From an uncultured Bacteroidales bacterium (GTDB lineage: Bacteria > Bacteroidota > Bacteroidia > Bacteroidales > UBA1402), in assembly GCA_964575345.1 (NCBI GenBank), contig CAZNQD010000004.1:7325-71324 (forward strand): a DNA stretch of 64,000 nucleotides, given 5' to 3'. The first letter of the stretch is position 1, and every line of letters begins with the position of its first letter. A program made the translations under genes and the position numbers. Below the pieces are notes generated by a model. The model did not search any database. It was not told the origin of the DNA and saw only the letters and a list, made by a program, of their open reading frames with translations. This document shows, piece by piece, positions 1 to 64,000 of the stretch.

Positions 1-247
1 GCCATTTTTGTAAATTGGTCGAATCATCGGTCAAAGACCAGTTCTCCAGATTAACAGCCTGATCTCCGGCATTGTACAATTCTATCCAGTCCGAATTTTC
101 ACCGTCCTCATCTTGAATGATGCCATCGTTTATACTCATAAACTCATTGATGACCAGCTTAGAATCGGCATTAACAGCGAAAACTGAAGATAAAAATAAT
201 ACCAGGAGTAAACCGGTTTTAAGAGCGGCAGTCACAAATCGCAGCAT
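1..247 (-). CDS. Secreted lamin-tail-domain (LTD) protein, N-terminal fragment running off the window edge (absent from ORF track)
   Basis: Manual translation from ATG at 247: MLRFVTAALKTGLLLVLFLSSVFAVNADSKLVINEFMSINDGIIQDEDGENSDWIELYNAGDQAVNLENWSLTDDSTNLQKW. This is a signal peptide plus the VINEFM..N...D..DWIELYN...L..W.L.D LTD signature. Confidence 0.85.
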   Translation of the reverse strand, partial: MLRFVTAALKTGLLLVLFLSSVFAVNADSKLVINEFMSINDGIIQDEDGENSDWIELYNAGDQAVNLENWSLTDDSTNLQKW

Positions 248-313
248 ACAAATAAAGAGAAAAGGATTAGGATTTGGGTTATTCAACAAGTACAAAAATC
301 AACAATAAAGCGA

Positions 314-321
314 CAAAAATA
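314..321 (-). promoter_or_regulatory. Bacteroidota primary-sigma -7 element (TATTTTTG) for the LTD gene
   Basis: TAnnTTTG match upstream of ATG 247; back-to-back with the ansA promoter. Confidence 0.55.
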
Positions 322-351
322 GGCAAAATTTTGTAATTGTCTCTATTTGTC

Positions 352-359
352 TATTTTTG
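352..359 (+). promoter_or_regulatory. Bacteroidota -7 element (TATTTTTG) for ansA
   Basis: TAnnTTTG with TTTG (-33-like) at 330-333; supports a GTG start at 379. Confidence 0.6.
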
Positions 360-378
360 TGCATCTAAAACGAACATC

Positions 379-1443
379 GTGGAAAAACATAATGCGGTAT
401 TGCTAATCTGTACAGGCGGCACCATCAGTATGTCCGAAGATTCTGTTACCGGAGCATTGCGGCCTGTCAATTTTGAAAAGATCTTCGATTACCTGCCCGA
501 ATTAAGCAAAACCGGACTCAGAATAGATTCCATTGCTTTTGATCCACTTATAGACTCCTCCGACGTTGATCCTTCGAGCTGGAGCAAACTGGCCCATATC
601 ATCTACGACCACTACGGTCAATACGATGGTTTTGTAGTGTTGCACGGAACCGATACCATGGCTTATTCGGCTTCGGCTCTGAGTTTTATGTTGAACAACC
701 TGGCCAAAGCCGTCATTTTTACAGGCTCACAATTGCCTCTGGGAGTATTGCGTTCCGATGCGCGCGAAAACCTGCTCACTGCCATCGAAATTGCCGCAGC
801 CAGAGAAAACGGCCAGGCCATGGTGCCCGAAGTCTGCATCTTTTTCGAAGACACTTTATTGAGGGGCAACAGAACTACCAAACATAACGCAGACCACTTT
901 AACGCTTTTCGCTCGCACAATTATCCTCCTTTGGCCAAGGCGGGAGTACACATTAAATACGCCAAAAAATTCATACATTATCCAAACCCGCAAAGCTTAC
1001 TCAGCCTGCGTACCCGCATCGACCAACAAGTGGCCGTACTGAAAATATTTCCGGGAATTTCAGAAAAAACGGTGCGAGCCATCCTGGAGATACCCGGCCT
1101 GAAAGCAGTAGTACTCGAAACCTTCGGTTCAGGCAATGCCCCCCGTCAGGAATGGTTACGAAAAGCCCTTTCAGAAGCCAGTGACAAAGGCATTATTCTG
1201 GTCAACAAAACCCAATGCGCAGTAGGTTCGGTAGAAATGGGACGCTACGAAACCAGCCTCGACTTGCTGAAAGCCGGTGTACTGAGCGGTATAGACATTA
1301 CCACCGAAGCCATCGTGACTAAACTGATGTATCTGATGGGGGAACATGCTTCAACGGAAGAGGTAAAAAAACTTCTGCAGACCAACCTTTGCGGAGAGAT
1401 AAGCCTCGAAGACGAACAGGCCTACTCCGAACCCTTGCGATGA
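379..1443 (+). CDS. ansA: Type I (cytoplasmic) L-asparaginase
   Basis: TGGTI and HGTDTM catalytic motifs, FTGSQLP, FRSHNYPPL; start set to GTG 379 downstream of the promoter (ORF track start 337). Confidence 0.93.
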   Translation: MEKHNAVLLICTGGTISMSEDSVTGALRPVNFEKIFDYLPELSKTGLRIDSIAFDPLIDSSDVDPSSWSKLAHIIYDHYGQYDGFVVLHGTDTMAYSASALSFMLNNLAKAVIFTGSQLPLGVLRSDARENLLTAIEIAAARENGQAMVPEVCIFFEDTLLRGNRTTKHNADHFNAFRSHNYPPLAKAGVHIKYAKKFIHYPNPQSLLSLRTRIDQQVAVLKIFPGISEKTVRAILEIPGLKAVVLETFGSGNAPRQEWLRKALSEASDKGIILVNKTQCAVGSVEMGRYETSLDLLKAGVLSGIDITTEAIVTKLMYLMGEHASTEEVKKLLQTNLCGEISLEDEQAYSEPLR

Positions 1444-1452
1444 AGGAGCTTG

Positions 1453-3567
1453 TTATTCCGTAAAACGCTTAATGAGGTTATAAGCCTGATACATTCCCAA
1501 TTCTCCGGCTTTACTCAAATCTCTCAGGGCGTTTTCGCGTTCGCCCAGATAAATACGTATAATTCCTCTGTTGTACCAGGCTTCGGCAAAATCGGGACTG
1601 AGTTCTATGGCCCGGTTGAAGTCTTCGAGGGCACTGCGATAATCCTTTTGCAAAAAACGGATGTAGCCTCTGTTGTACCAGGCATAAACAAATTCGGGCG
1701 CGATTTCCAGCACTTTCTCGTAATCCTGCATCACCAGTATATATTCCGCTCCAAATGCTTCTTCGCCTATGGGACTAAGTTTGGAGTCTGACTGTTTGTC
1801 TTCATCCGGTTTCTTATTTGAATAGGCTGAGAGTTGGGTTTCTTCCTGCGTATTCTGCGACTGTTCAAACATAAGCAGGTCGAAACGAAGGTTGGCCCTC
1901 TCAAAATAGGCCAGGACGAAGTTCTTATCCAAAAACAAGGCACGGTTCAGGTCAAGCAGCGCATTATCGTTATCCTTGACCAAAGCAAAATCCAAGGCTC
2001 TGGCGAAGAACAGTACTGCTCTTCCGGCGTTGTCTCCTATTAACTTGGAATAAAGGTCAATAGATTCAAAATGCTTTTCGATTTGCTCCTCACTTAGCGA
2101 TTTGCAGCGGTTGGAAATGACCATTCCTTCGAGGCGAACATCGCTTTGATTGAGCGATTCCAGATAGCGATGGTAATTCATGGGACGTTTCACCCTGACG
2201 GGATGCAATTCCTCGTAAAAGCTCAGACGGTACATAGGCTCCAGGGCAATCCGGACTTGCTGATCCTGTACTCTGCCCCTGATTGGATTGGCATAGCGGC
2301 TTGATTGCTCCAATTCATTGGGAGGCACTATCACCCGATTGTATTTAAATAAATCCTTGTCTGCTTCTTCACGGGTTTTTTCATCTTCCTGCCTATCACC
2401 CGCGGCACTGACTTCTTTGCCGGAAGCACGTTGCTCACGTATCTTGTTTTCCAGGTCCCAGGCGGCAAAATAATCTTTGTCTGCTCCTTTGGTATCTTTC
2501 ATTTTTTTACGCAGTTCCGAACGCTGGTAAAAAGCAGGATAAAAATTGGGATAACGGTCAATTATCAGGCTCAAATCTGCCTCAGCACCCTTCAGGTCTC
2601 CGGTGTTCGATCTTAATACTGCACGGTTGTATATAGCCATATCGTTGCCCGATTCCATAAAAATGACTTTATCGAAGTCTTCGATGGCCCTGTTGTCGTC
2701 GCCTACTTCCGCTCTGATTAATCCGCGGTTGAAATAGGCAGTCAGGGAATTGGGATTTATTTGTACCACACGGTCCAAATCGCTCAGGGAGCCTCTGTAA
2801 TCATTGAGATGATAACGGGCCAGGGCTCTGTTGATAAAATACGATTCATTGTCGGGCTCCAGATGTATGGCTTCGTTGAAATCACTGATGGCGTCGGTAA
2901 AATTTTTGCGCAACAAATTAACGTAAGCCCTGGAAGCGTAGGCGGGAGCAAAATAACGATCCACAGCCAAAGCCCGGCTGAAATCATCGACGGCTCCAAG
3001 CGTATCGCCTGTTTCCACAGACAATTGCCCACGGCTCATATAGGCATACAGAAAGTTGGGGTCTTTGCGTAATAATTCATCCAGGTCTTTGCGGGCTTCC
3101 TGGTGCTGACCGGCGTACATTCGGGAAATGCCTTTGTTGAGCATCAATCCTTTGTGTTCGGTGTTGAACTCCAGGCCTTGCACGCAATCCTCTATGGCTG
3201 CCTCGTATTTTTTGAGATGCATGCGGGCATAGCTTCTGAAATAATAAGCCCTGACAATAAAGGGATTACGTTCAAGTGCAGCCGTGCAATCTTCTTCGGC
3301 ACTCAAAAAATCTTCGAGGCTCAGCTTGGCGACTGCCCGATACAAATAAGGCTCCGCCAGATAAGGCTTTGAGTGGATTACCTGATTAAAGTATTGTATG
3401 GAAAGGATATAATCTTCGAAATACAAGGCATTCCGACCGACGGTCATCATCCTGTCGGTATTGATCTGCGCTTTTATCACAGGCCATGGAGTCAATAAGG
3501 CTATCAGCAACAACAGGGCTGTCAGCAAGCCCCGGTATAATGTTCTATCCCCATCCCGGTTTGTCAT
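1453..3567 (-). CDS. Secreted multi-TPR protein
   Basis: Many TPR repeats (AYFNRG, AWYNRG, A..D...A) after an N-terminal hydrophobic segment; start set to M55 of the ORF because the longer start overlaps def. Confidence 0.85.
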   Translation of the reverse strand: MTNRDGDRTLYRGLLTALLLLIALLTPWPVIKAQINTDRMMTVGRNALYFEDYILSIQYFNQVIHSKPYLAEPYLYRAVAKLSLEDFLSAEEDCTAALERNPFIVRAYYFRSYARMHLKKYEAAIEDCVQGLEFNTEHKGLMLNKGISRMYAGQHQEARKDLDELLRKDPNFLYAYMSRGQLSVETGDTLGAVDDFSRALAVDRYFAPAYASRAYVNLLRKNFTDAISDFNEAIHLEPDNESYFINRALARYHLNDYRGSLSDLDRVVQINPNSLTAYFNRGLIRAEVGDDNRAIEDFDKVIFMESGNDMAIYNRAVLRSNTGDLKGAEADLSLIIDRYPNFYPAFYQRSELRKKMKDTKGADKDYFAAWDLENKIREQRASGKEVSAAGDRQEDEKTREEADKDLFKYNRVIVPPNELEQSSRYANPIRGRVQDQQVRIALEPMYRLSFYEELHPVRVKRPMNYHRYLESLNQSDVRLEGMVISNRCKSLSEEQIEKHFESIDLYSKLIGDNAGRAVLFFARALDFALVKDNDNALLDLNRALFLDKNFVLAYFERANLRFDLLMFEQSQNTQEETQLSAYSNKKPDEDKQSDSKLSPIGEEAFGAEYILVMQDYEKVLEIAPEFVYAWYNRGYIRFLQKDYRSALEDFNRAIELSPDFAEAWYNRGIIRIYLGERENALRDLSKAGELGMYQAYNLIKRFTE

Positions 3568-3610
3568 GTATTGCTGTTTTCTGTTACTATTCAAGGTATT
3601 TAAATACAGC

Positions 3611-4165
3611 TCAACGCAAAGCTCTGGTTTTGTAAGTGCAATCCACCCTGCCTTTTGCAATGTTGTTGAGTTTGCCTTTGACCAGTTGTTTACGAATAGG
3701 ATTAATGCGGTCGGTGAAAACCTTGCCATTCAAATGATCGTATTCGTGCTGAATTACCCTGGCTGCATAATCTTCGAAGACTTCCTCGTGTTGTTTAAAA
3801 TCAGTATCCTGGTATTGCAACACTATTTTTCTGCTCCTGGGTACATTTTCGTGGATACCCGGCACACTCAGGCAACCTTCTTCCAAAATTTCCGTATCCT
3901 CGGAATACTCCAGAATCTTAGGATTTATAAAGCTTCGGGTATAGTCCGCAAAAGCAGGTTCCTGATCGGCCAGCGGCCTTAAATCAACAATAAAAAGCCT
4001 GATGGGCAGGCCAACCTGAGGAGCTGCCAGGCCTACGCCGTCGGCATGTTCCAGGGTGTCCTGCATATTGATTATGAGCTCTTTGAGTCCGGGATAATCC
4101 GGCCCGATTTCTTCGGCCTCTTTACGAAGAACACTTTGGCCGTATAAATAAATGGGTAATTGCAT
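3611..4165 (-). CDS. def: Peptide deformylase
   Basis: GVGLAAPQ, EGCLS and QHEYDHL motifs. Confidence 0.97.
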   Translation of the reverse strand: MQLPIYLYGQSVLRKEAEEIGPDYPGLKELIINMQDTLEHADGVGLAAPQVGLPIRLFIVDLRPLADQEPAFADYTRSFINPKILEYSEDTEILEEGCLSVPGIHENVPRSRKIVLQYQDTDFKQHEEVFEDYAARVIQHEYDHLNGKVFTDRINPIRKQLVKGKLNNIAKGRVDCTYKTRALR

Positions 4166-4168
4166 AAT

Positions 4169-4582
4169 TTATTTGTTGTATTCCATGTAATCCTGCAGTA
4201 ATATGGTAGCACTCACTTCATCGGCCAAGGCTTTGTTCTGACGGTCTTTCTTTTTTAATCCCCCTTCGAGCATGGCTCTGTGAGCCAATACAGAAGTGAA
4301 ACGTTCATCTGAATACACCAATGGGATCTCCGGATATTTCTTCTTGAATTTGCGGACATAAGGCTCTATATAGCTCATGGCTTCGGATGGTTCGTTATTG
4401 AGCTGTTTGGGCAAACCCATCACCACCAGGTCGATTTTTTCTTCTTTGAGATACTGCTCAAAAAAAGCATCCAAATCCTGAGTCCCAACCGTTTTCAATC
4501 CGTTGGCAATAAGTTTTAGAGGATCACTGACAGCTATTCCGCAACGTTTTCGTCCATAATCTATGGCCAGAATTCTTCCCAT
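4169..4582 (-). CDS. ruvX: YqgF/RuvX family nuclease (pre-16S rRNA processing / Holliday junction resolvase-like)
   Basis: ILAIDYGRKRCGIAVSD, DERFTS, A.ILLQ.Y motifs. Confidence 0.95.
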   Translation of the reverse strand: MGRILAIDYGRKRCGIAVSDPLKLIANGLKTVGTQDLDAFFEQYLKEEKIDLVVMGLPKQLNNEPSEAMSYIEPYVRKFKKKYPEIPLVYSDERFTSVLAHRAMLEGGLKKKDRQNKALADEVSATILLQDYMEYNK

Positions 4583-4602
4583 ATCTTTTTAAAAATCAAC
4601 TA

Positions 4603-4610
4603 CAAAAATA
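4603..4610 (-). promoter_or_regulatory. -7 element (TATTTTTG) for the ruvX-def-TPR operon
   Basis: TAnnTTTG 21 nt upstream of the ruvX ATG. Confidence 0.55.
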
Positions 4611-4770
4611 CACTAATTATTGTTCTTGCGCAGGATTCCGGGCTTAAAAAAACCGATTTAGGGTATTAAAAAAACAATATAAATGAACTAATCTATTGAT
4701 TAATAATATGATAAATAATTTGAGCTGTAATTCTGTCACTTAAATTGCCACTTTGGCAGCAATCTGCTTC

Positions 4771-4785
4771 AGGCACAGGATTTGT
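4771..4785 (+). promoter_or_regulatory. Putative sigma54-type (-24/-12) promoter upstream of hsp20
   Basis: AGGCAC-AGGAT-TTGT has the GGCAC-N5-TTG spacing of the RpoN consensus (GT instead of GC at -12); preceded by palindrome TGCCA-N3-TGGCA at 4746-4758. Confidence 0.4.
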
Positions 4786-4842
4786 GTATTATAAAGCAGT
4801 GATGAATTAAAACAAATACTATAACTCTTAATACTTACAGCT

Positions 4843-5277
4843 ATGACAACAACTATCAGAAGATTTCAAAACAACTGGTTTCCGGGCCTGTTTAACGACA
4901 TGTTTGATAAAGAATTTACAGTCAGTACTCCGATTTGTACTCCTGCTGTCAACGTTATCGAAAACGAAGAACTCTATCGCATAGAAATGACCGCTCCCGG
5001 TATGACCAAAGAAGATTTCAGCATCAGGCTGGACGAAAACGATGTTTTGGTGGTGGAAATGAAAAAAACCACAGACAAAAAGGAAGAGAACAAAAAACTC
5101 AATTACCTGCGCCGTGAATTTGCCTATACTGAATTCAAGCGGAGCTACTACCTTCCCGAAGATGTAGACAAAAACCACATCAAAGCCGGTATGGAAAATG
5201 GGGTACTCAATATTGAACTCCATAAAAAAACAGAGGCTCAAAAAGCCGGCGAAGTAAAACGAATCGAAATCAATTAA
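4843..5277 (+). CDS. Hsp20/alpha-crystallin small heat-shock protein
   Basis: PAVNVIE, APG..KEDF, RREF.Y..F.RS..LPEDVD, A..ENGVL.I motifs. Confidence 0.95.
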   Translation: MTTTIRRFQNNWFPGLFNDMFDKEFTVSTPICTPAVNVIENEELYRIEMTAPGMTKEDFSIRLDENDVLVVEMKKTTDKKEENKKLNYLRREFAYTEFKRSYYLPEDVDKNHIKAGMENGVLNIELHKKTEAQKAGEVKRIEIN

Positions 5278-5301
5278 TTGATTCGGGTATTAGTCCAAAG
5301 G

Positions 5302-5338
5302 AAACGGGGACCCTGTTGTAAATACAGAGTCCCCGTTT
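5302..5338. terminator. Probably bidirectional intrinsic terminator between convergent hsp20 and TPR genes
   Basis: AAACGGGGAC / GTCCCCGTTT perfect arms (extendable CTGT/ACAG), A/T flanks on both sides. Confidence 0.8.
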
Positions 5339-5354
5339 TAATTGATGCAATACT

Positions 5355-6167
5355 TTATCGTCCTATGCTTTTTTTGTAATCTTCGAAACGCTTGACGTTT
5401 TCCTTACTAAGATTAATGTAATTGGCGGCATTTTTGTTTTCAGGATCGTACTTTAATACCTCTTCGAACAAACTAATCGCCTCTTTATACTTTTCACTGG
5501 CTTTGTTCATTGTTGATATATAGGCATCTATATTAGTACTGGAAGCTGTTCCTGCTATAGAGTTGGCTTCATTGAAAGGTTTAGAGGCTTCACGCATGAG
5601 TTGTGTACTCAACAAAGCGGACATATTCTTGGTGTATTTGCTTTCCGGATAATTTTCCAGCCCTTTAACCAATACTTCTTTCATTTGTTCTATGTTTTCT
5701 CTATCCTTAAGAATTAATGCCTTTGAGTAGGTAGAAGCATCGTCGCGGTATTTAAGCTCAATACATTGCTCGTACAAATCAAGCGCAAGAGTATCTTTTC
5801 CACGTTGCCGGGCCAGGTTGGCATAGTTGAACAAAAAGTTACCGTCGGTGGGTGTATCAGAACGGTTGAAGGAAGCGTATTTGGCAAAATAGTCAAAGGC
5901 TATTTCGTATTCTTTGGCCTGTATCATGGAAAAACCTGCGTACTTATGTGCAGACTCATAGAGGCTTAAGGTGTAAATATCGTCGGCAACACCCTCTGCA
6001 CCGGATTTTAGGTATTTTTCCCAATGGCCGATGGCCGTAATGTAATCCTTTTGATTATAAGCCAGGTTTCCATCGTTCTTGATTTTATCCGTTTCACTGG
6101 GCTCATCTTGTGCAAAAACTGTAATCATGGGCAAAAGAGCCAAAAATAATAAAGCTGTTTTTTTCAT
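5355..6167 (-). CDS. Secreted TPR-like protein
   Basis: Signal peptide MKKTALLFLALLPMITVFAQ, helical TPR-like repeats; -7 element TACCTTTG at 6201-6208 supports start 6167. Confidence 0.75.
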   Translation of the reverse strand: MKKTALLFLALLPMITVFAQDEPSETDKIKNDGNLAYNQKDYITAIGHWEKYLKSGAEGVADDIYTLSLYESAHKYAGFSMIQAKEYEIAFDYFAKYASFNRSDTPTDGNFLFNYANLARQRGKDTLALDLYEQCIELKYRDDASTYSKALILKDRENIEQMKEVLVKGLENYPESKYTKNMSALLSTQLMREASKPFNEANSIAGTASSTNIDAYISTMNKASEKYKEAISLFEEVLKYDPENKNAANYINLSKENVKRFEDYKKSIGR

Positions 6168-6376
6168 GTTGTTTTTTTGATAGTTAGTAAAAGAATGCCT
6201 CAAAGGTATACAATTTTTTATTCCGCATATGTGAAAAAATCTAAACAAAATTTAGCCCTCCCTTGCTTTCATACTTTTTCTGAGGAAACTGTTTATATTC
6301 ATTTATTTTTTATAGCTTTGCAAATCGAAAAAAGCCCCCCTTGACAAATATATAATTATCAATTACACAAAGGATT

Positions 6377-8038
6377 ATGACTTGGTTAGCTGAACTTATT
6401 CAGAACGATTCCGTAGCTCGCACAATTTTAATTTTGGCCGTAGTAATTTCAAGTGGTATTTACTTAGGCAGAATTAAAGTTTTCGGCATCTCTCTGGGAA
6501 TTACCTGGGTTTTGTTCGTCGGTCTGATACTGGGTCATTTCGGATTTAGTGTCCAATCCGGGGTTTTACATTTTATAAAAGAATTTGGCCTGATACTCTT
6601 TGTATATTCCATAGGCATGCAAGTCGGCCCCGGCTTTTTTTCTTCTTTTAAACAAGGGGGTATACGCTTGAATATGTTGGCTGTAGGAATAGTTCTATTG
6701 GGAGTTTTAACGGTTCTGGGTTTTTTCTGGCTAAGCGATTATCCCATGACTACACTGGTTGGAATTATGTCCGGCGCTGTTACCAACACCCCCGGCCTGG
6801 GAGCTGCGCAACAGGCTTATGTGGAAATGCACCAAAGTAATGCGCCCGACATTGCGCTGGGTTATGCTGTCGCCTACCCTCTGGGTGTGGTAGGTATCAT
6901 TGGCTCAACCATCTTAATACGAATCCTGTACAAAATTAAATTCAAGGACGAAAGCCGCCGTATTCAGGAAGAATACGAACATCAACACAACGCTTTCGTA
7001 TTGGCCAGTGTAGAACTTATGAATCCTGCCTTGTTTGGAAAAACCGTCGAAGAAATTCACCGCTTGTCGTTTGCTCAATTTGTGGTTTCGCGGATTCTCA
7101 AAAGCGATCAGCGCATGGAATTGTGTAACAATACCACCAAACTCGAAGAACAGGACAAAATTCTGATAGCTACCGATGCAGGAGATCTTCAGGCAGTAAT
7201 TGCCTTTTTTGGGAAACGCATCGAAATGGACTGGAACAAAATTCCATCGGATTTGGTTTCGAGGCGTATCCTGCTCACGAAAAGCAACATCAACGGTAAA
7301 ACCCTCGGTTCCCTACACCTGAGAAAACTCTACGGTGTCAATGTAACCAGGGTAAACCGCTCTGGTATGGATTTGCTGGCTTCTCCCTCGCTCACCCTTC
7401 AAATGGGCGACCGTCTGATGGTAGTTGGAAGTCTGGAATCCATACAAAAAATTGAAAGCCTCCTGGGCAATTCACTCAAACGACTTAGAGAGCCCAACCT
7501 GATTCCTATTTTTCTGGGCATCATTCTGGGCGTTTTGCTCGGAAGTCTACCATTTCGTTTTCCGGGTATACCTCAGGCCGTAAAACTGGGACTGGCAGGA
7601 GGCCCGCTCATTATTGCCATTCTTCTGAGCCGTTTTGGCCCGAAATACGGTTTACTCACCTATACCACCATGAGTGCCAACCTGATGCTCAGGGAACTTG
7701 GAATTACCCTGTTTTTGTGCAGCGTAGGCATCGGAGCCGGCGACGGCTTTGTCGAAACTGTTTTCAACATCCAGGGATTGAGTTGGGTTGGCATAGGTTT
7801 GGTGATTACCGTTTTACCACTGCTTATCGTTGGCATTTTAGCCCGTAGCGTTTTCAAATTGAATTACCTGGACATAATGGGGCTGTTGTCCGGAAGTATG
7901 ACCGACCCGCCTGCCCTGGCTTACGCCAACAGCAGTTCGGGCAGCGATCAACCTGTAGTAGCCTACTCTACTGTTTATCCTTTAACCATGTTTTTACGCG
8001 TCCTTTGCGCGCAAATACTGATTTTGATCTTTGCCTGA
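6377..8038 (+). CDS. AspT/YidE/YbjL family antiporter with two TrkA-C (RCK_C) domains
   Basis: Duplicated membrane domains (GAVTNTPGLGAAQ; GSMTDPPAL) flanking soluble RCK_C repeats; -7 element TAGCTTTG at 6313-6320. Confidence 0.9.
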   Translation: MTWLAELIQNDSVARTILILAVVISSGIYLGRIKVFGISLGITWVLFVGLILGHFGFSVQSGVLHFIKEFGLILFVYSIGMQVGPGFFSSFKQGGIRLNMLAVGIVLLGVLTVLGFFWLSDYPMTTLVGIMSGAVTNTPGLGAAQQAYVEMHQSNAPDIALGYAVAYPLGVVGIIGSTILIRILYKIKFKDESRRIQEEYEHQHNAFVLASVELMNPALFGKTVEEIHRLSFAQFVVSRILKSDQRMELCNNTTKLEEQDKILIATDAGDLQAVIAFFGKRIEMDWNKIPSDLVSRRILLTKSNINGKTLGSLHLRKLYGVNVTRVNRSGMDLLASPSLTLQMGDRLMVVGSLESIQKIESLLGNSLKRLREPNLIPIFLGIILGVLLGSLPFRFPGIPQAVKLGLAGGPLIIAILLSRFGPKYGLLTYTTMSANLMLRELGITLFLCSVGIGAGDGFVETVFNIQGLSWVGIGLVITVLPLLIVGILARSVFKLNYLDIMGLLSGSMTDPPALAYANSSSGSDQPVVAYSTVYPLTMFLRVLCAQILILIFA

Positions 8039-10516
8039 ATGATCTATCCTCAGAATTTTGAAATAAAAACAGGCTTTGACCAAATCCGCCTGTTACTGCA
8101 AGAGCAATGCAGCAGTACTTTGGGTAAGGAAAAAGTCCTGGAGATGCAATTTTCTGACAAATACAAAGATATACTCCCTGCCCTGGAACTCAGTGCGGAA
8201 TTTTTAGTTGTATTGCGCAGTGAACAGGCTTTTCCCGAGATTTTGTTTATCGATTTAAGAGAGGTGCTAAAACGCATTCGGATAGAGGGCAGTTATGCCG
8301 ACCAAAAAGAAGTGTTTGATTTAAGGCGCTCGCTGGACAGTTATCATAAGGTACTGCAATTTTTAAGCCGCGAAGATCAAAGCACACCTCTCTATCCCAG
8401 ACTGAAGGAACTTACTGCCGGACAAACGGCTTTTCCACGAATAATTGAACAGATAGACAGCATTCTGAACAAATTCGGCGAAATACAGGATCATGCCTCT
8501 CCGGAGCTGGCACAAATCCGCAAAAGAATCTCCATTACTACGGCGGGCATATCGCGCAAACTGCATATATTAATCAAAAAAGCCCAGGAAGAAGGTATCA
8601 TCGAAAAAGGCAGCAGCCCCGGCGTACGCGACGGCCGCCTGGTGATTCCAGTTCCTCCGGCCCATAAACGCAGGATTAGCGGTATTGTACATGATGAATC
8701 GGCCAGCGGTAAAACTGTATATATAGAACCGGCTGAATTGGTCGAGGCCAACAACCAGATAAGGGAACTTCAGAGCGAAGAAAAAAGAGAGATACTGCAC
8801 ATTTTAACACAATTTGCCGATTATATCAGGCCACTGAACGAAGAATTGCTGGCCGCTTTCGATTATATGGCTCAGATAGACTTTATCCGGGCAAAAGCAC
8901 TTCTGGCCCAAAAAATAAACGCACTCAAGCCTCATCTGTCAGAGAAGAGTGTCGTGAACTGGAAAAGAGCTATACATCCCCTGCTCTTTCTTTCCCTGCA
9001 AAAGCACGGCAAAGAAATCGTGCCCCTCGATATTCAGTTGGACGAACAACAGAGGATACTGGTAATTTCGGGGCCCAACGCCGGAGGAAAATCGGTTTGC
9101 CTTAAAACAACAGGCCTTCTGCAATACATGCTTCAATGCGGCTTATTGATACCTGTGCAGGAAAATTCGGTTTGCGGAATTTTTTCCAGGCTTTTTATCG
9201 ACATTGGCGATGAACAATCCATAGAAAACGACTTAAGCACCTATAGCTCACATCTGAACAACATCAAGTTCTTTCTTAAAAACTCAGACAAAAACACCTT
9301 GTTGCTGATAGATGAATTTGGTAGCGGGACCGAACCCAAAATTGGCGGTGCCATAGCCGAGGCCTGTCTTGATCTTTTCAAGCAAAAGGGGCTGTTTGGC
9401 GTCATCACCACGCATTACGACAATCTCAAGCATTATGCCGGAGACAACGAAGGCGTTGTGAACGGTGCCATGCTCTACGACCGACATCTGATGCAGCCCT
9501 TGTTTAAACTTGAAACAGGCAGGCCGGGGAGTTCTTTTGCCGTCGAAATTGCCCGGACCATAGGCCTGCCCCGCGAAGTAATCGACAAAGCCGCCGAATT
9601 GGTAGGTTCAGACTATATAGACATGGACAAATACCTGCAGGATGTAGTGCGCGACAAACGTTACTGGGAAAAGAAACGACTCGAAATCAAACGACTCGAA
9701 AAAGACCTTGCCCAATTGACCGCCGATTACCAGGAGCAAATGGAGCTCATCAAACAGGAACGCAAACAAATTCTCGGCAAAGCCAAAACTCAGGCCGAAC
9801 AACTGCTTAGCCAGGCCAATGCCGAAATTGAAAGCACCATCAAAAGCATCCGTGAATCCCAGGCCGAAAAGGAACAGACCAAACAACTGAGGGCCAATCT
9901 CGATAAATTCAAACAACACGCATTAAAGGAAGAACAGGAAGCGGGACATTCCCCTAAATCCGGAGCCCCTCAAACTACTGCCCGCAAACAAAAAATACTG
10001 AGTAAACTTCAATCCAGGACACAGGTCAGAGCCGCTGTCGAAACACAAGTCAGTTTTATTCCCGGCGATACAGTCCGTCTGAAAGGCCAAAACGTCACGG
10101 GGAAAGTGCTCGAAGTCAAAGGTAAAAAGATCACTGTTCTATTTGGCAGCATTAAATCCACAGTGAGTCCTGACAAGATAGAAAAAGGCAAGGCTGCCAA
10201 AATACAAGAGCTGCCCGACAAAAGCCTGGGACTGAAAATCAGCGAGGAGGTACATCGCATCGGTGTAAACTTTAAACAGGAAATCGACCTCAGAGGTTTA
10301 CGGGGAGACGAAGCGCTGCAAAAGGTAATGTATTATATTGACGAAGCCATCGTAGTAGGTGTTTCCAGTGTCCGCCTTCTGCACGGAACCGGCACCGGAG
10401 CCCTGAGAATGTTGATACGCAACTACCTGGGCACTGTCCCCGAAGTCAAAAGTTACAGAGATGAACACATTCAGCTGGGAGGTGCCGGCATAACAGTGGT
10501 TGAATTTAAGCAATAA
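8039..10516 (+). CDS. mutS2: Endonuclease MutS2 (with C-terminal Smr domain)
   Basis: ISGPNAGGKS Walker A, DIGDEQSIENDLSTYSSHL, DEFGSGT, Smr IDLRG...LHGTGTG. Confidence 0.95.
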   Translation: MIYPQNFEIKTGFDQIRLLLQEQCSSTLGKEKVLEMQFSDKYKDILPALELSAEFLVVLRSEQAFPEILFIDLREVLKRIRIEGSYADQKEVFDLRRSLDSYHKVLQFLSREDQSTPLYPRLKELTAGQTAFPRIIEQIDSILNKFGEIQDHASPELAQIRKRISITTAGISRKLHILIKKAQEEGIIEKGSSPGVRDGRLVIPVPPAHKRRISGIVHDESASGKTVYIEPAELVEANNQIRELQSEEKREILHILTQFADYIRPLNEELLAAFDYMAQIDFIRAKALLAQKINALKPHLSEKSVVNWKRAIHPLLFLSLQKHGKEIVPLDIQLDEQQRILVISGPNAGGKSVCLKTTGLLQYMLQCGLLIPVQENSVCGIFSRLFIDIGDEQSIENDLSTYSSHLNNIKFFLKNSDKNTLLLIDEFGSGTEPKIGGAIAEACLDLFKQKGLFGVITTHYDNLKHYAGDNEGVVNGAMLYDRHLMQPLFKLETGRPGSSFAVEIARTIGLPREVIDKAAELVGSDYIDMDKYLQDVVRDKRYWEKKRLEIKRLEKDLAQLTADYQEQMELIKQERKQILGKAKTQAEQLLSQANAEIESTIKSIRESQAEKEQTKQLRANLDKFKQHALKEEQEAGHSPKSGAPQTTARKQKILSKLQSRTQVRAAVETQVSFIPGDTVRLKGQNVTGKVLEVKGKKITVLFGSIKSTVSPDKIEKGKAAKIQELPDKSLGLKISEEVHRIGVNFKQEIDLRGLRGDEALQKVMYYIDEAIVVGVSSVRLLHGTGTGALRMLIRNYLGTVPEVKSYRDEHIQLGGAGITVVEFKQ

Positions 10517-10519
10517 GCC

Positions 10520-12448
10520 ATGGGAACCTTCCAAAAAACCGACTGGCTGCCCGTTACCAAAAAAGAGATGGAACTCAGAGGGTGGGAACAAGCCGACGTC
10601 GTCTTGTTTACAGGCGATGCTTATGTGGATCACCCCTCTTTTGGGGCCGCCGTAGCCGGGCGTCTGCTCGAAGCCTGCGGAATGAAGGTTGCCATCGTGC
10701 CTCAACCCGACTGGAGAGGAGATCATCGCGACTTCACCAAAATGGGGAAACCACGTTACTTTTTCGCCATTTCGGCCGGCTGCATGGATTCCATGGTCAA
10801 CCGCTATACCGCCAACAAACGCCTGCGTTCCGACGATGCCTATACTGCCGGCGGACTGCCGGGAGCCCGTCCCGACTATACTACCATCACTTACGCCAAC
10901 ATTCTGAAAAAGCTCTATCCCGAAGTCCCTATAGTGATTGGAGGTATAGAAGCCTCCATGCGCAGGCTAAGCCATTACGATTACTGGTCTGAACGGCTTA
11001 TGCCCGGCATCCTGGTCGACAGCAGGGCAGATTTACTGGTCTACGGCATGGGCGAAAAACCCCTGAAAGAAATTGCTGAATTATTGTTGTCCGGAGCTCC
11101 CTTCGAAGCCCTGCAAGAACTCAGGCAAGTCGCTTTTCTGAGGCCGGCAAGCACCGAAAAAGATAATGAAAGGCCATCCGGAATAAAACTGCATGCGCAC
11201 GAAGCCTGCCTGAACAGCAAACGCAAACAAGCCGAAAATTTTCGCATCATTGAGGAAGAATCCAACAAAATGGAAGCCTCTGTCCTGATACAAGCCGTCG
11301 GTAAAATGGAAATTGTGGTCAACCCGCCCCATCCTCCCCTCAGCAGCGAGGAACTCGATGCCAGCTTTGAGTTACCCTATACCCGCCTGCCTCATCCCAA
11401 ATACAAGGACAAGCCCATTCCGGCTTACGAAATGATCAAGTTTTCGGTCAATCTTCACCGGGGCTGTTTTGGAGGTTGCGCCTTTTGTGCCATAGCTGCC
11501 CATCAGGGCAAATTTGTGGTAAGCCGCAGCAAGGAATCGGTTTTGAAAGAAGTGAGCCTGCTGAGCCAAAGAAGCGATTTCAAAGGCTATCTGAGCGATT
11601 TAGGCGGCCCTTCGGCCAACATGTACCGCATGCAGGGACAAAACCTGGAAATATGCCAAAAATGTAAACGTAATTCCTGCCTTTTCCCGAAAATCTGTTT
11701 CAACCTCAACGTAGACCATCGCCCTTTGCTGGAATTATACCAGGCGGTTGATGCCTTGCCCGGCATAAAAAAAAGCGTTGTAAGCAGCGGTATTCGCTAT
11801 GACCTGCTGCTACATTCTTCGCAACAAGCTTTAAAACCGGACAAAGCCGACCAGACCGCTATGCAAGAGGCTGCAGACAAAGACAGGGCTGCGTGGGAAT
11901 ACACTCGTCAACTGATCGAAAATCACGTGTCGGGGCGGCTTAAAGTAGCACCCGAGCATACCGAAAGCCGGGTGTTAAACTGCATGCGCAAACCCGCTTT
12001 CTCACAATTCGTTCAATTTAAAGAGATTTTTGAGAAAATCGAAAACCGTCGTTTGCACGAACTACAAAAAAACGAAAACCGCGAAAGCAAAGCCAAAGGG
12101 CGTCAGGAACTCATTCCCTACTTTATATCCTCTCATCCGGCCTGCAGCGAAGAAGATATGGCTGAATTAGCCGCCAAAACCAGAACGCTTAATTTTAAAC
12201 TGGAACAAATACAGGATTTCACCCCGACTCCCATGACCCCGGCAACGGAAATGTATTATACCGGCCTGGATCCCTATGCACTCAAAGCTGTTTATACAGC
12301 AAAAAGCAAAGAAGAAAAATTAGCTCAGCGTCAATATTTCTTTTGGTATCGTTCACAAGATAAGGCCCAGGTAATGAATGCACTCAAAAAGCTGAAGCGA
12401 GCCGATCTTATAGAAAAACTTTACGGGAAAAGACCGGGAAAAGTATAA
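10520..12448 (+). CDS. ygiQ: YgiQ family (UPF0313) radical SAM protein
   Basis: GDAYVDHPSFG, RGCFGGCAFC CxxxCxxC, DLGGPSANMY, QDFTPTPMT; 3' end overlaps convergent rfbC by 28 nt. Confidence 0.92.
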   Translation: MGTFQKTDWLPVTKKEMELRGWEQADVVLFTGDAYVDHPSFGAAVAGRLLEACGMKVAIVPQPDWRGDHRDFTKMGKPRYFFAISAGCMDSMVNRYTANKRLRSDDAYTAGGLPGARPDYTTITYANILKKLYPEVPIVIGGIEASMRRLSHYDYWSERLMPGILVDSRADLLVYGMGEKPLKEIAELLLSGAPFEALQELRQVAFLRPASTEKDNERPSGIKLHAHEACLNSKRKQAENFRIIEEESNKMEASVLIQAVGKMEIVVNPPHPPLSSEELDASFELPYTRLPHPKYKDKPIPAYEMIKFSVNLHRGCFGGCAFCAIAAHQGKFVVSRSKESVLKEVSLLSQRSDFKGYLSDLGGPSANMYRMQGQNLEICQKCKRNSCLFPKICFNLNVDHRPLLELYQAVDALPGIKKSVVSSGIRYDLLLHSSQQALKPDKADQTAMQEAADKDRAAWEYTRQLIENHVSGRLKVAPEHTESRVLNCMRKPAFSQFVQFKEIFEKIENRRLHELQKNENRESKAKGRQELIPYFISSHPACSEEDMAELAAKTRTLNFKLEQIQDFTPTPMTPATEMYYTGLDPYALKAVYTAKSKEEKLAQRQYFFWYRSQDKAQVMNALKKLKRADLIEKLYGKRPGKV

Positions 12449-12981
12449 GCCTCTTTCAACAAAGGAGCTTGAGCGTCTTTGGGAGATAAGATGAGTTCAG
12501 CGGCCGGAATGGTCCAGGGTATACCCAGTTCGGGATCGGCGTAAAAAAGACGGCCTTCAGCCTGAGGAGCATAGACATTGTCCACTTTATAGGTAAATAC
12601 CGCTTCGGGGCTCAACACCAGAAAGCCATGCGCAAAGCCCCTGGGAATAAAAAATTGTTTTTTGTTCTCCTCCGAGAGCTCCACGGCTACGTATTGGCCA
12701 AAATGCGGGGAATGCTGCCTCAAATCCACAGCCACATCCAGCACTCTGCCTAAAATAACCCGTACCAGTTTGGCCTGGGAATATTCCCCTTTTTGAAAAT
12801 GCAAACCTCTCAGTACTCCTCGTGTTGATTTGGATTCATTATCCTGTATAAACCGAAGTTTACCAATGTGTTGTTCAAATAGCTCTTGTTTGAAAACTTC
12901 CGAAAAATAGCCCCGGGCATCGTTATAGACTTTGGGTTCGATCACCCACACACCGGGTATGGCTTGTTCTGTAAATTTCAT
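12421..12981 (-). CDS. rfbC: dTDP-4-dehydrorhamnose 3,5-epimerase
   Basis: D.RGYF.E, QDNES.S..GVLRGLHFQ, IPRGFAHGF; start MKFTE overlaps the rfbB stop (ATGA). Confidence 0.95.
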   Translation of the reverse strand: MKFTEQAIPGVWVIEPKVYNDARGYFSEVFKQELFEQHIGKLRFIQDNESKSTRGVLRGLHFQKGEYSQAKLVRVILGRVLDVAVDLRQHSPHFGQYVAVELSEENKKQFFIPRGFAHGFLVLSPEAVFTYKVDNVYAPQAEGRLFYADPELGIPWTIPAAELILSPKDAQAPLLKEAYTFPGLFP

Positions 12982-14090
12982 CGTTTGCTGTACATCCTTT
13001 CGTAATACTGTTGATAATCGCCCGAAGTAACATCGTTCACCCAATCCTGATGCTGAAGATACCATCGTATGGTTTTTTGTATGCCTTCTTCGAACTTGGT
13101 TTCGGGATACCAGCCCAACTCCTTGCCTATTTTGGCGGGATCGATGGCATAGCGCATATCGTGCCCCAGACGGTCGGCCACGTAGGTAATCAAATCGTAA
13201 TTGATGCGGTCGATCCCGGTCTTTAGCACAGAACGGAATTCCGGTTCTTTTTCCATGATTTCACGAATGGAATCGATGGTCATTTTGACGATCCCGATGT
13301 TTTGCTTTTCGTTGTGTCCTCCCACGTTGTAGACCTCGCCGGGACGGCCTTTGCGTATTACCATTTCGATGGCTTTGCAGTGGTCTTCCACATAGAGCCA
13401 GTCGCGAACATTGGTTCCCTGCCCGTAAACCGGCAGGGATTTACCTTCGAGTATGTTCTTTATAATAAGCGGTATAAGCTTTTCGGGAAAATGATAGGGC
13501 CCGTAATTATTGGAGCAACGGGTGATGGTGGCAGGCATCTTATAGGTTTCCACATAGGCCTTGACAAAGAGGTCGGCACTGGTTTTCGAGGCACTGTAGG
13601 GACTGCGTGGGTCCAAGGGGGTTTGCTCTGTGAAATAGCCCTCTGCTCCAAGGCTTCCGTACACTTCGTCGGTAGAAACCTGATGGAAACGGACATTCTC
13701 TTTCCATACCGGATAACCATGTGAGTCTTTACCATTGGTCCAGGCTCTTTTGGCTTCGTCCAGCAAATTTTGTGTCCCCAGAATATTGGTTTCCAAAAAA
13801 AGTTGGGGATTCTCGATACTGCGGTCTACATGGCTCTCTGCAGCAAAATTAACAACCACCTCTATGGGATAGCTCTCGAATAAATTCCGGACCAATGCCT
13901 GATCACAAATATTGCCTTTAACAAAAATGCAACATTTGCCGTCAACGTCTGCGGCAATGGTGCCGTAATTGCCGGCGTAGGTAAGGGCATCCAGCACTAT
14001 CAGCTGAACTTCGGGATAATTGGCCAGCAGATATTTTACATAATTGGCTCCGATAAAGCCCGCACCGCCGGTCACCAGATAAGTTTTCAT
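12978..14090 (-). CDS. rfbB: dTDP-glucose 4,6-dehydratase
   Basis: GGAGFIG, AAESHVDRSI, STDEVYG, YSASK, RDWLYV.DH. Confidence 0.97.
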   Translation of the reverse strand: MKTYLVTGGAGFIGANYVKYLLANYPEVQLIVLDALTYAGNYGTIAADVDGKCCIFVKGNICDQALVRNLFESYPIEVVVNFAAESHVDRSIENPQLFLETNILGTQNLLDEAKRAWTNGKDSHGYPVWKENVRFHQVSTDEVYGSLGAEGYFTEQTPLDPRSPYSASKTSADLFVKAYVETYKMPATITRCSNNYGPYHFPEKLIPLIIKNILEGKSLPVYGQGTNVRDWLYVEDHCKAIEMVIRKGRPGEVYNVGGHNEKQNIGIVKMTIDSIREIMEKEPEFRSVLKTGIDRINYDLITYVADRLGHDMRYAIDPAKIGKELGWYPETKFEEGIQKTIRWYLQHQDWVNDVTSGDYQQYYERMYSKR

Positions 14091-14947
14091 ACTAAAGAAA
14101 GAATGTATTGCCCGTAGGCTGTTTTGTTTAATTTTTCTCCCAGTTTTCGCAATTGTTCGCTGTCAATCCAACGATTACGCCAGGCGATTTCTTCGATGCA
14201 GGACACGTAAAAACCCTGACGGTTTTGGATGGTGGCTACAAAATTGGAGGCTTCAAGCAAGCTGTCGCTGTTACCGGTGTCCAGCCAGGCAAAGCCGCGG
14301 CCAAACAATTCCACCTGCAAACTACCTTCGTCCAGATATACTTTGTTCAGGTCTGTAATTTCATACTCTCCTCTGGCCGAGGGTTTAAGATCAACAGCAA
14401 AACGAGTAACCCGCTCATCGTAAAAATATAAGCCGGGCACGGCGTAATTCGACTTTGGTTGAGCGGGTTTTTCTTCCAGAGACAACACCTTGCCGGTGTC
14501 GTCGAATTCGACCACACCGTAAGGACGGGGATCTTTCACATAATATCCGAAGATACAGGCTCCCTGTTTGAGAGCAACAGCACGTTTTAACATAGTAGAA
14601 AAGCCCTGACCGTAAAACAGGTTGTCACCTAAAATCAAACAGGCCGGTTCTCCATTTAAGAATTCCGCTCCCAGCACAAAAGCCTGAGCCAGGCCATTGG
14701 GCTGCTCCTGTACTTTGTATTGAAACGACATTCCCAGCGATTCTCCGCTGCCTAGTAATTCCCGGAACATAGGCAAGTCTCTTGGAGTTGAAATCACCAA
14801 CACTTCGCGTATGCCGGCCAGCATGAGCGTAGACAGGGGATAATAAATCATGGGCTTGTCGTATACAGGCATGATTTGTTTGGAAATAGCGATTGACAGA
14901 GGAAACAATCGGGTGGCGCTTCCGCCGGCTAGAATAATTCCTTTCAT
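14087..14947 (-). CDS. rfbA: Glucose-1-phosphate thymidylyltransferase
   Basis: MKGIILAGG..TRL, PVYDKPMIYYPLS, LILGDN, EEKP, RGE.EITD, AWLDTG. Confidence 0.97.
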   Translation of the reverse strand: MKGIILAGGSATRLFPLSIAISKQIMPVYDKPMIYYPLSTLMLAGIREVLVISTPRDLPMFRELLGSGESLGMSFQYKVQEQPNGLAQAFVLGAEFLNGEPACLILGDNLFYGQGFSTMLKRAVALKQGACIFGYYVKDPRPYGVVEFDDTGKVLSLEEKPAQPKSNYAVPGLYFYDERVTRFAVDLKPSARGEYEITDLNKVYLDEGSLQVELFGRGFAWLDTGNSDSLLEASNFVATIQNRQGFYVSCIEEIAWRNRWIDSEQLRKLGEKLNKTAYGQYILSLV

Positions 14948-15187
14948 TGCAGGGTTTTTAGGTTTTAGCAAGAAAACACAAAGATAAGCATACACTTAAA
15001 TATTGCAAACTTATGCTCTGGCTTTATTTCTTTTTTGAAGGAATGTTTCGCGCATATTTATTCCAATTTATTTCTTACATTTGTATCAACGCAGCGAGTA
15101 AATTTAATGCTTACATCTTCGGCATTTATATCATTGTTTAAATCCTTATATTTAATTCTTTATTATTCACTCTTTATTTAAATTTTT

Positions 15188-15646
15188 ATGAGCTTTATCG
15201 GAGAATTTAAGAAGTTTGCCCTCAAAGGCAACGTGGTAGACATGGCTGTCGGTATTATTATCGGAGCTGCTTTTGGCAAGATTGTATCCTCAGTGGTGGC
15301 TGATATCATCATGCCCCCCATTGGATTGTTGGTAGGTGGTGTTAATTTTACCGACCTGGCCTGGAAAATCAAACCCGAAACGCTGGACGAACTGGGCAAC
15401 GTAGTCGCCCCTGCGGTAACGTTGAATTACGGTAACTTTCTGCAAGTCACCCTCGATTTCCTGATTGTTGCTTTTGCCGTTTTTCTTCTGGTTAAATTCA
15501 TCAACGAACTGGGCAAAAAAACAGAAGAACTTACCAGGAAAAAACAGGCTGAACAAACAGCAGCTCCTGCAGAACCTGCCAAACCGGTTATATCCAAAGA
15601 AGAAAGTTTATTAACCGAAATCCGCGATTTATTGGCTAAGAAATAA
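15188..15646 (+). CDS. mscL: Large-conductance mechanosensitive channel
   Basis: [41 protein letters not shown]; -7 element TACATTTG at 15076-15083. Confidence 0.97.
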
Positions 15647-15693
15647 AGGAAGCCAGCCTGAATAAAGTCGAAATTCAAGAAACGGTGAAATCT

Positions 15694-16374
15694 TTATAAA
15701 TCCTTAATTTTAAATGGATTGTACGAGATATTCTTATCAAAGACTTCGACTTGTTCCACTTTTTTCAGATAAACAACGATTCTTGAGGTCAAAGGCAATA
15801 CAAGAATCTCATAAGCCGTCTTCATTCCTGTTTGAGTTAGTATCAGCATCAACAGGTCTGAAGGCGGCAATATGCCTGTAAAAGCTATACTGAAAAACAC
15901 CAAAGAATCCAGCCCCTCACCAGCCAGAGTGGATAACACAGCCCTTAGTGAAAAACGCCGCCCCTGATGACGCAATTTCATTTTACTCATCACGAAAGCA
16001 TTCAAAAAAGAACCGCACAAAAAAGCCACAAAACTGGCCAGAGTCAATCGCAATGTATTACCCAAAACCAGCGAAAAAGCCTCCTGATGATGAAAATTAA
16101 CAGAACCGGGCACATGAATGCTCAGCTGAAAAACGGCCACAGCCAGAAAATTCATCAAGAAACCGCTCCAGATAATTAATCTGGCTTTACGAAATCCCCA
16201 GACTTCGGAGATCAGGTCGTTGACTATATACGAAATGGGAAATATCAACAAGCCGGCAGTAGCTTCTATCGGGCCTAAGGCTATAGTTTTTTGCTCTACA
16301 ATGTTGGCAACGATCAGGCAAACCGTAAAAAGCAGCCCGCAGAGCATGTAGGCTACAGACAATTGTCTTTTCAT
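15694..16374 (-). CDS. yhhQ: Queuosine precursor (preQ0/preQ1) transporter, VUT/YhhQ family
   Basis: Six-TM-like profile, AGLLIFPISYIVND..SEVWG...AR, R...ST..GE..DS; preQ1 riboswitch directly upstream; start set to ATG 16374. Confidence 0.92.
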   Translation of the reverse strand: MKRQLSVAYMLCGLLFTVCLIVANIVEQKTIALGPIEATAGLLIFPISYIVNDLISEVWGFRKARLIIWSGFLMNFLAVAVFQLSIHVPGSVNFHHQEAFSLVLGNTLRLTLASFVAFLCGSFLNAFVMSKMKLRHQGRRFSLRAVLSTLAGEGLDSLVFFSIAFTGILPPSDLLMLILTQTGMKTAYEILVLPLTSRIVVYLKKVEQVEVFDKNISYNPFKIKDL

Positions 16375-16377
16375 AAT

Positions 16378-16408
16378 CTTGTTTTTAACGTGGTTCTCAA
16401 GTACACGG
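16378..16408 (-). ncRNA. preQ1 class I riboswitch
   Basis: CCGUG-UA-CUUG-AGAA-C-CACG-UUAAAAA-CAAG: P1 CGUG/CACG, conserved U at loop start and ligand-pairing C before the 3' P1 strand, A-tract, pseudoknot CUUG/CAAG; lies directly upstream of a yhhQ-family gene. Confidence 0.88.
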
Positions 16409-16412
16409 GCCG

Positions 16413-16420
16413 CAAAGGTA
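16413..16420 (-). promoter_or_regulatory. -7 element (TACCTTTG) driving the riboswitch-yhhQ transcript
   Basis: TAnnTTTG ending 4 nt before the aptamer. Confidence 0.7.
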
Positions 16421-16430
16421 AGAAATAAAT

Positions 16431-17285
16431 TTAAAATTGCTTTTCGGCCAGCAACAATTGTTCCGGACTGCCTATGTCCATCCATTTACAGGAACTCTGA
16501 TCCATGCCCAGTATACTATATTTACGGGCTAAGCGCAAATAAACATCGGTGATGGAAAAAACACCTTCTTCCTCAATTAAAGGAAAAATGGAGGGTGAAA
16601 GACAATGTATGCCCATAAATCCCACAGGATGTAAGGCTTCTTCCTGCCTGGAAATTTTCTGTTCCCCGCTGAGCCTGTTTTCCCAACCACAGAGTAAATT
16701 GTGTTGATTAAGCAGAAAACAACGATCCTTAAAATCATTCCGAACGGCCAGCACCGCCAGAGGATACTGCCCGCCGGTTTGAGCTTTAGGTAGAGTTTGG
16801 GGTTGAACCCGGTATTGAGATTGAGATTGAGTTTTAGGTTGGTGCTGAACCTGAATCGAAGATTGAGCCTGAACAGGAGGCTGAGCCTGAAAAGGAGCTG
16901 ACATCAGGCTCAGCGCTTGTTCAGTAAACAATTTTAGGTTGATATCACTCAAAACATCGACGTTGTGTACCAAAAAAGCTCCGTCTTTTAAGAGAGCTGC
17001 CATTTTTTTCAAGCCCCCTCCGGTCTCGAGTAACAATTCCCTTTCGTCCGAAATATCAAAATTAAGGCCGGGCTTGCTCTTGGCATAAAGCTCCAGAGCC
17101 TTTTCCACCTGGCCGGCAAAAGCGTGCACATTCACCACATATTCCCTGATACCGGCTTCGTACAGTTTATCCATTATCCGGTAAAGCATGGGACGTCCCT
17201 GTATACTGACCAGGGCTTTGGGTTTGTCCAGTGTATGCGGATACAAACGGGTACCTAAACCCGCGGCAAACAAGACTGCTTTCAT
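16431..17285 (-). CDS. Nucleotidyltransferase, MurU-like (MurNAc-alpha-1-phosphate uridylyltransferase candidate)
   Basis: MKAVLFAAGLGTRL.P.T...PKALV, LLETGGGLK, LVHNVDV, W.DIG.PE.L; AmgK-like kinase nearby on the same strand; has a Gln-rich insertion. Confidence 0.75.
   Translation of the reverse strand: MKAVLFAAGLGTRLYPHTLDKPKALVSIQGRPMLYRIMDKLYEAGIREYVVNVHAFAGQVEKALELYAKSKPGLNFDISDERELLLETGGGLKKMAALLKDGAFLVHNVDVLSDINLKLFTEQALSLMSAPFQAQPPVQAQSSIQVQHQPKTQSQSQYRVQPQTLPKAQTGGQYPLAVLAVRNDFKDRCFLLNQHNLLCGWENRLSGEQKISRQEEALHPVGFMGIHCLSPSIFPLIEEEGVFSITDVYLRLARKYSILGMDQSSCKWMDIGSPEQLLLAEKQF
16765..16905 (-). repeat. Degenerate 6-bp-period coding repeat giving an X-Gln-rich insertion
   Basis: + strand ttgaga ttgaga ttgagt ... 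ctgaac ctgaat ... ttgagc ctgaac aggagg ctgagc ctgaaa; protein QAQPPVQAQSSIQVQHQPKTQSQSQYRVQPQT. Confidence 0.7.
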
Positions 17286-17307
17286 TTTCGATGCATTAAA
17301 GGGCAAA

Positions 17308-17341
17308 GATAGGGAAACTTCCTTGCCAAAGTTTCCCTATC
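17308..17341. other. Perfect 13-bp inverted repeat (terminator or operator) overlapping a -7 element
   Basis: GATAGGGAAACTT-N8-AAGTTTCCCTATC; on the minus strand it ends in TATCTTTG (17304-17311), 18 nt before the MurU-like ATG. Confidence 0.75.
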
Positions 17342-17353
17342 CTGACGAAAAGC

Positions 17354-20197
17354 TTATTCACGGATCAATTTTTCGACCCCCGAAATTTGCTCATTGACTA
17401 TGCTGATAATATACATTCCCTGAGTATATTCATCCAGTGAGAATTCAAAACGATTGTCTTCAGCACTCAGGTATTTGGTTTGTCTGTGCAGAATTTGTCC
17501 GGTCATAGACGAGATACAAATAGTCGTTTCCCCTTCTATGCCGGAAGTTTCCAGCACAAAACCCGAAGTAGAGGGATCGGGGAACAAACTGAAGCTGCTG
17601 GTCATTTCCTGCCCGGCAAGGCCGGTCTGTCCATTGATCTGCAAACTGCTTCCGGCCGATTCTCCACAACAATTTACAGCTTTGACCGAAATAGTGCCGG
17701 AGCCCATATAAGGAATATTTAAGCTCAGGCTATGACCCTGAACTGTTTTTTCCCAATAGGGAGGCAATACCGTCCAGATATAAAAACTGGCATTCGGAAC
17801 AGGCTTAATGGTATATGTATAATTACCGGCCACCACCACCAGGCTGTCACCATAAATCGGGCCGGGATCATCGGGCGGAGCACAAACTGCCAGATTCAGA
17901 CGAAGGATGCTGTCACAACCCCATTGATTCCGCAAAGTATCTGTATAAAAAAATGTGCCCGTTTCCTGGTGCGGTGCCAGATTAAATCCGTTTCCTGCGT
18001 AGGACTCACCGATACAGACACTGTCTGACAGGTCAACATAATTGCGTGATAACAGCTCCAATCTAAGAATCTGCAGGGTATCGGGCGCTGATTCTGCATA
18101 AATAGTGTCGCAGTAAATACCCGCCTCGGTAATCAACTGCCCTCCAAAGCTGTAAGCATCGCCCTGACAAAGAATAATGCTCAAACTGTCAACAATTAGT
18201 TCATTGTAGTGTCTGGCAAGTACAACTTCGTAAGACATAAGCTCATTTGAGGGGTTGTTATCCAGAATATGCAGGTAATTAACAGCCATCGGATCCGTGG
18301 TTTTGGCCCCTGGAGCTGAACTCAGCCAGACATTCCTTGCCGGCAATTCCATGTCATCTTCCATGCGTTTCACAGACACAACTTTAGCATGGCCGTCCAA
18401 ACCGGGATGAGCCGTCCTGAAATAATTCCAGCCTTCATGAGCCGGAAACAAATTGAAGATCAATAGACTGTCCGCATCCCAGGGGCTGATGATAAAGTTT
18501 AAACTATCTGCTGCGTACACAGGGAAGTGTAAACCTTGGGAAAGAATCAGAGAATCCGGCCAATGCAGGCTATCACGACGACTATTGACCAAAAAGTCGC
18601 TTTGGTTATCGTCCAGTTCATCGTAAGCCTGCACCAGTCTGTATAAAGGATGTAATTCAGTAACAGTTAACAACGCAGTGTCGGGATGTTTAAAGGGGTC
18701 CTCATGCAGCGTATTGAAATGAAAAGAATCAATAAGAGCCGGAGCATTGCCCTTGAACCACCATATAAAACTACGACTTTGTCCGGGAGCCAGACTGTCA
18801 ATTAATATACTGTCGCCGGAGATGGGCAACATGTTGTTGTTGTTATGCTCCCATCCCGGAAGCAGCGACAGCCCGCCCGGGGTATTGTTGACAGGATGAG
18901 CCAGACTGATTTCCCTGGCCGTACCCGAACCCCGGTTTTCAATTATCAAACCCAAAGGGACATAATGCTCAGTCGTACTTGAACTATCTCCGGGGGGCAA
19001 ACCTGTTTCAGACTTATAGGGCAAAAAATAACTAAGTTTGCACAAGGGAGAAGCTTCCGGATAAATGCGCATAGGATACAGCAAATTTGTAACTGCCTGT
19101 CCGCTGAGCCTGTCCACGTACAAGAAGCGTCCTCCCAGCAAATACGGACCAAGGTAATCCGCCGATTCCTGAGGTTTTGCGAAAATCCGGAGCAGGGCCA
19201 TATTATTGGAGGCAGTTCCCACGCTGTCCGGCACATAATAATTAATATCAAAATAGTTATTGCAGCTATTACCCAAGCTGTCCCTGAGTTCAATTTCCAG
19301 TTGTATTTGCTCCAGGATTGAAGAATCCTGCATATTATATAAGTTTAGAGCTGCATCAATACAAGCCCTTTGCATGCTCAGCCTTTGTTGAAAGATTTCG
19401 GAAACTTCGCTGCTGTCCGATTCAGTTTCCAGGCTGAAACTGAGTTGAAGTTCATCAAAGGCCCGGGCGGGGAAATAATAGCTGCCTCCGGCAATAATAG
19501 TATCGGCAGCAGCCTGCTCCTCGGTATTCATTGTTATACTTCCCTGAATACAGACATCATCCACACAAAACGTTCCCATGGTACTTTCTGCACTCCATCC
19601 GTATAAACGGAAAACCAGTGTATCCGGTCCTGTAGCGGACAGGCCATCAGTACTATAAACAGTGCCTGAAGTCGTTAAGGTCATGTCTTTCAATTCAAGG
19701 CTATGATCTTCCAAAACAAGGATCTTATCGTCCTGTTTATCGTAAACAAAGGACAAATTTGCCGAGAACTGGTCCCTGTCGGTTCTGACGGCGCAGCGCC
19801 TTATTCCGGTTCCTGAGCGCTCAATCAACAAGGATATCCTGTCAATATGCAAAGAGTAAGACGGAAGAACAGAGATACTGAACTCGTAATATTGGTTAAG
19901 ATCAATAACTCCCGTTGCAGGCAGGCTGTCAATCTCTGCCCTTGGCCAGGATTTAAACGAAAAACTCCCACTGGAACTGGGGTCTGTTGCCATACCCCAT
20001 ACAGAATTTTCAGCCACAGCCTTGAACGGAGACAACTGCAGGCCTTCCTGCTCAGGTGGAGGAGTCGGATCTGTCCGGCCTCCGCTGCCTTTGTTTACTA
20101 CATCAAAAGTATAAGTGAGTGAAAAGCTTTCCTGAGCGCTCATGGTTGCACTCAGGACGAAAAGGCTCAGAAATAAAACGATATATCTAAATACCAT
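17354..20197 (-). CDS. Acidic multidomain T9SS-secreted protein (type A C-terminal sorting domain)
   Basis: Signal peptide; C-terminal SLFPDPST...G.Y...I......K-type CTD; PKD-like module (GPIYG...YTYTI..V.NA..Y.W); two C.G..Y..G...TG....DT...GCDS-type modules; own -7 element TAAATTTG at 20292-20299; start could be 20248. Confidence 0.8.
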   Translation of the reverse strand: MVFRYIVLFLSLFVLSATMSAQESFSLTYTFDVVNKGSGGRTDPTPPPEQEGLQLSPFKAVAENSVWGMATDPSSSGSFSFKSWPRAEIDSLPATGVIDLNQYYEFSISVLPSYSLHIDRISLLIERSGTGIRRCAVRTDRDQFSANLSFVYDKQDDKILVLEDHSLELKDMTLTTSGTVYSTDGLSATGPDTLVFRLYGWSAESTMGTFCVDDVCIQGSITMNTEEQAAADTIIAGGSYYFPARAFDELQLSFSLETESDSSEVSEIFQQRLSMQRACIDAALNLYNMQDSSILEQIQLEIELRDSLGNSCNNYFDINYYVPDSVGTASNNMALLRIFAKPQESADYLGPYLLGGRFLYVDRLSGQAVTNLLYPMRIYPEASPLCKLSYFLPYKSETGLPPGDSSSTTEHYVPLGLIIENRGSGTAREISLAHPVNNTPGGLSLLPGWEHNNNNMLPISGDSILIDSLAPGQSRSFIWWFKGNAPALIDSFHFNTLHEDPFKHPDTALLTVTELHPLYRLVQAYDELDDNQSDFLVNSRRDSLHWPDSLILSQGLHFPVYAADSLNFIISPWDADSLLIFNLFPAHEGWNYFRTAHPGLDGHAKVVSVKRMEDDMELPARNVWLSSAPGAKTTDPMAVNYLHILDNNPSNELMSYEVVLARHYNELIVDSLSIILCQGDAYSFGGQLITEAGIYCDTIYAESAPDTLQILRLELLSRNYVDLSDSVCIGESYAGNGFNLAPHQETGTFFYTDTLRNQWGCDSILRLNLAVCAPPDDPGPIYGDSLVVVAGNYTYTIKPVPNASFYIWTVLPPYWEKTVQGHSLSLNIPYMGSGTISVKAVNCCGESAGSSLQINGQTGLAGQEMTSSFSLFPDPSTSGFVLETSGIEGETTICISSMTGQILHRQTKYLSAEDNRFEFSLDEYTQGMYIISIVNEQISGVEKLIRE

Positions 20198-20374
20198 ACA
20201 ATTGACAAAGAGCCTTTTATAAAGATAATAAAGATTTGTGTTTTTCATTTTAAAAGCGTATTAATGGTTTTCTATTAATTATTATATAGCGCAAATTTAA
20301 CATTAATACGGGCACCAAACAAACTTTTTTAAATTAATTCTGTTAAATAAAATCGTTAAAAAATGGCAGGCTGT

Positions 20375-21427
20375 TTAAAAGGAACGCAATTCATTGGCTG
20401 CCAGCATATGAACAAAACAGCTACGAATTTCCTTCAAGGGAAGAGGAAGATTCCAGTCCTGTATAAGCTCTTCGATCAAATCGAGAGCCGGAGGGATGCT
20501 TTCCTTAAAACCCGGTTTGTGTTCCACTACACCTCTGAAGCCGAAAGCTCCTAAGGCCTGCATTAGGCGCAGCAAAACCGCTGCATGAAAATAATGAAGG
20601 AAAGCCCCGGCCCCGATGGACGTTTTTGTTTCCAGCAACGATACATAATACTTCAGCAATTCTACCCGCACATTCCTGGGTAAATACGACTTGGCATCGT
20701 ACAACAGCGAAGCAGGGTCGTATTGCAATAAACCCCTGCGTCCTCCTTGAAAATCAATAAAATAGGGCTCATCCCCCATCACCATAATATTGGCCGTCTG
20801 GAAATCACGAAACAAAAAATAGTCCGAAGGAGCTGTCTGTAAAAAATCGACCAGGCTGCGAAAATCATTTTCCAGGGCCTGCTCATCAAAAGGGATTCTA
20901 AGTAAACGCAAAAAGAAATACTTAAAATAATTCAGATCCCAATGCATGGCATCCCTGTGAAAAGAATCACTGGGCGTAGATTTGGAATAATCAATGCAGT
21001 CTTTTCCGGCCAATTGCATATCCAGCAGACAACTCAGGCTCTTTTTATACAAATGGATAAGACTATCAGGGAAAAAGGCCGCCGGTTTATCTTTGACAGG
21101 AAACCATTCTGAATTCAAAAGGCCGAACAAGCTTTGATCGCCTAAATCCTGCTGCAAATAAACACAGCCCATGGGGTCTGTTGCATAAATTTGGGGCACA
21201 GGCAGGCCGGCCTGATAAAAGGATTGAGCAAATGAAACAAAGGCGGCATTTTCCCCGGGATCGGCATTCCAGGCCCCAATCAGGCTGGCAGGAGCGGGTG
21301 TCGGCATATAAATGCGATAATACTGACGATACGATCCGCAGGCCGGTATTTCCCGCAATTCAAGCATTTCCAGGCCAAATCGTTGTTTACACAAACGAGC
21401 CAGTCTTATTTCAATCTTCTCTTCCAT
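20375..21427 (-). CDS. APH-family phosphotransferase, AmgK-like anomeric MurNAc/GlcNAc kinase candidate
   Basis: GSYRQYYR, YLQQDLGD.SL, FRDFQ..NIM, FIDFQGGR.G..QYD.ASLL.D, L.QALGAFGF.G; -7 element TATTTTTG at 21459-21466. Confidence 0.8.
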   Translation of the reverse strand: MEEKIEIRLARLCKQRFGLEMLELREIPACGSYRQYYRIYMPTPAPASLIGAWNADPGENAAFVSFAQSFYQAGLPVPQIYATDPMGCVYLQQDLGDQSLFGLLNSEWFPVKDKPAAFFPDSLIHLYKKSLSCLLDMQLAGKDCIDYSKSTPSDSFHRDAMHWDLNYFKYFFLRLLRIPFDEQALENDFRSLVDFLQTAPSDYFLFRDFQTANIMVMGDEPYFIDFQGGRRGLLQYDPASLLYDAKSYLPRNVRVELLKYYVSLLETKTSIGAGAFLHYFHAAVLLRLMQALGAFGFRGVVEHKPGFKESIPPALDLIEELIQDWNLPLPLKEIRSCFVHMLAANELRSF

Positions 21428-21499
21428 AATTAGTAGTTCAGGGAGCCTCCTCCGGCAGCAAAAATAACTATTTTTCCGAGCGAAAAAGCAGCCTGTGCT

Positions 21500-22693
21500 T
21501 TATTTGAAAAAAACCAGACTGTTGGGATTCAAGCCGACACTCATGAATCTAAACTTTAAATTCCCCTCTGCAGAAAAACACAAACAATCCCCCCAGAGGG
21601 TATAATCGTAGGCATCGCTGATATACACATCGCCGGAATAAGGATTCACTTTTATGGTATAGGGCCGTGTGACAGGAGTTCCGTCTGTTATGAATTGATC
21701 CGAAATTATCGTTTCTGTCAGGCAATCAAAGACTTTTACAGAGTTTTGTCCTCCTTGTACCGAATAATGGTAGATATAGGCAGTGTCGTTGTGTATAGCC
21801 AGATTCCAGGCCGGAATGTCCTGAAATTCCTGTACAACCGAATCAAGCTGACTATCTATCCGGCATAAACTAAAAGGAATATCCAGTAAATTACCCCTGA
21901 GTACCACGTAAATATCGCCCTGGCTGTCCACCTGCATGAGGTAAGGATTGAGCCCTGTTTCTATTCTTTTTATTTCACGAAAGCTGAGCGGATCGACCAC
22001 CGAGATACTGCTGTCAAAATTGGGATTATCCAGGCCGCCGGAGTTGGATACATAAATTTTATTGTTCACTACGCAGATTCCGTCCGGATTCCGTCCGCAA
22101 TACACATAATCTTCTACCTCCAGGCTGGCGGTATCGATTCTGGAAAGGCTGCCGTCAAAAGAACAGACATAGGCTTTGCCGTCCACAAAATCAATATAGC
22201 GAGGCTGTCTGGCCCGCTGATTTTCATCAAATAAGGGAATGCGCTTTATTGACAATCCGCTGTGTAGGTCCAGAACCTCAATTTGCGAAGACAGGCTCAC
22301 TACAATATAAAGTTTGGATCCATAGGCCTTCATATCGTTTCCGGTATCGCCCAAACCTCTCTTGTTTAGCAATCTGAACATATTCTTATTCAAGCTTTTC
22401 TGTTCAAAAGAATAATAAGCCAGGGTGGAATTGTTTAAATTCATCAGGCCTTCGGACAAAATCCAGAGTCCACGGCAAGCACCCTGAGCCAGGCCCGGCA
22501 AATCGCCGGTACTTTCGGGTTGATCTTCCAATTCACACGAAGTCGTCAGCAAGGCAGTCAACAAGATCAATCCCAATGCACCAAGTTTGGCAAATACCGC
22601 CAAAGCAGCTGACAGAAATCTTTGTTTACCAATTAAAAATAATCTTCGCTCTGAAAGAACGTCCCGGCATAGGATAATTTCGAATGATTTCAT
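21500..22693 (-). CDS. btuG: BtuG-like surface beta-propeller lipoprotein (B12 capture; DUF5074/YncE family)
   Basis: Lipobox LTTSC followed by acidic ELED; SEG....NNSTL.YY, LGDTGND, PRYI, NPDGI, P..I.V.P.SGD.Y.SDA.DY...G motifs; downstream of btuB. True start probably 3' of 22693. Confidence 0.8.
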   Translation of the reverse strand: MKSFEIILCRDVLSERRLFLIGKQRFLSAALAVFAKLGALGLILLTALLTTSCELEDQPESTGDLPGLAQGACRGLWILSEGLMNLNNSTLAYYSFEQKSLNKNMFRLLNKRGLGDTGNDMKAYGSKLYIVVSLSSQIEVLDLHSGLSIKRIPLFDENQRARQPRYIDFVDGKAYVCSFDGSLSRIDTASLEVEDYVYCGRNPDGICVVNNKIYVSNSGGLDNPNFDSSISVVDPLSFREIKRIETGLNPYLMQVDSQGDIYVVLRGNLLDIPFSLCRIDSQLDSVVQEFQDIPAWNLAIHNDTAYIYHYSVQGGQNSVKVFDCLTETIISDQFITDGTPVTRPYTIKVNPYSGDVYISDAYDYTLWGDCLCFSAEGNLKFRFMSVGLNPNSLVFFK

Positions 22694-24677
22694 ATTGTTT
22701 TCCTGTTATGTTTAATACTTCAGCTCCCAGTGTCATTTTGGTCTTAACCAAATTAAATGACCTGTTGAGCGAGATCCCCTGATCGGTATAGGCCGGCATA
22801 CGATTCAGGGCATAATTCTCGAAGCCCGAGTAGCGAATGCCCGAATACAGCAGGTTGTACGAGAATTGCCAGTCAAAGGCATGCAAGAGTAAAACGCCCG
22901 ATCCGCTGTGCCTGGGCGTATAAGGCAATTGATGTCCGTAAGCCCTGCTTTCGGGATCGGTCACATTCAAAACCGACTGCAGGGTATAGCTCGCTTTAAG
23001 AGCAAGGGCAATGTTCTTATTCAAAGAGCAATCCCAATCCAGGCTCAAATCCAGGCCTTTTATGCTGACTTCTCCCAGATTCAGCATAGTCCATACAAAA
23101 ACATTTTGCGTAGGATAGGCCACAATTTTGTTTTCTACCCGGTTGGCATACACATCCAGGCTAAGGCTGAGTTCCCGGCCGATTGGCGGACTTATACTCA
23201 GGCTGGTACCCAGGTCCAGCTGCCGGGTATTTTCGGGAATCAGATCGGGGTTACCGATGCGACCATAATACAAATCGTTGAAACTGGGCATTCTGAATAT
23301 GGACTTATAGAAAGCCCTCAGATACCAGCGCAGTTTTTCTACAGGCCTCAGCGACACCGAAACCGAGGGTGTAAGCTTGCTGTAACCGGCTCCCTGAGGC
23401 CCCGCCCCTGTTTCTTCCATAATCCGGCATAAAAGCAGGTTACCACTCAGATTCCAGGCACCTGCCGATGCTTTCCCGGCCAGCACCGTGTAAAAACTCA
23501 GGCGCTGAGGACGGTTTGCAAGAAACTCTTCAGAAAAAAGCTTCTGCATGCTTAAATCCTGCGACAAGACCAGGCTGAACGCCGATTTGGGTTTATATTG
23601 CAAAGCTCCGCTCAGATACGACTCAGTCTGCCAATACTCGCTTTCATCCCGGCCGTCGGAATTCAAAAAGGAAGGATCGAGATAACGGGAATAACTGCCG
23701 TTTATTTTGGCGTCCAATCGCAGGCTCCAATGCGGATGTAAAAGGCTTTTGTAATGCCCCTGTATAAAAGTTTGCTTATCCCGGAGCCTTTGACCCGAAG
23801 AATTCCCGCTGTTATAATAGATACCTGCTCCGGGCAAGCCCCGCTCCGATTGGTTGTAATATAATTTAATCGTGGCCTCTGAACCTTTGGTATTACGCCA
23901 GTACCAGGAGGGCTCCAGTCTGAACTGGCGAATATCCGAATTCAGGCGACGTTCTCTGCTGACCAAGTCTTCCCGGGAGCCATAGTACATTAAATAGGGA
24001 TAATCCCCGCAGGATTGCAAATAGTAAACATCCAGGCTGACAGATTGCTGATTTCTGAGCTTATGTTGCAGCAACAAAGAGGGATTCAACAGGCCAAAAG
24101 AACCGCCTTGAAACCTCAGTCGCAGGTTTTGATTTTTATCGCGGGCAAAACGGGGTTTCAGGCTTTGGAGCTGCAAGAGGCCGGCGGAAGCGAACAAACG
24201 GGCAGGTTGAAATATATCTTCGGTTTGCCCGGTACTCAGGCTTATGCTTTCCAGGGCATCCAGAGAAAAACGCCCCAGATCGATCTGCCCGTTTTGTACA
24301 TCTGTCACCGGCAATCCATCGTAGGAAAGAGCCGTATGATTTGCACCCAGGCTGCGGACAGAAATGGTTTTGAGTCCGCCCAATCCACCGTAATCCTTGA
24401 CACTTACACCGGTAAAAAATTTCATGGCATCCGCTGCCTGCAAAAACGGCAGTGCCTGGAAAAAGCTGCTGTCCATTTCCTGAACCAGTTTGCCCTTTTG
24501 TACTTTTGCTTCAGATTCCCGGCCCAATACGATAATATCCCCGATGGTATAATCCTGAGCAACAGGCTCGGTATAGGCGTATAAGTCTGCACTCGCAGTC
24601 TGAACAGCAAACAGGCTCATTAATAAGCTTATCAACAAAAGCTTAAACACAAAGGCCAAACTAAGTGGTTTTTTCAT
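22626..24677 (-). CDS. btuB: TonB-dependent cobalamin receptor
   Basis: Plug motifs (DYGGLGGLKTISVRSLGA.HT.L.YDG.P..D.Q.GQIDL), GNPDL.PE, YPMPGRSF, terminal aromatic W; cobalamin riboswitch upstream. Confidence 0.9.
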   Translation of the reverse strand: MKKPLSLAFVFKLLLISLLMSLFAVQTASADLYAYTEPVAQDYTIGDIIVLGRESEAKVQKGKLVQEMDSSFFQALPFLQAADAMKFFTGVSVKDYGGLGGLKTISVRSLGANHTALSYDGLPVTDVQNGQIDLGRFSLDALESISLSTGQTEDIFQPARLFASAGLLQLQSLKPRFARDKNQNLRLRFQGGSFGLLNPSLLLQHKLRNQQSVSLDVYYLQSCGDYPYLMYYGSREDLVSRERRLNSDIRQFRLEPSWYWRNTKGSEATIKLYYNQSERGLPGAGIYYNSGNSSGQRLRDKQTFIQGHYKSLLHPHWSLRLDAKINGSYSRYLDPSFLNSDGRDESEYWQTESYLSGALQYKPKSAFSLVLSQDLSMQKLFSEEFLANRPQRLSFYTVLAGKASAGAWNLSGNLLLCRIMEETGAGPQGAGYSKLTPSVSVSLRPVEKLRWYLRAFYKSIFRMPSFNDLYYGRIGNPDLIPENTRQLDLGTSLSISPPIGRELSLSLDVYANRVENKIVAYPTQNVFVWTMLNLGEVSIKGLDLSLDWDCSLNKNIALALKASYTLQSVLNVTDPESRAYGHQLPYTPRHSGSGVLLLHAFDWQFSYNLLYSGIRYSGFENYALNRMPAYTDQGISLNRSFNLVKTKMTLGAEVLNITGKQYEIIRNYPMPGRSFRAKIIFNW

Positions 24678-24801
24678 CTCGCGGCAAATTCAGCGATCCT
24701 GCGTCGCTTTTGGTTAGTGCCGTAAAAATGAGGAGAACCGGAGTAAAGGGTAAAATATCCTTATGCTCAGCTTTTCCTCGAAAGCTTTTTGACGGCATGT
24801 C

Positions 24802-24957
24802 CTGCAAACAGGTTTTCTGACTTGGTCTGTCTTCACGGCCTTCCCATCCATAAGCATAGACAGTGGCCTTGAGCGGAATAAAAGTCGGGCTGAGCCTGAC
24901 TCCGGCCTTACAGCAGCGGGACTGTTCCGGATTTGCACCGGATTCCCTTTTTTGCAG
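24802..24957 (-). ncRNA. Cobalamin riboswitch
   Basis: AGGGAAUCCGGUGCAAAUCCGGAACAGUCCCGCUGCUGUAA ... GCCACUG ... UGGGAAGGC ... AAGUCAGAAAACCUG (B12 box); -7 element TATTTTTG at 24961-24968. Confidence 0.93.
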
Positions 24958-25013
24958 CAGCAAAAATACGGTATTTATTTATGGAATACTATATTTTACG
25001 ATAAAAAGATTGC

Positions 25014-26510
25014 TCAATGCATTACCGCCTGAACAGCATCGCCTTTGAGGCTGCGGGCAAATTTCCGGGGAGAAATACTGACAGGTTCTTTCATAAATTC
25101 CGGAATGTTGTAGGATTTCATAAAGCCCAGGTGAAAATCAGGATCCTTTTGGGGCAAAATAAAAGGTTTCCCTGCCCTGCCCTGTTCATCGAAATAGGCA
25201 AGGTAGGGACGGGTGTATGAACCATCGTCCCTGCGGCTGCTAAATACGATCCAGCGCCCGTTCGACGACCAGGAATGATAACTTTCGGTATCCTTGCTGT
25301 TTAGTTCTTCGAGTGATCTTATGGTGTTGTTCTGAAAATCCAGCAAATACAGATCGCTGTTTTTGTGCCAGATGTGGAAAGTACCGTATTCGGCCATGGA
25401 AAACAACAGATACCTGCCGTCGGGAGAGACCCTGGGCAACAAAGCACTCATTCCGATGGATCCGGCATCAACCAATAAACGCGGCTCTCCAAAGTTGCGC
25501 TGTTCGATATCGAAGCTCATAGAATAAATATTGTATTTCACCTCCTGATAATAAGTAGCCAAATCACTTTCACGGTCTCCGGTCTTGCTTTCAAAGCGGG
25601 CGGAAGAGTAATACAAAGTCTTGCCGTCGGGCGACCAGGAAGGAAAAGTTTCCAGGGCGACACTGTCGTTCTGTATTATACTTACCTGATTTTTTGTTAT
25701 ATCGTACAGAATCAAATCGGAATTCCGGTCCAACACTTCCACTTTCTGGATGTCTTTGGAATGAAACAGCTGGTTGGTGTTGTTCACCGAATAGGCAATC
25801 AGTTTTTCGAAAGGATGCCAGGCCGGGTAAACTCCGGCAGAGATCAGTTGATCGGTTTTGAGATTAACTTTTTGGGGTACCCCGTCGCTGACAATAAGGG
25901 TTCCGGCGTGGTGAGCCCGGGCATGAAACTGCATATTGTCGGTTTGGTAATTCTGATAAGAATGGCAATTGATGCATTGAAAATCTTCTTTTTCGGAAAC
26001 CAGATTATTGTTATATATGTCTTTTTCCCAAAAACTGCCCAAATGCCGTTGCCGTATACAGAGATTCTCGTATAAAACATACGAAGGCTCAATCAGGCGA
26101 TAAGAAAGGTACCCGTCAATAGAATCAGCGGCTATGGTATTGCTGAAAGGTTTATAGCGCTTCCATTCTCCGTCTTTTTGAGCATATACTTCAATCGAAT
26201 ATTTTCCGGACTTGTTGGCCTCCAGCAGGGCTTGCCACTTTTTTATAGGAATCAAGACTTTAGGGCCTTTCAGTACAAGAGAATTACCCTGCTCTCCCTG
26301 GATCCTGACCAGTATCTTTTCGGCAGGGACATCGACTTTAAAATTCAAAGGGGCGATATTACAGGGAATAATCAGATTCCTGTAATCCGGACTGATTTTA
26401 ACTTCTTCGCCGAGCTCGGCACAATCAACGGGCAGAGTCGGACTACATGACCACATCATGGCCACGATAAAGGGCACTGCCCATAAGCGGTATAAAAACG
26501 TTGAAATCAT
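25014..26510 (-). CDS. TolB-like/PD40 beta-propeller lipoprotein with a CXXCH motif
   Basis: Lipobox MMWSC; repeats YPAWHP, FPSWSPDG, PRVSPDG, SYHSWSSNGRW; CINCH at 25962-25976. Confidence 0.8.
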   Translation of the reverse strand: MISTFLYRLWAVPFIVAMMWSCSPTLPVDCAELGEEVKISPDYRNLIIPCNIAPLNFKVDVPAEKILVRIQGEQGNSLVLKGPKVLIPIKKWQALLEANKSGKYSIEVYAQKDGEWKRYKPFSNTIAADSIDGYLSYRLIEPSYVLYENLCIRQRHLGSFWEKDIYNNNLVSEKEDFQCINCHSYQNYQTDNMQFHARAHHAGTLIVSDGVPQKVNLKTDQLISAGVYPAWHPFEKLIAYSVNNTNQLFHSKDIQKVEVLDRNSDLILYDITKNQVSIIQNDSVALETFPSWSPDGKTLYYSSARFESKTGDRESDLATYYQEVKYNIYSMSFDIEQRNFGEPRLLVDAGSIGMSALLPRVSPDGRYLLFSMAEYGTFHIWHKNSDLYLLDFQNNTIRSLEELNSKDTESYHSWSSNGRWIVFSSRRDDGSYTRPYLAYFDEQGRAGKPFILPQKDPDFHLGFMKSYNIPEFMKEPVSISPRKFARSLKGDAVQAVMH

Positions 26511-26511
26511 C

Positions 26512-28434
26512 TTAGTTGGTTTTTAGGTCTTTAACAAAACAAAAGTAATACCAATAGCTTTTTTCAAAAGACCTTTTAAGCAAAGTGGCCAACTTCTCTT
26601 CTGATAAATGCGTATTGGACTCGGTAATGCGTTTGAATTCATCAAAACGCTGCAAAACCTGGGGATCCATCAACTTTATAATATCTCCCAACTCTCTTTT
26701 TTCGAAATAGGCCAGCAACAAGGCTGCTTCCTGTACATGCCGGGGCAAAGGCAGTTTTTTGTTTACATAGACATAAAACATCGGCCAGAATTTGTACACC
26801 GATTTAGTGGTCAGTATAGACGACATAGACCATTCGAGCATTTCATCGGTACCTGACTTCAAATTGCAGAAATGGTTCAGGATGGCCAATTCCATAACCC
26901 GTTGGTCCTGACCCAGTATGTCTTCGTATTTAGTCAGCGCCAGCAGGGTTTTGTATTGTTTATTCTCAAGTAAAAGAGCCGGATCTTCGAGGTATACCCG
27001 ATGCGATGCAGCCCATTTTTTGTAAAACAAGGTTTTCTCCAAAATGTGAATGTATTTCCCGGCCAACTCCATTTCCCGGTTGAGCAGGGCCGACATCATC
27101 ATAAACCTGAGATTCTCCGTACGGGGGCCAAACAAAACCATATTCTCCATATTCCAGCGATAGGAATAATTCAGCAGGCCATAATAAAAACAATTGATAG
27201 GCGCCCCGATAATGGTGTTGCTTACCAGGGAATTTTTGGTATGGAAAGGCTCATCAGAGTTGGGAAACGTGAACATCTTTTCACAAAGCTGGTTTTTATT
27301 GTACAACGCTATGTTTCTGTAAATCACAATCAAACGATTAGGGCTTTTGTTGGGTTCACGAGCCAGTTCCAGCACTTTGTCCCAATCGTTGTCCGAAATG
27401 GCCCTTTCCATGGCCAGCTGAGTTTTAAAATTCAGGTCTTTGTATGAGCCTGCCTGTACAAATGTAATGGCCAGTGCAAAAAAAAGCAGGTTCAGCCACC
27501 AAAGCGGCCGGCAGGAATTCGTTTTGGACAGATAGAGCAAAGACAAGCCCGATAAAAACAAAGGACAGGCCACCAGTGCTGTCCACATCAAAGGGCTGTT
27601 GGGGTAATCATACACCGGCAGGCCGTAAGCAAAAAGATACTTCGGGTTGATGTCTTGTCCGGACAGGACGAAAAATAAGGGCGGAACAGCTAAGAGAAAA
27701 AGCAAAAGCAACAACTGCCTTAACAATAGTTTTGGTTGATGTTTGGTTTTGGTTTGATGTTGATGTTGATGTTGAGATACTTCTTGAACTTTATTTTGAA
27801 AAGCGCTTTGACCGGCAGCAAACAATCTGACCCACAAAAGCAAAGCTCCCAATAAGGCATAGAAACCAAAGAAGGGATAGGCCAGGAGAATATACATCGC
27901 CAGGATCAGGATTCTGGTCCTGGTTCCGGGGAAAAAACGTGCAACAAAAAGAGGCATCACTGCCAGTACCATACCCGCCAATTGCGATAAAACCGCATAC
28001 TTGGCCACGAAAATGCTGTATTCCTGCATGCCAATATAAAGCAGGGCCATCGACAGCGGCAGCAAACTCAGCAGCCTGAGTTGTTTAGGCAATTCAAAGG
28101 CCCGAATCAGCATCCATTGCCAAACCAAAAGCAGAACTGTCAGTATAATGGCACCCAGCCATGGATAAAAAAAGAACTGAGTCAGAAACTTTCCCGCGTA
28201 TTCCAGCAATCCTCCAGGGCTTTGAAGGTGTTCGTTGAAAAAAGCCTTGTCGAACAGAAACAAAGTCAATTCCTGCAGACGAAACATCAAATCGGCTTTA
28301 TATATCCCAAGGAACCAGAAGCTGTACAAAGCAAACAACAGACTGCCCGTAGTATTGATCCAGGTGTATGTTCCGGCCGGCAGTTCCTGCCGGGGTGCTT
28401 TCTTTTTGCCGGGTTTACTGCTTTTGTTCTGCAT
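26512..28434 (-). CDS. DUF6057-like polytopic membrane protein with a C-terminal soluble domain
   Basis: Roughly 9-10 hydrophobic segments, QE..LFLF, PGGLLEY.G.FLTQFF.YPWLGA, then W..V....NR....RN.AL...L...MF..P; adjacent to the propeller gene. Confidence 0.7.
   Translation of the reverse strand: MQNKSSKPGKKKAPRQELPAGTYTWINTTGSLLFALYSFWFLGIYKADLMFRLQELTLFLFDKAFFNEHLQSPGGLLEYAGKFLTQFFFYPWLGAIILTVLLLVWQWMLIRAFELPKQLRLLSLLPLSMALLYIGMQEYSIFVAKYAVLSQLAGMVLAVMPLFVARFFPGTRTRILILAMYILLAYPFFGFYALLGALLLWVRLFAAGQSAFQNKVQEVSQHQHQHQTKTKHQPKLLLRQLLLLLFLLAVPPLFFVLSGQDINPKYLFAYGLPVYDYPNSPLMWTALVACPLFLSGLSLLYLSKTNSCRPLWWLNLLFFALAITFVQAGSYKDLNFKTQLAMERAISDNDWDKVLELAREPNKSPNRLIVIYRNIALYNKNQLCEKMFTFPNSDEPFHTKNSLVSNTIIGAPINCFYYGLLNYSYRWNMENMVLFGPRTENLRFMMMSALLNREMELAGKYIHILEKTLFYKKWAASHRVYLEDPALLLENKQYKTLLALTKYEDILGQDQRVMELAILNHFCNLKSGTDEMLEWSMSSILTTKSVYKFWPMFYVYVNKKLPLPRHVQEAALLLAYFEKRELGDIIKLMDPQVLQRFDEFKRITESNTHLSEEKLATLLKRSFEKSYWYYFCFVKDLKTN
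27730..27800 (-). repeat. Short hexamer repeats encoding a His/Gln-rich loop
   Basis: (TGATGT)x3 and (TGGTTT)x2 on the + strand; protein QEVSQHQHQHQTKTKHQPK between TM helices. Confidence 0.65.
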
Positions 28435-28443
28435 ATTCTCTCT

Positions 28444-29577
28444 TTAGAAAGGGGCAAAATCTTCGTTTGATACAGGTAGAACTGCCATACATTCCATTTC
28501 GACCAACCATTGGCTGCGGCAAACAGGAGCCAGTACATACACTTGAGGTACCTTAGGTAATCTACTGTTAACCAATGACTTTACCAATTCGTAATCGGCC
28601 ATGTCACGCAAATATACAACAACATGAGCCAAATCTCCAAATCCGGCACCGGCCTCCGACAACAAGGCTTCCACATTTTCGAACATTCGCCGGGTCTGTG
28701 CCTGAATATCCATGGGATACAAAGTCTGACCCTGATTGTCAATGCTGGCGGTACCCGAAATAATCACATGCCTTCTATCGCCGTATTCAATGGCTGTGCC
28801 CCGCTCAAAGGTAACACCGTAGAGTTGGGTAGGGCTCAGGTGTTGGGGAGCATACAAATATTTCTGCTGTCCCTTTTTGAGCCCTTGCACCACATAGGCA
28901 TCCATAAACACAAGATTCGAAGGTAAATAATGCCTGCCCTCGATGCCGGTACTTGAAACATAATGAGTATTCCGGTTCAGGCCTTCCTGTTCAAAGACTT
29001 CCCGGCGGGCTCTGACCATACCCTCGTAATTGATGTCCACCGCCTGCACATAGATCCACGTACGCAACAAATGCTCGGCCATATTCAACTTATCACGGCT
29101 CATTTTTTGTTTTAAGTTGTTGAACAATTCAAGGGTTTGTGCATAGGAACCCGAAGACAAATCATTAAGCCCGTAATAATAATAATGCCTGTAGGCAGGT
29201 CTGGTCAAGGTAATCACATTACTGTCCATGCCGAGAAGACCTTCTTGCACAAAATAGCACCACAAAGCCATTTTACTGCCGTCCAGAGGAGCCTGCCCAA
29301 CCAGCGATACAGCTTGGTCCGGCTTGTCAAAAAGCGTATATTGGTTGCAGGGATCACTCAAAAAATACCTTTTCCACACGGCTGTTGCCGGAGAAATTTC
29401 CTGCTTAAGAATTTCGTAGGCTTTATCAAGTAAATCCAGCTGAACTGATGCATTCAGCTTAGATACATTCTTTAATTTTATCAGGGCATGGTATTCATTC
29501 GTCCCATTGTTCGTGGCTGGCCAAAAGGTAGCCAACTGTATTTCGCTGTGTTCTCCCAAGAGCACTTTATACTCCAT
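28444..29577 (-). CDS. Double-domain Rid/YjgF-fold protein (Rid7 / FkbO-Hyg5 chorismatase-like)
   Basis: RTWIYV, STGIEG, YGVTFERG, ISGTASID, VYLRD, APVCR..WLVEMEC; -7 element TATTTTTG at 29608-29615 supports start 29577. Confidence 0.75.
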   Translation of the reverse strand: MEYKVLLGEHSEIQLATFWPATNNGTNEYHALIKLKNVSKLNASVQLDLLDKAYEILKQEISPATAVWKRYFLSDPCNQYTLFDKPDQAVSLVGQAPLDGSKMALWCYFVQEGLLGMDSNVITLTRPAYRHYYYYGLNDLSSGSYAQTLELFNNLKQKMSRDKLNMAEHLLRTWIYVQAVDINYEGMVRARREVFEQEGLNRNTHYVSSTGIEGRHYLPSNLVFMDAYVVQGLKKGQQKYLYAPQHLSPTQLYGVTFERGTAIEYGDRRHVIISGTASIDNQGQTLYPMDIQAQTRRMFENVEALLSEAGAGFGDLAHVVVYLRDMADYELVKSLVNSRLPKVPQVYVLAPVCRSQWLVEMECMAVLPVSNEDFAPF

Positions 29578-29773
29578 ATCACCTCTATTGTTGTTATTTT
29601 TAAAAAGCAAAAATACAGGATATTTTTTGATTAATAAACTATCTTTGTGGGCTTATTCAAGCAAAAATCGTCTAAAAATAAATCATTTCCGTACCAGGAG
29701 TTTATACTGATGGCAGTCCGGCCCCAAAGAAATTAATTGGCAGCCGGGCTTAGCTTCAACAAAAAGATAATAT

Positions 29774-31222
29774 ATGAATCAATCGCTTATTTCTAAAGCT
29801 TTTAGCCCTGATAACTTTCGACATCAGGGCCATCTCCTGGTAGATTTACTGGGAAATTACCTGGAATCAGCCCTGCAAGGCTCAGAACCTGTAAATCAAT
29901 GGAGAAGCCCTGATGATCAGCTCAAATTCTGGCAGAACGATTACAAAGAGGGCGACAGGCATCTGGAGCATTATTTCAAACAGTTGATTGACGGTTCCCT
30001 GCACATGCACAATCCCAAAAACATGGGGCATCAGGTGGCGATTCCGGCTCCCGAAAGTGCACTGGCCGGGCTGTTGACCGAACTGCTCAACAACGGAACT
30101 GTAGTTTACGAAATCGGAGCTCCGGCTGTGGTGTTGGAACGTATCGTTTGTAAACAGCTGGCTCAGGAAATGGGCTTTGATCCCGACAAGGCCGACGGCT
30201 TTATGACTTCCGGAGCTTCATTGGCAAATCTTACGGCATTGATGGCCATACGCAATATCAAGGCCGGCGAAGATGTCTGGAGCAAAGGGAACCGCAAACA
30301 ATATGCCCTGATGGTGTCCGAAGAAGCCCATTATTGCATAGATAAAGCTTTGAGGATTATGGGTCTGGGCGAAGCAGGTATTATTCGTATACCTGTAGAT
30401 GAACATTTCAAAATGCGTACAGAGCTGCTCGAAAGCGCATACCAGGCTGCCTGTGGCCGGGGCGTCGAAGTGCTGGGAGTAATTGGCTGCGCTTGTTCTA
30501 CTTCGACGGGAACCTACGAAGAACTGGAACCTCTGGCCGATTTTGCACAGACACACGACTTGTGGTTTCATGTGGATGCCGCGCACGGGGGGCCTGCTAT
30601 TTTCTCGAAAAAACACAGGCATCACCTGAAAGGTATTGAACAAGCCGATTCTGTGGTGATGGACTTTCACAAAATGATGCTGAGCCCTGCTCTTTCGACG
30701 GCCATTCTTTTTCGTCAGGCAAAGGATTCATACCGCAGTTTCAGCCAAAAAGCCCAATATCTCTGGGAGGAACAAGAGAAAAGTTCCTGGTTTAACCTTG
30801 GGCAAAGGAGCTTTGAATGCACTAAACTGATGATGAGCGTAAAAATTTACACCCTGCTCAGACAATACGGCACCGCTCTGTTCGAAGAATACGTCGATTA
30901 TACCTACAACCTGGCTCAGGTCTTTGCCGGTATGCTCAGGCAGGAGACCGATATGGAGCTGGCCCTGCAACCCGAAACCAATGTGGTTTGCTTTCGTTAT
31001 AAACCCTTGGGCGAGTTAAGCAAAGCAAGCTTAAGCAATCTTAACAGCCGGATTCGAAAGAAGTTGCTCGAAGACGGAGAATTCTATATAGTACAAACCC
31101 AGCTCAAAGAAGAGATCTGGCTCAGAGTAACACTGATGAATCCCTTCACCACAACCAGGGAACTGCAGGCTTTACTGGAAAAAATCAAACAACTTGGCAA
31201 ACAGCCCGGGTCCCGGGACTAA
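29774..31222 (+). CDS. Group II PLP-dependent amino-acid decarboxylase (Ddc/diaminobutyrate decarboxylase-like)
   Basis: MGHQV, TSG.S.ANLTAL, AHYC..KA, WFHVDAAHGG, DFHKM (PLP Lys); -7 element TATCTTTG at 29640-29647. Confidence 0.85.
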   Translation: MNQSLISKAFSPDNFRHQGHLLVDLLGNYLESALQGSEPVNQWRSPDDQLKFWQNDYKEGDRHLEHYFKQLIDGSLHMHNPKNMGHQVAIPAPESALAGLLTELLNNGTVVYEIGAPAVVLERIVCKQLAQEMGFDPDKADGFMTSGASLANLTALMAIRNIKAGEDVWSKGNRKQYALMVSEEAHYCIDKALRIMGLGEAGIIRIPVDEHFKMRTELLESAYQAACGRGVEVLGVIGCACSTSTGTYEELEPLADFAQTHDLWFHVDAAHGGPAIFSKKHRHHLKGIEQADSVVMDFHKMMLSPALSTAILFRQAKDSYRSFSQKAQYLWEEQEKSSWFNLGQRSFECTKLMMSVKIYTLLRQYGTALFEEYVDYTYNLAQVFAGMLRQETDMELALQPETNVVCFRYKPLGELSKASLSNLNSRIRKKLLEDGEFYIVQTQLKEEIWLRVTLMNPFTTTRELQALLEKIKQLGKQPGSRD

Positions 31223-31266
31223 CAGAGGCACAACAGAATAACTCAGGTAATTCTAAAAACATCATT

Positions 31267-32250
31267 TCAGCGTTCTGATTTTCCGGAACTGACTTTATCG
31301 AGAATTACGGCTCCAAGAATAACAAAACCCTTTATGACTTGTTGCCAGAAGGGAGAGACATTCAGCAAAACCAGACCATTGTTGAGCACCCCGATAATCA
31401 GCGCACCCACCACAGTGCCGGCAATGGAACCTTTACCACCGCTCAGGGAAGTGCCTCCGATGACTACGGCGGCTATGGAATCAAGTTCATAACCGCTGCC
31501 CGCGTTGGGCTGGGCAGAATCCAGTCTGGCTGTAACCATTAGCCCGGCCACGGCAGACAATAATCCGGCCAGGATATACACCCGGAGGATAATTTTATTC
31601 ACCTTGATTCCCGACAACAAACTGGCTTTTTTGTTGCCTCCGATAGCGTAAATATAACGTCCCATGCGGGTTTTGAGCATAAAAAAAGCAAAGAAGGCTA
31701 TAATGAACAGGGCTACCCACACCGGCATGGGCACTCCCAAAAACCAGCCGGTACCCAAAAAAGAAAAACTTTCGCCCAGGCCTGTAATGGGGAAACCCTT
31801 GGTATACAACATAGTCAACCCTCTGGCTATGGTGAGCATGGCCAAAGTAGCCACAAAAGGCGGCACCCTGAAACGTGTAATCATCCAGCCGTTAAAGGCT
31901 CCCAGCATACCACCGGTGAGTAAAGCGGCCAGTATACAGCCCCAAAAGGTAAAGCCCACATAAAGGTCGGCAGCGGGAAAGCTGAAACCGTTTCTGTTCA
32001 GCCCGGCAGCCACAGCACCACTCAGCGCCAGAATGGAACCCACAGAAAGATCGATGCCTCCGGTCAGAATAACCATGGTCATTCCTACCGATATGCATAG
32101 GTTGACAGAAACCTGGCGCAGGATATTGAAAAAATTGTCGCCGGTGGCAAAATTCTCCGAAAACACAGCCATGGCTCCTACCATCAGAAGCAGAGCAGCC
32201 AGTGGTTTAATAACCGGCTTGTCAATAATTGCCTTAAAGTTCGTTTTCAT
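31267..32250 (-). CDS. Monosaccharide ABC transporter permease (RbsC-like)
   Basis: GMTMVILTGGIDLSVGS, P.FVATL, YAIGGN..A..LSGI, YELDSIAAVVIGGTSL.GG.G. Confidence 0.95.
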   Translation of the reverse strand: MKTNFKAIIDKPVIKPLAALLLMVGAMAVFSENFATGDNFFNILRQVSVNLCISVGMTMVILTGGIDLSVGSILALSGAVAAGLNRNGFSFPAADLYVGFTFWGCILAALLTGGMLGAFNGWMITRFRVPPFVATLAMLTIARGLTMLYTKGFPITGLGESFSFLGTGWFLGVPMPVWVALFIIAFFAFFMLKTRMGRYIYAIGGNKKASLLSGIKVNKIILRVYILAGLLSAVAGLMVTARLDSAQPNAGSGYELDSIAAVVIGGTSLSGGKGSIAGTVVGALIIGVLNNGLVLLNVSPFWQQVIKGFVILGAVILDKVSSGKSER

Positions 32251-32262
32251 AAATACTGCTAT

Positions 32263-33792
32263 TTAGGCCTTATCGGGTAAGGCAGCTTTCAACAAGGCTT
32301 CTTCGGTAAATTCATCCCGCTCGAAATGTCCGTTGAGCCTGCCCTGGCAAAGGCATAAAATTCTGTCCGATACAGCCATAATTTCAGGTAATTCAGAAGA
32401 AACCACCACTATGGCCATGCCTTGGCCGGCCAAATCATCCATCAATTTATAAATCTCATTTTTAGAGTGAATGTCGATACCCCGTGAAGGCTCGTCCAGC
32501 AAAATAATTTTCGGATTGGTCAGGATCCATTTTGACAGAACCACTTTTTGCTGGTTGCCTCCGCTTAGCTGAGAAACCAATTGTTGACAGGAATACGACT
32601 TTATTTTCAGCTTGCTTCTCATTTCTTCTGCTTTTGCCCGTTCTTTTTTAAACGAGAGCAAACCATAATTCAAAAAATCTTTTAAGGAAGCCAGCGTAGT
32701 ATTTTGCTCAATAGACATTTCGGGGATCAGTCCTTCGTTTTTCCGGTCTTCGGGGATCAGCGCCAAACCCTCTGCCACTGAGGCATTTGTGTTATTTAAT
32801 TGGACCTTCCTGCCTTTGATAAAGACCTGGCCCTCTGTTTTTTTTCCGTACAAGCCAAACAAAGCCTCCATCAAATCGGTCCGTCCGGCGCCCATCAATC
32901 CGTAAATACCCAATACTTCACCTGCATAAACCTCAAAACTTATATCTTTCAGCCGGTATTTGCCTGCATGCAAGGTATCCCTGAGACAAAGATCCCTGAC
33001 AGCAAGCATACATTCTCCCGGGGGGTGTTGTTTTTTTATGAAAAAATCCTTGCGTTCCCTTCCAACCATCTTGCGCACTAATTCATCCACGCTGGTTTTT
33101 TCCATTGGGCAGGCTTCGATGAAACAGCCATCCCGTAATACTGTTACATAATCGGCCAGCAGAGTTATTTCATCCATTTTATGCGTGATGTACACCACTC
33201 CCACCTGGTTTTGGGTAAGATCACTTATCAGGCGAAACAATATTCCGGCCTCTTTTTCGGACAAGGAAGAAGTAGGTTCGTCCATGATCAAAACCTTGGC
33301 ATTGAGCGACAACGCTTTGGCTATTTCTACAATCTGCTGCTGCCCGGGACTGAGATCGATGACCAACTTATCTGGGCTTTCGTCAAAGTGCAGCCTTTCG
33401 AGCAAAGCGAGAGTCTCCCTTTTCATCCTTTTATGGTCTACCAATCCCAACGTATTCAATGGTTCTCTGCCTAAAAAAATATTTTGGGCAATATCCAGAT
33501 AAGGAATCAGATTCAATTCCTGATGTATCATAGCTATTCCCTGCTTCTGGGCACCGGCCGTTCCGGAAAAGTGTACCGGCCGGCCGCAGAGTAACACTTC
33601 GCCCTGATAGTCGGCATACACTCCCGATAAAACATTCATCAGGGTTGATTTTCCTGCCCCGTTTTCACCGACAATGGCATTTACTTTACCTGCATACACC
33701 TTTAAACTGACATCGTTTAAGGCCAGCACGCCGGGAAACTGTTTGCTGATGTGACAGGCTTCGAGCAAAATTTCGGGATTGGACTTATCCAT
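32263..33792 (-). CDS. Monosaccharide ABC transporter ATP-binding protein (RbsA-like, tandem NBDs)
   Basis: GENGAGKS, DEPT, EDRK..GL, LSGGNQQKV, DEPSRGID. Confidence 0.95.
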   Translation of the reverse strand: MDKSNPEILLEACHISKQFPGVLALNDVSLKVYAGKVNAIVGENGAGKSTLMNVLSGVYADYQGEVLLCGRPVHFSGTAGAQKQGIAMIHQELNLIPYLDIAQNIFLGREPLNTLGLVDHKRMKRETLALLERLHFDESPDKLVIDLSPGQQQIVEIAKALSLNAKVLIMDEPTSSLSEKEAGILFRLISDLTQNQVGVVYITHKMDEITLLADYVTVLRDGCFIEACPMEKTSVDELVRKMVGRERKDFFIKKQHPPGECMLAVRDLCLRDTLHAGKYRLKDISFEVYAGEVLGIYGLMGAGRTDLMEALFGLYGKKTEGQVFIKGRKVQLNNTNASVAEGLALIPEDRKNEGLIPEMSIEQNTTLASLKDFLNYGLLSFKKERAKAEEMRSKLKIKSYSCQQLVSQLSGGNQQKVVLSKWILTNPKIILLDEPSRGIDIHSKNEIYKLMDDLAGQGMAIVVVSSELPEIMAVSDRILCLCQGRLNGHFERDEFTEEALLKAALPDKA

Positions 33793-33801
33793 AGAGCAGC
33801 C

Positions 33802-34428
33802 TCAGGTAATTATTTTGATCTGATAAGGAATCAACACCAATTCTTTCAAGGGTAAATCATTGATATTTACCTCGACGGCTGCAACAAACTCTATCCTGAC
33901 TCCCGCCCTGAGCTGCTCACTCAAAGGAGCCAGCACTTCCTGAAGGATTTTTTTGTTCAGGTACGACGACAAAGCATTAAAATCCATTGCGTTTTGAAAA
34001 TCGTCGGGGCTGAACCAGGAGGAAGCATCACGAGCCAGGTTGCTAAAAATATTCACTTTGGGAATAATCGCTTTAATATCGTTTTTAAGAATCAGATACA
34101 AATTATACTCATCGACAGATGCGATTTCAGCCCGGGCTTGTATCACAAAGAAATAATTGGAACCAATGCCTAAGACTTTACCTTGTTTGTCGGAAAAGTC
34201 CTTAGCGTTGTTTTGCAAGCCTGCAAAAAACTCTTCGCAAGGAAGAGCAGAACGAACCAGGTCCTCCAACTTGTGTTCCCAGCAGTAATCAACCAACTGA
34301 GCTGGATTAAATTTCTTGAATTGTTCTTTTAGTTGCTTCTCGCTTAACGACTCGGTATAAAAAGAAAAATAAAGGGCCAGGATGGAGGCCGCTATGGCCA
34401 GGATGATTTTTATGCTTTTTCTTATCAC
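33802..34428 (-). CDS. DUF2291-like membrane-anchored ABC accessory protein
   Basis: N-terminal TM, F.P...V...W, RDA.....F.DF.N..DFNA.S..LN; lies between the SBP and ATPase genes. Confidence 0.8.
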   Translation of the reverse strand: MIRKSIKIILAIAASILALYFSFYTESLSEKQLKEQFKKFNPAQLVDYCWEHKLEDLVRSALPCEEFFAGLQNNAKDFSDKQGKVLGIGSNYFFVIQARAEIASVDEYNLYLILKNDIKAIIPKVNIFSNLARDASSWFSPDDFQNAMDFNALSSYLNKKILQEVLAPLSEQLRAGVRIEFVAAVEVNINDLPLKELVLIPYQIKIIT

Positions 34429-35394
34429 TTATTCCAGTTTTTCGAATGCTCCGTACTTGTGTACATTGTCGGGCGTAACCAGTTCCACGGCTACCGGTAC
34501 TTTTTTCTGGAAATTACGGTCAGATTTAAGATAGCGGTCGGCAAACTCCGCAGCTGTACGAGCCATGGTTTTGGGAAACTGCATGGCGGTAGCCTCAATT
34601 TTACCTTCTTTGATGGCATTAATTACATCCTGACTTCCATCAAAACCGAAGACCAGAATACGATCGGCTTTGCCTGCGGCCAGAATAGCCTGCCAGGCTC
34701 CCATAGCCATGGCATCGTTGCCGCAAAAGACTGCATCAATATCGGAATGCGCCTGCATCATCGACTCCATTACCTCCATGGCTTTGTTTTGGTCAAAATC
34801 AGCTGTTTGCTGAGCCAGCATTATCAATTGAGGATAATTATCCACTACGCTGTGGAAACCTTTGGAACGGTTCCAGGTATTATTATCGCCTACAATACCC
34901 AGTATTTCTACGTAATTGCCTTTGCCGTCCAATTTCTTTACAAAATATTGGCCCAGGGCCACACATCCCGAAAAATTATCGGAAAGAATCTGAGAAACAG
35001 AAGATTCTGAGTCGTTGATTTCCCTGTCCATACAAAATACGGGAATGCCGGCCTTTTTGGCAGCTTTTACGTTGACCACCGAACCGTTGGCATCGGTAGG
35101 ATTAAATAAGATAGCCTTATAATCCGAGGACAGAATATTGTCAAAATGTTCTGTTTCTTTTGAAGGATTGTTTTGAGAATCAAACAATACGGCTTCGTAT
35201 CCCAATTCTACGGCTCTTTCTTTTGCAGTCTCACCCAGGACAACAAACCAGGGATTGTTGAGCGTTGAAATCACAACAGCTATTTTGTCTTTGGACAGCG
35301 TTTTCTTTTTGTCTCCCTGACAAGAGTTTAGGCCCAGGCATAAAGCAAAGAAAACAACAGCTATTAAAAGAAAAGCTAACAAATTGTTTTTCAT
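34429..35394 (-). CDS. Sugar ABC substrate-binding lipoprotein (RbsB-like; D-apiose-binding candidate)
   Basis: Lipobox LNSC; [37 protein letters not shown]. Confidence 0.88.
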
Positions 35395-35448
35395 TGTGTT
35401 ATTTATTTCAAGGTCTACAAATGTTGCTATTACTGCCCTGAGGCAATC

Positions 35449-36867
35449 TTAGCGGTGGCGGTACAAATCCCAACCCAGGTAAGTATTAATGGCTTCGTCC
35501 AGCACATCGGCCACCCGGCTGCGACACATAGCCACGTGGTGTTCAAAGCCGTTTTTGCAAATAAACTTCATCAGCTGCTGAAGGTTATTTACTTTGGTAA
35601 CGGCAATACAACCATCCATGCCATAAGGTTCGTCGGTAATTTCACCTTCGCCCAGGTAAGCCTTGATCAGGCCAAAATTATCGTCGGTTGAAATCCTGAA
35701 AAAAGAGAAATCACCCGCGGAGGCTTTGCCTTTGACAGCACCAAAAGTTGCTTCGGTGCCCAGGACACTGCCCAAAACACCCAGCGTTCCCAGTTCCACC
35801 GGATTCCTGACAAAGCTTTTGGGAAAATTGCCGCAATGCGTACAAACACATTTATTGAGTTCACGGGCAAAATTATTGTTCCAGTCGGCCAAAGCCGCAG
35901 GTTGACCCGAAGCCAGACTGAGCATATACATAGAAATGGCTCCGGCTATATCTGTCTCACAGGCACTGGGCATGAGCTTTTCGCTCATCATGCTCATACT
36001 GACACAAGCTGCGCAACCATAGTTCTTTTCGAGCGAATCCCAGCACTGAATAGCCGTAGCATCCACTTCGTTTTCTTTGATCCAGGCATCAACAGCCAGT
36101 CCGAACCTGGCCTGAACTTTCAGCTTTTCGGCAAATTTTTCGGGCACCCGGGCATAATCCCTGATTTCCCCGAGACGTTGTTTGAGCTCTGCCGAGTTGT
36201 TATCAAACTTGTTTGCAAGCGCCAGGATCTCGGACATATCTACCGGAACCACCGTAATACCGTTGGCCTGCAAGATTTTTTCGCTGGCCCTGACAGTCTG
36301 GAAACCGGCCGGGCGGGTACCGATGGCACCAATGCGGGCCTTGCGCAAACCACGAACCACCCGGCAAATCCTGGCAAAATAATCCAAATCGGCGGCAAAT
36401 TCTTTGCTGTCAATGCCACAAGTGTGCAAAGTGGTCAGGCTAAAAGGAATATTATATTGATAAAGGTTGTTGCAAACGGATAATTTACCGCAAAAAGCGT
36501 CTCTCCGGCTGCTTAAATCAACCTTATCGTTGTCGTCATCACAAGCCTGAACCAAAATAGGAACTTTGAGTTCGGCCAGATCCAGGGCATTGATAATGCC
36601 TATTTCGAAACCGAAATTGGGCAGGGAGATCAATATGCCGTCTATGCAGTCACGGTGTTCCCTGAAAAGCCTGGCACATTTAATGCCGTCTTCGCGTGTT
36701 TCGATACTGCCGGTGGCTGTTTGATCCTCATCGAGAATAACATAGCTGTGACCGGCTTTGGTAAGAGTTTCCAGCAGAGAACTTCTTACGTCTTTGGCCA
36801 GGGCCGAATTGAAATAATTGCGTGTGCCGATAATGACACCAAAGCAAAGTTGCTTTTTGTATGACAT
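35449..36867 (-). CDS. L-fucose/L-arabinose isomerase-fold sugar isomerase
   Basis: LPNFG.E, RRDAFCGKLS..NNL, IQCW, ACETD..GA, HC, GFEHHVA. Confidence 0.8.
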   Translation of the reverse strand: MSYKKQLCFGVIIGTRNYFNSALAKDVRSSLLETLTKAGHSYVILDEDQTATGSIETREDGIKCARLFREHRDCIDGILISLPNFGFEIGIINALDLAELKVPILVQACDDDNDKVDLSSRRDAFCGKLSVCNNLYQYNIPFSLTTLHTCGIDSKEFAADLDYFARICRVVRGLRKARIGAIGTRPAGFQTVRASEKILQANGITVVPVDMSEILALANKFDNNSAELKQRLGEIRDYARVPEKFAEKLKVQARFGLAVDAWIKENEVDATAIQCWDSLEKNYGCAACVSMSMMSEKLMPSACETDIAGAISMYMLSLASGQPAALADWNNNFARELNKCVCTHCGNFPKSFVRNPVELGTLGVLGSVLGTEATFGAVKGKASAGDFSFFRISTDDNFGLIKAYLGEGEITDEPYGMDGCIAVTKVNNLQQLMKFICKNGFEHHVAMCRSRVADVLDEAINTYLGWDLYRHR

Positions 36868-36878
36868 AGTAGTATGGT

Positions 36879-38363
36879 TTATAAAATCATATTTACAGCT
36901 TGCTGCCAGGCAGCATATAATTGTTCTCTTTGTGTAGCGGTCATCTGAGGGCTGAGTTGTTCCTGCCGGATTCTGAGTTTACTCAGCTGCTCAAGGCTCC
37001 GTGCGCTTCCCAGAGCCAGAAAATTCATATACACGGCGCCCAGTGCAGAAGCTTCTTCAATGGGGCTGATGTTGATAGGGGCATTCAGCATGTCGGCCTG
37101 AAACTGCATCAGGAAACGATTCCGTACCGGGCCTCCGTCAACCCGGAGCTCTTCGAGTTTTGTTCCGGCCTGTCTGAGCATCAGTTCCACCAGATCTTTC
37201 ACCTGATAGGCTATGGCCTCCAACCCGGCCCTTACTATATGTGCTTTGTTGCTGCCACGGCTTAAACCGCAAATAATAGCTCTGGTATCGGGTTTCCACC
37301 AGGGTGCACCCAAACCGGCAAAAGCCGGAACGAGATAGACTCCGGCGTTGTCATCCACGCTTAAGGCCAGGGCCTCGCTTTCGGCAGAGTTGGTCAATAG
37401 CCCGAGCTCGTCTACCATCCATTTTATGGTGGCTCCTGTACAATGAATGTTGCCTTCGAAAGCGTAATATGTTTTTCCCAGCGCAGCAAAAGCCACTGAA
37501 GTCACCAAACCTTCGGGAGCTTTCAGAGGAGTACAACCTATGTTGACCATCACCGAGGAACCCGTTCCGTAAGTAGCTTTGCCCATTCCGGGGGTAAAAC
37601 AGCTTTGTCCGACCAAAGCTCCGTGAGAATCACCCAGTACTCCGGCTATAGGTATAGCCCGGGGTAACAGTCCCCGAAAGTCAGTACTTCCGAACACCTG
37701 ATCGGAAGCCAATACCTGAGGCAGCATGGATTCGGGGATATCAAAAAGGGAGAGAATTTCCCTGTCCCAGCTCAGGCTGTGAATATTATACAACAAGGTG
37801 CGGGAGGCATTGGTCCGGTCTGTGGCATGCACCCGACCCCCGGTCAGATTCCAGATAAGCCAGGAATCCATGGTGCCCATACGGAGTTCTCCGGCCCGTG
37901 CCCGCTCTTTCAAACCAGGCATTTCCTCCAGTATCCATTGTACACCACTGGCCGAAAAATAGGGATCAATAATTAAACCGGTCCTGGAACGCAACATCTC
38001 TCCATAGCCACGGTTTTTGAGTTCAGAGCAGATGGCCGCTCCCCGCTGACATTGCCAAACCACTACCGGGCTAACAGGTTTGGAAGTAGCAGCATCCCAC
38101 ACCAGCACACTTTCGCGTTGGTTGGTAATGGCTACCGAAATAATATTCAGAGGGGCTACTCCGCTGTTGTCTAATAAGGCTTTAACACCTTTGTAAATGT
38201 TTTCGAGAATTTCTACTGGATCGTGTTCCACCCAACCGGCTTTGGGATAATATTGATGATGCTCCAGCAAAAGGCGATGCCTCAGATTGGCTTTGCCGTC
38301 GAACAGCAAAAACTTTGTTGCCGAAGTACTCTGATCTATAGCCAGGGTGAATTGTTCGTTCAT
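36879..38363 (-). CDS. FGGY-family kinase, GlpK-like (apulose kinase candidate)
   Basis: DQSTSATK, ITNQRES, YFSASG, T..TNASRT, GDSH (GDQQ in GlpK), KATYGTG, VPAFAGLGAPWW. Confidence 0.8.
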   Translation of the reverse strand: MNEQFTLAIDQSTSATKFLLFDGKANLRHRLLLEHHQYYPKAGWVEHDPVEILENIYKGVKALLDNSGVAPLNIISVAITNQRESVLVWDAATSKPVSPVVVWQCQRGAAICSELKNRGYGEMLRSRTGLIIDPYFSASGVQWILEEMPGLKERARAGELRMGTMDSWLIWNLTGGRVHATDRTNASRTLLYNIHSLSWDREILSLFDIPESMLPQVLASDQVFGSTDFRGLLPRAIPIAGVLGDSHGALVGQSCFTPGMGKATYGTGSSVMVNIGCTPLKAPEGLVTSVAFAALGKTYYAFEGNIHCTGATIKWMVDELGLLTNSAESEALALSVDDNAGVYLVPAFAGLGAPWWKPDTRAIICGLSRGSNKAHIVRAGLEAIAYQVKDLVELMLRQAGTKLEELRVDGGPVRNRFLMQFQADMLNAPINISPIEEASALGAVYMNFLALGSARSLEQLSKLRIRQEQLSPQMTATQREQLYAAWQQAVNMIL

Positions 38364-38365
38364 GC

Positions 38366-39328
38366 TTAGAGCCAGTTTAAAGCGGTTTTAACTATACCTT
38401 CGGCGTCCAGTCCGTAATGTCGGAAGAGCTCCAGGGGGGTACCGGCTATCGCATTTTCGTCGGGGATACCCAGTATTTTTACGGGAACCGGTTTGTGCTG
38501 TACCAGGGTTTCTGCAACCGCGGCTCCCAGACCTCCGAACATGCTGTGTTCCTCCACCGTGATTATCCGGCCGCTTTCTGCAGCTGCCTGCAGTACCGCT
38601 TCCGTGTCAAAAGGTTTAAGGCTGTGCATATCAAGCACTCCGGCCTGTATGCCTTGTTTACTCAGCTGACGCGAAGCTTCCAGACAATGATACACAGTTT
38701 CTCCGGTACCTATGAGTGTAAGGTCTTTACCTTTGGCCAGGCGGATGGCTTTGCCGATAGCAAAGTCGATCTTATCGTTGTCGTGAACATTGGGCACGGC
38801 GTTACGGCCCACACGGATGTACACAGGATGCGGATAATTCATCAGGGCCTCCACCAGGCGGCGGGTTTCATAAATATCGGCCGGCAGCACTATGTGCATA
38901 CCGGGAAAAGTCCTCAACACTGCAATATCGTGCAGACTGTGGTGTGAAGCGCCCAGGGCTCCGTAGCTCAGTCCTCCGCTGACACCCAGCACCCGCACCG
39001 GATAATGGGAGTAAGCCACATCAATCTTGACTTGTTCCAGGCTTCGTGCCACGTAAAAACAAGCAGGCCCGCAGACAAAGACATTCTTGCCGGCAGAAGC
39101 CAGGCCTGCGGCAATACCTACCGCGTTTTGTTCGGCTATACCCACTTCGACAAATTGTCCGGGCAATTCCGAAGCAAAGTCTCCCAAAGTGACAGAACCC
39201 CTTGCATCGGTGGTAACAACAACAATATTATTATCTTTCCTCGCCATTTCCAACAGCGTATCGGTAAACATTTTCCGGCAGGGAACAGTATTTGACATAG
39301 GATTCATTCTAATGGGTATAATTTTCAA
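38366..39328 (-). CDS. Split transketolase C-terminal subunit (AptB-like)
   Basis: EVGIAEQN..G.AAGLA, G.SHHS, YIRVGR, TVEEH...GGLG. Confidence 0.9.
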   Translation of the reverse strand: MKIIPIRMNPMSNTVPCRKMFTDTLLEMARKDNNIVVVTTDARGSVTLGDFASELPGQFVEVGIAEQNAVGIAAGLASAGKNVFVCGPACFYVARSLEQVKIDVAYSHYPVRVLGVSGGLSYGALGASHHSLHDIAVLRTFPGMHIVLPADIYETRRLVEALMNYPHPVYIRVGRNAVPNVHDNDKIDFAIGKAIRLAKGKDLTLIGTGETVYHCLEASRQLSKQGIQAGVLDMHSLKPFDTEAVLQAAAESGRIITVEEHSMFGGLGAAVAETLVQHKPVPVKILGIPDENAIAGTPLELFRHYGLDAEGIVKTALNWL

Positions 39329-40166
39329 TACGGGAATTAATTTCTTTCAGTGCCAGCTCAAATTGCTCAGCACTGGGCACCCCGTGATGCCATTTGGCTA
39401 CATTTTCCATATAAGAAACGCCTTTGCCTTTGATGCTGTGCGAGATGATCAGTTTAGGCTTGTTTCCGGCCCTTTCACTGCGTTCAAAACAATCCAGCAG
39501 GGCTGACATATCGTTCCCGTCTGTTTCGAACACTTCCCAGCCGAAGGCCTTCCAGCGCTCAGCCATTGGCTCCAGGCTCATCACGTCTTCGGTTTTACCG
39601 CTGATTTGTAAATGATTCCGGTCAATGATGGCAGTGAGCCTGTCCAAGCGGTAATGTCCCGCGGCCATGGCTGCTTCGTACACAGAGCCTTCGCCCTGCT
39701 CTCCGTCGCCCATAAGCACATAACAGCGGGAGCTGCTTTTGTCCATACGGGCTGCCAGAGCCATTCCCACAGCCACCGGCAAACCATGACCCAGCGCACC
39801 GCTGTTCAGCTCAATTCCGGGTATCTTGCGGGTAGGATGTCCAAAGAGCGGTGTATTGAATTGGCCGTAGGTGTCCAAAAGGGCATCGGAGAAAAATCCT
39901 CTGGCTGACAACACACAATACAAGGCTTCTACACTGTGCCCTTTACTCATCACAAAACGATCACGCTCCGGCCAGTCAGGATGCTGGGGATCCACGTTCA
40001 ACACTTTGAAATATAAGGCTGTCAACACATCTATCGACGATAAAGAACCGCCTGTATGTCCGGCTTTGGCTGCATAAATAATTTCAAGGGTCCTTTTGCG
40101 AATGAGCTCAGCCTGCAACTTCAACTTCTGAATCATATTAAGGGTTATTTGCTCCATAAGGTGCAT
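39309..40166 (-). CDS. Split transketolase N-terminal TPP-binding subunit (AptA-like)
   Basis: GH.GGSLS, DRFVMSKGH, GHP, SGALGHG, GDGE..EG.VYEA...N, KWHH; -7 element TACCTTTG at 40180-40187. Confidence 0.9.
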   Translation of the reverse strand: MHLMEQITLNMIQKLKLQAELIRKRTLEIIYAAKAGHTGGSLSSIDVLTALYFKVLNVDPQHPDWPERDRFVMSKGHSVEALYCVLSARGFFSDALLDTYGQFNTPLFGHPTRKIPGIELNSGALGHGLPVAVGMALAARMDKSSSRCYVLMGDGEQGEGSVYEAAMAAGHYRLDRLTAIIDRNHLQISGKTEDVMSLEPMAERWKAFGWEVFETDGNDMSALLDCFERSERAGNKPKLIISHSIKGKGVSYMENVAKWHHGVPSAEQFELALKEINSRIENYTH

Positions 40167-40228
40167 TTTAAAGAGGCTTCAAAGGTAGGCAGAATTCTTG
40201 TATAAAAAATGGCAAAAAGACTAAATCT

Positions 40229-43200
40229 TCATAAGCCGTTCTGCAAGGCTTTTTGTTTTTTGTTGTATGCCTCTACGGATTCATACAACACTTCCTGAAT
40301 TTTTGGCCTCACATCCAGTTTAGATAATAAATTGTTGGTTCTGTCGGGGTGTACGCGGTTACTCAGGAAAATATAAATCAGTTCATGAACGGGATCAACC
40401 CAAAAGCAGGTTCCGGTAAAACCGATGTGTCCGTAGGTTTTTCTGGAGGCCGAAGGGGCTACCTGCTGAATTTTGGCCTTATTTGTTTCAGCTCCGTCAA
40501 AGCCCAGCATCCGACGGCTCAGATCACTGCGTTTCGAAGTAAAATAACGCAGAGTGGATGGCTCAAAAAAACGCACAGAACCGTAAGTGCCCTCGTCAAG
40601 AAAAAGTTGTAAGACCTTCACCAGGTCGGAGGCCGAAGAAAAAAGGCCGGCATTTCCGGCGACCCCTCCCAAAAAAGCGGCGGCCTCATCGTGAGCATAT
40701 CCTCTCAGCAACTGTCCCCTGAGGCAGGTATCCAGCGTTGTAGGAGCTATACGTCCGGATGCTATCTTTTTAAGGGGTCGATACATGGTGGTTTCGGCCC
40801 CCAACCGGGCAAATAACTCATTTTCCACCCATTCGTCCAGGGTTTTTTCCAGCAAAGTTTCGGCAGCAAAGCCCATCAGAATAAAACCCAAATCACTGTA
40901 GGTATAGCGTACACTGCTCAAAAGAGAAGTCTCAGCGATAATTTTACAAACAGTATCTCTAAACGAAGCATTTACATAGAAATTATCCGCGGCCTGGAGT
41001 GAATATGGCCCTTTGTATTCCCTGGACACCAATTCCGGCTTAAATCTGAAATTAAGCGGAATCCAACAAAACTCATCAAAACGCTTTTGATGCAGCGAAT
41101 CGGGCCTGGTCGAGAGAAAAGGCCCGGGAAAACTGGTAGTATCGAGCAAATACTGATAAAATGGAACAAAAGGAGATAAGCGGGCCTGATGATACAAAAC
41201 GTTGCGGTAAGTAATACTTTCCTTATCGGTATTGCGCAAAGCAGGTAAATGATTACTCAGAGGCTCATCCAGCCTGATTTTTCCCTGTTCGTACAAACTC
41301 ATTATCGCCGGTGTGCAGGCCAGGGCCTTGGTCAGCGAAGCCAGATCGTACACATCTTCCGTATTGGCTGGACGGCTGTGTTCTGAATCTATCCAGCCGT
41401 AGGCTTTGTTCCACACCACTCTGCCGTTTTTGGCCACAAGCACCTGACAACCCGGAATCGCTCCCTGATTCAACGCATCCTCAACAATGCTGTCAATCTT
41501 ACTCATTACCGGAGTATTCATACCACTTTCTTCGGGGATGCCATAGGACAAACGGGTTTTTTCTGTTTTCAATCCATGTCCTGCAGGATAAACCGTACCG
41601 ATGGGGGCCGGCAACACTCCCCGCAGAGCTGTTCCGCCGAATACAGCCTGGGCGGCTGCTTCCTGAGCGGGCAGGCTTTCCTCGTAAGCACAGAGTACGG
41701 CATCGGGTTCACTCAGAGCCCGGCCGAATACCTGCATACGGTAAGGCGATGTAAAATAACAAACGCAAAGGTTCCTGAGCCCGTTGAAACGGCTGAGCCA
41801 TTCTATCTGATTGGTGTTGCCCGCGTATACACAAACGATGATTTTGTCGTATTGGCCAAAGGTTTGTTTCAGATCCCTTTTATCCAGTTCGTTGCCGGGC
41901 ATCAGCGAAAAAGCCTCCAGAGAACTGTAGTTTCTGAGCATTTTCACAAAAGGAGTTTCTGCCGGCCTTTCCAAAGAGACAACAGCCAATGATTTTCGCT
42001 CCAGGTGTCTGAAGGGCAACAAATCTTGCTGATTGCGCAATAAGGTGATGGCATTCGCATACATATAGCGGTTCAGACGTTGAACCTCGGCGGTATTCAG
42101 GCGTTCCTGCAAAAAGCTGGTGTCTGCGGGCCTGTAAGCGCTAAGGCCTAATATATATTTATATATCAACACCTTTCGGCATTTTTCATCAATCTCTTGC
42201 TGACTCAGGCGTCCCTGTTTAACGGCCTTCAGTATAGCTTTTACATCGGCCGGGGGATTGGGGGGAGCCAACAAAATATCGTTGCCGGCCTGTAACGCCC
42301 TGATACAAATTTCTCCGCTTTGGCCGGAAGCACCTTTCATCACCAAAGCATCAGTAATACACAAGCCATCAAAACCCAGCTCTTTTTTGAGCAAGCCCTT
42401 GATAACGGCTGCCGATTGCGAGGCCGGCAACTGAGCATCTGTTTCCAGTGCAGGCACCGACAAATGTCCGGTCATTATAGCTGAAACACCTTGCTGAATC
42501 AAATGCCTGAAGGGCACCAATTCCAAACTGTCAAGACCTGCTCTGGAACGATTAAGCCTGGCCAGCTCCAAATGCGAATCCTCGGAACTGTCACCATGTC
42601 CGGGGAAATGCTTCATAACAGCCATTACTCCTCCTTCTTCGAGCCCCTTTGCGTAGGCTGCGGCATAAACTGCCACACGATGGGGATCGGAGCCAAAGGA
42701 TCGGGTATTGATGACGGGATTGGCCGGGTTGGTATTGACATCCACCACCGGTGAAAAATTAATATGGGCTCCAATCAGGCGGCACTGCCTGGCCATTTCC
42801 AAACCATAATCGTGCAGCGCGAAAGTATCCCTGAGAGCCGCCAGCATGGTGTTTTTAGGAAAAGAGGGCGTACCTTCCAGACGCATGGCCAGGCCCCATT
42901 CGGCATCCATGGATATCAACAAAGGCACTTCGGACAGCGACTGAGCCCTATTGGTCGCCAAGACCTGTTTGACAACCTGGCCTTTATCAAATAAAAGCCC
43001 TCCTACTCCTGTTTGTTGAACCAGTTCTTCAATTCTTTTCTCCCAGGTTCCATTGTCAGCACTGACTATGGGCATTAACAACTGAGCCACTTTGGCTTCG
43101 GGGCTCAGCCCTTGCATTAGTGAATCGGCCCATAAAGAGGCAGCCCGGTATTTTTCTTTGTTTCTGAGTAAATAGGGCTTCGTGGACGATTCTACACTAA

Positions 43201-43249
43201 AAAGGCCTACATACCAAAAAATCAACACCAACATCCATCCTTTAGTCAT
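40229..43249 (-). CDS. GH3 beta-N-acetylglucosaminidase (NagZ-like) fused to a serine beta-lactamase-fold domain
   Basis: DAEWGL.MR, FSPV.DVN.NP.NPVI..RSFG, KHFPGHG..DSH, ITDAL; C-terminal SLTK (SxxK), YSDLG, GH.GFTG. Confidence 0.9.
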   Translation of the reverse strand: MTKGWMLVLIFWYVGLFSVESSTKPYLLRNKEKYRAASLWADSLMQGLSPEAKVAQLLMPIVSADNGTWEKRIEELVQQTGVGGLLFDKGQVVKQVLATNRAQSLSEVPLLISMDAEWGLAMRLEGTPSFPKNTMLAALRDTFALHDYGLEMARQCRLIGAHINFSPVVDVNTNPANPVINTRSFGSDPHRVAVYAAAYAKGLEEGGVMAVMKHFPGHGDSSEDSHLELARLNRSRAGLDSLELVPFRHLIQQGVSAIMTGHLSVPALETDAQLPASQSAAVIKGLLKKELGFDGLCITDALVMKGASGQSGEICIRALQAGNDILLAPPNPPADVKAILKAVKQGRLSQQEIDEKCRKVLIYKYILGLSAYRPADTSFLQERLNTAEVQRLNRYMYANAITLLRNQQDLLPFRHLERKSLAVVSLERPAETPFVKMLRNYSSLEAFSLMPGNELDKRDLKQTFGQYDKIIVCVYAGNTNQIEWLSRFNGLRNLCVCYFTSPYRMQVFGRALSEPDAVLCAYEESLPAQEAAAQAVFGGTALRGVLPAPIGTVYPAGHGLKTEKTRLSYGIPEESGMNTPVMSKIDSIVEDALNQGAIPGCQVLVAKNGRVVWNKAYGWIDSEHSRPANTEDVYDLASLTKALACTPAIMSLYEQGKIRLDEPLSNHLPALRNTDKESITYRNVLYHQARLSPFVPFYQYLLDTTSFPGPFLSTRPDSLHQKRFDEFCWIPLNFRFKPELVSREYKGPYSLQAADNFYVNASFRDTVCKIIAETSLLSSVRYTYSDLGFILMGFAAETLLEKTLDEWVENELFARLGAETTMYRPLKKIASGRIAPTTLDTCLRGQLLRGYAHDEAAAFLGGVAGNAGLFSSASDLVKVLQLFLDEGTYGSVRFFEPSTLRYFTSKRSDLSRRMLGFDGAETNKAKIQQVAPSASRKTYGHIGFTGTCFWVDPVHELIYIFLSNRVHPDRTNNLLSKLDVRPKIQEVLYESVEAYNKKQKALQNGL

Positions 43250-43433
43250 ACATTTTCTCCGTTTGGGACAGCTTTGTCCTGAATTATACAGGGCCTGTCT
43301 GTTTTTGCGCTGCGAATATACGTTTTTTCAGGCGCTTACAGGCTGGTTTCTTCCAATTTTACAGCTAAAAAAACTTATTTTAATCCGTTCTTAATTAAAA
43401 TAATGACGTACTTTTGCACAAATACCCATTTCC

Positions 43434-44051
43434 ATGAGAAAATACCTATACGGCTGTTTATTGGGGCTTTGCTCACTGAGTATCTTACCCGTTTTTTCCC
43501 AGAACAGAGGCTTAGCAGACGATTACCGGGAATTTAGCCAAAGGAACAAAACAGGCCTGTTTTTCTCCTATAATCTGCACAGCGAGCTGTGGAAACCAAC
43601 CCAAAACGCCCAGCCTTTTTTTACCGGGCTTGAAGACTGCCGCAGCTTTTCTTTCGGCGTTTTACAGAATATGCGACTCAGTAAAGGCTTCTATTATCAG
43701 CCGGAATTGTCGTATGTTGTCTACAACGGCCCGGGTGAGCACCGCCTGACCATGGTTTCGCTGGTACCCGCACAATTACAACTGGGGTATCATCTGGGCT
43801 GGGTAAGGCCCTTTATCTCCGGAGCCTGTTTTGGCAATCTGGTCATCACAGCCAGTGATCCGGGAAACAGCCTTTTGACCATAAGAGGATTGCCTCAGTG
43901 CACTGCCTGGGGTTTCTTTTACGGAGGCGGAATAGATATTATCAGTATGGTTCAACTCAACTTTAAATTGCTGCATTGGATGGAACGGTTTAATAATTTG
44001 CGGCCCGGCCCTATGAAGGAATATCAGCTGGGGCTGGCCTTCCTTTTTTAA
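43434..44051 (+). CDS. Small outer-membrane beta-barrel protein
   Basis: Signal peptide, alternating aromatic strands (QPELSY, GWVRPFI.G, GGGIDI), terminal YQLGLAFLF; -7 element TACTTTTG at 43409-43416. Confidence 0.7.
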   Translation: MRKYLYGCLLGLCSLSILPVFSQNRGLADDYREFSQRNKTGLFFSYNLHSELWKPTQNAQPFFTGLEDCRSFSFGVLQNMRLSKGFYYQPELSYVVYNGPGEHRLTMVSLVPAQLQLGYHLGWVRPFISGACFGNLVITASDPGNSLLTIRGLPQCTAWGFFYGGGIDIISMVQLNFKLLHWMERFNNLRPGPMKEYQLGLAFLF

Positions 44052-44102
44052 AAAACGTTTAACTTTGCAGCATTCAGATGTACTGGATTGAAAGCTTTTG
44101 TT

Positions 44103-46010
44103 ATGAAATACGGATTCGTCAAAGTAGGAGCAGCACTGCCCGTGGTAAGGGTCGGAGACTGCATGCACAATGCAGAGGCCATTATTGAGCTTATGCATGA
44201 GGCCGAAAAAGAACAGGCCGCTGTTGTTTGTTTTCCCGAATTGGCCGTTACAGCCTATACCTGTGGGGATTTGTTTTTTCAGCAGCACCTGCTTGATTCT
44301 GCAGAGCAGGCCTTGGGCAGGATAACCGAAGCCAGCTCAGGCATGAAGCTCCTGGTTTTTGTGGGCTGCCCTTTGCGTCGGAACAATAAACTCTACAACA
44401 CCGCGGTTTGTATTCAGGATGGCAGGATATTGGCTGCTATACCCAAAACCTATCTGCCCAATAAACACGAGTTTTATGAAAAACGTTGGTTTTCGCCCGC
44501 CGGAGAAGACCTGCACGACAAACTGGAATTACTGGGACAACAAGTGCTTTTCGGCAGCAATATTCTGCTTTGTTCGGGCCAGCTGAAAGTGGCGGCCGAA
44601 ATCTGCGAAGACCTTTGGGCTCCCATACCCAGGAGCAGCGATCATTGCCTGGCAGGAGCCAACCTGATAGTCAATCTGTCGGCCAGCAACGAGCTGAGCG
44701 GAAAAAATCGTTATCTGAGACAATTGCTTTCACAACAATCGGCCCGTTGCCTGTCGGCCTATGTATACGCTTCCTGCGGCTGGGGAGAATCCAGTACCGA
44801 CCTGGTTTTTGCCGGCAATGGTTACGTGCTCGAAAATGGGGTTATTTTGGCCGAAAGCAAACGTTTTCATATGGACAAACAATTGATCTGTTCCGAGATT
44901 GACACCGAACGTCTGCTCTCGGAACGTCTGGCCAACGATTGTTTCATAGAGGAATCCCTGTCTTATACCAAACTGAATTTCAATTTCGCACCCGACGATA
45001 CACTCAGACTGTCCCGCACCATCAATCCCCATCCTTTTGTTCCTACGGCCGACAGCATGGACGAGAGCTGCGAAGAAATCTTTTCCATTCAGGTGGCCGG
45101 CCTTGCCAAACGCCTGCATCATACCAATATTTCCAGGCTCGTTTTGGGCATCTCCGGAGGCCTGGATTCTACCCTGGCATTGATGGTGGCCGTAAAAACC
45201 ATGGACAAACTGGGATGGGACAGAAAAAACATTCATGGCATCACCATGCCCGGCTTTGGCACCAGCCAACGCACTTACCGGAATGCAAACAACCTGATGA
45301 AATCTCTGGGTGTCAGCATGAAAGAAATAGATATCAAAGCTGCCTGCACACAGCATTTCAAAGATATCGGACACGATTCGTCCATTCACGACGCCACCTA
45401 CGAAAACACCCAGGCCAGGGAACGCACCCAAATCCTGATGGATTACGCCAATAAAATTCAGGCTCTGGTAATTGGCACAGGCGATTTATCAGAGCTTGCT
45501 TTGGGCTGGGCAACCTATAACGGAGACCACATGTCGATGTACGGAATCAATGCCGGCGTCCCAAAAACTCTGGTCCGATACCTTTTGCACTGGCTGGCCG
45601 GGCAAACGTCCGTCCTGCAGAGCAAAAACACTCTGCTGGACATCATCGATACCCCTGTAAGCCCTGAACTCCTGCCCCTGAGCTCCGAAGGCAGGATCAG
45701 CCAAATTACCGAAGAGGTGGTTGGCCCCTATGAGCTCCACGACTTCTTCCTTTTCTACCTGCTTCGCTACGGTTTCAGGCCTTCAAAAATCTTATTCCTT
45801 GCCACGCAGGCTTTCGGAAATCAGTACAAACCCGACTTTATCCGCCAATGGCTTAAGGTGTTTATCGAACGCTTTTTTAAACAACAGTACAAACGTTCCT
45901 GCCTGCCCGACGGGCCCAAAGTGGGCTCGGTAAATCTTTCGCCCCGGGGCGACTGGCGTATGCCCAGCGATGCCGAATGCCGTATTTGGTTAGAGGATTT
46001 AAACGATTGA
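44103..46010 (+). CDS. nadE: Glutamine-dependent NAD+ synthetase
   Basis: Nitrilase domain (FPEL..T.YTCGDLF, EFYEKR, EICEDLW) plus GISGGLDST, ENTQARERT, GTGDLSELALGW.TY.GDH, PVSPEL; -7 element TAACTTTG at 44060-44067. Confidence 0.97.
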   Translation: MKYGFVKVGAALPVVRVGDCMHNAEAIIELMHEAEKEQAAVVCFPELAVTAYTCGDLFFQQHLLDSAEQALGRITEASSGMKLLVFVGCPLRRNNKLYNTAVCIQDGRILAAIPKTYLPNKHEFYEKRWFSPAGEDLHDKLELLGQQVLFGSNILLCSGQLKVAAEICEDLWAPIPRSSDHCLAGANLIVNLSASNELSGKNRYLRQLLSQQSARCLSAYVYASCGWGESSTDLVFAGNGYVLENGVILAESKRFHMDKQLICSEIDTERLLSERLANDCFIEESLSYTKLNFNFAPDDTLRLSRTINPHPFVPTADSMDESCEEIFSIQVAGLAKRLHHTNISRLVLGISGGLDSTLALMVAVKTMDKLGWDRKNIHGITMPGFGTSQRTYRNANNLMKSLGVSMKEIDIKAACTQHFKDIGHDSSIHDATYENTQARERTQILMDYANKIQALVIGTGDLSELALGWATYNGDHMSMYGINAGVPKTLVRYLLHWLAGQTSVLQSKNTLLDIIDTPVSPELLPLSSEGRISQITEEVVGPYELHDFFLFYLLRYGFRPSKILFLATQAFGNQYKPDFIRQWLKVFIERFFKQQYKRSCLPDGPKVGSVNLSPRGDWRMPSDAECRIWLEDLND

Positions 46011-46142
46011 ATATTTTTGTTTGCCCGGTTGCACATCTCAATATTTTTTCTTTTCTTTGCAGCCGTTTTGCGTAACCGCTGTCGAGTATAGTGAGGCTCG
46101 GGAATGTTGCGTCATTTCTAACGACTAAAAAGAGTATTTATC

Positions 46143-46490
46143 ATGGACTTGATTAAAGTTGCCGAAGAAGCCTTTGCTACCGGCAAAGTTCATCCAAAAT
46201 TCAAAAGCGGCGACACAGTGACTGTTGCCTACCGCATCAAAGAAGGCAATAAAGAACGTATTCAGAACTACCGCGGTGTCGTGATTAAAATCAACGGCAG
46301 CGGCAGCAAAAAACGTTTCACCTGCCGTAAAATGTCTGAAAACATCGGAGTTGAACGAATTTTCCCCCTGGAATCTCCCTTTATTGAATCCATTACCGTA
46401 AATAAGATCGGTAAAATCAGAAGGGCTAAGTTGTATTACCTCAGGGCCCTGACAGGGAAAAAAGCCCGCATCAAAGAAAAAAGATTCTAA
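46143..46490 (+). CDS. rplS: 50S ribosomal protein L19
   Basis: F..GDTV.V...I.EG.KERIQ...[21 protein letters not shown]. Confidence 0.98.
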
Positions 46491-46510
46491 GGGCGCTCTA
46501 TTCCATACAG

Positions 46511-46540
46511 AAAAGCAACCGGCGCAAGCGGTTGCTTTTT
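46511..46540 (+). terminator. Intrinsic terminator of rplS
   Basis: AAAGCAACCG...CGGTTGCTTT stem with a GCAA (GNRA) loop, followed by a T-run. Confidence 0.85.
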
Positions 46541-46573
46541 TTGTCTGTATACAAATCATTGCCTGTATCTGCC

Positions 46574-49048
46574 ATGAAAAAAAACATCGCTCTCCCCTTC
46601 CTGTGTAGCCTCTTGATCCACCTGAGCTGCTTTGCCCAGGAAAATCAGCCTGTGCAAACGGCTGCAGAAGACAAGGCCATACAATACATGACAGCCCAGC
46701 TCAGGGCTTTCCCACAGGAAAAGGTTTACCTGCATCACGACAAACCCTATTATTCAGCCGGTGACACCATCTGGTTTCGGGCCTATATGGTTCATGCTGC
46801 TCTGCATCAACCTATGGCTTACAGCCGTTACATCTACGTAGAACTGGTCAACGACAGCAAACAGGTGGTTTCGAGAATCAAAATAAGACCCGAAGAAGGG
46901 TTTTATTACAGCCAGATGCCAGTCAAAGCCGATATTGCAGCCGGAAAATACTTCCTGAGAGCCTATACTAATTACATGCGCAATCTCGAAGAGGATTATT
47001 TTTTTCACAAAGAAATTTACATAGGCAATTTAATCACTCCCGATGCAGAGACAAACCTCAGCGAAGCTTCTGCCCCCGTTCAGGCTGCCGCAAAAAACAA
47101 AGAACATACTTCGCAGGAAAACACACAACAATACGATATACAATTTTTCCCCGAAGGGGGCCATCTGATCAGCGGCAACATGCAAACTATAGCCTTTAAG
47201 GCTATCGACCCCGAAGGCTGGGGGACCGATGTACACGGCCGTATCCTGAAAAACGGAAAAGACGAAATCTGCACTTTCAACAGCACCCACCTGGGCATGG
47301 GATACTTTGGGCTTTACACTGAGCCGGGATGCCGGTATACGGCCGTTTGCGAAAACCAGGCAGGTGAAACCCTTACTGTCGATCTGCCTCAGCCCAGCGA
47401 TTCCAGCTATGCACTAAGTGTCAACCAATTGCCCGACAAGTTACATCTGAGCGTCCTCAAACCTAAGGGCAACCCGCTACAGGAAGAGTTGTCGATTCTG
47501 GTCCACATGCGCGGCCTGCCCATGTTTAAATCTAAAGTCGCGGCCGGCACCAATTTACTGAGCCTTCCCAAGGCCGGGCTGGGCTCCGGAGTGCTGCACA
47601 TCCTATTGCTCAATGCCGAAGCCGAAATACTCAGCGAAAGGTTGGTATTTATTAAAGGCAAGGACCGGGCGGGTGCCGAAATCACTTTCGACAAAGACAC
47701 CTACGGTCCGCGCGAAGCAGCAAGAGCTGATCTGCAGATATGGAACAGCCTTGGACAAGGCTTTCAGGGCAGTTTATCCCTGAGCATCACCGACGACAAT
47801 CTGATAGATACCGATTCCAATGCCCTGAGCATAGAAAGCTATTTATTGCTCTGTTCCGAACTCAAAGGCTATATTGAACAGCCCCAGGCTTATTTTTTAC
47901 CGGGGAACAAGTCAGCGGCCTCACAGCTTGATATATTGATGATGACCCAGGGCTGGAGGCGTTACAACATGCCGCAAGTCATCAAAGGAGAACTCGATCA
48001 GGCCAACCGCTTTGAAATGGAAATTGGCGCCACATTGTGCGGGAAAATTCAAACTTACCCTTTCAGAAGAGGTCTGCCCAACGTAAACGTTTTCAGCCTG
48101 AGCAGCAAACACGGCTATTACAACGCTACAGTGACAGATATAGGAGGACGTTTCTGCTTTGATGGATTTGAATTTCCCGACAGCTCGGTCTTTTTTGTAC
48201 AAGCCGAGAAAAAACCGGGCAATGTCATCGAATTGGTGGCCGAAAGCGAAGATTTTCCGCCGGCCTTCCCCTACGGGCTCAAACCCAAAACCGCTCTTCA
48301 GGACGAAACTATAGATAATTTTCTTAACTCCAGCCGCGACAGGTATTTTTACGAAAACGGCCCCCTGGTTATCAACCTTGAAGAAGTACAAGTGATAGGC
48401 AAAAAAGAAGACAGGGCCAAAAACCTTCGCGAAGAAAGGGGTGCCATGTATTTTTCGTCCAGTTATACCATCGAAGCACAAGAGATCGAAGAAATGGGAG
48501 GTGCCACCCTGCTGGATGTTTTAATCCGTGTCCCCGGCATTACCCTGAATGCCGACAACACCGGCGTATTATTGCGCAATGCAACCCCTCTTATCCAGGT
48601 TGACAATTTCAAAGGCAGGATGGAAGATCTGAGCATCATCAACCTTAGCGAAGTGGAAATGATCGATATCCTGAAAGATCCGGCCGAAACAGCCCTTTTC
48701 GGCAATGAGGGCCAAAACGGAGTCATTTGCATTTACCTTAAGCGCGGAGGCCGTAACGCCCCCAGGGAATTGGGCAGCCATCAAAAACTCATCACTTATA
48801 TGGGCTACACGCCTCCTGTTGAGTTTTATCAACCCAAGTACTTTATTTCTTCCGTAAAAGAAAGCACCAAACCCGATCTGAGAAGCACCATATACTGGAA
48901 ACCCAACCTGCTTACCGACGAAAACGGACATGCCGAAATCCGCTTCTATACGGCAGATCTGGCCGGAACGTATAGCCTTGTTCTGGAGGGCATCAGCCCC
49001 GAAGGAGAAATACTGCGACATGTTCAAAAGCTTGAACTCCGCAAATAG
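46574..49048 (+). CDS. Secreted protein with an MG2/macroglobulin-like N-terminus and a TonB plug-like domain but no beta-barrel
   Basis: Signal peptide; EKVYLH.DKPYY.AGDTIWF.AY; QFFPEGG.L; LLMMTQGWRRY; carboxypeptidase-regulatory-like segment; plug-like LL..PG...I..I.ILK.....FG..G.NGVI.IY.K; DLRSTIYW.P. Confidence 0.75.
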   Translation: MKKNIALPFLCSLLIHLSCFAQENQPVQTAAEDKAIQYMTAQLRAFPQEKVYLHHDKPYYSAGDTIWFRAYMVHAALHQPMAYSRYIYVELVNDSKQVVSRIKIRPEEGFYYSQMPVKADIAAGKYFLRAYTNYMRNLEEDYFFHKEIYIGNLITPDAETNLSEASAPVQAAAKNKEHTSQENTQQYDIQFFPEGGHLISGNMQTIAFKAIDPEGWGTDVHGRILKNGKDEICTFNSTHLGMGYFGLYTEPGCRYTAVCENQAGETLTVDLPQPSDSSYALSVNQLPDKLHLSVLKPKGNPLQEELSILVHMRGLPMFKSKVAAGTNLLSLPKAGLGSGVLHILLLNAEAEILSERLVFIKGKDRAGAEITFDKDTYGPREAARADLQIWNSLGQGFQGSLSLSITDDNLIDTDSNALSIESYLLLCSELKGYIEQPQAYFLPGNKSAASQLDILMMTQGWRRYNMPQVIKGELDQANRFEMEIGATLCGKIQTYPFRRGLPNVNVFSLSSKHGYYNATVTDIGGRFCFDGFEFPDSSVFFVQAEKKPGNVIELVAESEDFPPAFPYGLKPKTALQDETIDNFLNSSRDRYFYENGPLVINLEEVQVIGKKEDRAKNLREERGAMYFSSSYTIEAQEIEEMGGATLLDVLIRVPGITLNADNTGVLLRNATPLIQVDNFKGRMEDLSIINLSEVEMIDILKDPAETALFGNEGQNGVICIYLKRGGRNAPRELGSHQKLITYMGYTPPVEFYQPKYFISSVKESTKPDLRSTIYWKPNLLTDENGHAEIRFYTADLAGTYSLVLEGISPEGEILRHVQKLELRK

Positions 49049-49063
49049 AGGTTTTTGTTAAAT

Positions 49064-49942
49064 TCAGGTAGTCCTGAGATCCTTGCCCCACATCATCTTG
49101 GCTCTGAGCGTTTGCACAAAGCTCTGGCTTTTCCTGCGTACGATTCGTATGGGAAAATCTGCCCTTACCACGCGTAAATGAGCACTTCCGGGCAAGGGAA
49201 AAGAACGTCCGTCCAGTGCCACCAAAAAATGCTGGCTGCGGCTTTCGACCCTGAGGTCTATTACTGAACGGTCACTCAGCACGATTGTACGAACCGTCAG
49301 GCTGTGGGGAGCCACCGGAGCCAGGATAATACTGGGATTTTCAGGGAACAAAATAGGGCCGCCCACACTCAGGGCATAGGCCGTGGAGCCGGTGGATGTA
49401 GCTACAATCAGGCCGTCTGCCTGATAATCGTTCAGGTATTCCCCGTTCAGAGAAGCGTGTATATGTAACATAGCCGAAATGTCTCTCTTGAGTACGGCAA
49501 TCTCGTTCAATGCATTAGGATAATCGGGCAGCTTGCAGTCGGGACTTTGCAGACAGATCTGGTTGTGGTTTTCCAGAACGACATCATCGGCCAGCAATTC
49601 CGACAGCATAGCCCTTGTTTCCTTGTAATCGGTGGCAGATAAAAAACCCAGGCGCCCGGTATTGATGCCCAGGATCGGAATACCTTTGCCTCCCACTCTG
49701 CGGGCCACATTGAGCAAGGTGCCGTCCCCTCCTATACTCAGGGCATAATCGGCATCGAACTCATTGTCCTCCCTCAGGCTGAATGCCGGAAGAATGGTAT
49801 CCATACCCAGTTGTTTCAGACAGGCATAGTATTGGCTGCACAGCAACACTTCCACTTTAGTCCGGGCAATCTCTTCCAGAATAAATTTGATTTGATCTTG
49901 TTTTTCTGCCTGAAAAGGTTTTCCAAAAAGGGCAATTCTCAT
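49064..49942 (-). CDS. nadK: NAD kinase
   Basis: GGDGT, GINTGRLGFL, ALNE, ADGLIVAT.TGSTAY.LS.GGP. Confidence 0.97.
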   Translation of the reverse strand: MRIALFGKPFQAEKQDQIKFILEEIARTKVEVLLCSQYYACLKQLGMDTILPAFSLREDNEFDADYALSIGGDGTLLNVARRVGGKGIPILGINTGRLGFLSATDYKETRAMLSELLADDVVLENHNQICLQSPDCKLPDYPNALNEIAVLKRDISAMLHIHASLNGEYLNDYQADGLIVATSTGSTAYALSVGGPILFPENPSIILAPVAPHSLTVRTIVLSDRSVIDLRVESRSQHFLVALDGRSFPLPGSAHLRVVRADFPIRIVRRKSQSFVQTLRAKMMWGKDLRTT

Positions 49943-50105
49943 AGGTTTTGAACTTAAATATCTTAATTATTTGTAATAATAATATTCTTTCCGAAAATTA
50001 AATCGTTCATCGGATTATTCCATTATTTTTGTACTCTTATTTGATTTGCATTATGTTTGAAGCCGTGACAGTTAAGACGGCACAAAAGTGGGGAAAATTA
50101 TTTAT

Positions 50106-50819
50106 ATGACAAAGTTAAGTGTAAACATCAACAAAATTGCCTTGTTGCGCAATGCCAGGGGAGCCAATTACCCCAATATTTGCGAAATGGCCCTGCTTTG
50201 CGAAAAATACGGTGCTGATGGCATTACGGTACATCCCCGGCCCGACGGGAGGCATATTCGATATAAGGACGTGATGGATCTAAAACCTCTGTTAAGTACC
50301 GAATTCAACATCGAAGGCTATCCTTCGGCAGGTTTTATTGATCTGGTGCTGAAAGTTAAGCCTCATCAGGTAACCCTGGTGCCTGATGCTCCGGATGCCC
50401 TTACTTCGAATGCAGGCTGGGATTGCTTTAAACACGCTGCATTTCTGGCCGAAGTGCTGGATGCTTTTTGTTCAAAGGGGATAAGGACTTCACTCTTTGT
50501 AGAAACCGACAATAAACAAATAGAACAGGCAGCCAAACTGGGTGCCGACCGGGTGGAGCTGTACACCGGCCCCTATGCCGAACGTTACCATAAAAACCCC
50601 GATGCCGCTGTAAAACCCTACGTACAAGCCGCACAAGCAGCCAGAAAAAACGGCTTGAGTATCAATGCCGGACACGACCTGAATTTACATAATTTGCCCT
50701 TTTTCCGCCAGAGCATTCCATATACCGAAGAGGTTTCCATTGGGCATGCCTTAATTGTGGATGCCCTGCTTATGGGCCTGGAAAGCAGTATTCAATCTTA
50801 TAAAAATTGTCTTAAATAA
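50106..50819 (+). CDS. pdxJ: Pyridoxine 5'-phosphate synthase
   Basis: LSVN.NK.ALLRN.RG, GITVHPRPD.RHI, NIEG, TLVPD, ELYTG.Y, NAGHDL, EVSIGH; -7 element TATGTTTG at 50052-50059. Confidence 0.97.
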   Translation: MTKLSVNINKIALLRNARGANYPNICEMALLCEKYGADGITVHPRPDGRHIRYKDVMDLKPLLSTEFNIEGYPSAGFIDLVLKVKPHQVTLVPDAPDALTSNAGWDCFKHAAFLAEVLDAFCSKGIRTSLFVETDNKQIEQAAKLGADRVELYTGPYAERYHKNPDAAVKPYVQAAQAARKNGLSINAGHDLNLHNLPFFRQSIPYTEEVSIGHALIVDALLMGLESSIQSYKNCLK

Positions 50820-50827
50820 TTATTTGT

Positions 50828-51535
50828 ATGAACTTCTTACTCTTACTTCAATCCGTCGCCGGAGATACTTTGCCCGATTTAACTGCTTTGGCAGAAGGCG
50901 TCGAAACCAGCCAACGTATGAACTTTTTTGATATGGCAGTCAAGGGCGGCTGGATTATGATCCCCCTGTTACTGCTTTCGCTGGTGGCGGTATACATATT
51001 TATTGAGCGTAGCATTGCCCTGAAAAAGGCTTCCAAAGAAAATCCCAATTTCATGGAGCGCATCAAGGACTACATTTACGACGGCAACATCGATTCGGCC
51101 ATCAAGTTGTGTAAACAGGCAGATAATCCCGCAGCCAGAATGATCGAAAAAGGCATCTCCCGTATAGGTCGTCCCATGCACGATGTACAGGTGGCTATCG
51201 AAAACCTGGGCAACCTCGAAGTGGCCAGGATGGAAAAAGGACTCTCTCTGCTGGCAGCCGTATCGGGCGGAGCACCGATGATCGGTTTCCTGGGTACCGT
51301 GCTGGGTATGGTCAGAGCATTTTACGATATGGCCTCGGCTGGCAGCAATGTCGATATCACGCTGCTTTCGTCCGGTATTTACACAGCCATGGTAACCACC
51401 GTGGCGGGCCTCATCATTGGTATTTGTGCCTATTTTGCGTATAACTACCTGGTGTCTCAGGTAAGCATAATAGTCAATAATATGGAGGCCAAAACCATGG
51501 AATTCATGGATTTATTGAATGAACCTGCAAAATAA
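50828..51535 (+). CDS. exbB: MotA/TolQ/ExbB proton channel
   Basis: AP.IGFLGTV.GM..AF, GI..A..TT..GL.I.I. Confidence 0.9.
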   Translation: MNFLLLLQSVAGDTLPDLTALAEGVETSQRMNFFDMAVKGGWIMIPLLLLSLVAVYIFIERSIALKKASKENPNFMERIKDYIYDGNIDSAIKLCKQADNPAARMIEKGISRIGRPMHDVQVAIENLGNLEVARMEKGLSLLAAVSGGAPMIGFLGTVLGMVRAFYDMASAGSNVDITLLSSGIYTAMVTTVAGLIIGICAYFAYNYLVSQVSIIVNNMEAKTMEFMDLLNEPAK

Positions 51536-51544
51536 AAAACGGCT

Positions 51545-51958
51545 ATGGCCTTAAAAAGACAAAATAAGATAGATGCGAGCTTCAGTATGTCGTCTATGAC
51601 CGACATCATCTTTTTGTTGCTCATTTTTTTCATGATCACGTCTACGGTAGTCCACCCCAACGCCATCAAGGTACTTTTGCCCCAAAGCAAACAACAAACA
51701 TCTGCCAAACCTCTGACCCGGATCACGCTTGACAGTGACCTGAATTATTACGTAGCTTTCGGTAACGAAAAAGAACAAGCCATTGCTTTCGAAGACATTG
51801 AGCGTTTTTTGCTCGAAACTATAGAAAAAGAACCCGATATGTATGTTGCACTGTATGCCGACGAAAGCATCCCATACAGAGAACTCATCAAAGTTCTGAA
51901 CATTTGCAACGATAATCATTTTAAATTGGTATTGGCCACCAGGCCTGCAAAAAAATGA
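51545..51958 (+). CDS. exbD: ExbD/TolR protein
   Basis: SMTDIIFLLLIFFMITST, AD...PY..L..V. Confidence 0.9.
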   Translation: MALKRQNKIDASFSMSSMTDIIFLLLIFFMITSTVVHPNAIKVLLPQSKQQTSAKPLTRITLDSDLNYYVAFGNEKEQAIAFEDIERFLLETIEKEPDMYVALYADESIPYRELIKVLNICNDNHFKLVLATRPAKK

Positions 51959-52746
51959 CATCCAAAAAAAATGACATAATCGCCATCACCGGTACTATCC
52001 TGGTTCACATCCTGTTGATAGTGTTCCTGATCTTTTTTGGCTATACGGCTCATATTCCCGACAGCGAAGAAGGCGTGACGGTGAATTTCGGAAACATCGA
52101 CCTGGCAGCCGGCACTTTTGAGCCCCGGGGTGAGCCCCTGAGCCATCAACAATCTCAACCGCAATCTCCGGCCGAAAGAACACCGCTGCAATCGAACGAC
52201 GAAGATCTTATCACTCAGGAGGACGAATCCATAGCCCTGGAGGCTGCCCGCAAACGCCAGGAAGAAGAAGCAGCCCGTAAACGCGAAGAAGAGCGGATAC
52301 GTCAGGAACAGGAACGTAAAGCTGCCGAAATCAGAGAACAGGCTGCCCAGGCCTTCGGATCCAGTCAGAGACAACAAAACGAAAACCAGGGTTACGGACA
52401 GGAAGGCAGCGGCAACCAGGGCGATGTACAAGGCAGCACCGAATCAGCCAATATTACCGGCAGCGGTTCGGGCTACGGCAACTTTTCACTCGACGGCCGC
52501 TCCGTTACGGGTGGTTTGCCCCGCCCCAGCTATTCGATTGAAGCCGAGGGGGTGGTTGTGATACGCATTACGGTGAACAGCGCCGGAACTGTCATCTCAG
52601 CCGTTATAGACCTCCAGGGCACCGACACCGACAACACTGAATTGCGCAACGCTGCTTTAACGGCAGCGAAAAAGGCAAAGTTTAATGCCATTGACGGTAC
52701 ACGTAACCAAACGGGTACTATCACCTATCGTTTCCAGTTAAGATAA
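51955..52746 (+). CDS. tonB: TonB/TolA-family energy transducer
   Basis: N-terminal TM with His (VH.LL), charged EEER linker, C-terminal P.P.Y....EG.VV..I.V...G.V TonB_C-like domain. Confidence 0.8.
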   Translation: MTSKKNDIIAITGTILVHILLIVFLIFFGYTAHIPDSEEGVTVNFGNIDLAAGTFEPRGEPLSHQQSQPQSPAERTPLQSNDEDLITQEDESIALEAARKRQEEEAARKREEERIRQEQERKAAEIREQAAQAFGSSQRQQNENQGYGQEGSGNQGDVQGSTESANITGSGSGYGNFSLDGRSVTGGLPRPSYSIEAEGVVVIRITVNSAGTVISAVIDLQGTDTDNTELRNAALTAAKKAKFNAIDGTRNQTGTITYRFQLR

Positions 52747-52803
52747 TGTCGTACTGAAATAGCGATTTCAATACCTATTTGTACCTACCTAAATTGAACC
52801 TAT

Positions 52804-53349
52804 ATGAAACTTTTATTGTTCTTGGCGCCGGGCTTCGAAGAAATAGAAGCTATTACTGTACTGGATATAGCACGCAGGGCCGGGCTTTCCATTCGTTCTG
52901 TTTCCATAAGCAACGAAAAAGCAGTAAGCGGAGCTCACCAAATCAGCCTGAATGCCGATTTGACCTTTGACGAAGTTAACTTTGATGAAGCCGAAGCCCT
53001 TATTCTGCCGGGTGGAATGCCGGGAACCAACAACCTCAACGCCCACGCAGGGCTAAAGAAGCAGTTGGTCAACTTTGCCCGGAATCCCGACAAAACCATA
53101 GCGGCCATTTGCGCAGCTCCTTTAATACTGGGAGACCTGGGCCTGCTGGACGGTAAAAAAGCCACCTGCTACCCCGGCTATGAGAGCCACCTGAGCAGGG
53201 CCAAATTGTCCAGAAAACCCGTTGTCAGAGACGGCAACATAATTACCGCCGACGGACCGGCTCACGCCATGCTGTTTGCGATCAAACTTGTTGATTATTT
53301 AGGGAATACCTTCCTGGCAGATGATATTACCAAGGGTTTGAACTACTAA
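52804..53349 (+). CDS. DJ-1/ThiJ/YajL family glyoxalase-like protein
   Basis: GFEEIEA, ILPGG.PG, AAICAAP, ATCYPG, TA.GP. Confidence 0.92.
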   Translation: MKLLLFLAPGFEEIEAITVLDIARRAGLSIRSVSISNEKAVSGAHQISLNADLTFDEVNFDEAEALILPGGMPGTNNLNAHAGLKKQLVNFARNPDKTIAAICAAPLILGDLGLLDGKKATCYPGYESHLSRAKLSRKPVVRDGNIITADGPAHAMLFAIKLVDYLGNTFLADDITKGLNY

Positions 53350-54288
53350 TTACAGCCAACGCTTCTTTTTGAAATACAACAAGATAGCTCCGGAGAACAG
53401 GACCATCATGCCCATGGAAATCCAAAAGCCTGCTGCATTGTTCAAAAATGGCATTTTTACGAAGTTCTGGCCATAAATACTTGCCACCAGTGTGGGAGGC
53501 ATGAAAATCACCGATACAATGGTAAATATCTTAATGATCTTGTTCTGATCAATGTTTACCAAACCCAAAAAGGTATCCTGCAAGTAATCCAGACGCTCAA
53601 AACTAAACTTTGTGTGGTCTATCAGAGAATTGATATCCTTTACTATGATTGTAAGTTTGGCCGACAATTCCTGCGGCATGAGCTCACTCTTGAGCAGATT
53701 GGAGATAGAACGTTGTTTCTCGATGATGTTCTGACGTATGGCCAGAATTTGTTCCTGTAACTGAGTTATATCCATCAGCACATCTTCGTCGGCATCCCTG
53801 ACGGTATCGCTCAACACGGTAATCTTGTCAATAATATCCTCAATAAGGTCGGCATCCCTTTCCACCCTGGTTTCGAGCAAGGCAACCATTACGTGGTAAC
53901 CGCTGGGGTAGTTGCGCGGACTGGTAGTTATTTTTTTGGCAGCCTCCTGCAGCGAAGGCAATTCTTCGTCGTGTACCGTTACCAAAATATTATCTTTAAG
54001 AATGAATGAAACTGTATCGGTTTCATAATCACTCAACAAAAAGTTTGAGTTTACTACCAGCGTGTCGGAAGTTTCTATGTAACGGGAGCTCATTTCGATT
54101 TCTTCCATTTCTTCCTCTTCCTGGATGTAAATTTTCAGGAAATTTTCCAATTGACTTTCGACTTCTTCGTCCACATTGTTTAAGTCTATCCAGAGAAACT
54201 TTTCAATGGGAGTCTGCTTGAGAAAATCGAGGCTGCGGCTTACTTTGATTCTTCCGTTTTCGTGGTAAAAAAGTTTTATTTCGGCCAT
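53350..54288 (-). CDS. corA: CorA-family (2-TM-GxN) divalent cation transporter with a GQN signature
   Basis: WIDL, EE.EEIE.SSRY, N.IIKIFT..S..FMPPTL.ASIYGQNF..MP, two C-terminal TMs. Confidence 0.88.
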   Translation of the reverse strand: MAEIKLFYHENGRIKVSRSLDFLKQTPIEKFLWIDLNNVDEEVESQLENFLKIYIQEEEEMEEIEMSSRYIETSDTLVVNSNFLLSDYETDTVSFILKDNILVTVHDEELPSLQEAAKKITTSPRNYPSGYHVMVALLETRVERDADLIEDIIDKITVLSDTVRDADEDVLMDITQLQEQILAIRQNIIEKQRSISNLLKSELMPQELSAKLTIIVKDINSLIDHTKFSFERLDYLQDTFLGLVNIDQNKIIKIFTIVSVIFMPPTLVASIYGQNFVKMPFLNNAAGFWISMGMMVLFSGAILLYFKKKRWL

Positions 54289-54299
54289 ATCTCTTAATT

Positions 54300-55115
54300 T
54301 TATCCGATGCCCGCACCGGAAGGTGAATTACTGTAATAAAAATCGCTTACCAGCCCGGTCAGGTATTCAAATTGCTTGACACTGAGCTGCTCGGGCCGTT
54401 TGTCGAAAATTGCTTCAGCATAAAAAGGGGCTTCTTTTCCCAGCAAAGGTTTCAACGAATTGCGCAAGGTTTTTCTGCGCTGATTGAAAGCCGTTTTAAC
54501 CACTTTTCTAAATAAATTTTCGTCACAAGCCAGGCTCTGGTTGCTGTTACGTTTCAAACGGATAACAGCCGATTGCACCTTTGGCGGAGGTTCAAAAACC
54601 TTTTCGCTTACAGTAAATAAATAGTCTATATCGTAATACGCCTGAAGAAAGACACTCAGAATACCGTAGCTTTTCCTGCCGGCCGGAGAACAAATGCGCT
54701 CGGCCACTTCTTTTTGAAACATGCCCACGCAGTACAGCACCTGATCCCTGTTTTCGAGTACCTTGAATAAAATTTGCGAAGATATGTTGTAAGGATAATT
54801 GCCAATAAGACAAAAAGCTATGCCCTGGTAAAGCCTCTTTAGGTCCGTTTTAAGGAAATCTTCAGCCAAAATACGGCCATCAGCCAATTCGGGGAAATGC
54901 TCATAGAGATAGGCAATAGAATCCCTGTCGATTTCCACCACCTTGAGGTCATGGCCTTTTTCCAGTAAAAATTTAGTTAATACACCAGTACCCGGACCTA
55001 CTTCGAGTACGGGCATGCCCTTGCAATCATCCAACGTAGCTGCGATACGAAGGGCAACAGACAGGTCCCTGAGGAAATGCTGTCCCAGTGCTTTCTTTGG
55101 TCTTACAATCGTCAT
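54300..55115 (-). CDS. rsmA: 16S rRNA m6,2A dimethyltransferase
   Basis: PKK.LGQHFL, EVGPG.G.LT, E.D, GNYPYNIS, FQKEVAERI, PPKV.SAV, F.QRRKTLRN. Confidence 0.97.
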   Translation of the reverse strand: MTIVRPKKALGQHFLRDLSVALRIAATLDDCKGMPVLEVGPGTGVLTKFLLEKGHDLKVVEIDRDSIAYLYEHFPELADGRILAEDFLKTDLKRLYQGIAFCLIGNYPYNISSQILFKVLENRDQVLYCVGMFQKEVAERICSPAGRKSYGILSVFLQAYYDIDYLFTVSEKVFEPPPKVQSAVIRLKRNSNQSLACDENLFRKVVKTAFNQRRKTLRNSLKPLLGKEAPFYAEAIFDKRPEQLSVKQFEYLTGLVSDFYYSNSPSGAGIG

Positions 55116-55280
55116 CCACAGCTTTAAGGAAAAAATGAAACATAAACCGGAGCAACAGCAAACCGATCCTTTATTTTACGGTTGATGTAATTTTGTCACC
55201 AGAGAATGAAATCAGGCAACAAAATATACGTATTTTTGCCGCGGTCACAAAAATAAGCATTTTTATTGAATTGTAGTACG

Positions 55281-56273
55281 ATGGATAGAATAAAAAAGCT
55301 CCTGAAATGGATAGTCCCTTTATTACTGGGAGTTTTGCTTTTTGCCTGGATATATAAACGCATGGACTGGATCTCCATTAAAGAGATTTTTCAACTTGGC
55401 CTGCGTTACGAATGGATGTTGGCCTTTTTGCTCATTTTTGTGAGCGGCATGGTGGCGAGGGGATTGCGCTGGCAACAATTACTGGAGCCGGTTTGCCCCC
55501 AAGCAGATACTACATCGACTACACTGGCCGTTTTTGTTGCTTATGCTGCCAACCTGATCTTTCCGAGAATCGGCGAAGTAGCCCGTTGCGGCCTGCTGAA
55601 ACAATACAAACAGGTTTCTTTTACCAAAGCCCTCGGGACGGTACTGGCCGAACGCATTATCGACTTGATCTGCCTGCTGATTATGGTTATCGTAATAGTG
55701 GTATTTCAGCTGGATGTGTTCAGGCAATTTTTTACCCAATATCCCGACAAAGCCAATGGCCTGATGAGAATCTTGTTTTCCTGGCAACTATGGGCATTGC
55801 TGTTTAGCTTGTTACTGGCTATGATCTTACTATGGAGGCGTTTACGCAAGTTGCCTGTATTTGATAAACTGAACAGGGGACTCGAAAAGATTTGGCTGGG
55901 TATGAAAAGCATTAAAGCCATCAAGCGCCCCTGGTTGTTTATTTTTTGGAGTATTTTTATTTGGCTCTCGTATTTTGCCACTTTCTACATAGGTCAATAT
56001 TTCTTTAACATTCCCTTCGGTCTGGGTATAATTGCCATGTTTACGGCACACATTATGGGCAGTCTTGGAATGGTGGCTCCTGTGCAGGGGGGGCTCGGTG
56101 CCTGGCACTTTATGGTAATATACACCATGGTGTTGTACGGAATCGATGAGACCGCTGCCGGTGCCTTTGCGCTGACCGTGCATGGCCTCAATACCGTGCT
56201 AACTTTATTCTTCGGCTTTATAGCTTATCTTTGGTTGGGGCTGGAAAACAAAAAGAGCAGAGTCGAAAAATAA
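55281..56273 (+). CDS. Lysylphosphatidylglycerol synthase TM-domain (UPF0104, flippase-like) protein
   Basis: R.LRW..LL, N...PR.GE..R, GT...ER..D, PVQGG.G.WH. Confidence 0.85.
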   Translation: MDRIKKLLKWIVPLLLGVLLFAWIYKRMDWISIKEIFQLGLRYEWMLAFLLIFVSGMVARGLRWQQLLEPVCPQADTTSTTLAVFVAYAANLIFPRIGEVARCGLLKQYKQVSFTKALGTVLAERIIDLICLLIMVIVIVVFQLDVFRQFFTQYPDKANGLMRILFSWQLWALLFSLLLAMILLWRRLRKLPVFDKLNRGLEKIWLGMKSIKAIKRPWLFIFWSIFIWLSYFATFYIGQYFFNIPFGLGIIAMFTAHIMGSLGMVAPVQGGLGAWHFMVIYTMVLYGIDETAAGAFALTVHGLNTVLTLFFGFIAYLWLGLENKKSRVEK

Positions 56274-56315
56274 TTACATGCGCGGCTGTAATTGTGCTTT
56301 CGGGAAAACGGTACT

Positions 56316-56792
56316 TTAAAACAGAGCGACTACAAACTGGTAAATCAAATAAAAAGAAACCACCAGTTTAGAAACGGTTCCCAATAAAAAACCAAAGAAG
56401 GAACCCAGGCCGGCTTTCAGAGCTGCCCCCGACTGCTTACCTGCCAATATTTCTCCTACAATAGCACCAAGGATGGGGCCAAGTATCAGGCCTAAAGGTG
56501 GAAAGAAAAACATGCCGGCTACCACCCCGATACTACAACCCCAGATTCCCTGTTTACTGCCTCCAAAACGTTTGGCTCCCAGAATGGGGGTTAAATAATC
56601 GAATACCTGTACCAAAACGACCAGGGCTGCCCAGAAAAAAAGTTGTTTTCCACTGAATTGCACCCGGGTGGTGAGGTGTAACAATATAATTCCCAAATAA
56701 TTCAGCGGCGATGCCGGAAGTACGGGCAAAACGGCACCGGCCAGGCCGGCCAGCATACAGATACTTCCCAGTACAATAAGCAATATATCCAT
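56316..56792 (-). CDS. DUF456 family membrane protein
   Basis: G..G..LP.LP..P, DY....GA.RFGGSK.G.WG, GP..GA..GE; -7 element at 56824-56831. Confidence 0.85.
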   Translation of the reverse strand: MDILLIVLGSICMLAGLAGAVLPVLPASPLNYLGIILLHLTTRVQFSGKQLFFWAALVVLVQVFDYLTPILGAKRFGGSKQGIWGCSIGVVAGMFFFPPLGLILGPILGAIVGEILAGKQSGAALKAGLGSFFGFLLGTVSKLVVSFYLIYQFVVALF

Positions 56793-56918
56793 ACTTTTTA
56801 ATCTGAGGGATTTTAACGAGGCTCAAAAATAAAACACTTAATTTGATATTCCCAAATAATTTACGTTTATTTGCGACTGTTTTCAATGAGTCCTTTGAAA
56901 ACAATAACATTTACTACT

Positions 56919-59060
56919 ATGGACATATCCGACACCGACAAGCTGCAGGGAAGCGCAGGCTTGGAGCAGACACCTGAAAAAGTTGACCAGAGCAAACAAG
57001 CAATTACAAACGATACTCAAGACCTGCCCGCAGAAGAAAAAACAAGCCCGGAAGAGGCTGCCCCGTTCAAATCCGGGGAAGCTGATGCTGCTGTTCAGGA
57101 AATAAAAGCACCAAAGGCTAAAACGCCCAGAACCAAGTCAAAAACCAAGGCTGAGAATGAGCCAGAAGCCGAAATTGCGGCCAAGGCCGAAGTTGAAGCT
57201 GAAACGGTTGAAATTGAAGCCCCGGCCGGCACCGAAGCTGCAAGTGACGAAGCAAAAGCCCCGGCCTCCATCGAAGCAGAAGCCGAAACGATAAGCCCGG
57301 CCGAAACCCTCGCTGAATTTGCTTCCCATATTGACTATTCCGTCATCAAAAATTTGATAGACCAACTCAGAGAACTCATACAAACAGAGAGTATCGATAT
57401 TAAGAGCAAGGTCGAAAACATCAAACAATCCTTTTACAAACAACATAAACTGGATATCGAATCTTCCAGGAAAGCCTTTATCAAAGCCGGCGGCGATCCT
57501 GCCAATTTCGACCTGAGCGAAGCCAATGCCATCGAAGCCGAATTCAAAGACCTGATGAATCAGTGGCGCGAAAAACGTATTCAATGGACAGCCGATTTTG
57601 AAAAACAAAAGAAGGATAATCTGACCAAAAAGAATCAGCTCATCGAAGTTATCAAAGCCCTCACTGACAGCTCCGATGACATTCGCAGAAAAATCCCCGA
57701 ATTCCGAAAACTCCAGCAGGAATGGAAGAATATCGGACAAGTTCCCTCCGAAGAAGTAAACGAACTCTGGAAGAATTATCAATTCGAAGTTGAACGTTTT
57801 TACGACCAAATCAAGATCAACAACGAATTCCGCGATTACGATTTCAAAAAGAATCTCGAAATCAAAACCGAGCTCTGCCAGACAGCCGAACAACTCAAAG
57901 AAGACAGCGACGTGGTAAAAGCCTTCAAACGCCTGCAGAAGCTGCACGAAGATTGGCGCGAAACCGGCCCTGTCGCACAAGAAATGCGCGAAGAAATCTG
58001 GCAACGCTTCAAAGACGCCTCTACCGAAATCAACAAAAAATACCAGGCCTTTTTTGAAAGGCTCAAAGAAATAGAAAACGAAAACCTGGCTCAAAAGACT
58101 TCCATTTGCGAAAGCCTGGAAGCCATTGATTTCGGCAAACTGAAAAGCTTCCGCGACTGGGACCGCAAAACCACCGAAGTCATCGAATGGCAGGAACGCT
58201 GGAAAACCATAGGCTTTGCCCCCAAAAAGGCCAACGCCAAGGTCTTCGAACGTTTCCGCACTGCCTGTGACCAGTTTTTCCAGACCAAAAGCAGTTTTTA
58301 CAAAACCGTAAAAGAGGGGCTCAACCAAAACCTGGAAAAAAAGAGAGAACTCTGCGAAAAAGCAGAAAGCCTCAAAGACAGCACCGACTGGAATACCACC
58401 TCGGACCAGCTGATTCAGATTCAGAAAGAGTGGAAAACCATTGGCCCTGTACCCAGAAAATATTCAGATGTATTGTGGAAACGCTTCATCTCGGCTTGCG
58501 ATTATTTCTTTGAACAAAAAGAAAAAAATTCCACCAGCCAGCGCAGCGTGGAATACCAAAACCTGGCCGCCAAAAAGGAACTGATTGCCCAGGTAAAGGC
58601 CCTGGCTGAATCGGAAGAAAACACCGACAAGGAAAACGAAGAAACCTTGCGCCTGATCAGGGAATTAAACGCCAGGTGGAATGCCCTGGGTTTTGTGCCT
58701 TTCAAAGAAAAAGACAGAATCTACAAACAGTGGCACAACGCCATGGACAGCCTGATGGGCCATTTCAATATAGACAAGGCCAGCCGTCGCCTGAGCAGTT
58801 TCCAAAGCAATCTGGAAGACATCAAAGGCAAAGGGCAATCCAAGGTGCTGCACGAACGTGAACGTCTGATGCGTCAGTTCGACTCCATCACCAACGAAAT
58901 AAAGACCTGCGAAAACAATATTGGCTTTTTCAACACTGCCAAGGCTTCTTCGGGTTCTGCCCTGCTCAGGGAAATGAACCGCAATATCGAAAAGCTCAAA
59001 GAAGAACGCGACATCATTTACAAAAAGATACAAATCATCGACGGTGAGTTGCAGGCTTAG
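56919..59060 (+). CDS. DUF349 repeat coiled-coil protein
   Basis: Repeated K..L...AE.L......LQ..W...GPVP......W.RF..A.D.F units; acidic Ala/Glu/Pro-rich N-terminus. Confidence 0.85.
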   Translation: MDISDTDKLQGSAGLEQTPEKVDQSKQAITNDTQDLPAEEKTSPEEAAPFKSGEADAAVQEIKAPKAKTPRTKSKTKAENEPEAEIAAKAEVEAETVEIEAPAGTEAASDEAKAPASIEAEAETISPAETLAEFASHIDYSVIKNLIDQLRELIQTESIDIKSKVENIKQSFYKQHKLDIESSRKAFIKAGGDPANFDLSEANAIEAEFKDLMNQWREKRIQWTADFEKQKKDNLTKKNQLIEVIKALTDSSDDIRRKIPEFRKLQQEWKNIGQVPSEEVNELWKNYQFEVERFYDQIKINNEFRDYDFKKNLEIKTELCQTAEQLKEDSDVVKAFKRLQKLHEDWRETGPVAQEMREEIWQRFKDASTEINKKYQAFFERLKEIENENLAQKTSICESLEAIDFGKLKSFRDWDRKTTEVIEWQERWKTIGFAPKKANAKVFERFRTACDQFFQTKSSFYKTVKEGLNQNLEKKRELCEKAESLKDSTDWNTTSDQLIQIQKEWKTIGPVPRKYSDVLWKRFISACDYFFEQKEKNSTSQRSVEYQNLAAKKELIAQVKALAESEENTDKENEETLRLIRELNARWNALGFVPFKEKDRIYKQWHNAMDSLMGHFNIDKASRRLSSFQSNLEDIKGKGQSKVLHERERLMRQFDSITNEIKTCENNIGFFNTAKASSGSALLREMNRNIEKLKEERDIIYKKIQIIDGELQA

Positions 59061-59160
59061 GCCTGGACTCAACTTGCCAGCTTAAACAAGACGATAGAGG
59101 CAATCAGGCTGAACATAAAGAATAAACGTCAGAAACTGAGCGGCTCCCGTAAAACGAGCC

Positions 59161-60789
59161 TTATCGATTGATTTTCAGCACCAGCGGTGCTGTCAGGTTT
59201 TTTGTGTCGGGCAATCTGATCTCCAGCCCTGCTTTGGTCGACTTGTACGAAACAGTGCCGGCACCGAGCAATTCAACGGCATCTAAATCGTCTTTGAAAT
59301 AAGGGCTTCCGTCGGCCAGGGACTTGATAAGAATGCGCTGCCCCCGGGCGGGTTTTTCCATCATTACGGCATAAAGCACGGCTCCTTTGCTGGTAAAACG
59401 AATGTCTTCCGCAGTATAGGCTCCGCCCCTGCCCTCGTTGAAACCCTGGGCATTAATCGGATTGGCCTGTTCAGCTTTGGGGCCTTCACCATAGGTGTGC
59501 CAGGGACGGGTTTCGTAGATACATTCGCTGTTCAGGTCCATCCATTCTGTAATGCCTTCAACAATCTTCAAGGCTTTGTCGTCTATGGAACCGTCACCGC
59601 GCAGCGGAACGCTAAGCAAGAGATTTCCGTTTTTGCTTACAATGTCGACCAATAGCTGCATCACTGTTTTGGCCGATTTGTAGCCGTTGCGGTCGTAAAG
59701 CCCCCGGTCGTAATGCCAGCCACCGAGACAAGTGCAAGACTGCCAGGCCTGCTCCTGAATAGCATCAGGTGCACCCCTTTCGACATCCCAGACCATGCAG
59801 GCTTTTTGTTCCTCGCTGAGCACTTTGCCAAACAGAACAGCCTCCAGTTTGCCCTGGTGTCGCTTCATGTCTGAATTATAGAAATGCGCGGCCACTTCCA
59901 GTCCTACGTTACTTACAGGCCACAAAGGCAAAGCCGTATCATCAAAATAGATCAAGTCCGGCTGGAACTGATTGATCATATCCACCGTACGATTATAGAA
60001 ATTCAGGCAATATTCCTCCGAAGGCGGCACAGCACCCTTAGCCCAATGCCATTGATTGTGAATGCTGCTTATGTTTTCGCTTTCATTGCTCAGGGCATGG
60101 TTTTGAGCGTACAAATCCTGAGGATCAAGACCTTGCCACCATTTCCCTTTGCCGTCTTTTTTGCTCAGTCTGCCATCGTATGGAACACCGGCCAGCGGAC
60201 CCTCTTTGTCGGACAACTGGGCTGCTTCGTACCAGCGCCAGGCGTGGGCCGAATGAATACTCACCCCGAACGGCAGACCCTGGTTTCCGGCCGCTTTGGC
60301 CCAGCCTGCCAGGATGTCTTTTTGAGGGCCGACAGCCACCGAATTCCAGGGCTGGTATTTGCTGTTCCATAAATCCAGGTTATCGTGGTGATTGCCCAGG
60401 GCAAAGAAGTATCTGGCGCCGGCGCGTTTGTACAAAGCCAGCAGTTCCTCAGGATTCCAGTTTTCGGCCTTCCATTCATTGATCACCTCTTTGAATCCCG
60501 CTTCAGATGGATGTCCGTAATGCTCTACATGATACTTGTATTGCCATTGATCCTGATAATACATATTTCTGGCATACCAGTCGCCGGCTTCGGGCTGGCA
60601 TTGAGGCCCCCAATGCGCCCAGATGCCAAACTTGGCATCTCTGAACCATTGCGGCACTTCGTATTGGCTCAAGGATGCCCAACTGGGTTCAAACCTGCCC
60701 GTTTCCATCTTTTCTTTAACTTGCTTTGTGCAGGATAAAAGAGATAAAAAAAATGCTATAAACAGATTGATTTTTAAGAAGTGTTTCAT
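59161..60789 (-). CDS. GH29 alpha-L-fucosidase, lipoprotein
   Basis: Lipobox LLSC; WFRDAKFGIWAHWG, AGA.Y......HHD, PDLIYFDD, L.DIVSKNGNLLL, G.W...N.E.IY.TRPW. Confidence 0.9.
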   Translation of the reverse strand: MKHFLKINLFIAFFLSLLSCTKQVKEKMETGRFEPSWASLSQYEVPQWFRDAKFGIWAHWGPQCQPEAGDWYARNMYYQDQWQYKYHVEHYGHPSEAGFKEVINEWKAENWNPEELLALYKRAGARYFFALGNHHDNLDLWNSKYQPWNSVAVGPQKDILAGWAKAAGNQGLPFGVSIHSAHAWRWYEAAQLSDKEGPLAGVPYDGRLSKKDGKGKWWQGLDPQDLYAQNHALSNESENISSIHNQWHWAKGAVPPSEEYCLNFYNRTVDMINQFQPDLIYFDDTALPLWPVSNVGLEVAAHFYNSDMKRHQGKLEAVLFGKVLSEEQKACMVWDVERGAPDAIQEQAWQSCTCLGGWHYDRGLYDRNGYKSAKTVMQLLVDIVSKNGNLLLSVPLRGDGSIDDKALKIVEGITEWMDLNSECIYETRPWHTYGEGPKAEQANPINAQGFNEGRGGAYTAEDIRFTSKGAVLYAVMMEKPARGQRILIKSLADGSPYFKDDLDAVELLGAGTVSYKSTKAGLEIRLPDTKNLTAPLVLKINR

Positions 60790-60910
60790 TTTGGCCGCGA
60801 TTATAAAAGACGCAAAAAAACCTATTAGCCTCAAATTTAGATAAATAATCTGACTCTTGCTTATGAATTCCATGCAAATCAGGTTGTCCTCCTTTGGTGG
60901 TGTAGGCTGA

Positions 60911-61318
60911 TTAAATAAAATTGCCAATTCTTAAATAATCACCAAATCTTTTGTCTGTTTTTGTAGTATGATCTACAAACCAGCTCATTAGGAAATCCAT
61001 TAATTCTAAGCGATCAATAAACTCTGATTCAAATACTCCAATTAGTTCGGCCAGTCTGCTTAACAATGCATCGTGTTCTTTTTTATGGTTCTTATACTCC
61101 GGGTATTTGTGGAAAATCATGCTATTCTCCTCACTAATAAAATGGAAATCGACGTATTTGTATAATTCTTTAATCAACAGACTAATATGATCCTTATCAC
61201 AATCATTGGCATAAGCCGCATTAATCTTTTGAATGATACCAACAAAAAACTGATGCTGAGAGTCTATTTCCGGAACTCCAATCTCGTATTCCTTTTTCCA
61301 GGTAATGATAGTGTTCAT
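60911..61318 (-). CDS. Single-domain bacteriohemerythrin
   Basis: W...Y.IG..EID.QH, HF..EE, H..EH, W...H....D: all di-iron ligands present. Confidence 0.92.
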   Translation of the reverse strand: MNTIITWKKEYEIGVPEIDSQHQFFVGIIQKINAAYANDCDKDHISLLIKELYKYVDFHFISEENSMIFHKYPEYKNHKKEHDALLSRLAELIGVFESEFIDRLELMDFLMSWFVDHTTKTDKRFGDYLRIGNFI

Positions 61319-61330
61319 GCTATTTAAAAA

Positions 61331-62407
61331 TTAAGATCTGAAAGATTCATTTGCCGCCTTTTCTATTTTTTCTTTGTGACAGAGTAACACGTTGTTCTTA
61401 TCACCCTGCCAATTATGAAATCCACTTCCCTGACAATCCTTATAATCCATGCAATTTTCACATTGTCCGGTCCTGGTCCATTCCCTGTTTCTAAACACCT
61501 GAAATTTATTTTGCCAAATTTCGTAAAAATTGTCCGAATAAATATTGCCCTGAGCAAAAGTTCTGTCCACATTGGGACAGGCCGAAATGGTGCCGTCAAT
61601 CAAAATCGAAGCAATATTAATTCCAGCTCTGCAAAAAAAGTAAGTATCTCTGACTAAAGCTTCGTATTTCCCAACGTAGGCTTCACAACTAAATTTCACA
61701 TCAATCTCATTGGATTTTCGGTGCCTGGCTATAAAATCCATTAATCCGGCAAATTGATGGTCGTTCAGCGACAAGTCAGGATTATGCGCAGCTCTGCCGA
61801 TAGGAATAATGGTGAACAATCTCCAGGCCGGGACATTTTTAGAAATCAGGCATTCCCTGATTTGCTCCAGTTCGTTGTAATTCTTTTGATTCACACAAGT
61901 TACGACATCAAAGTTTAACCTGTTGGAAGAGGCTGCCAGTTCCATCGCATTGATCACTCTGTCAAAACTCTTGCGATTATTCCTTAACCAGTTATGCGAG
62001 TCTTTTAGCCCGTCCAGACTGAGAGTCAATGCTCCCATTCCGGCATTGAGCAGTGAATTATGTCTTTGCCTGTCGTATAAATACCCGTTCGAAACCAGCG
62101 ACCATCTAAATCCGCGTTTTCTCAATTCTCGTCCGCAAAGCTCCAGGTCGTTTCGCAAAAGAGGTTCTCCGCCGGTAAATACAACTGTAAAATGCTTAGG
62201 AATAGTGGTAATGGTATCGATGGCACGAAAAAAGTCCCCGGAGGGCATATCCCGGTGCAGGCTGTCTTTTGAGCAATCACTGCCACAATGCAGGCAATTC
62301 AGATTGCATCTGGTGGTGCATTCCCAAAACAAATAATTCAGTTCATGAAGCCTTGTTTCCGATTCTTTGAATTTTCTAAAAGCGGCCTTTTTTAATGAAT
62401 CGAACAT
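61331..62407 (-). CDS. Radical SAM/SPASM enzyme of the Bacteroidota rSAM/lipoprotein system (TIGR04133-like)
   Basis: CNLNCLHC, TGGEPLLR, SNG, SLDG..HN..R; C.AG....I..DG.I..CP and C..C....C.G SPASM cysteines; no signal peptide; its start codon abuts the stop of the lipoprotein gene. Confidence 0.88.
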   Translation of the reverse strand: MFDSLKKAAFRKFKESETRLHELNYLFWECTTRCNLNCLHCGSDCSKDSLHRDMPSGDFFRAIDTITTIPKHFTVVFTGGEPLLRNDLELCGRELRKRGFRWSLVSNGYLYDRQRHNSLLNAGMGALTLSLDGLKDSHNWLRNNRKSFDRVINAMELAASSNRLNFDVVTCVNQKNYNELEQIRECLISKNVPAWRLFTIIPIGRAAHNPDLSLNDHQFAGLMDFIARHRKSNEIDVKFSCEAYVGKYEALVRDTYFFCRAGINIASILIDGTISACPNVDRTFAQGNIYSDNFYEIWQNKFQVFRNREWTRTGQCENCMDYKDCQGSGFHNWQGDKNNVLLCHKEKIEKAANESFRS

Positions 62408-62773
62408 TTATTTTTCTTCCAATGCGATATTTACGTAAATAGTTTCGCTCAGTACGTTCAAAACAGTTTCCTTGTTGTTATAGTGTCCGTTTTGAATGGA
62501 GTCGGTGTCCTGAAAATGCAGTATTATTTCCTCCGTTTTTACTGTATAAAACGAAAACTTACCTTCCTCGTCGGTCCATTCACTTTGACCAATGCCGGCC
62601 ACCGAAACTAAAATCCCCGGAATGGGCAATCCTGACGTAGCGGATTTAACCTGCCCTTCGACGAATAAATCAATTCCGAAGTCGCGGGGAGTTCCATAGC
62701 AAGCTTGAAAAGCAAAGAGTACCGAAGTCAGGCTTATACCTCCGATGATTTTCCTAATCCAGTTATTTTTCAT
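62408..62773 (-). CDS. Radical-SAM-associated lipoprotein (TIGR04134-like)
   Basis: MKNNWIRK + hydrophobic core + FQAC-YGTP lipobox, then a small Ig/carboxypeptidase-regulatory-like domain (G.V.....G.PI.GI.V......TD..G.F); -7 element TACCTTTG at 62852-62859. Confidence 0.88.
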   Translation of the reverse strand: MKNNWIRKIIGGISLTSVLFAFQACYGTPRDFGIDLFVEGQVKSATSGLPIPGILVSVAGIGQSEWTDEEGKFSFYTVKTEEIILHFQDTDSIQNGHYNNKETVLNVLSETIYVNIALEEK

Positions 62774-63021
62774 ATGCAGACTTATTTCAGTGTTTTCAAC
62801 TTCTTACCTTTTCTTGCCCGGATTGTTGAATCTCTCAAAAAATGGAATGCACAAAGGTATATTAAATCGACGAAATACGGACGAAGATGATAAATTTAAC
62901 CGAAACAACAGCTTCTGTTCTAATGGCAGACTGCTCAAAACAAGTAAAAAATGATTTCAGACCACGAATAAACCTTTTTTATTACTTTTGCTCTTCAATC
63001 AGGAAGATAATATCCTACAAA

Positions 63022-64000
63022 ATGAAAAGCATTGCCAAAGTGCTGGTTGCACTGGTGCTGGTTTCGGGAATCCTGTTGTTGCTGGATCTGGAAAACCGGG
63101 AAAAAGTGCAAAGAGAGGAATTGAGAATCGCGGTTTTCAAAATGATTGCGCGGCCCATGCTCGAGGACGCCGAAAGAGGAATTATTGAGGCTTTGTCCGA
63201 AAGGGGCTACCTGGATAGGGAAAATTGTGTAATCCGGTATTATTGTGCCGACGGAGACATGGCAACAGCCAACGCCATTGCGCAAAACATTGTCAGCAGT
63301 CGCTTTGACATGGTCATTACCATAAGCACTCCCTCGCTGCAGGTCATGGCCAATGCCAACAAAAAGGGCGAAGTCCTGCACATCTTTTGCACAGTTACCG
63401 ACCCCTATGGTGCAGGAGTCGGTATCACCGGGCCGGAACCCGGCCAGCATCCCCCGCACCTGACAGGCATCGGTACTTTTCAGCCGGTAGAAGAAAGCTT
63501 TGAGCTGGCCAAACAGATGAACCCCAATCTGAAAAAAGTGGGAAGCGTTTGGTGCACCAGCGAAACTTGTTCGGAGGCCTGTGTCAGATTGGCCCGAAAG
63601 AAATGTGCGGAACTGGGTATTGAGCTCTATGAAATGGGGGTTGAAAACACGACACAGATTCTTGAAGCAGCGATGTCTCTTACCGCCCGCGGCGTAGAAG
63701 CCTTGTGGGTGGGAGGCGACAATGTGGTAGAAGCCGCCATTGACCAGCTGATCAAAGCCGCCGAAAAAGCAAGTATACCCTTATTTATCAACAATACGAA
63801 CAGCGTGTACGGCAATACCCTGTTCGGCCTGGGTGCAAAATACACCGAAGTGGGCTACCTTGCCGGACAAATGGCCGCCGATGTGCTCGAGGGCAAAGCC
63901 TGTTCCGAAATAGGTGTCAGCAATATGGTCCCCTTAAATCTGGTGACCAACCCCGCTGCACTCAACAACTTGAAGGACAAATGGCAGCTCCCCCCCGCCT
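63022..64000 (+). CDS. ABC transporter substrate-binding protein (ABC_sub_bind/PF04392-like), runs off the window edge (absent from ORF track)
   Basis: Open frame from ATG 63022: MKSIAKVLVALVLVSGILLLLD...G..EAL...GY...A.GD.A.A..IAQ..V....D....ISTPS.Q...F..VTDP..AG...P..K.VG...GGDN.V...GY.AG.MAA.VL.G; -7 element TACTTTTG at 62983-62990. Confidence 0.85.
   Translation, partial: MKSIAKVLVALVLVSGILLLLDLENREKVQREELRIAVFKMIARPMLEDAERGIIEALSERGYLDRENCVIRYYCADGDMATANAIAQNIVSSRFDMVITISTPSLQVMANANKKGEVLHIFCTVTDPYGAGVGITGPEPGQHPPHLTGIGTFQPVEESFELAKQMNPNLKKVGSVWCTSETCSEACVRLARKKCAELGIELYEMGVENTTQILEAAMSLTARGVEALWVGGDNVVEAAIDQLIKAAEKASIPLFINNTNSVYGNTLFGLGAKYTEVGYLAGQMAADVLEGKACSEIGVSNMVPLNLVTNPAALNNLKDKWQLPPA

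Follow-up and report, generated by a model that had tools for sequence, protein, structure and literature searches.

What does a compact three-gene locus in the genome of an anaerobic-digester Bacteroidales bacterium encode, and why would a chorismatase-like enzyme stand beside a membrane protein of the DUF6057 family and an exported propeller bearing a cytochrome-like motif? Within the 64,000-nucleotide stretch of DNA analyzed (the window), ORF calling placed three neighbouring genes on the minus strand: gene 1 (28444–29577), gene 2 (26512–28434), and gene 3 (25014–26510). The gaps between them are 9 nt (gene 1/DUF6057) and 1 nt (DUF6057/propeller), so the closely spaced ORFs given in a preliminary description of this locus were recovered unchanged. 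Gene 1 starts with the ATG at 29577; the alternative TTG at 29610 falls in a promoter box and is an unlikely start. This box, TATTTTTG (29608–29615, minus strand, 31 nt before the ATG), follows the Bacteroidetes-type -7 pattern TAnnTTTG and was the single match in the intergenic region 29578–29773. Short gaps and a single intergenic -7 box suggest that the three genes form an operon. The preliminary description had placed the unit behind one -7 element. The element is present, but four more TAnnTTTG matches lie within genes, one of them 30 nt before the propeller start, and ~2.8 are expected by chance per 5.4 kb, so that a sole promoter for the whole unit is plausible. A scan with sigma-70 promoter and terminator models, the former inapplicable to Bacteroidetes promoters, returned nothing of note. 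An RNA-labelled run (X5) gave 9–17 kb contigs of flat depth; it resembles DNA and is therefore uninformative on co-transcription. The unit ends at 25014, ahead of a separate btuB-like operon that starts with a cobalamin riboswitch (RF00174, 24790–24997, 78 bits), and the surroundings of the propeller gene comprise the DUF6057 gene, the chorismatase-like gene, a TonB-dependent receptor gene with the B12 riboswitch, and a gene for a pyridoxal phosphate (PLP) decarboxylase.

Gene 3 encodes a protein of 498 amino acids (aa) with PD40 repeats (PF07676, 65.8 bits). It is a predicted lipoprotein because its N-terminus, MISTFLYRLWAVPFIVAMMWSC, closes with Cys22, the putative lipidation site at the end of the signal peptide (codon 26445–26447, minus strand), and a Cys is aligned at this position in 116/150 family representatives; such a signal implies export at the sequence level. 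The AlphaFold2 (AF2) model (pLDDT 84) comprises a beta-sandwich N-domain (residues ~30–130) and a six-bladed PD40 propeller (~135–475). The C-I-N-C-H motif singled out in the preliminary description was confirmed as residues 179–183 (codons 25962–25976, minus strand), a candidate c-type haem attachment site. Its conservation, which that description had named as a check, equals that of any residue in the family: CxxCH occurred in 120/120 homologues with identities of 52% or more and in 21/21 sequences of a smaller set, and 146/150 representatives of clusters formed at 50% identity retain the motif, with C-x-N-C-H as its consensus. Of the four exceptions, three are gapped at the motif columns, two of these being much shorter than full length, and the His right after the second Cys was kept in all 147 ungapped sequences. 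A His in this place typifies haem c sites and is dispensable for a disulfide. Other conserved propeller residues are R198 (148/150), H232 (143/150), H196 (132/150), and H412 (130/150). In the same genome, a propeller paralogue without CxxCH likewise lacks H379, H382, and H412, and no DUF6057 gene adjoins it.

The structural setting of the motif is atypical. AF2 and DSSP place it in blade 1 of the propeller, on the first strand (local pLDDT ~67–82, moderate confidence), whereas classical c-type haem sites lie at a helix start. No Pfam or NCBIfam cytochrome model matched the propeller above threshold; both the modelled strand and this lack of a passing model speak against a haem reading. The isolated CxNCH segment, searched against Pfam at E ≤ 10, retrieved only CCP_MauG, weakly and at its first haem site (E = 0.013). 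Foldseek matched the propeller model to generic propellers only (acylaminoacyl peptidase, S9, tricorn, and carotenoid oxygenases; TM 0.3–0.4) and to no haem enzyme. Haem binding at this candidate site is likely.

Haem attachment would call for a maturation apparatus, the genes for which the preliminary description had proposed to look. Cytochrome c maturation in Bacteroidales follows system II, and the genome carries a system II synthase, ResB (PF05140) with CcsA (PF01578), on contig C26, adjoining a CCP_MauG tri-haem peroxidase. CcsA was present in 46/48 propeller genomes; among high-quality genomes it was found in 40/41 with the propeller against a background of 134/160 (84%; p = 0.006–0.02). 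This co-occurrence discriminates weakly, since CcsA is so common in Bacteroidales (~84–86%).

Gene 2 encodes a 640-aa inner-membrane protein that matches DUF6057 far above the cut-off (PF19529, 273.7 vs 29.8 bits; profile positions 5–179 and 182–568). Hydropathy and positive-inside counts predict about nine transmembrane (TM) helices (residues 20–329) with a Lys/Arg-rich cytoplasmic N-terminus, followed by an all-helical repeat domain (residues 334–633; AF2, pLDDT 86.7) that is predicted to be periplasmic. The model had no relative in the PDB by Foldseek, where TPR/PPR proteins head the list as weak matches (E of 0.18 or worse), and a profile search of the PDB likewise retrieved no relative and no GT-C, NrfD, or transporter fold. 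No TPR Pfam model matched the DUF6057 protein of the window. Polar positions are conserved in the membrane part (Q86, Y139, K145, and Y186), which contains no conserved His, Cys, or acidic cluster hinting at a specific activity; a WWD or His haem-handling motif was likewise absent from the protein. The genome holds a second DUF6057 protein (contig C97, 39% identity) with no adjoining propeller; the gene that follows it bears no relation to the propeller.

DUF6057 and the propeller lipoprotein constitute an obligate one-to-one pair that co-diverges and is duplicated as a unit. Across 201 Bacteroidales genomes their presence/absence profiles were identical (22/22, no singles; Fisher p = 8e-30). 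DUF6057 lies directly upstream of the propeller on the same strand in ~70/80 genome loci, and a set of 42 loci drawn from 23 families showed this adjacency for almost all copies, twofold and fourfold tandem pairs among them. Three records (P0177, P0207, and P0265) have both domains in one called protein. A mirror-tree comparison of 39 pairs gave r = 0.74, a value reached in 0/2000 shuffles of partners within genomes (0.35 ± 0.09). DUF6057 diverges far faster than the propeller (mean identity 21% vs 39%). The pair occurs in 48/401 sampled Bacteroidales genomes, about one in eight, often in multiple copies and within loci for fibre degradation in bacteria of the gut, the rumen, and digesters, where SusC/SusD and glycoside hydrolase (GH) genes frequently surround it. 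Clustering of 1035 flanking ORFs yielded no third conserved neighbour besides the chorismatase; the remaining flanks (DPP-IV, MATE, SusC/D, GH2, GH97, and GH10) reflect lineage-specific synteny.

Gene 1 encodes a predicted cytoplasmic enzyme of 377 aa with a two-lobed Rid-like fold and no hydrophobic segment by hydropathy. PF01042 matches its C-terminal lobe. The profile of its family (A3) aligned with Hyg5 (5AG3) at E = 3.7e-48, spanning positions 109–340 of 340 and thus both catalytic lobes, and with FkbO (4BPS) at E = 3e-39. Gene 1 retains the Hyg5-type markers G275 (within SGTAS), C353, and E360 (the catalytic Glu, within VCRSQWLVEME); all three are invariant in A3, and the Cys precedes the Glu by seven residues, the same spacing that Hyg5 shows. 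The Glu corresponds to the catalytic E334 of Hyg5, and the Gly and Cys form the CH-II signature (residue roles from PMC7170507); 5A3K and 5AG3 differ at exactly the Cys equivalent to C353. Gene 1 is thus a true member of the chorismatase family by sequence, with a predicted activity of that type. The protein alone scores only 43 bits against TIGR04444 (cut-off 325 bits), and its substrate could therefore differ from chorismate. The preliminary description had proposed a Rid/chorismatase-like hydrolase; the chorismatase half of that proposal stands and the generic Rid hydrolase half does not. A RidA deaminase is a single-domain protein of ~125 aa that scores above the TIGR00004 cut-off, whereas gene 1 reaches 41 of the 106 bits, with the match confined to its C-terminal lobe. 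The topology proposed earlier holds by sequence and model, with the enzyme in the cytoplasm, a polytopic membrane protein that extends a domain into the periplasm, and a lipoprotein that is exported.

Across genomes, the presence of the chorismatase gene tracks the pair almost perfectly. It was found in 20/22, 25/26, and 4/4 propeller genomes (49/52), compared with 8/179 and 0/13 genomes without the propeller (8/192; Fisher p = 4e-19), and the co-occurrence spans over 20 GTDB families and reaches into a second class of the phylum. The three propeller genomes without it (G065, G125, and G291) lacked a match even at E ≤ 1e-10. Physical linkage is looser. The chorismatase adjoins the pair in ~18/52 genomes (about a third) and lies elsewhere in the genome otherwise; at the closest (Prevotella/Bacteroidaceae-type) loci it does so in 2/80. 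The adjacency was seen in three different orders and orientations, a recurrence not expected from inherited synteny, and all three genes also lie side by side in a second class of the phylum. Co-occurrence in other genomes, on which the earlier proposal of a three-gene unit had been staked, was therefore borne out by identical DUF6057 and propeller profiles, by the chorismatase counts (49/52 vs 8/179), and by contiguity in a second class; as for the unit itself, the DUF6057–propeller core is fixed, and the chorismatase is its neighbour in about a third of genomes only. Eight genomes carry the chorismatase without the pair. In genomes or loci lacking the pair, the enzyme has CcsBA and other CxxCH proteins as neighbours, with CCP, DHOR, and an HZS_alpha-domain protein among them, and none of 31 loci had polyketide, NRPS, aryl-polyene, or UbiA-type genes beside it. 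Since the chorismatase is also found with three further CxxCH systems, all without DUF6057, DUF6057 is not the general route of its product to the periplasm, and we set aside the idea that it exports this product.

We hypothesize that the operon serves an undescribed envelope system in which a periplasmic haem-protein module is coupled to a chorismate-derived aromatic acid, a reading to which we give an even chance. The propeller lipoprotein would be exported and would receive one covalent haem from ResB/CcsA, at the CxNCH site in the inner strand of blade 1. It would then bind, at the outer face of the inner membrane, to the helical periplasmic domain of its cognate DUF6057. The cytoplasmic chorismatase would split chorismate into pyruvate and a hydroxybenzoate (3-hydroxybenzoate type), and this acid or a derivative may be required or acted on by the haem site, whether as a substrate, as a co-substrate, or in electron mediation; against this reading, monohydroxybenzoates mediate redox reactions poorly. 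Given the proposed haem and aromatic acid steps, the pair would be a periplasmic haem enzyme module and not a TolB-like scaffold. A broader reading is considerably more tentative: an aromatic acid that a hitherto unstudied branch of the chorismatase family makes from chorismate might be reserved for non-respiratory c-type haem proteins in the periplasm of anaerobes, which would use it as a co-substrate, as the precursor of a cofactor, or to mediate electron transfer, with the DUF6057–propeller pair as a new haem enzyme class that carries its haem on a PD40 propeller strand and has a membrane partner of novel fold. The set of haem proteins served under this broader and equally tentative reading would comprise the DUF6057-tethered propeller, propeller-cytochromes, HZS_alpha/FGE-sulfatase giants, and di-haem DHOR proteins.

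The most serious competing explanation concerns the motif itself. CxNCH may hold a metal (Cys2-His with H196 or H232) or form a redox-active or structural disulfide, and the pair may be a non-redox envelope machine, for instance a DUF6057-tethered, TolB-like binding or scaffold protein for glycan or peptide handling in polysaccharide loci. The propeller has no recognisable cytochrome domain, AF2 sets the motif in a propeller strand, PD40 propellers are usually binding domains (TolB and the N-domains of S9 peptidases), the pair often lies amid SusC/SusD and glycoside hydrolase genes elsewhere, and several other invariant His could form a metal site. Against this, the His after the second Cys, a haem c hallmark needless for a disulfide, is kept in 147/147 ungapped sequences, CcsA is encoded in all but one high-quality propeller genome, and the co-travelling chorismatase adjoins bona fide cytochromes (CCP, DHOR, and the HZS_alpha-domain protein) and CcsBA elsewhere. 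We regard a non-haem site as a real but minority possibility. A role for the chorismatase apart from the pair fares worst. It would make the enzyme a chance neighbour whose co-occurrence stems from shared ancestry or lifestyle and whose hydroxybenzoate goes to an unrelated use (for example the making of quinones, pigments, or diffusible signals, as with XanB2). Adjacency in 2/80 of the closest loci and about a third of genomes overall, together with the eight genomes that have the enzyme without the pair, fits such independence, as does the supply of secondary metabolism and ubiquinone by known chorismatases (PMC7170507, PMC12423496). Yet its distribution (49/52 propeller genomes vs 8/192 others, in over 20 GTDB families and also in another class), the recurrence of adjacency in three gene orders, and 31 loci free of polyketide, NRPS, aryl-polyene, and UbiA-type genes render this explanation highly improbable.

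A further alternative retains the haem and shifts the role of DUF6057, which would serve solely to mature or hold the propeller it is paired with, in the manner of CcmI and NrfG, TPR proteins that chaperone apocytochromes; it would present CxNCH to CcsBA or insert or retain the lipoprotein, and the mature propeller would act alone. Strict one-to-one pairing with co-diverging partners agrees with this, as do the periplasmic helical-repeat domain with its weak TPR-type structural matches only, the paralogue that lacks both CxxCH and an adjoining DUF6057, and the much faster divergence of DUF6057 (21% vs 39% mean identity). However, the DUF6057 of the window matches no TPR Pfam model and has no WWD or His haem-handling motif, and a nine-TM, ~330-residue domain with conserved polar positions exceeds what a chaperone anchor needs. 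Moreover, the second DUF6057 of the genome lacks an adjoining propeller, and the family can therefore act without one. We consider a pure maturation factor unlikely, less so than a chance association of the chorismatase and more so than a non-haem motif, and we favour the haem-module reading of the operon. If that reading is true, the pair is a new type of c-type haem protein with its haem on a propeller strand and an obligate membrane partner without a solved fold relative, and the shikimate pathway is tied to periplasmic haem enzymes, a link so far undescribed. It would also give a handle on a pair that is found in 48/401 sampled Bacteroidales genomes and whose DUF6057 member no published paper mentions. 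The triad described here is the simplest version for testing, because its single operon, in a small genome, contains one pair of the haem type together with one chorismatase gene.

Literature searches returned no paper on DUF6057, no published function for the pair, nothing on CXXCH combined with a beta-propeller and a lipoprotein in Bacteroidetes, and no paper linking a chorismatase to cytochrome c. TolB (TIGR02800; PDB 4R40, 4PWZ) is a periplasmic six-bladed PD40 propeller like gene 3 and the only solved relative of the propeller by sequence (E = 0.003). Gene 3, however, scores 52.2 bits against the TIGR02800 cut-off of 343.15, lacks the TolA-binding N-domain and has a beta-sandwich there instead in the AF2 model, and is a predicted lipoprotein with an invariant CxNCH whose partner is DUF6057 rather than tolQRA-pal; no tolQ-tolR-tolA-tolB-pal context surrounds the propeller. 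DUF6057 resembles CcmI (CycH)/NrfG in its membrane anchoring, periplasmic helical-repeat domain, and dedicated CxxCH or CxxCK client, and differs from them in its about nine TM helices, in having no Pfam TPR match, and in having no association with a CcmF- or NrfE-type lyase. The two-lobed Rid-like fold of gene 1 is shared with Hyg5, FkbO, and XanB2 (EC 4.1.3.45, 3.3.2.13; 5AG3, 5A3K, 4BPS), and the motifs RxWNY, ATGIG, FERA, SGTAS, and CRxxLLVEIE are common to these enzymes and the gene 1 family. In contrast to the known chorismatases, the gene 1 family, a divergent sister group that scores below the TIGR04444 cut-off, is found in anaerobic Bacteroidota with no PKS, NRPS, or pigment genes and shows a link to CcsBA and to exported proteins with CxxCH. 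In other Bacteroidales, HZS_alpha-domain proteins adjoin the same chorismatase family; kinship of the propeller with these giants was rejected by hhalign (probability 3.8%). Cytochrome cd1 nitrite reductase and hydrazine synthase alpha are periplasmic proteins that combine a beta-propeller with c-type haem, as gene 3 would if haem is bound; neither sequence nor profile comparison related gene 3 to these enzymes, and in both of them haem c sits on a separate domain, whereas in gene 3 the candidate motif lies on a strand of the propeller itself.

The locus comprises three minus-strand genes encoding a chorismatase-like protein (28444-29577, 377 aa from its ATG), a DUF6057 membrane protein (26512-28434, 640 aa) and a PD40 propeller lipoprotein (25014-26510, 498 aa). 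The open reading frames confirmed the spacers of 9 nt and 1 nt given in the preliminary description, and the -7 promoter element that it had placed ahead of the genes was located as a Bacteroidetes -7 box (TATTTTTG, minus strand, 29615-29608) 31 nt 5' of the first ATG. This ATG is the likely start because the alternative TTG at 29610 overlaps the box. Pfam and NCBIfam searches assigned PF01042 to the C-terminal lobe of the first protein, with a weak match to TIGR04444 (chorismatase; 43 bits, cut-off 325 bits), PF19529 (DUF6057, 273.7 bits) to the second and PD40 repeats to the third. Directly downstream, a cobalamin riboswitch (RF00174, 24790-24997, minus, 78 bits) with its own TATTTTTG box (24968-24961, minus) leads a separate operon, so the trio ends at 25014. 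That operon encodes a BtuB-like TonB-dependent receptor (22626-24677) and a DUF5074/YncE-like propeller (21500-22693), both on the minus strand and overlapping by 68 nt as called. A group II PLP decarboxylase (29774-31222, plus) is transcribed divergently from the trio; its scores of ~197 bits for the PanP and diaminobutyrate decarboxylase models are far under both cut-offs, and it is kept beside the trio only in a sister genus genome (L129). The window is part of contig C4 of a 2.47 Mb, 96% complete Bacteroidales genome, and near-identical DNA occurs in anaerobic-digester and wastewater metagenomes. One run labelled 'METAGENOMIC RNA-Seq' (X5) yielded contigs of 9.6 kb and 17 kb over 21400-31300, with flat depth across genes and spacers, and therefore behaves like DNA; these contigs break within the riboswitch (~24920-24955), a site that also shows a one-base insertion variant.

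The fixed core of this locus is the DUF6057-propeller pair. In ~70 of 80 genome loci, the propeller gene is directly preceded by DUF6057 in the same orientation. Nearly all copies at 42 loci (23 families) show this arrangement as well, tandem arrays of two and four pairs among them. We sampled 201 Bacteroidales genomes evenly across ~148 GTDB families (propeller threshold E ≤ 1e-60); PF19529 and the propeller occurred in the identical 22 genomes, with zero singles (p = 8e-30). Three records call both domains as a single protein, which could reflect true fusions or gene-calling read-through. Distances among DUF6057 proteins correlate with those among their adjacent propellers (r = 0.74, 39 pairs); swapping partners within genomes lowered r to 0.35 ± 0.09, and none of 2000 shuffles reached 0.74. 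Adjacency, identical profiles, one-protein records and correlated distances together therefore identify DUF6057 and the propeller as an obligate, specifically matched pair. The AF2 model of DUF6057 (pLDDT 86.7) has nine long hydrophobic helices (residues 20-329) and, after them, a repeat domain made entirely of helices (334-633). Lys/Arg enrichment of the N-terminus and of alternate loops suggests a cytoplasmic N-terminus and a periplasmic C-domain. Searches for a similar solved structure returned none (best Foldseek E 0.18, best profile E 0.28). The same genome holds a second DUF6057 (contig C97, 39% identity) that precedes an HExxH protein instead of a propeller, so DUF6057 may work with proteins besides the haem-motif propeller. 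At this locus (L005; 1342-3300 and 3-1325, minus), the gene following the paralogue encodes >441 aa with the motif IHEGIH and had zero Pfam matches.

The C-I-N-C-H reported in the propeller is present at 25962-25976 (minus, residues 179-183), and its conservation is extensive. The propeller family matched >8000 clusters at 90% identity, with 718 representatives at 50% identity below 1e-30. CxxCH is retained in 120/120 closest homologues and invariant across a 21-sequence alignment, and, of 150 diverse cluster representatives, 146 have C-x-N-C-H; of the four that do not, three are gapped at the motif columns, two of these being far shorter than full length. Other well-kept positions are R198 (148/150), H232 (143/150), H196 (132/150) and H412 (130/150), and a Cys aligns with lipobox Cys22 in 116/150. 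In the AlphaFold model (pLDDT 84), a beta-sandwich N-domain precedes six four-stranded blades, and the motif falls in blade 1, on its first strand, a region modelled with moderate confidence only. Foldseek matched this model to generic propellers only, and the isolated motif segment weakly matched the first haem site of CCP_MauG (E = 0.013). The second family member in this genome (contig C31, 3952-5349, minus; 465 aa, 325 bits) is a degenerate paralogue without CxxCH, H379, H382 or H412 and without an adjoining DUF6057. Facing it in convergent orientation is a 663-aa exported ORF, apparently a GH51-type arabinofuranosidase, an arrangement repeated in sister genome G134.

Among Ccs/Ccm maturation genes, this genome carries those for ResB and CcsA (contig C26, locus L004), which immediately precede the gene for a tri-haem CCP_MauG peroxidase. 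The synthase is split there (ResB-like 315 aa, CcsA 266 aa), most other sampled Bacteroidales have a fused CcsBA of 800-1000 aa, and the peroxidase carries an N-terminal haem-binding domain; other CxxCH ORFs in the genome are very few. CcsA was present in 20/20 high-quality propeller carriers of the 201-genome sample versus 134/160 other high-quality genomes, and in 25/26 further carriers (high-quality genomes pooled, 40/41 vs 134/160; p = 0.006, binomial; p = 0.02, Fisher). This co-occurrence agrees with haem attachment, weakly so because CcsA is common in Bacteroidales.

We read the first gene product as a cytoplasmic chorismatase of the Hyg5-like type, from a divergent branch, on the basis of homology, marker residues and a sequence scan that found no signal peptide or hydrophobic segment. 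The profile A3, built from this protein and seven homologues neighbouring propeller pairs, matches Hyg5 (5AG3, E = 3.7e-48) and FkbO (4BPS, 3e-39) over both catalytic lobes, with invariant RxWxY, TGI, FxR, SGTA and CRx5ExE motifs. Glu-334 is the essential acid of Hyg5, and two Gly plus one Cys mark the CH-II subfamily (PMC7170507). The window protein keeps E360, C353 seven residues ahead of it (the exact position mutated in 5A3K) and G275.

The chorismatase could be a chance neighbour of the pair, and its gene does lie within 7 kb of the propeller in just 2 of the 80 closest loci. Its distribution across genomes leaves that explanation poorly supported. A3 was detected in 20/22 propeller genomes versus 8/179 others (201-genome sample; Fisher p = 4e-19) and in 25/26 additional propeller genomes, the exception being a 750-contig assembly also without CcsA. 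Outside Bacteroidales, the propeller occurred in 4/300 Bacteroidota genomes, and the chorismatase in 4/4 of these versus 0/13 negatives. The trio is contiguous on one strand in all three of these loci that were fetched (the window's order in one, DUF6057-propeller-chorismatase in two), and in the fourth genome the chorismatase gene lies ~240 nt downstream of the propeller. Overall, it lies within ~3 kb of the pair in ~18/52 genomes; this proximity recurs in three different arrangements, as would be expected of a functional link but not of inherited synteny. The proposed three-gene unit stands as co-occurrence across genomes, its third component, the chorismatase, being found almost everywhere with the pair but often encoded away from it. 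With that refinement, those checks set by the preliminary description that were run came out in favour of its interpretation.

The propeller motif could alternatively be a metal or disulfide site. Across 31 Bacteroidales loci surveyed for chorismatase contexts, the enzyme adjoins CxxCH proteins in ~21, which supports the motif being a true haem site and suggests a role for the chorismatase product in a class of periplasmic haem proteins. Eight loci place it beside the DUF6057-propeller pair. Another eight (L132-L136, L143, L145, L146) share a conserved ~15-kb cluster encoding an IclR regulator, a propeller-cytochrome c with two CxxCH, the chorismatase, two small unknown proteins, Dak1/Dak2, a DeoC-type aldolase, a Mala_s_1-like protein, a 1330-aa NPCBM, HZS_alpha and FGE-sulfatase protein (two CxxCH) and a fused CcsBA; we know of no described function for this cluster. 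In five (L130, L131, L149, L150, L152) it adjoins a porin/imelysin/di-haem DHOR/porin/small cytochrome c set; CcsBA is often an immediate neighbour, and a hemerythrin and a LuxR-type regulator are present in two of the five. In two further loci it adjoins a PSCyt2-PSD1 protein and DUF1501. These varied contexts of the same enzyme speak against DUF6057 as a general exporter of the chorismatase product. DUF6057 could also be a maturation factor, not a working partner, of the propeller with which it is matched. The model with most support is an envelope system whose haem-bearing propeller lipoprotein would be held by its own DUF6057 and would depend on a chorismate-derived aromatic acid.

Our literature search found no paper mentioning DUF6057 and none linking chorismatases to cytochromes c, and the DUF6057-propeller-chorismatase system has no characterised counterpart. 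Compared with known proteins, the chorismatase has G275 within SGTAS where FkbO has SATAG, and the propeller scores just 52 bits against a TolB cut-off of 343; TolB is its only solved relative by sequence (E = 0.003).
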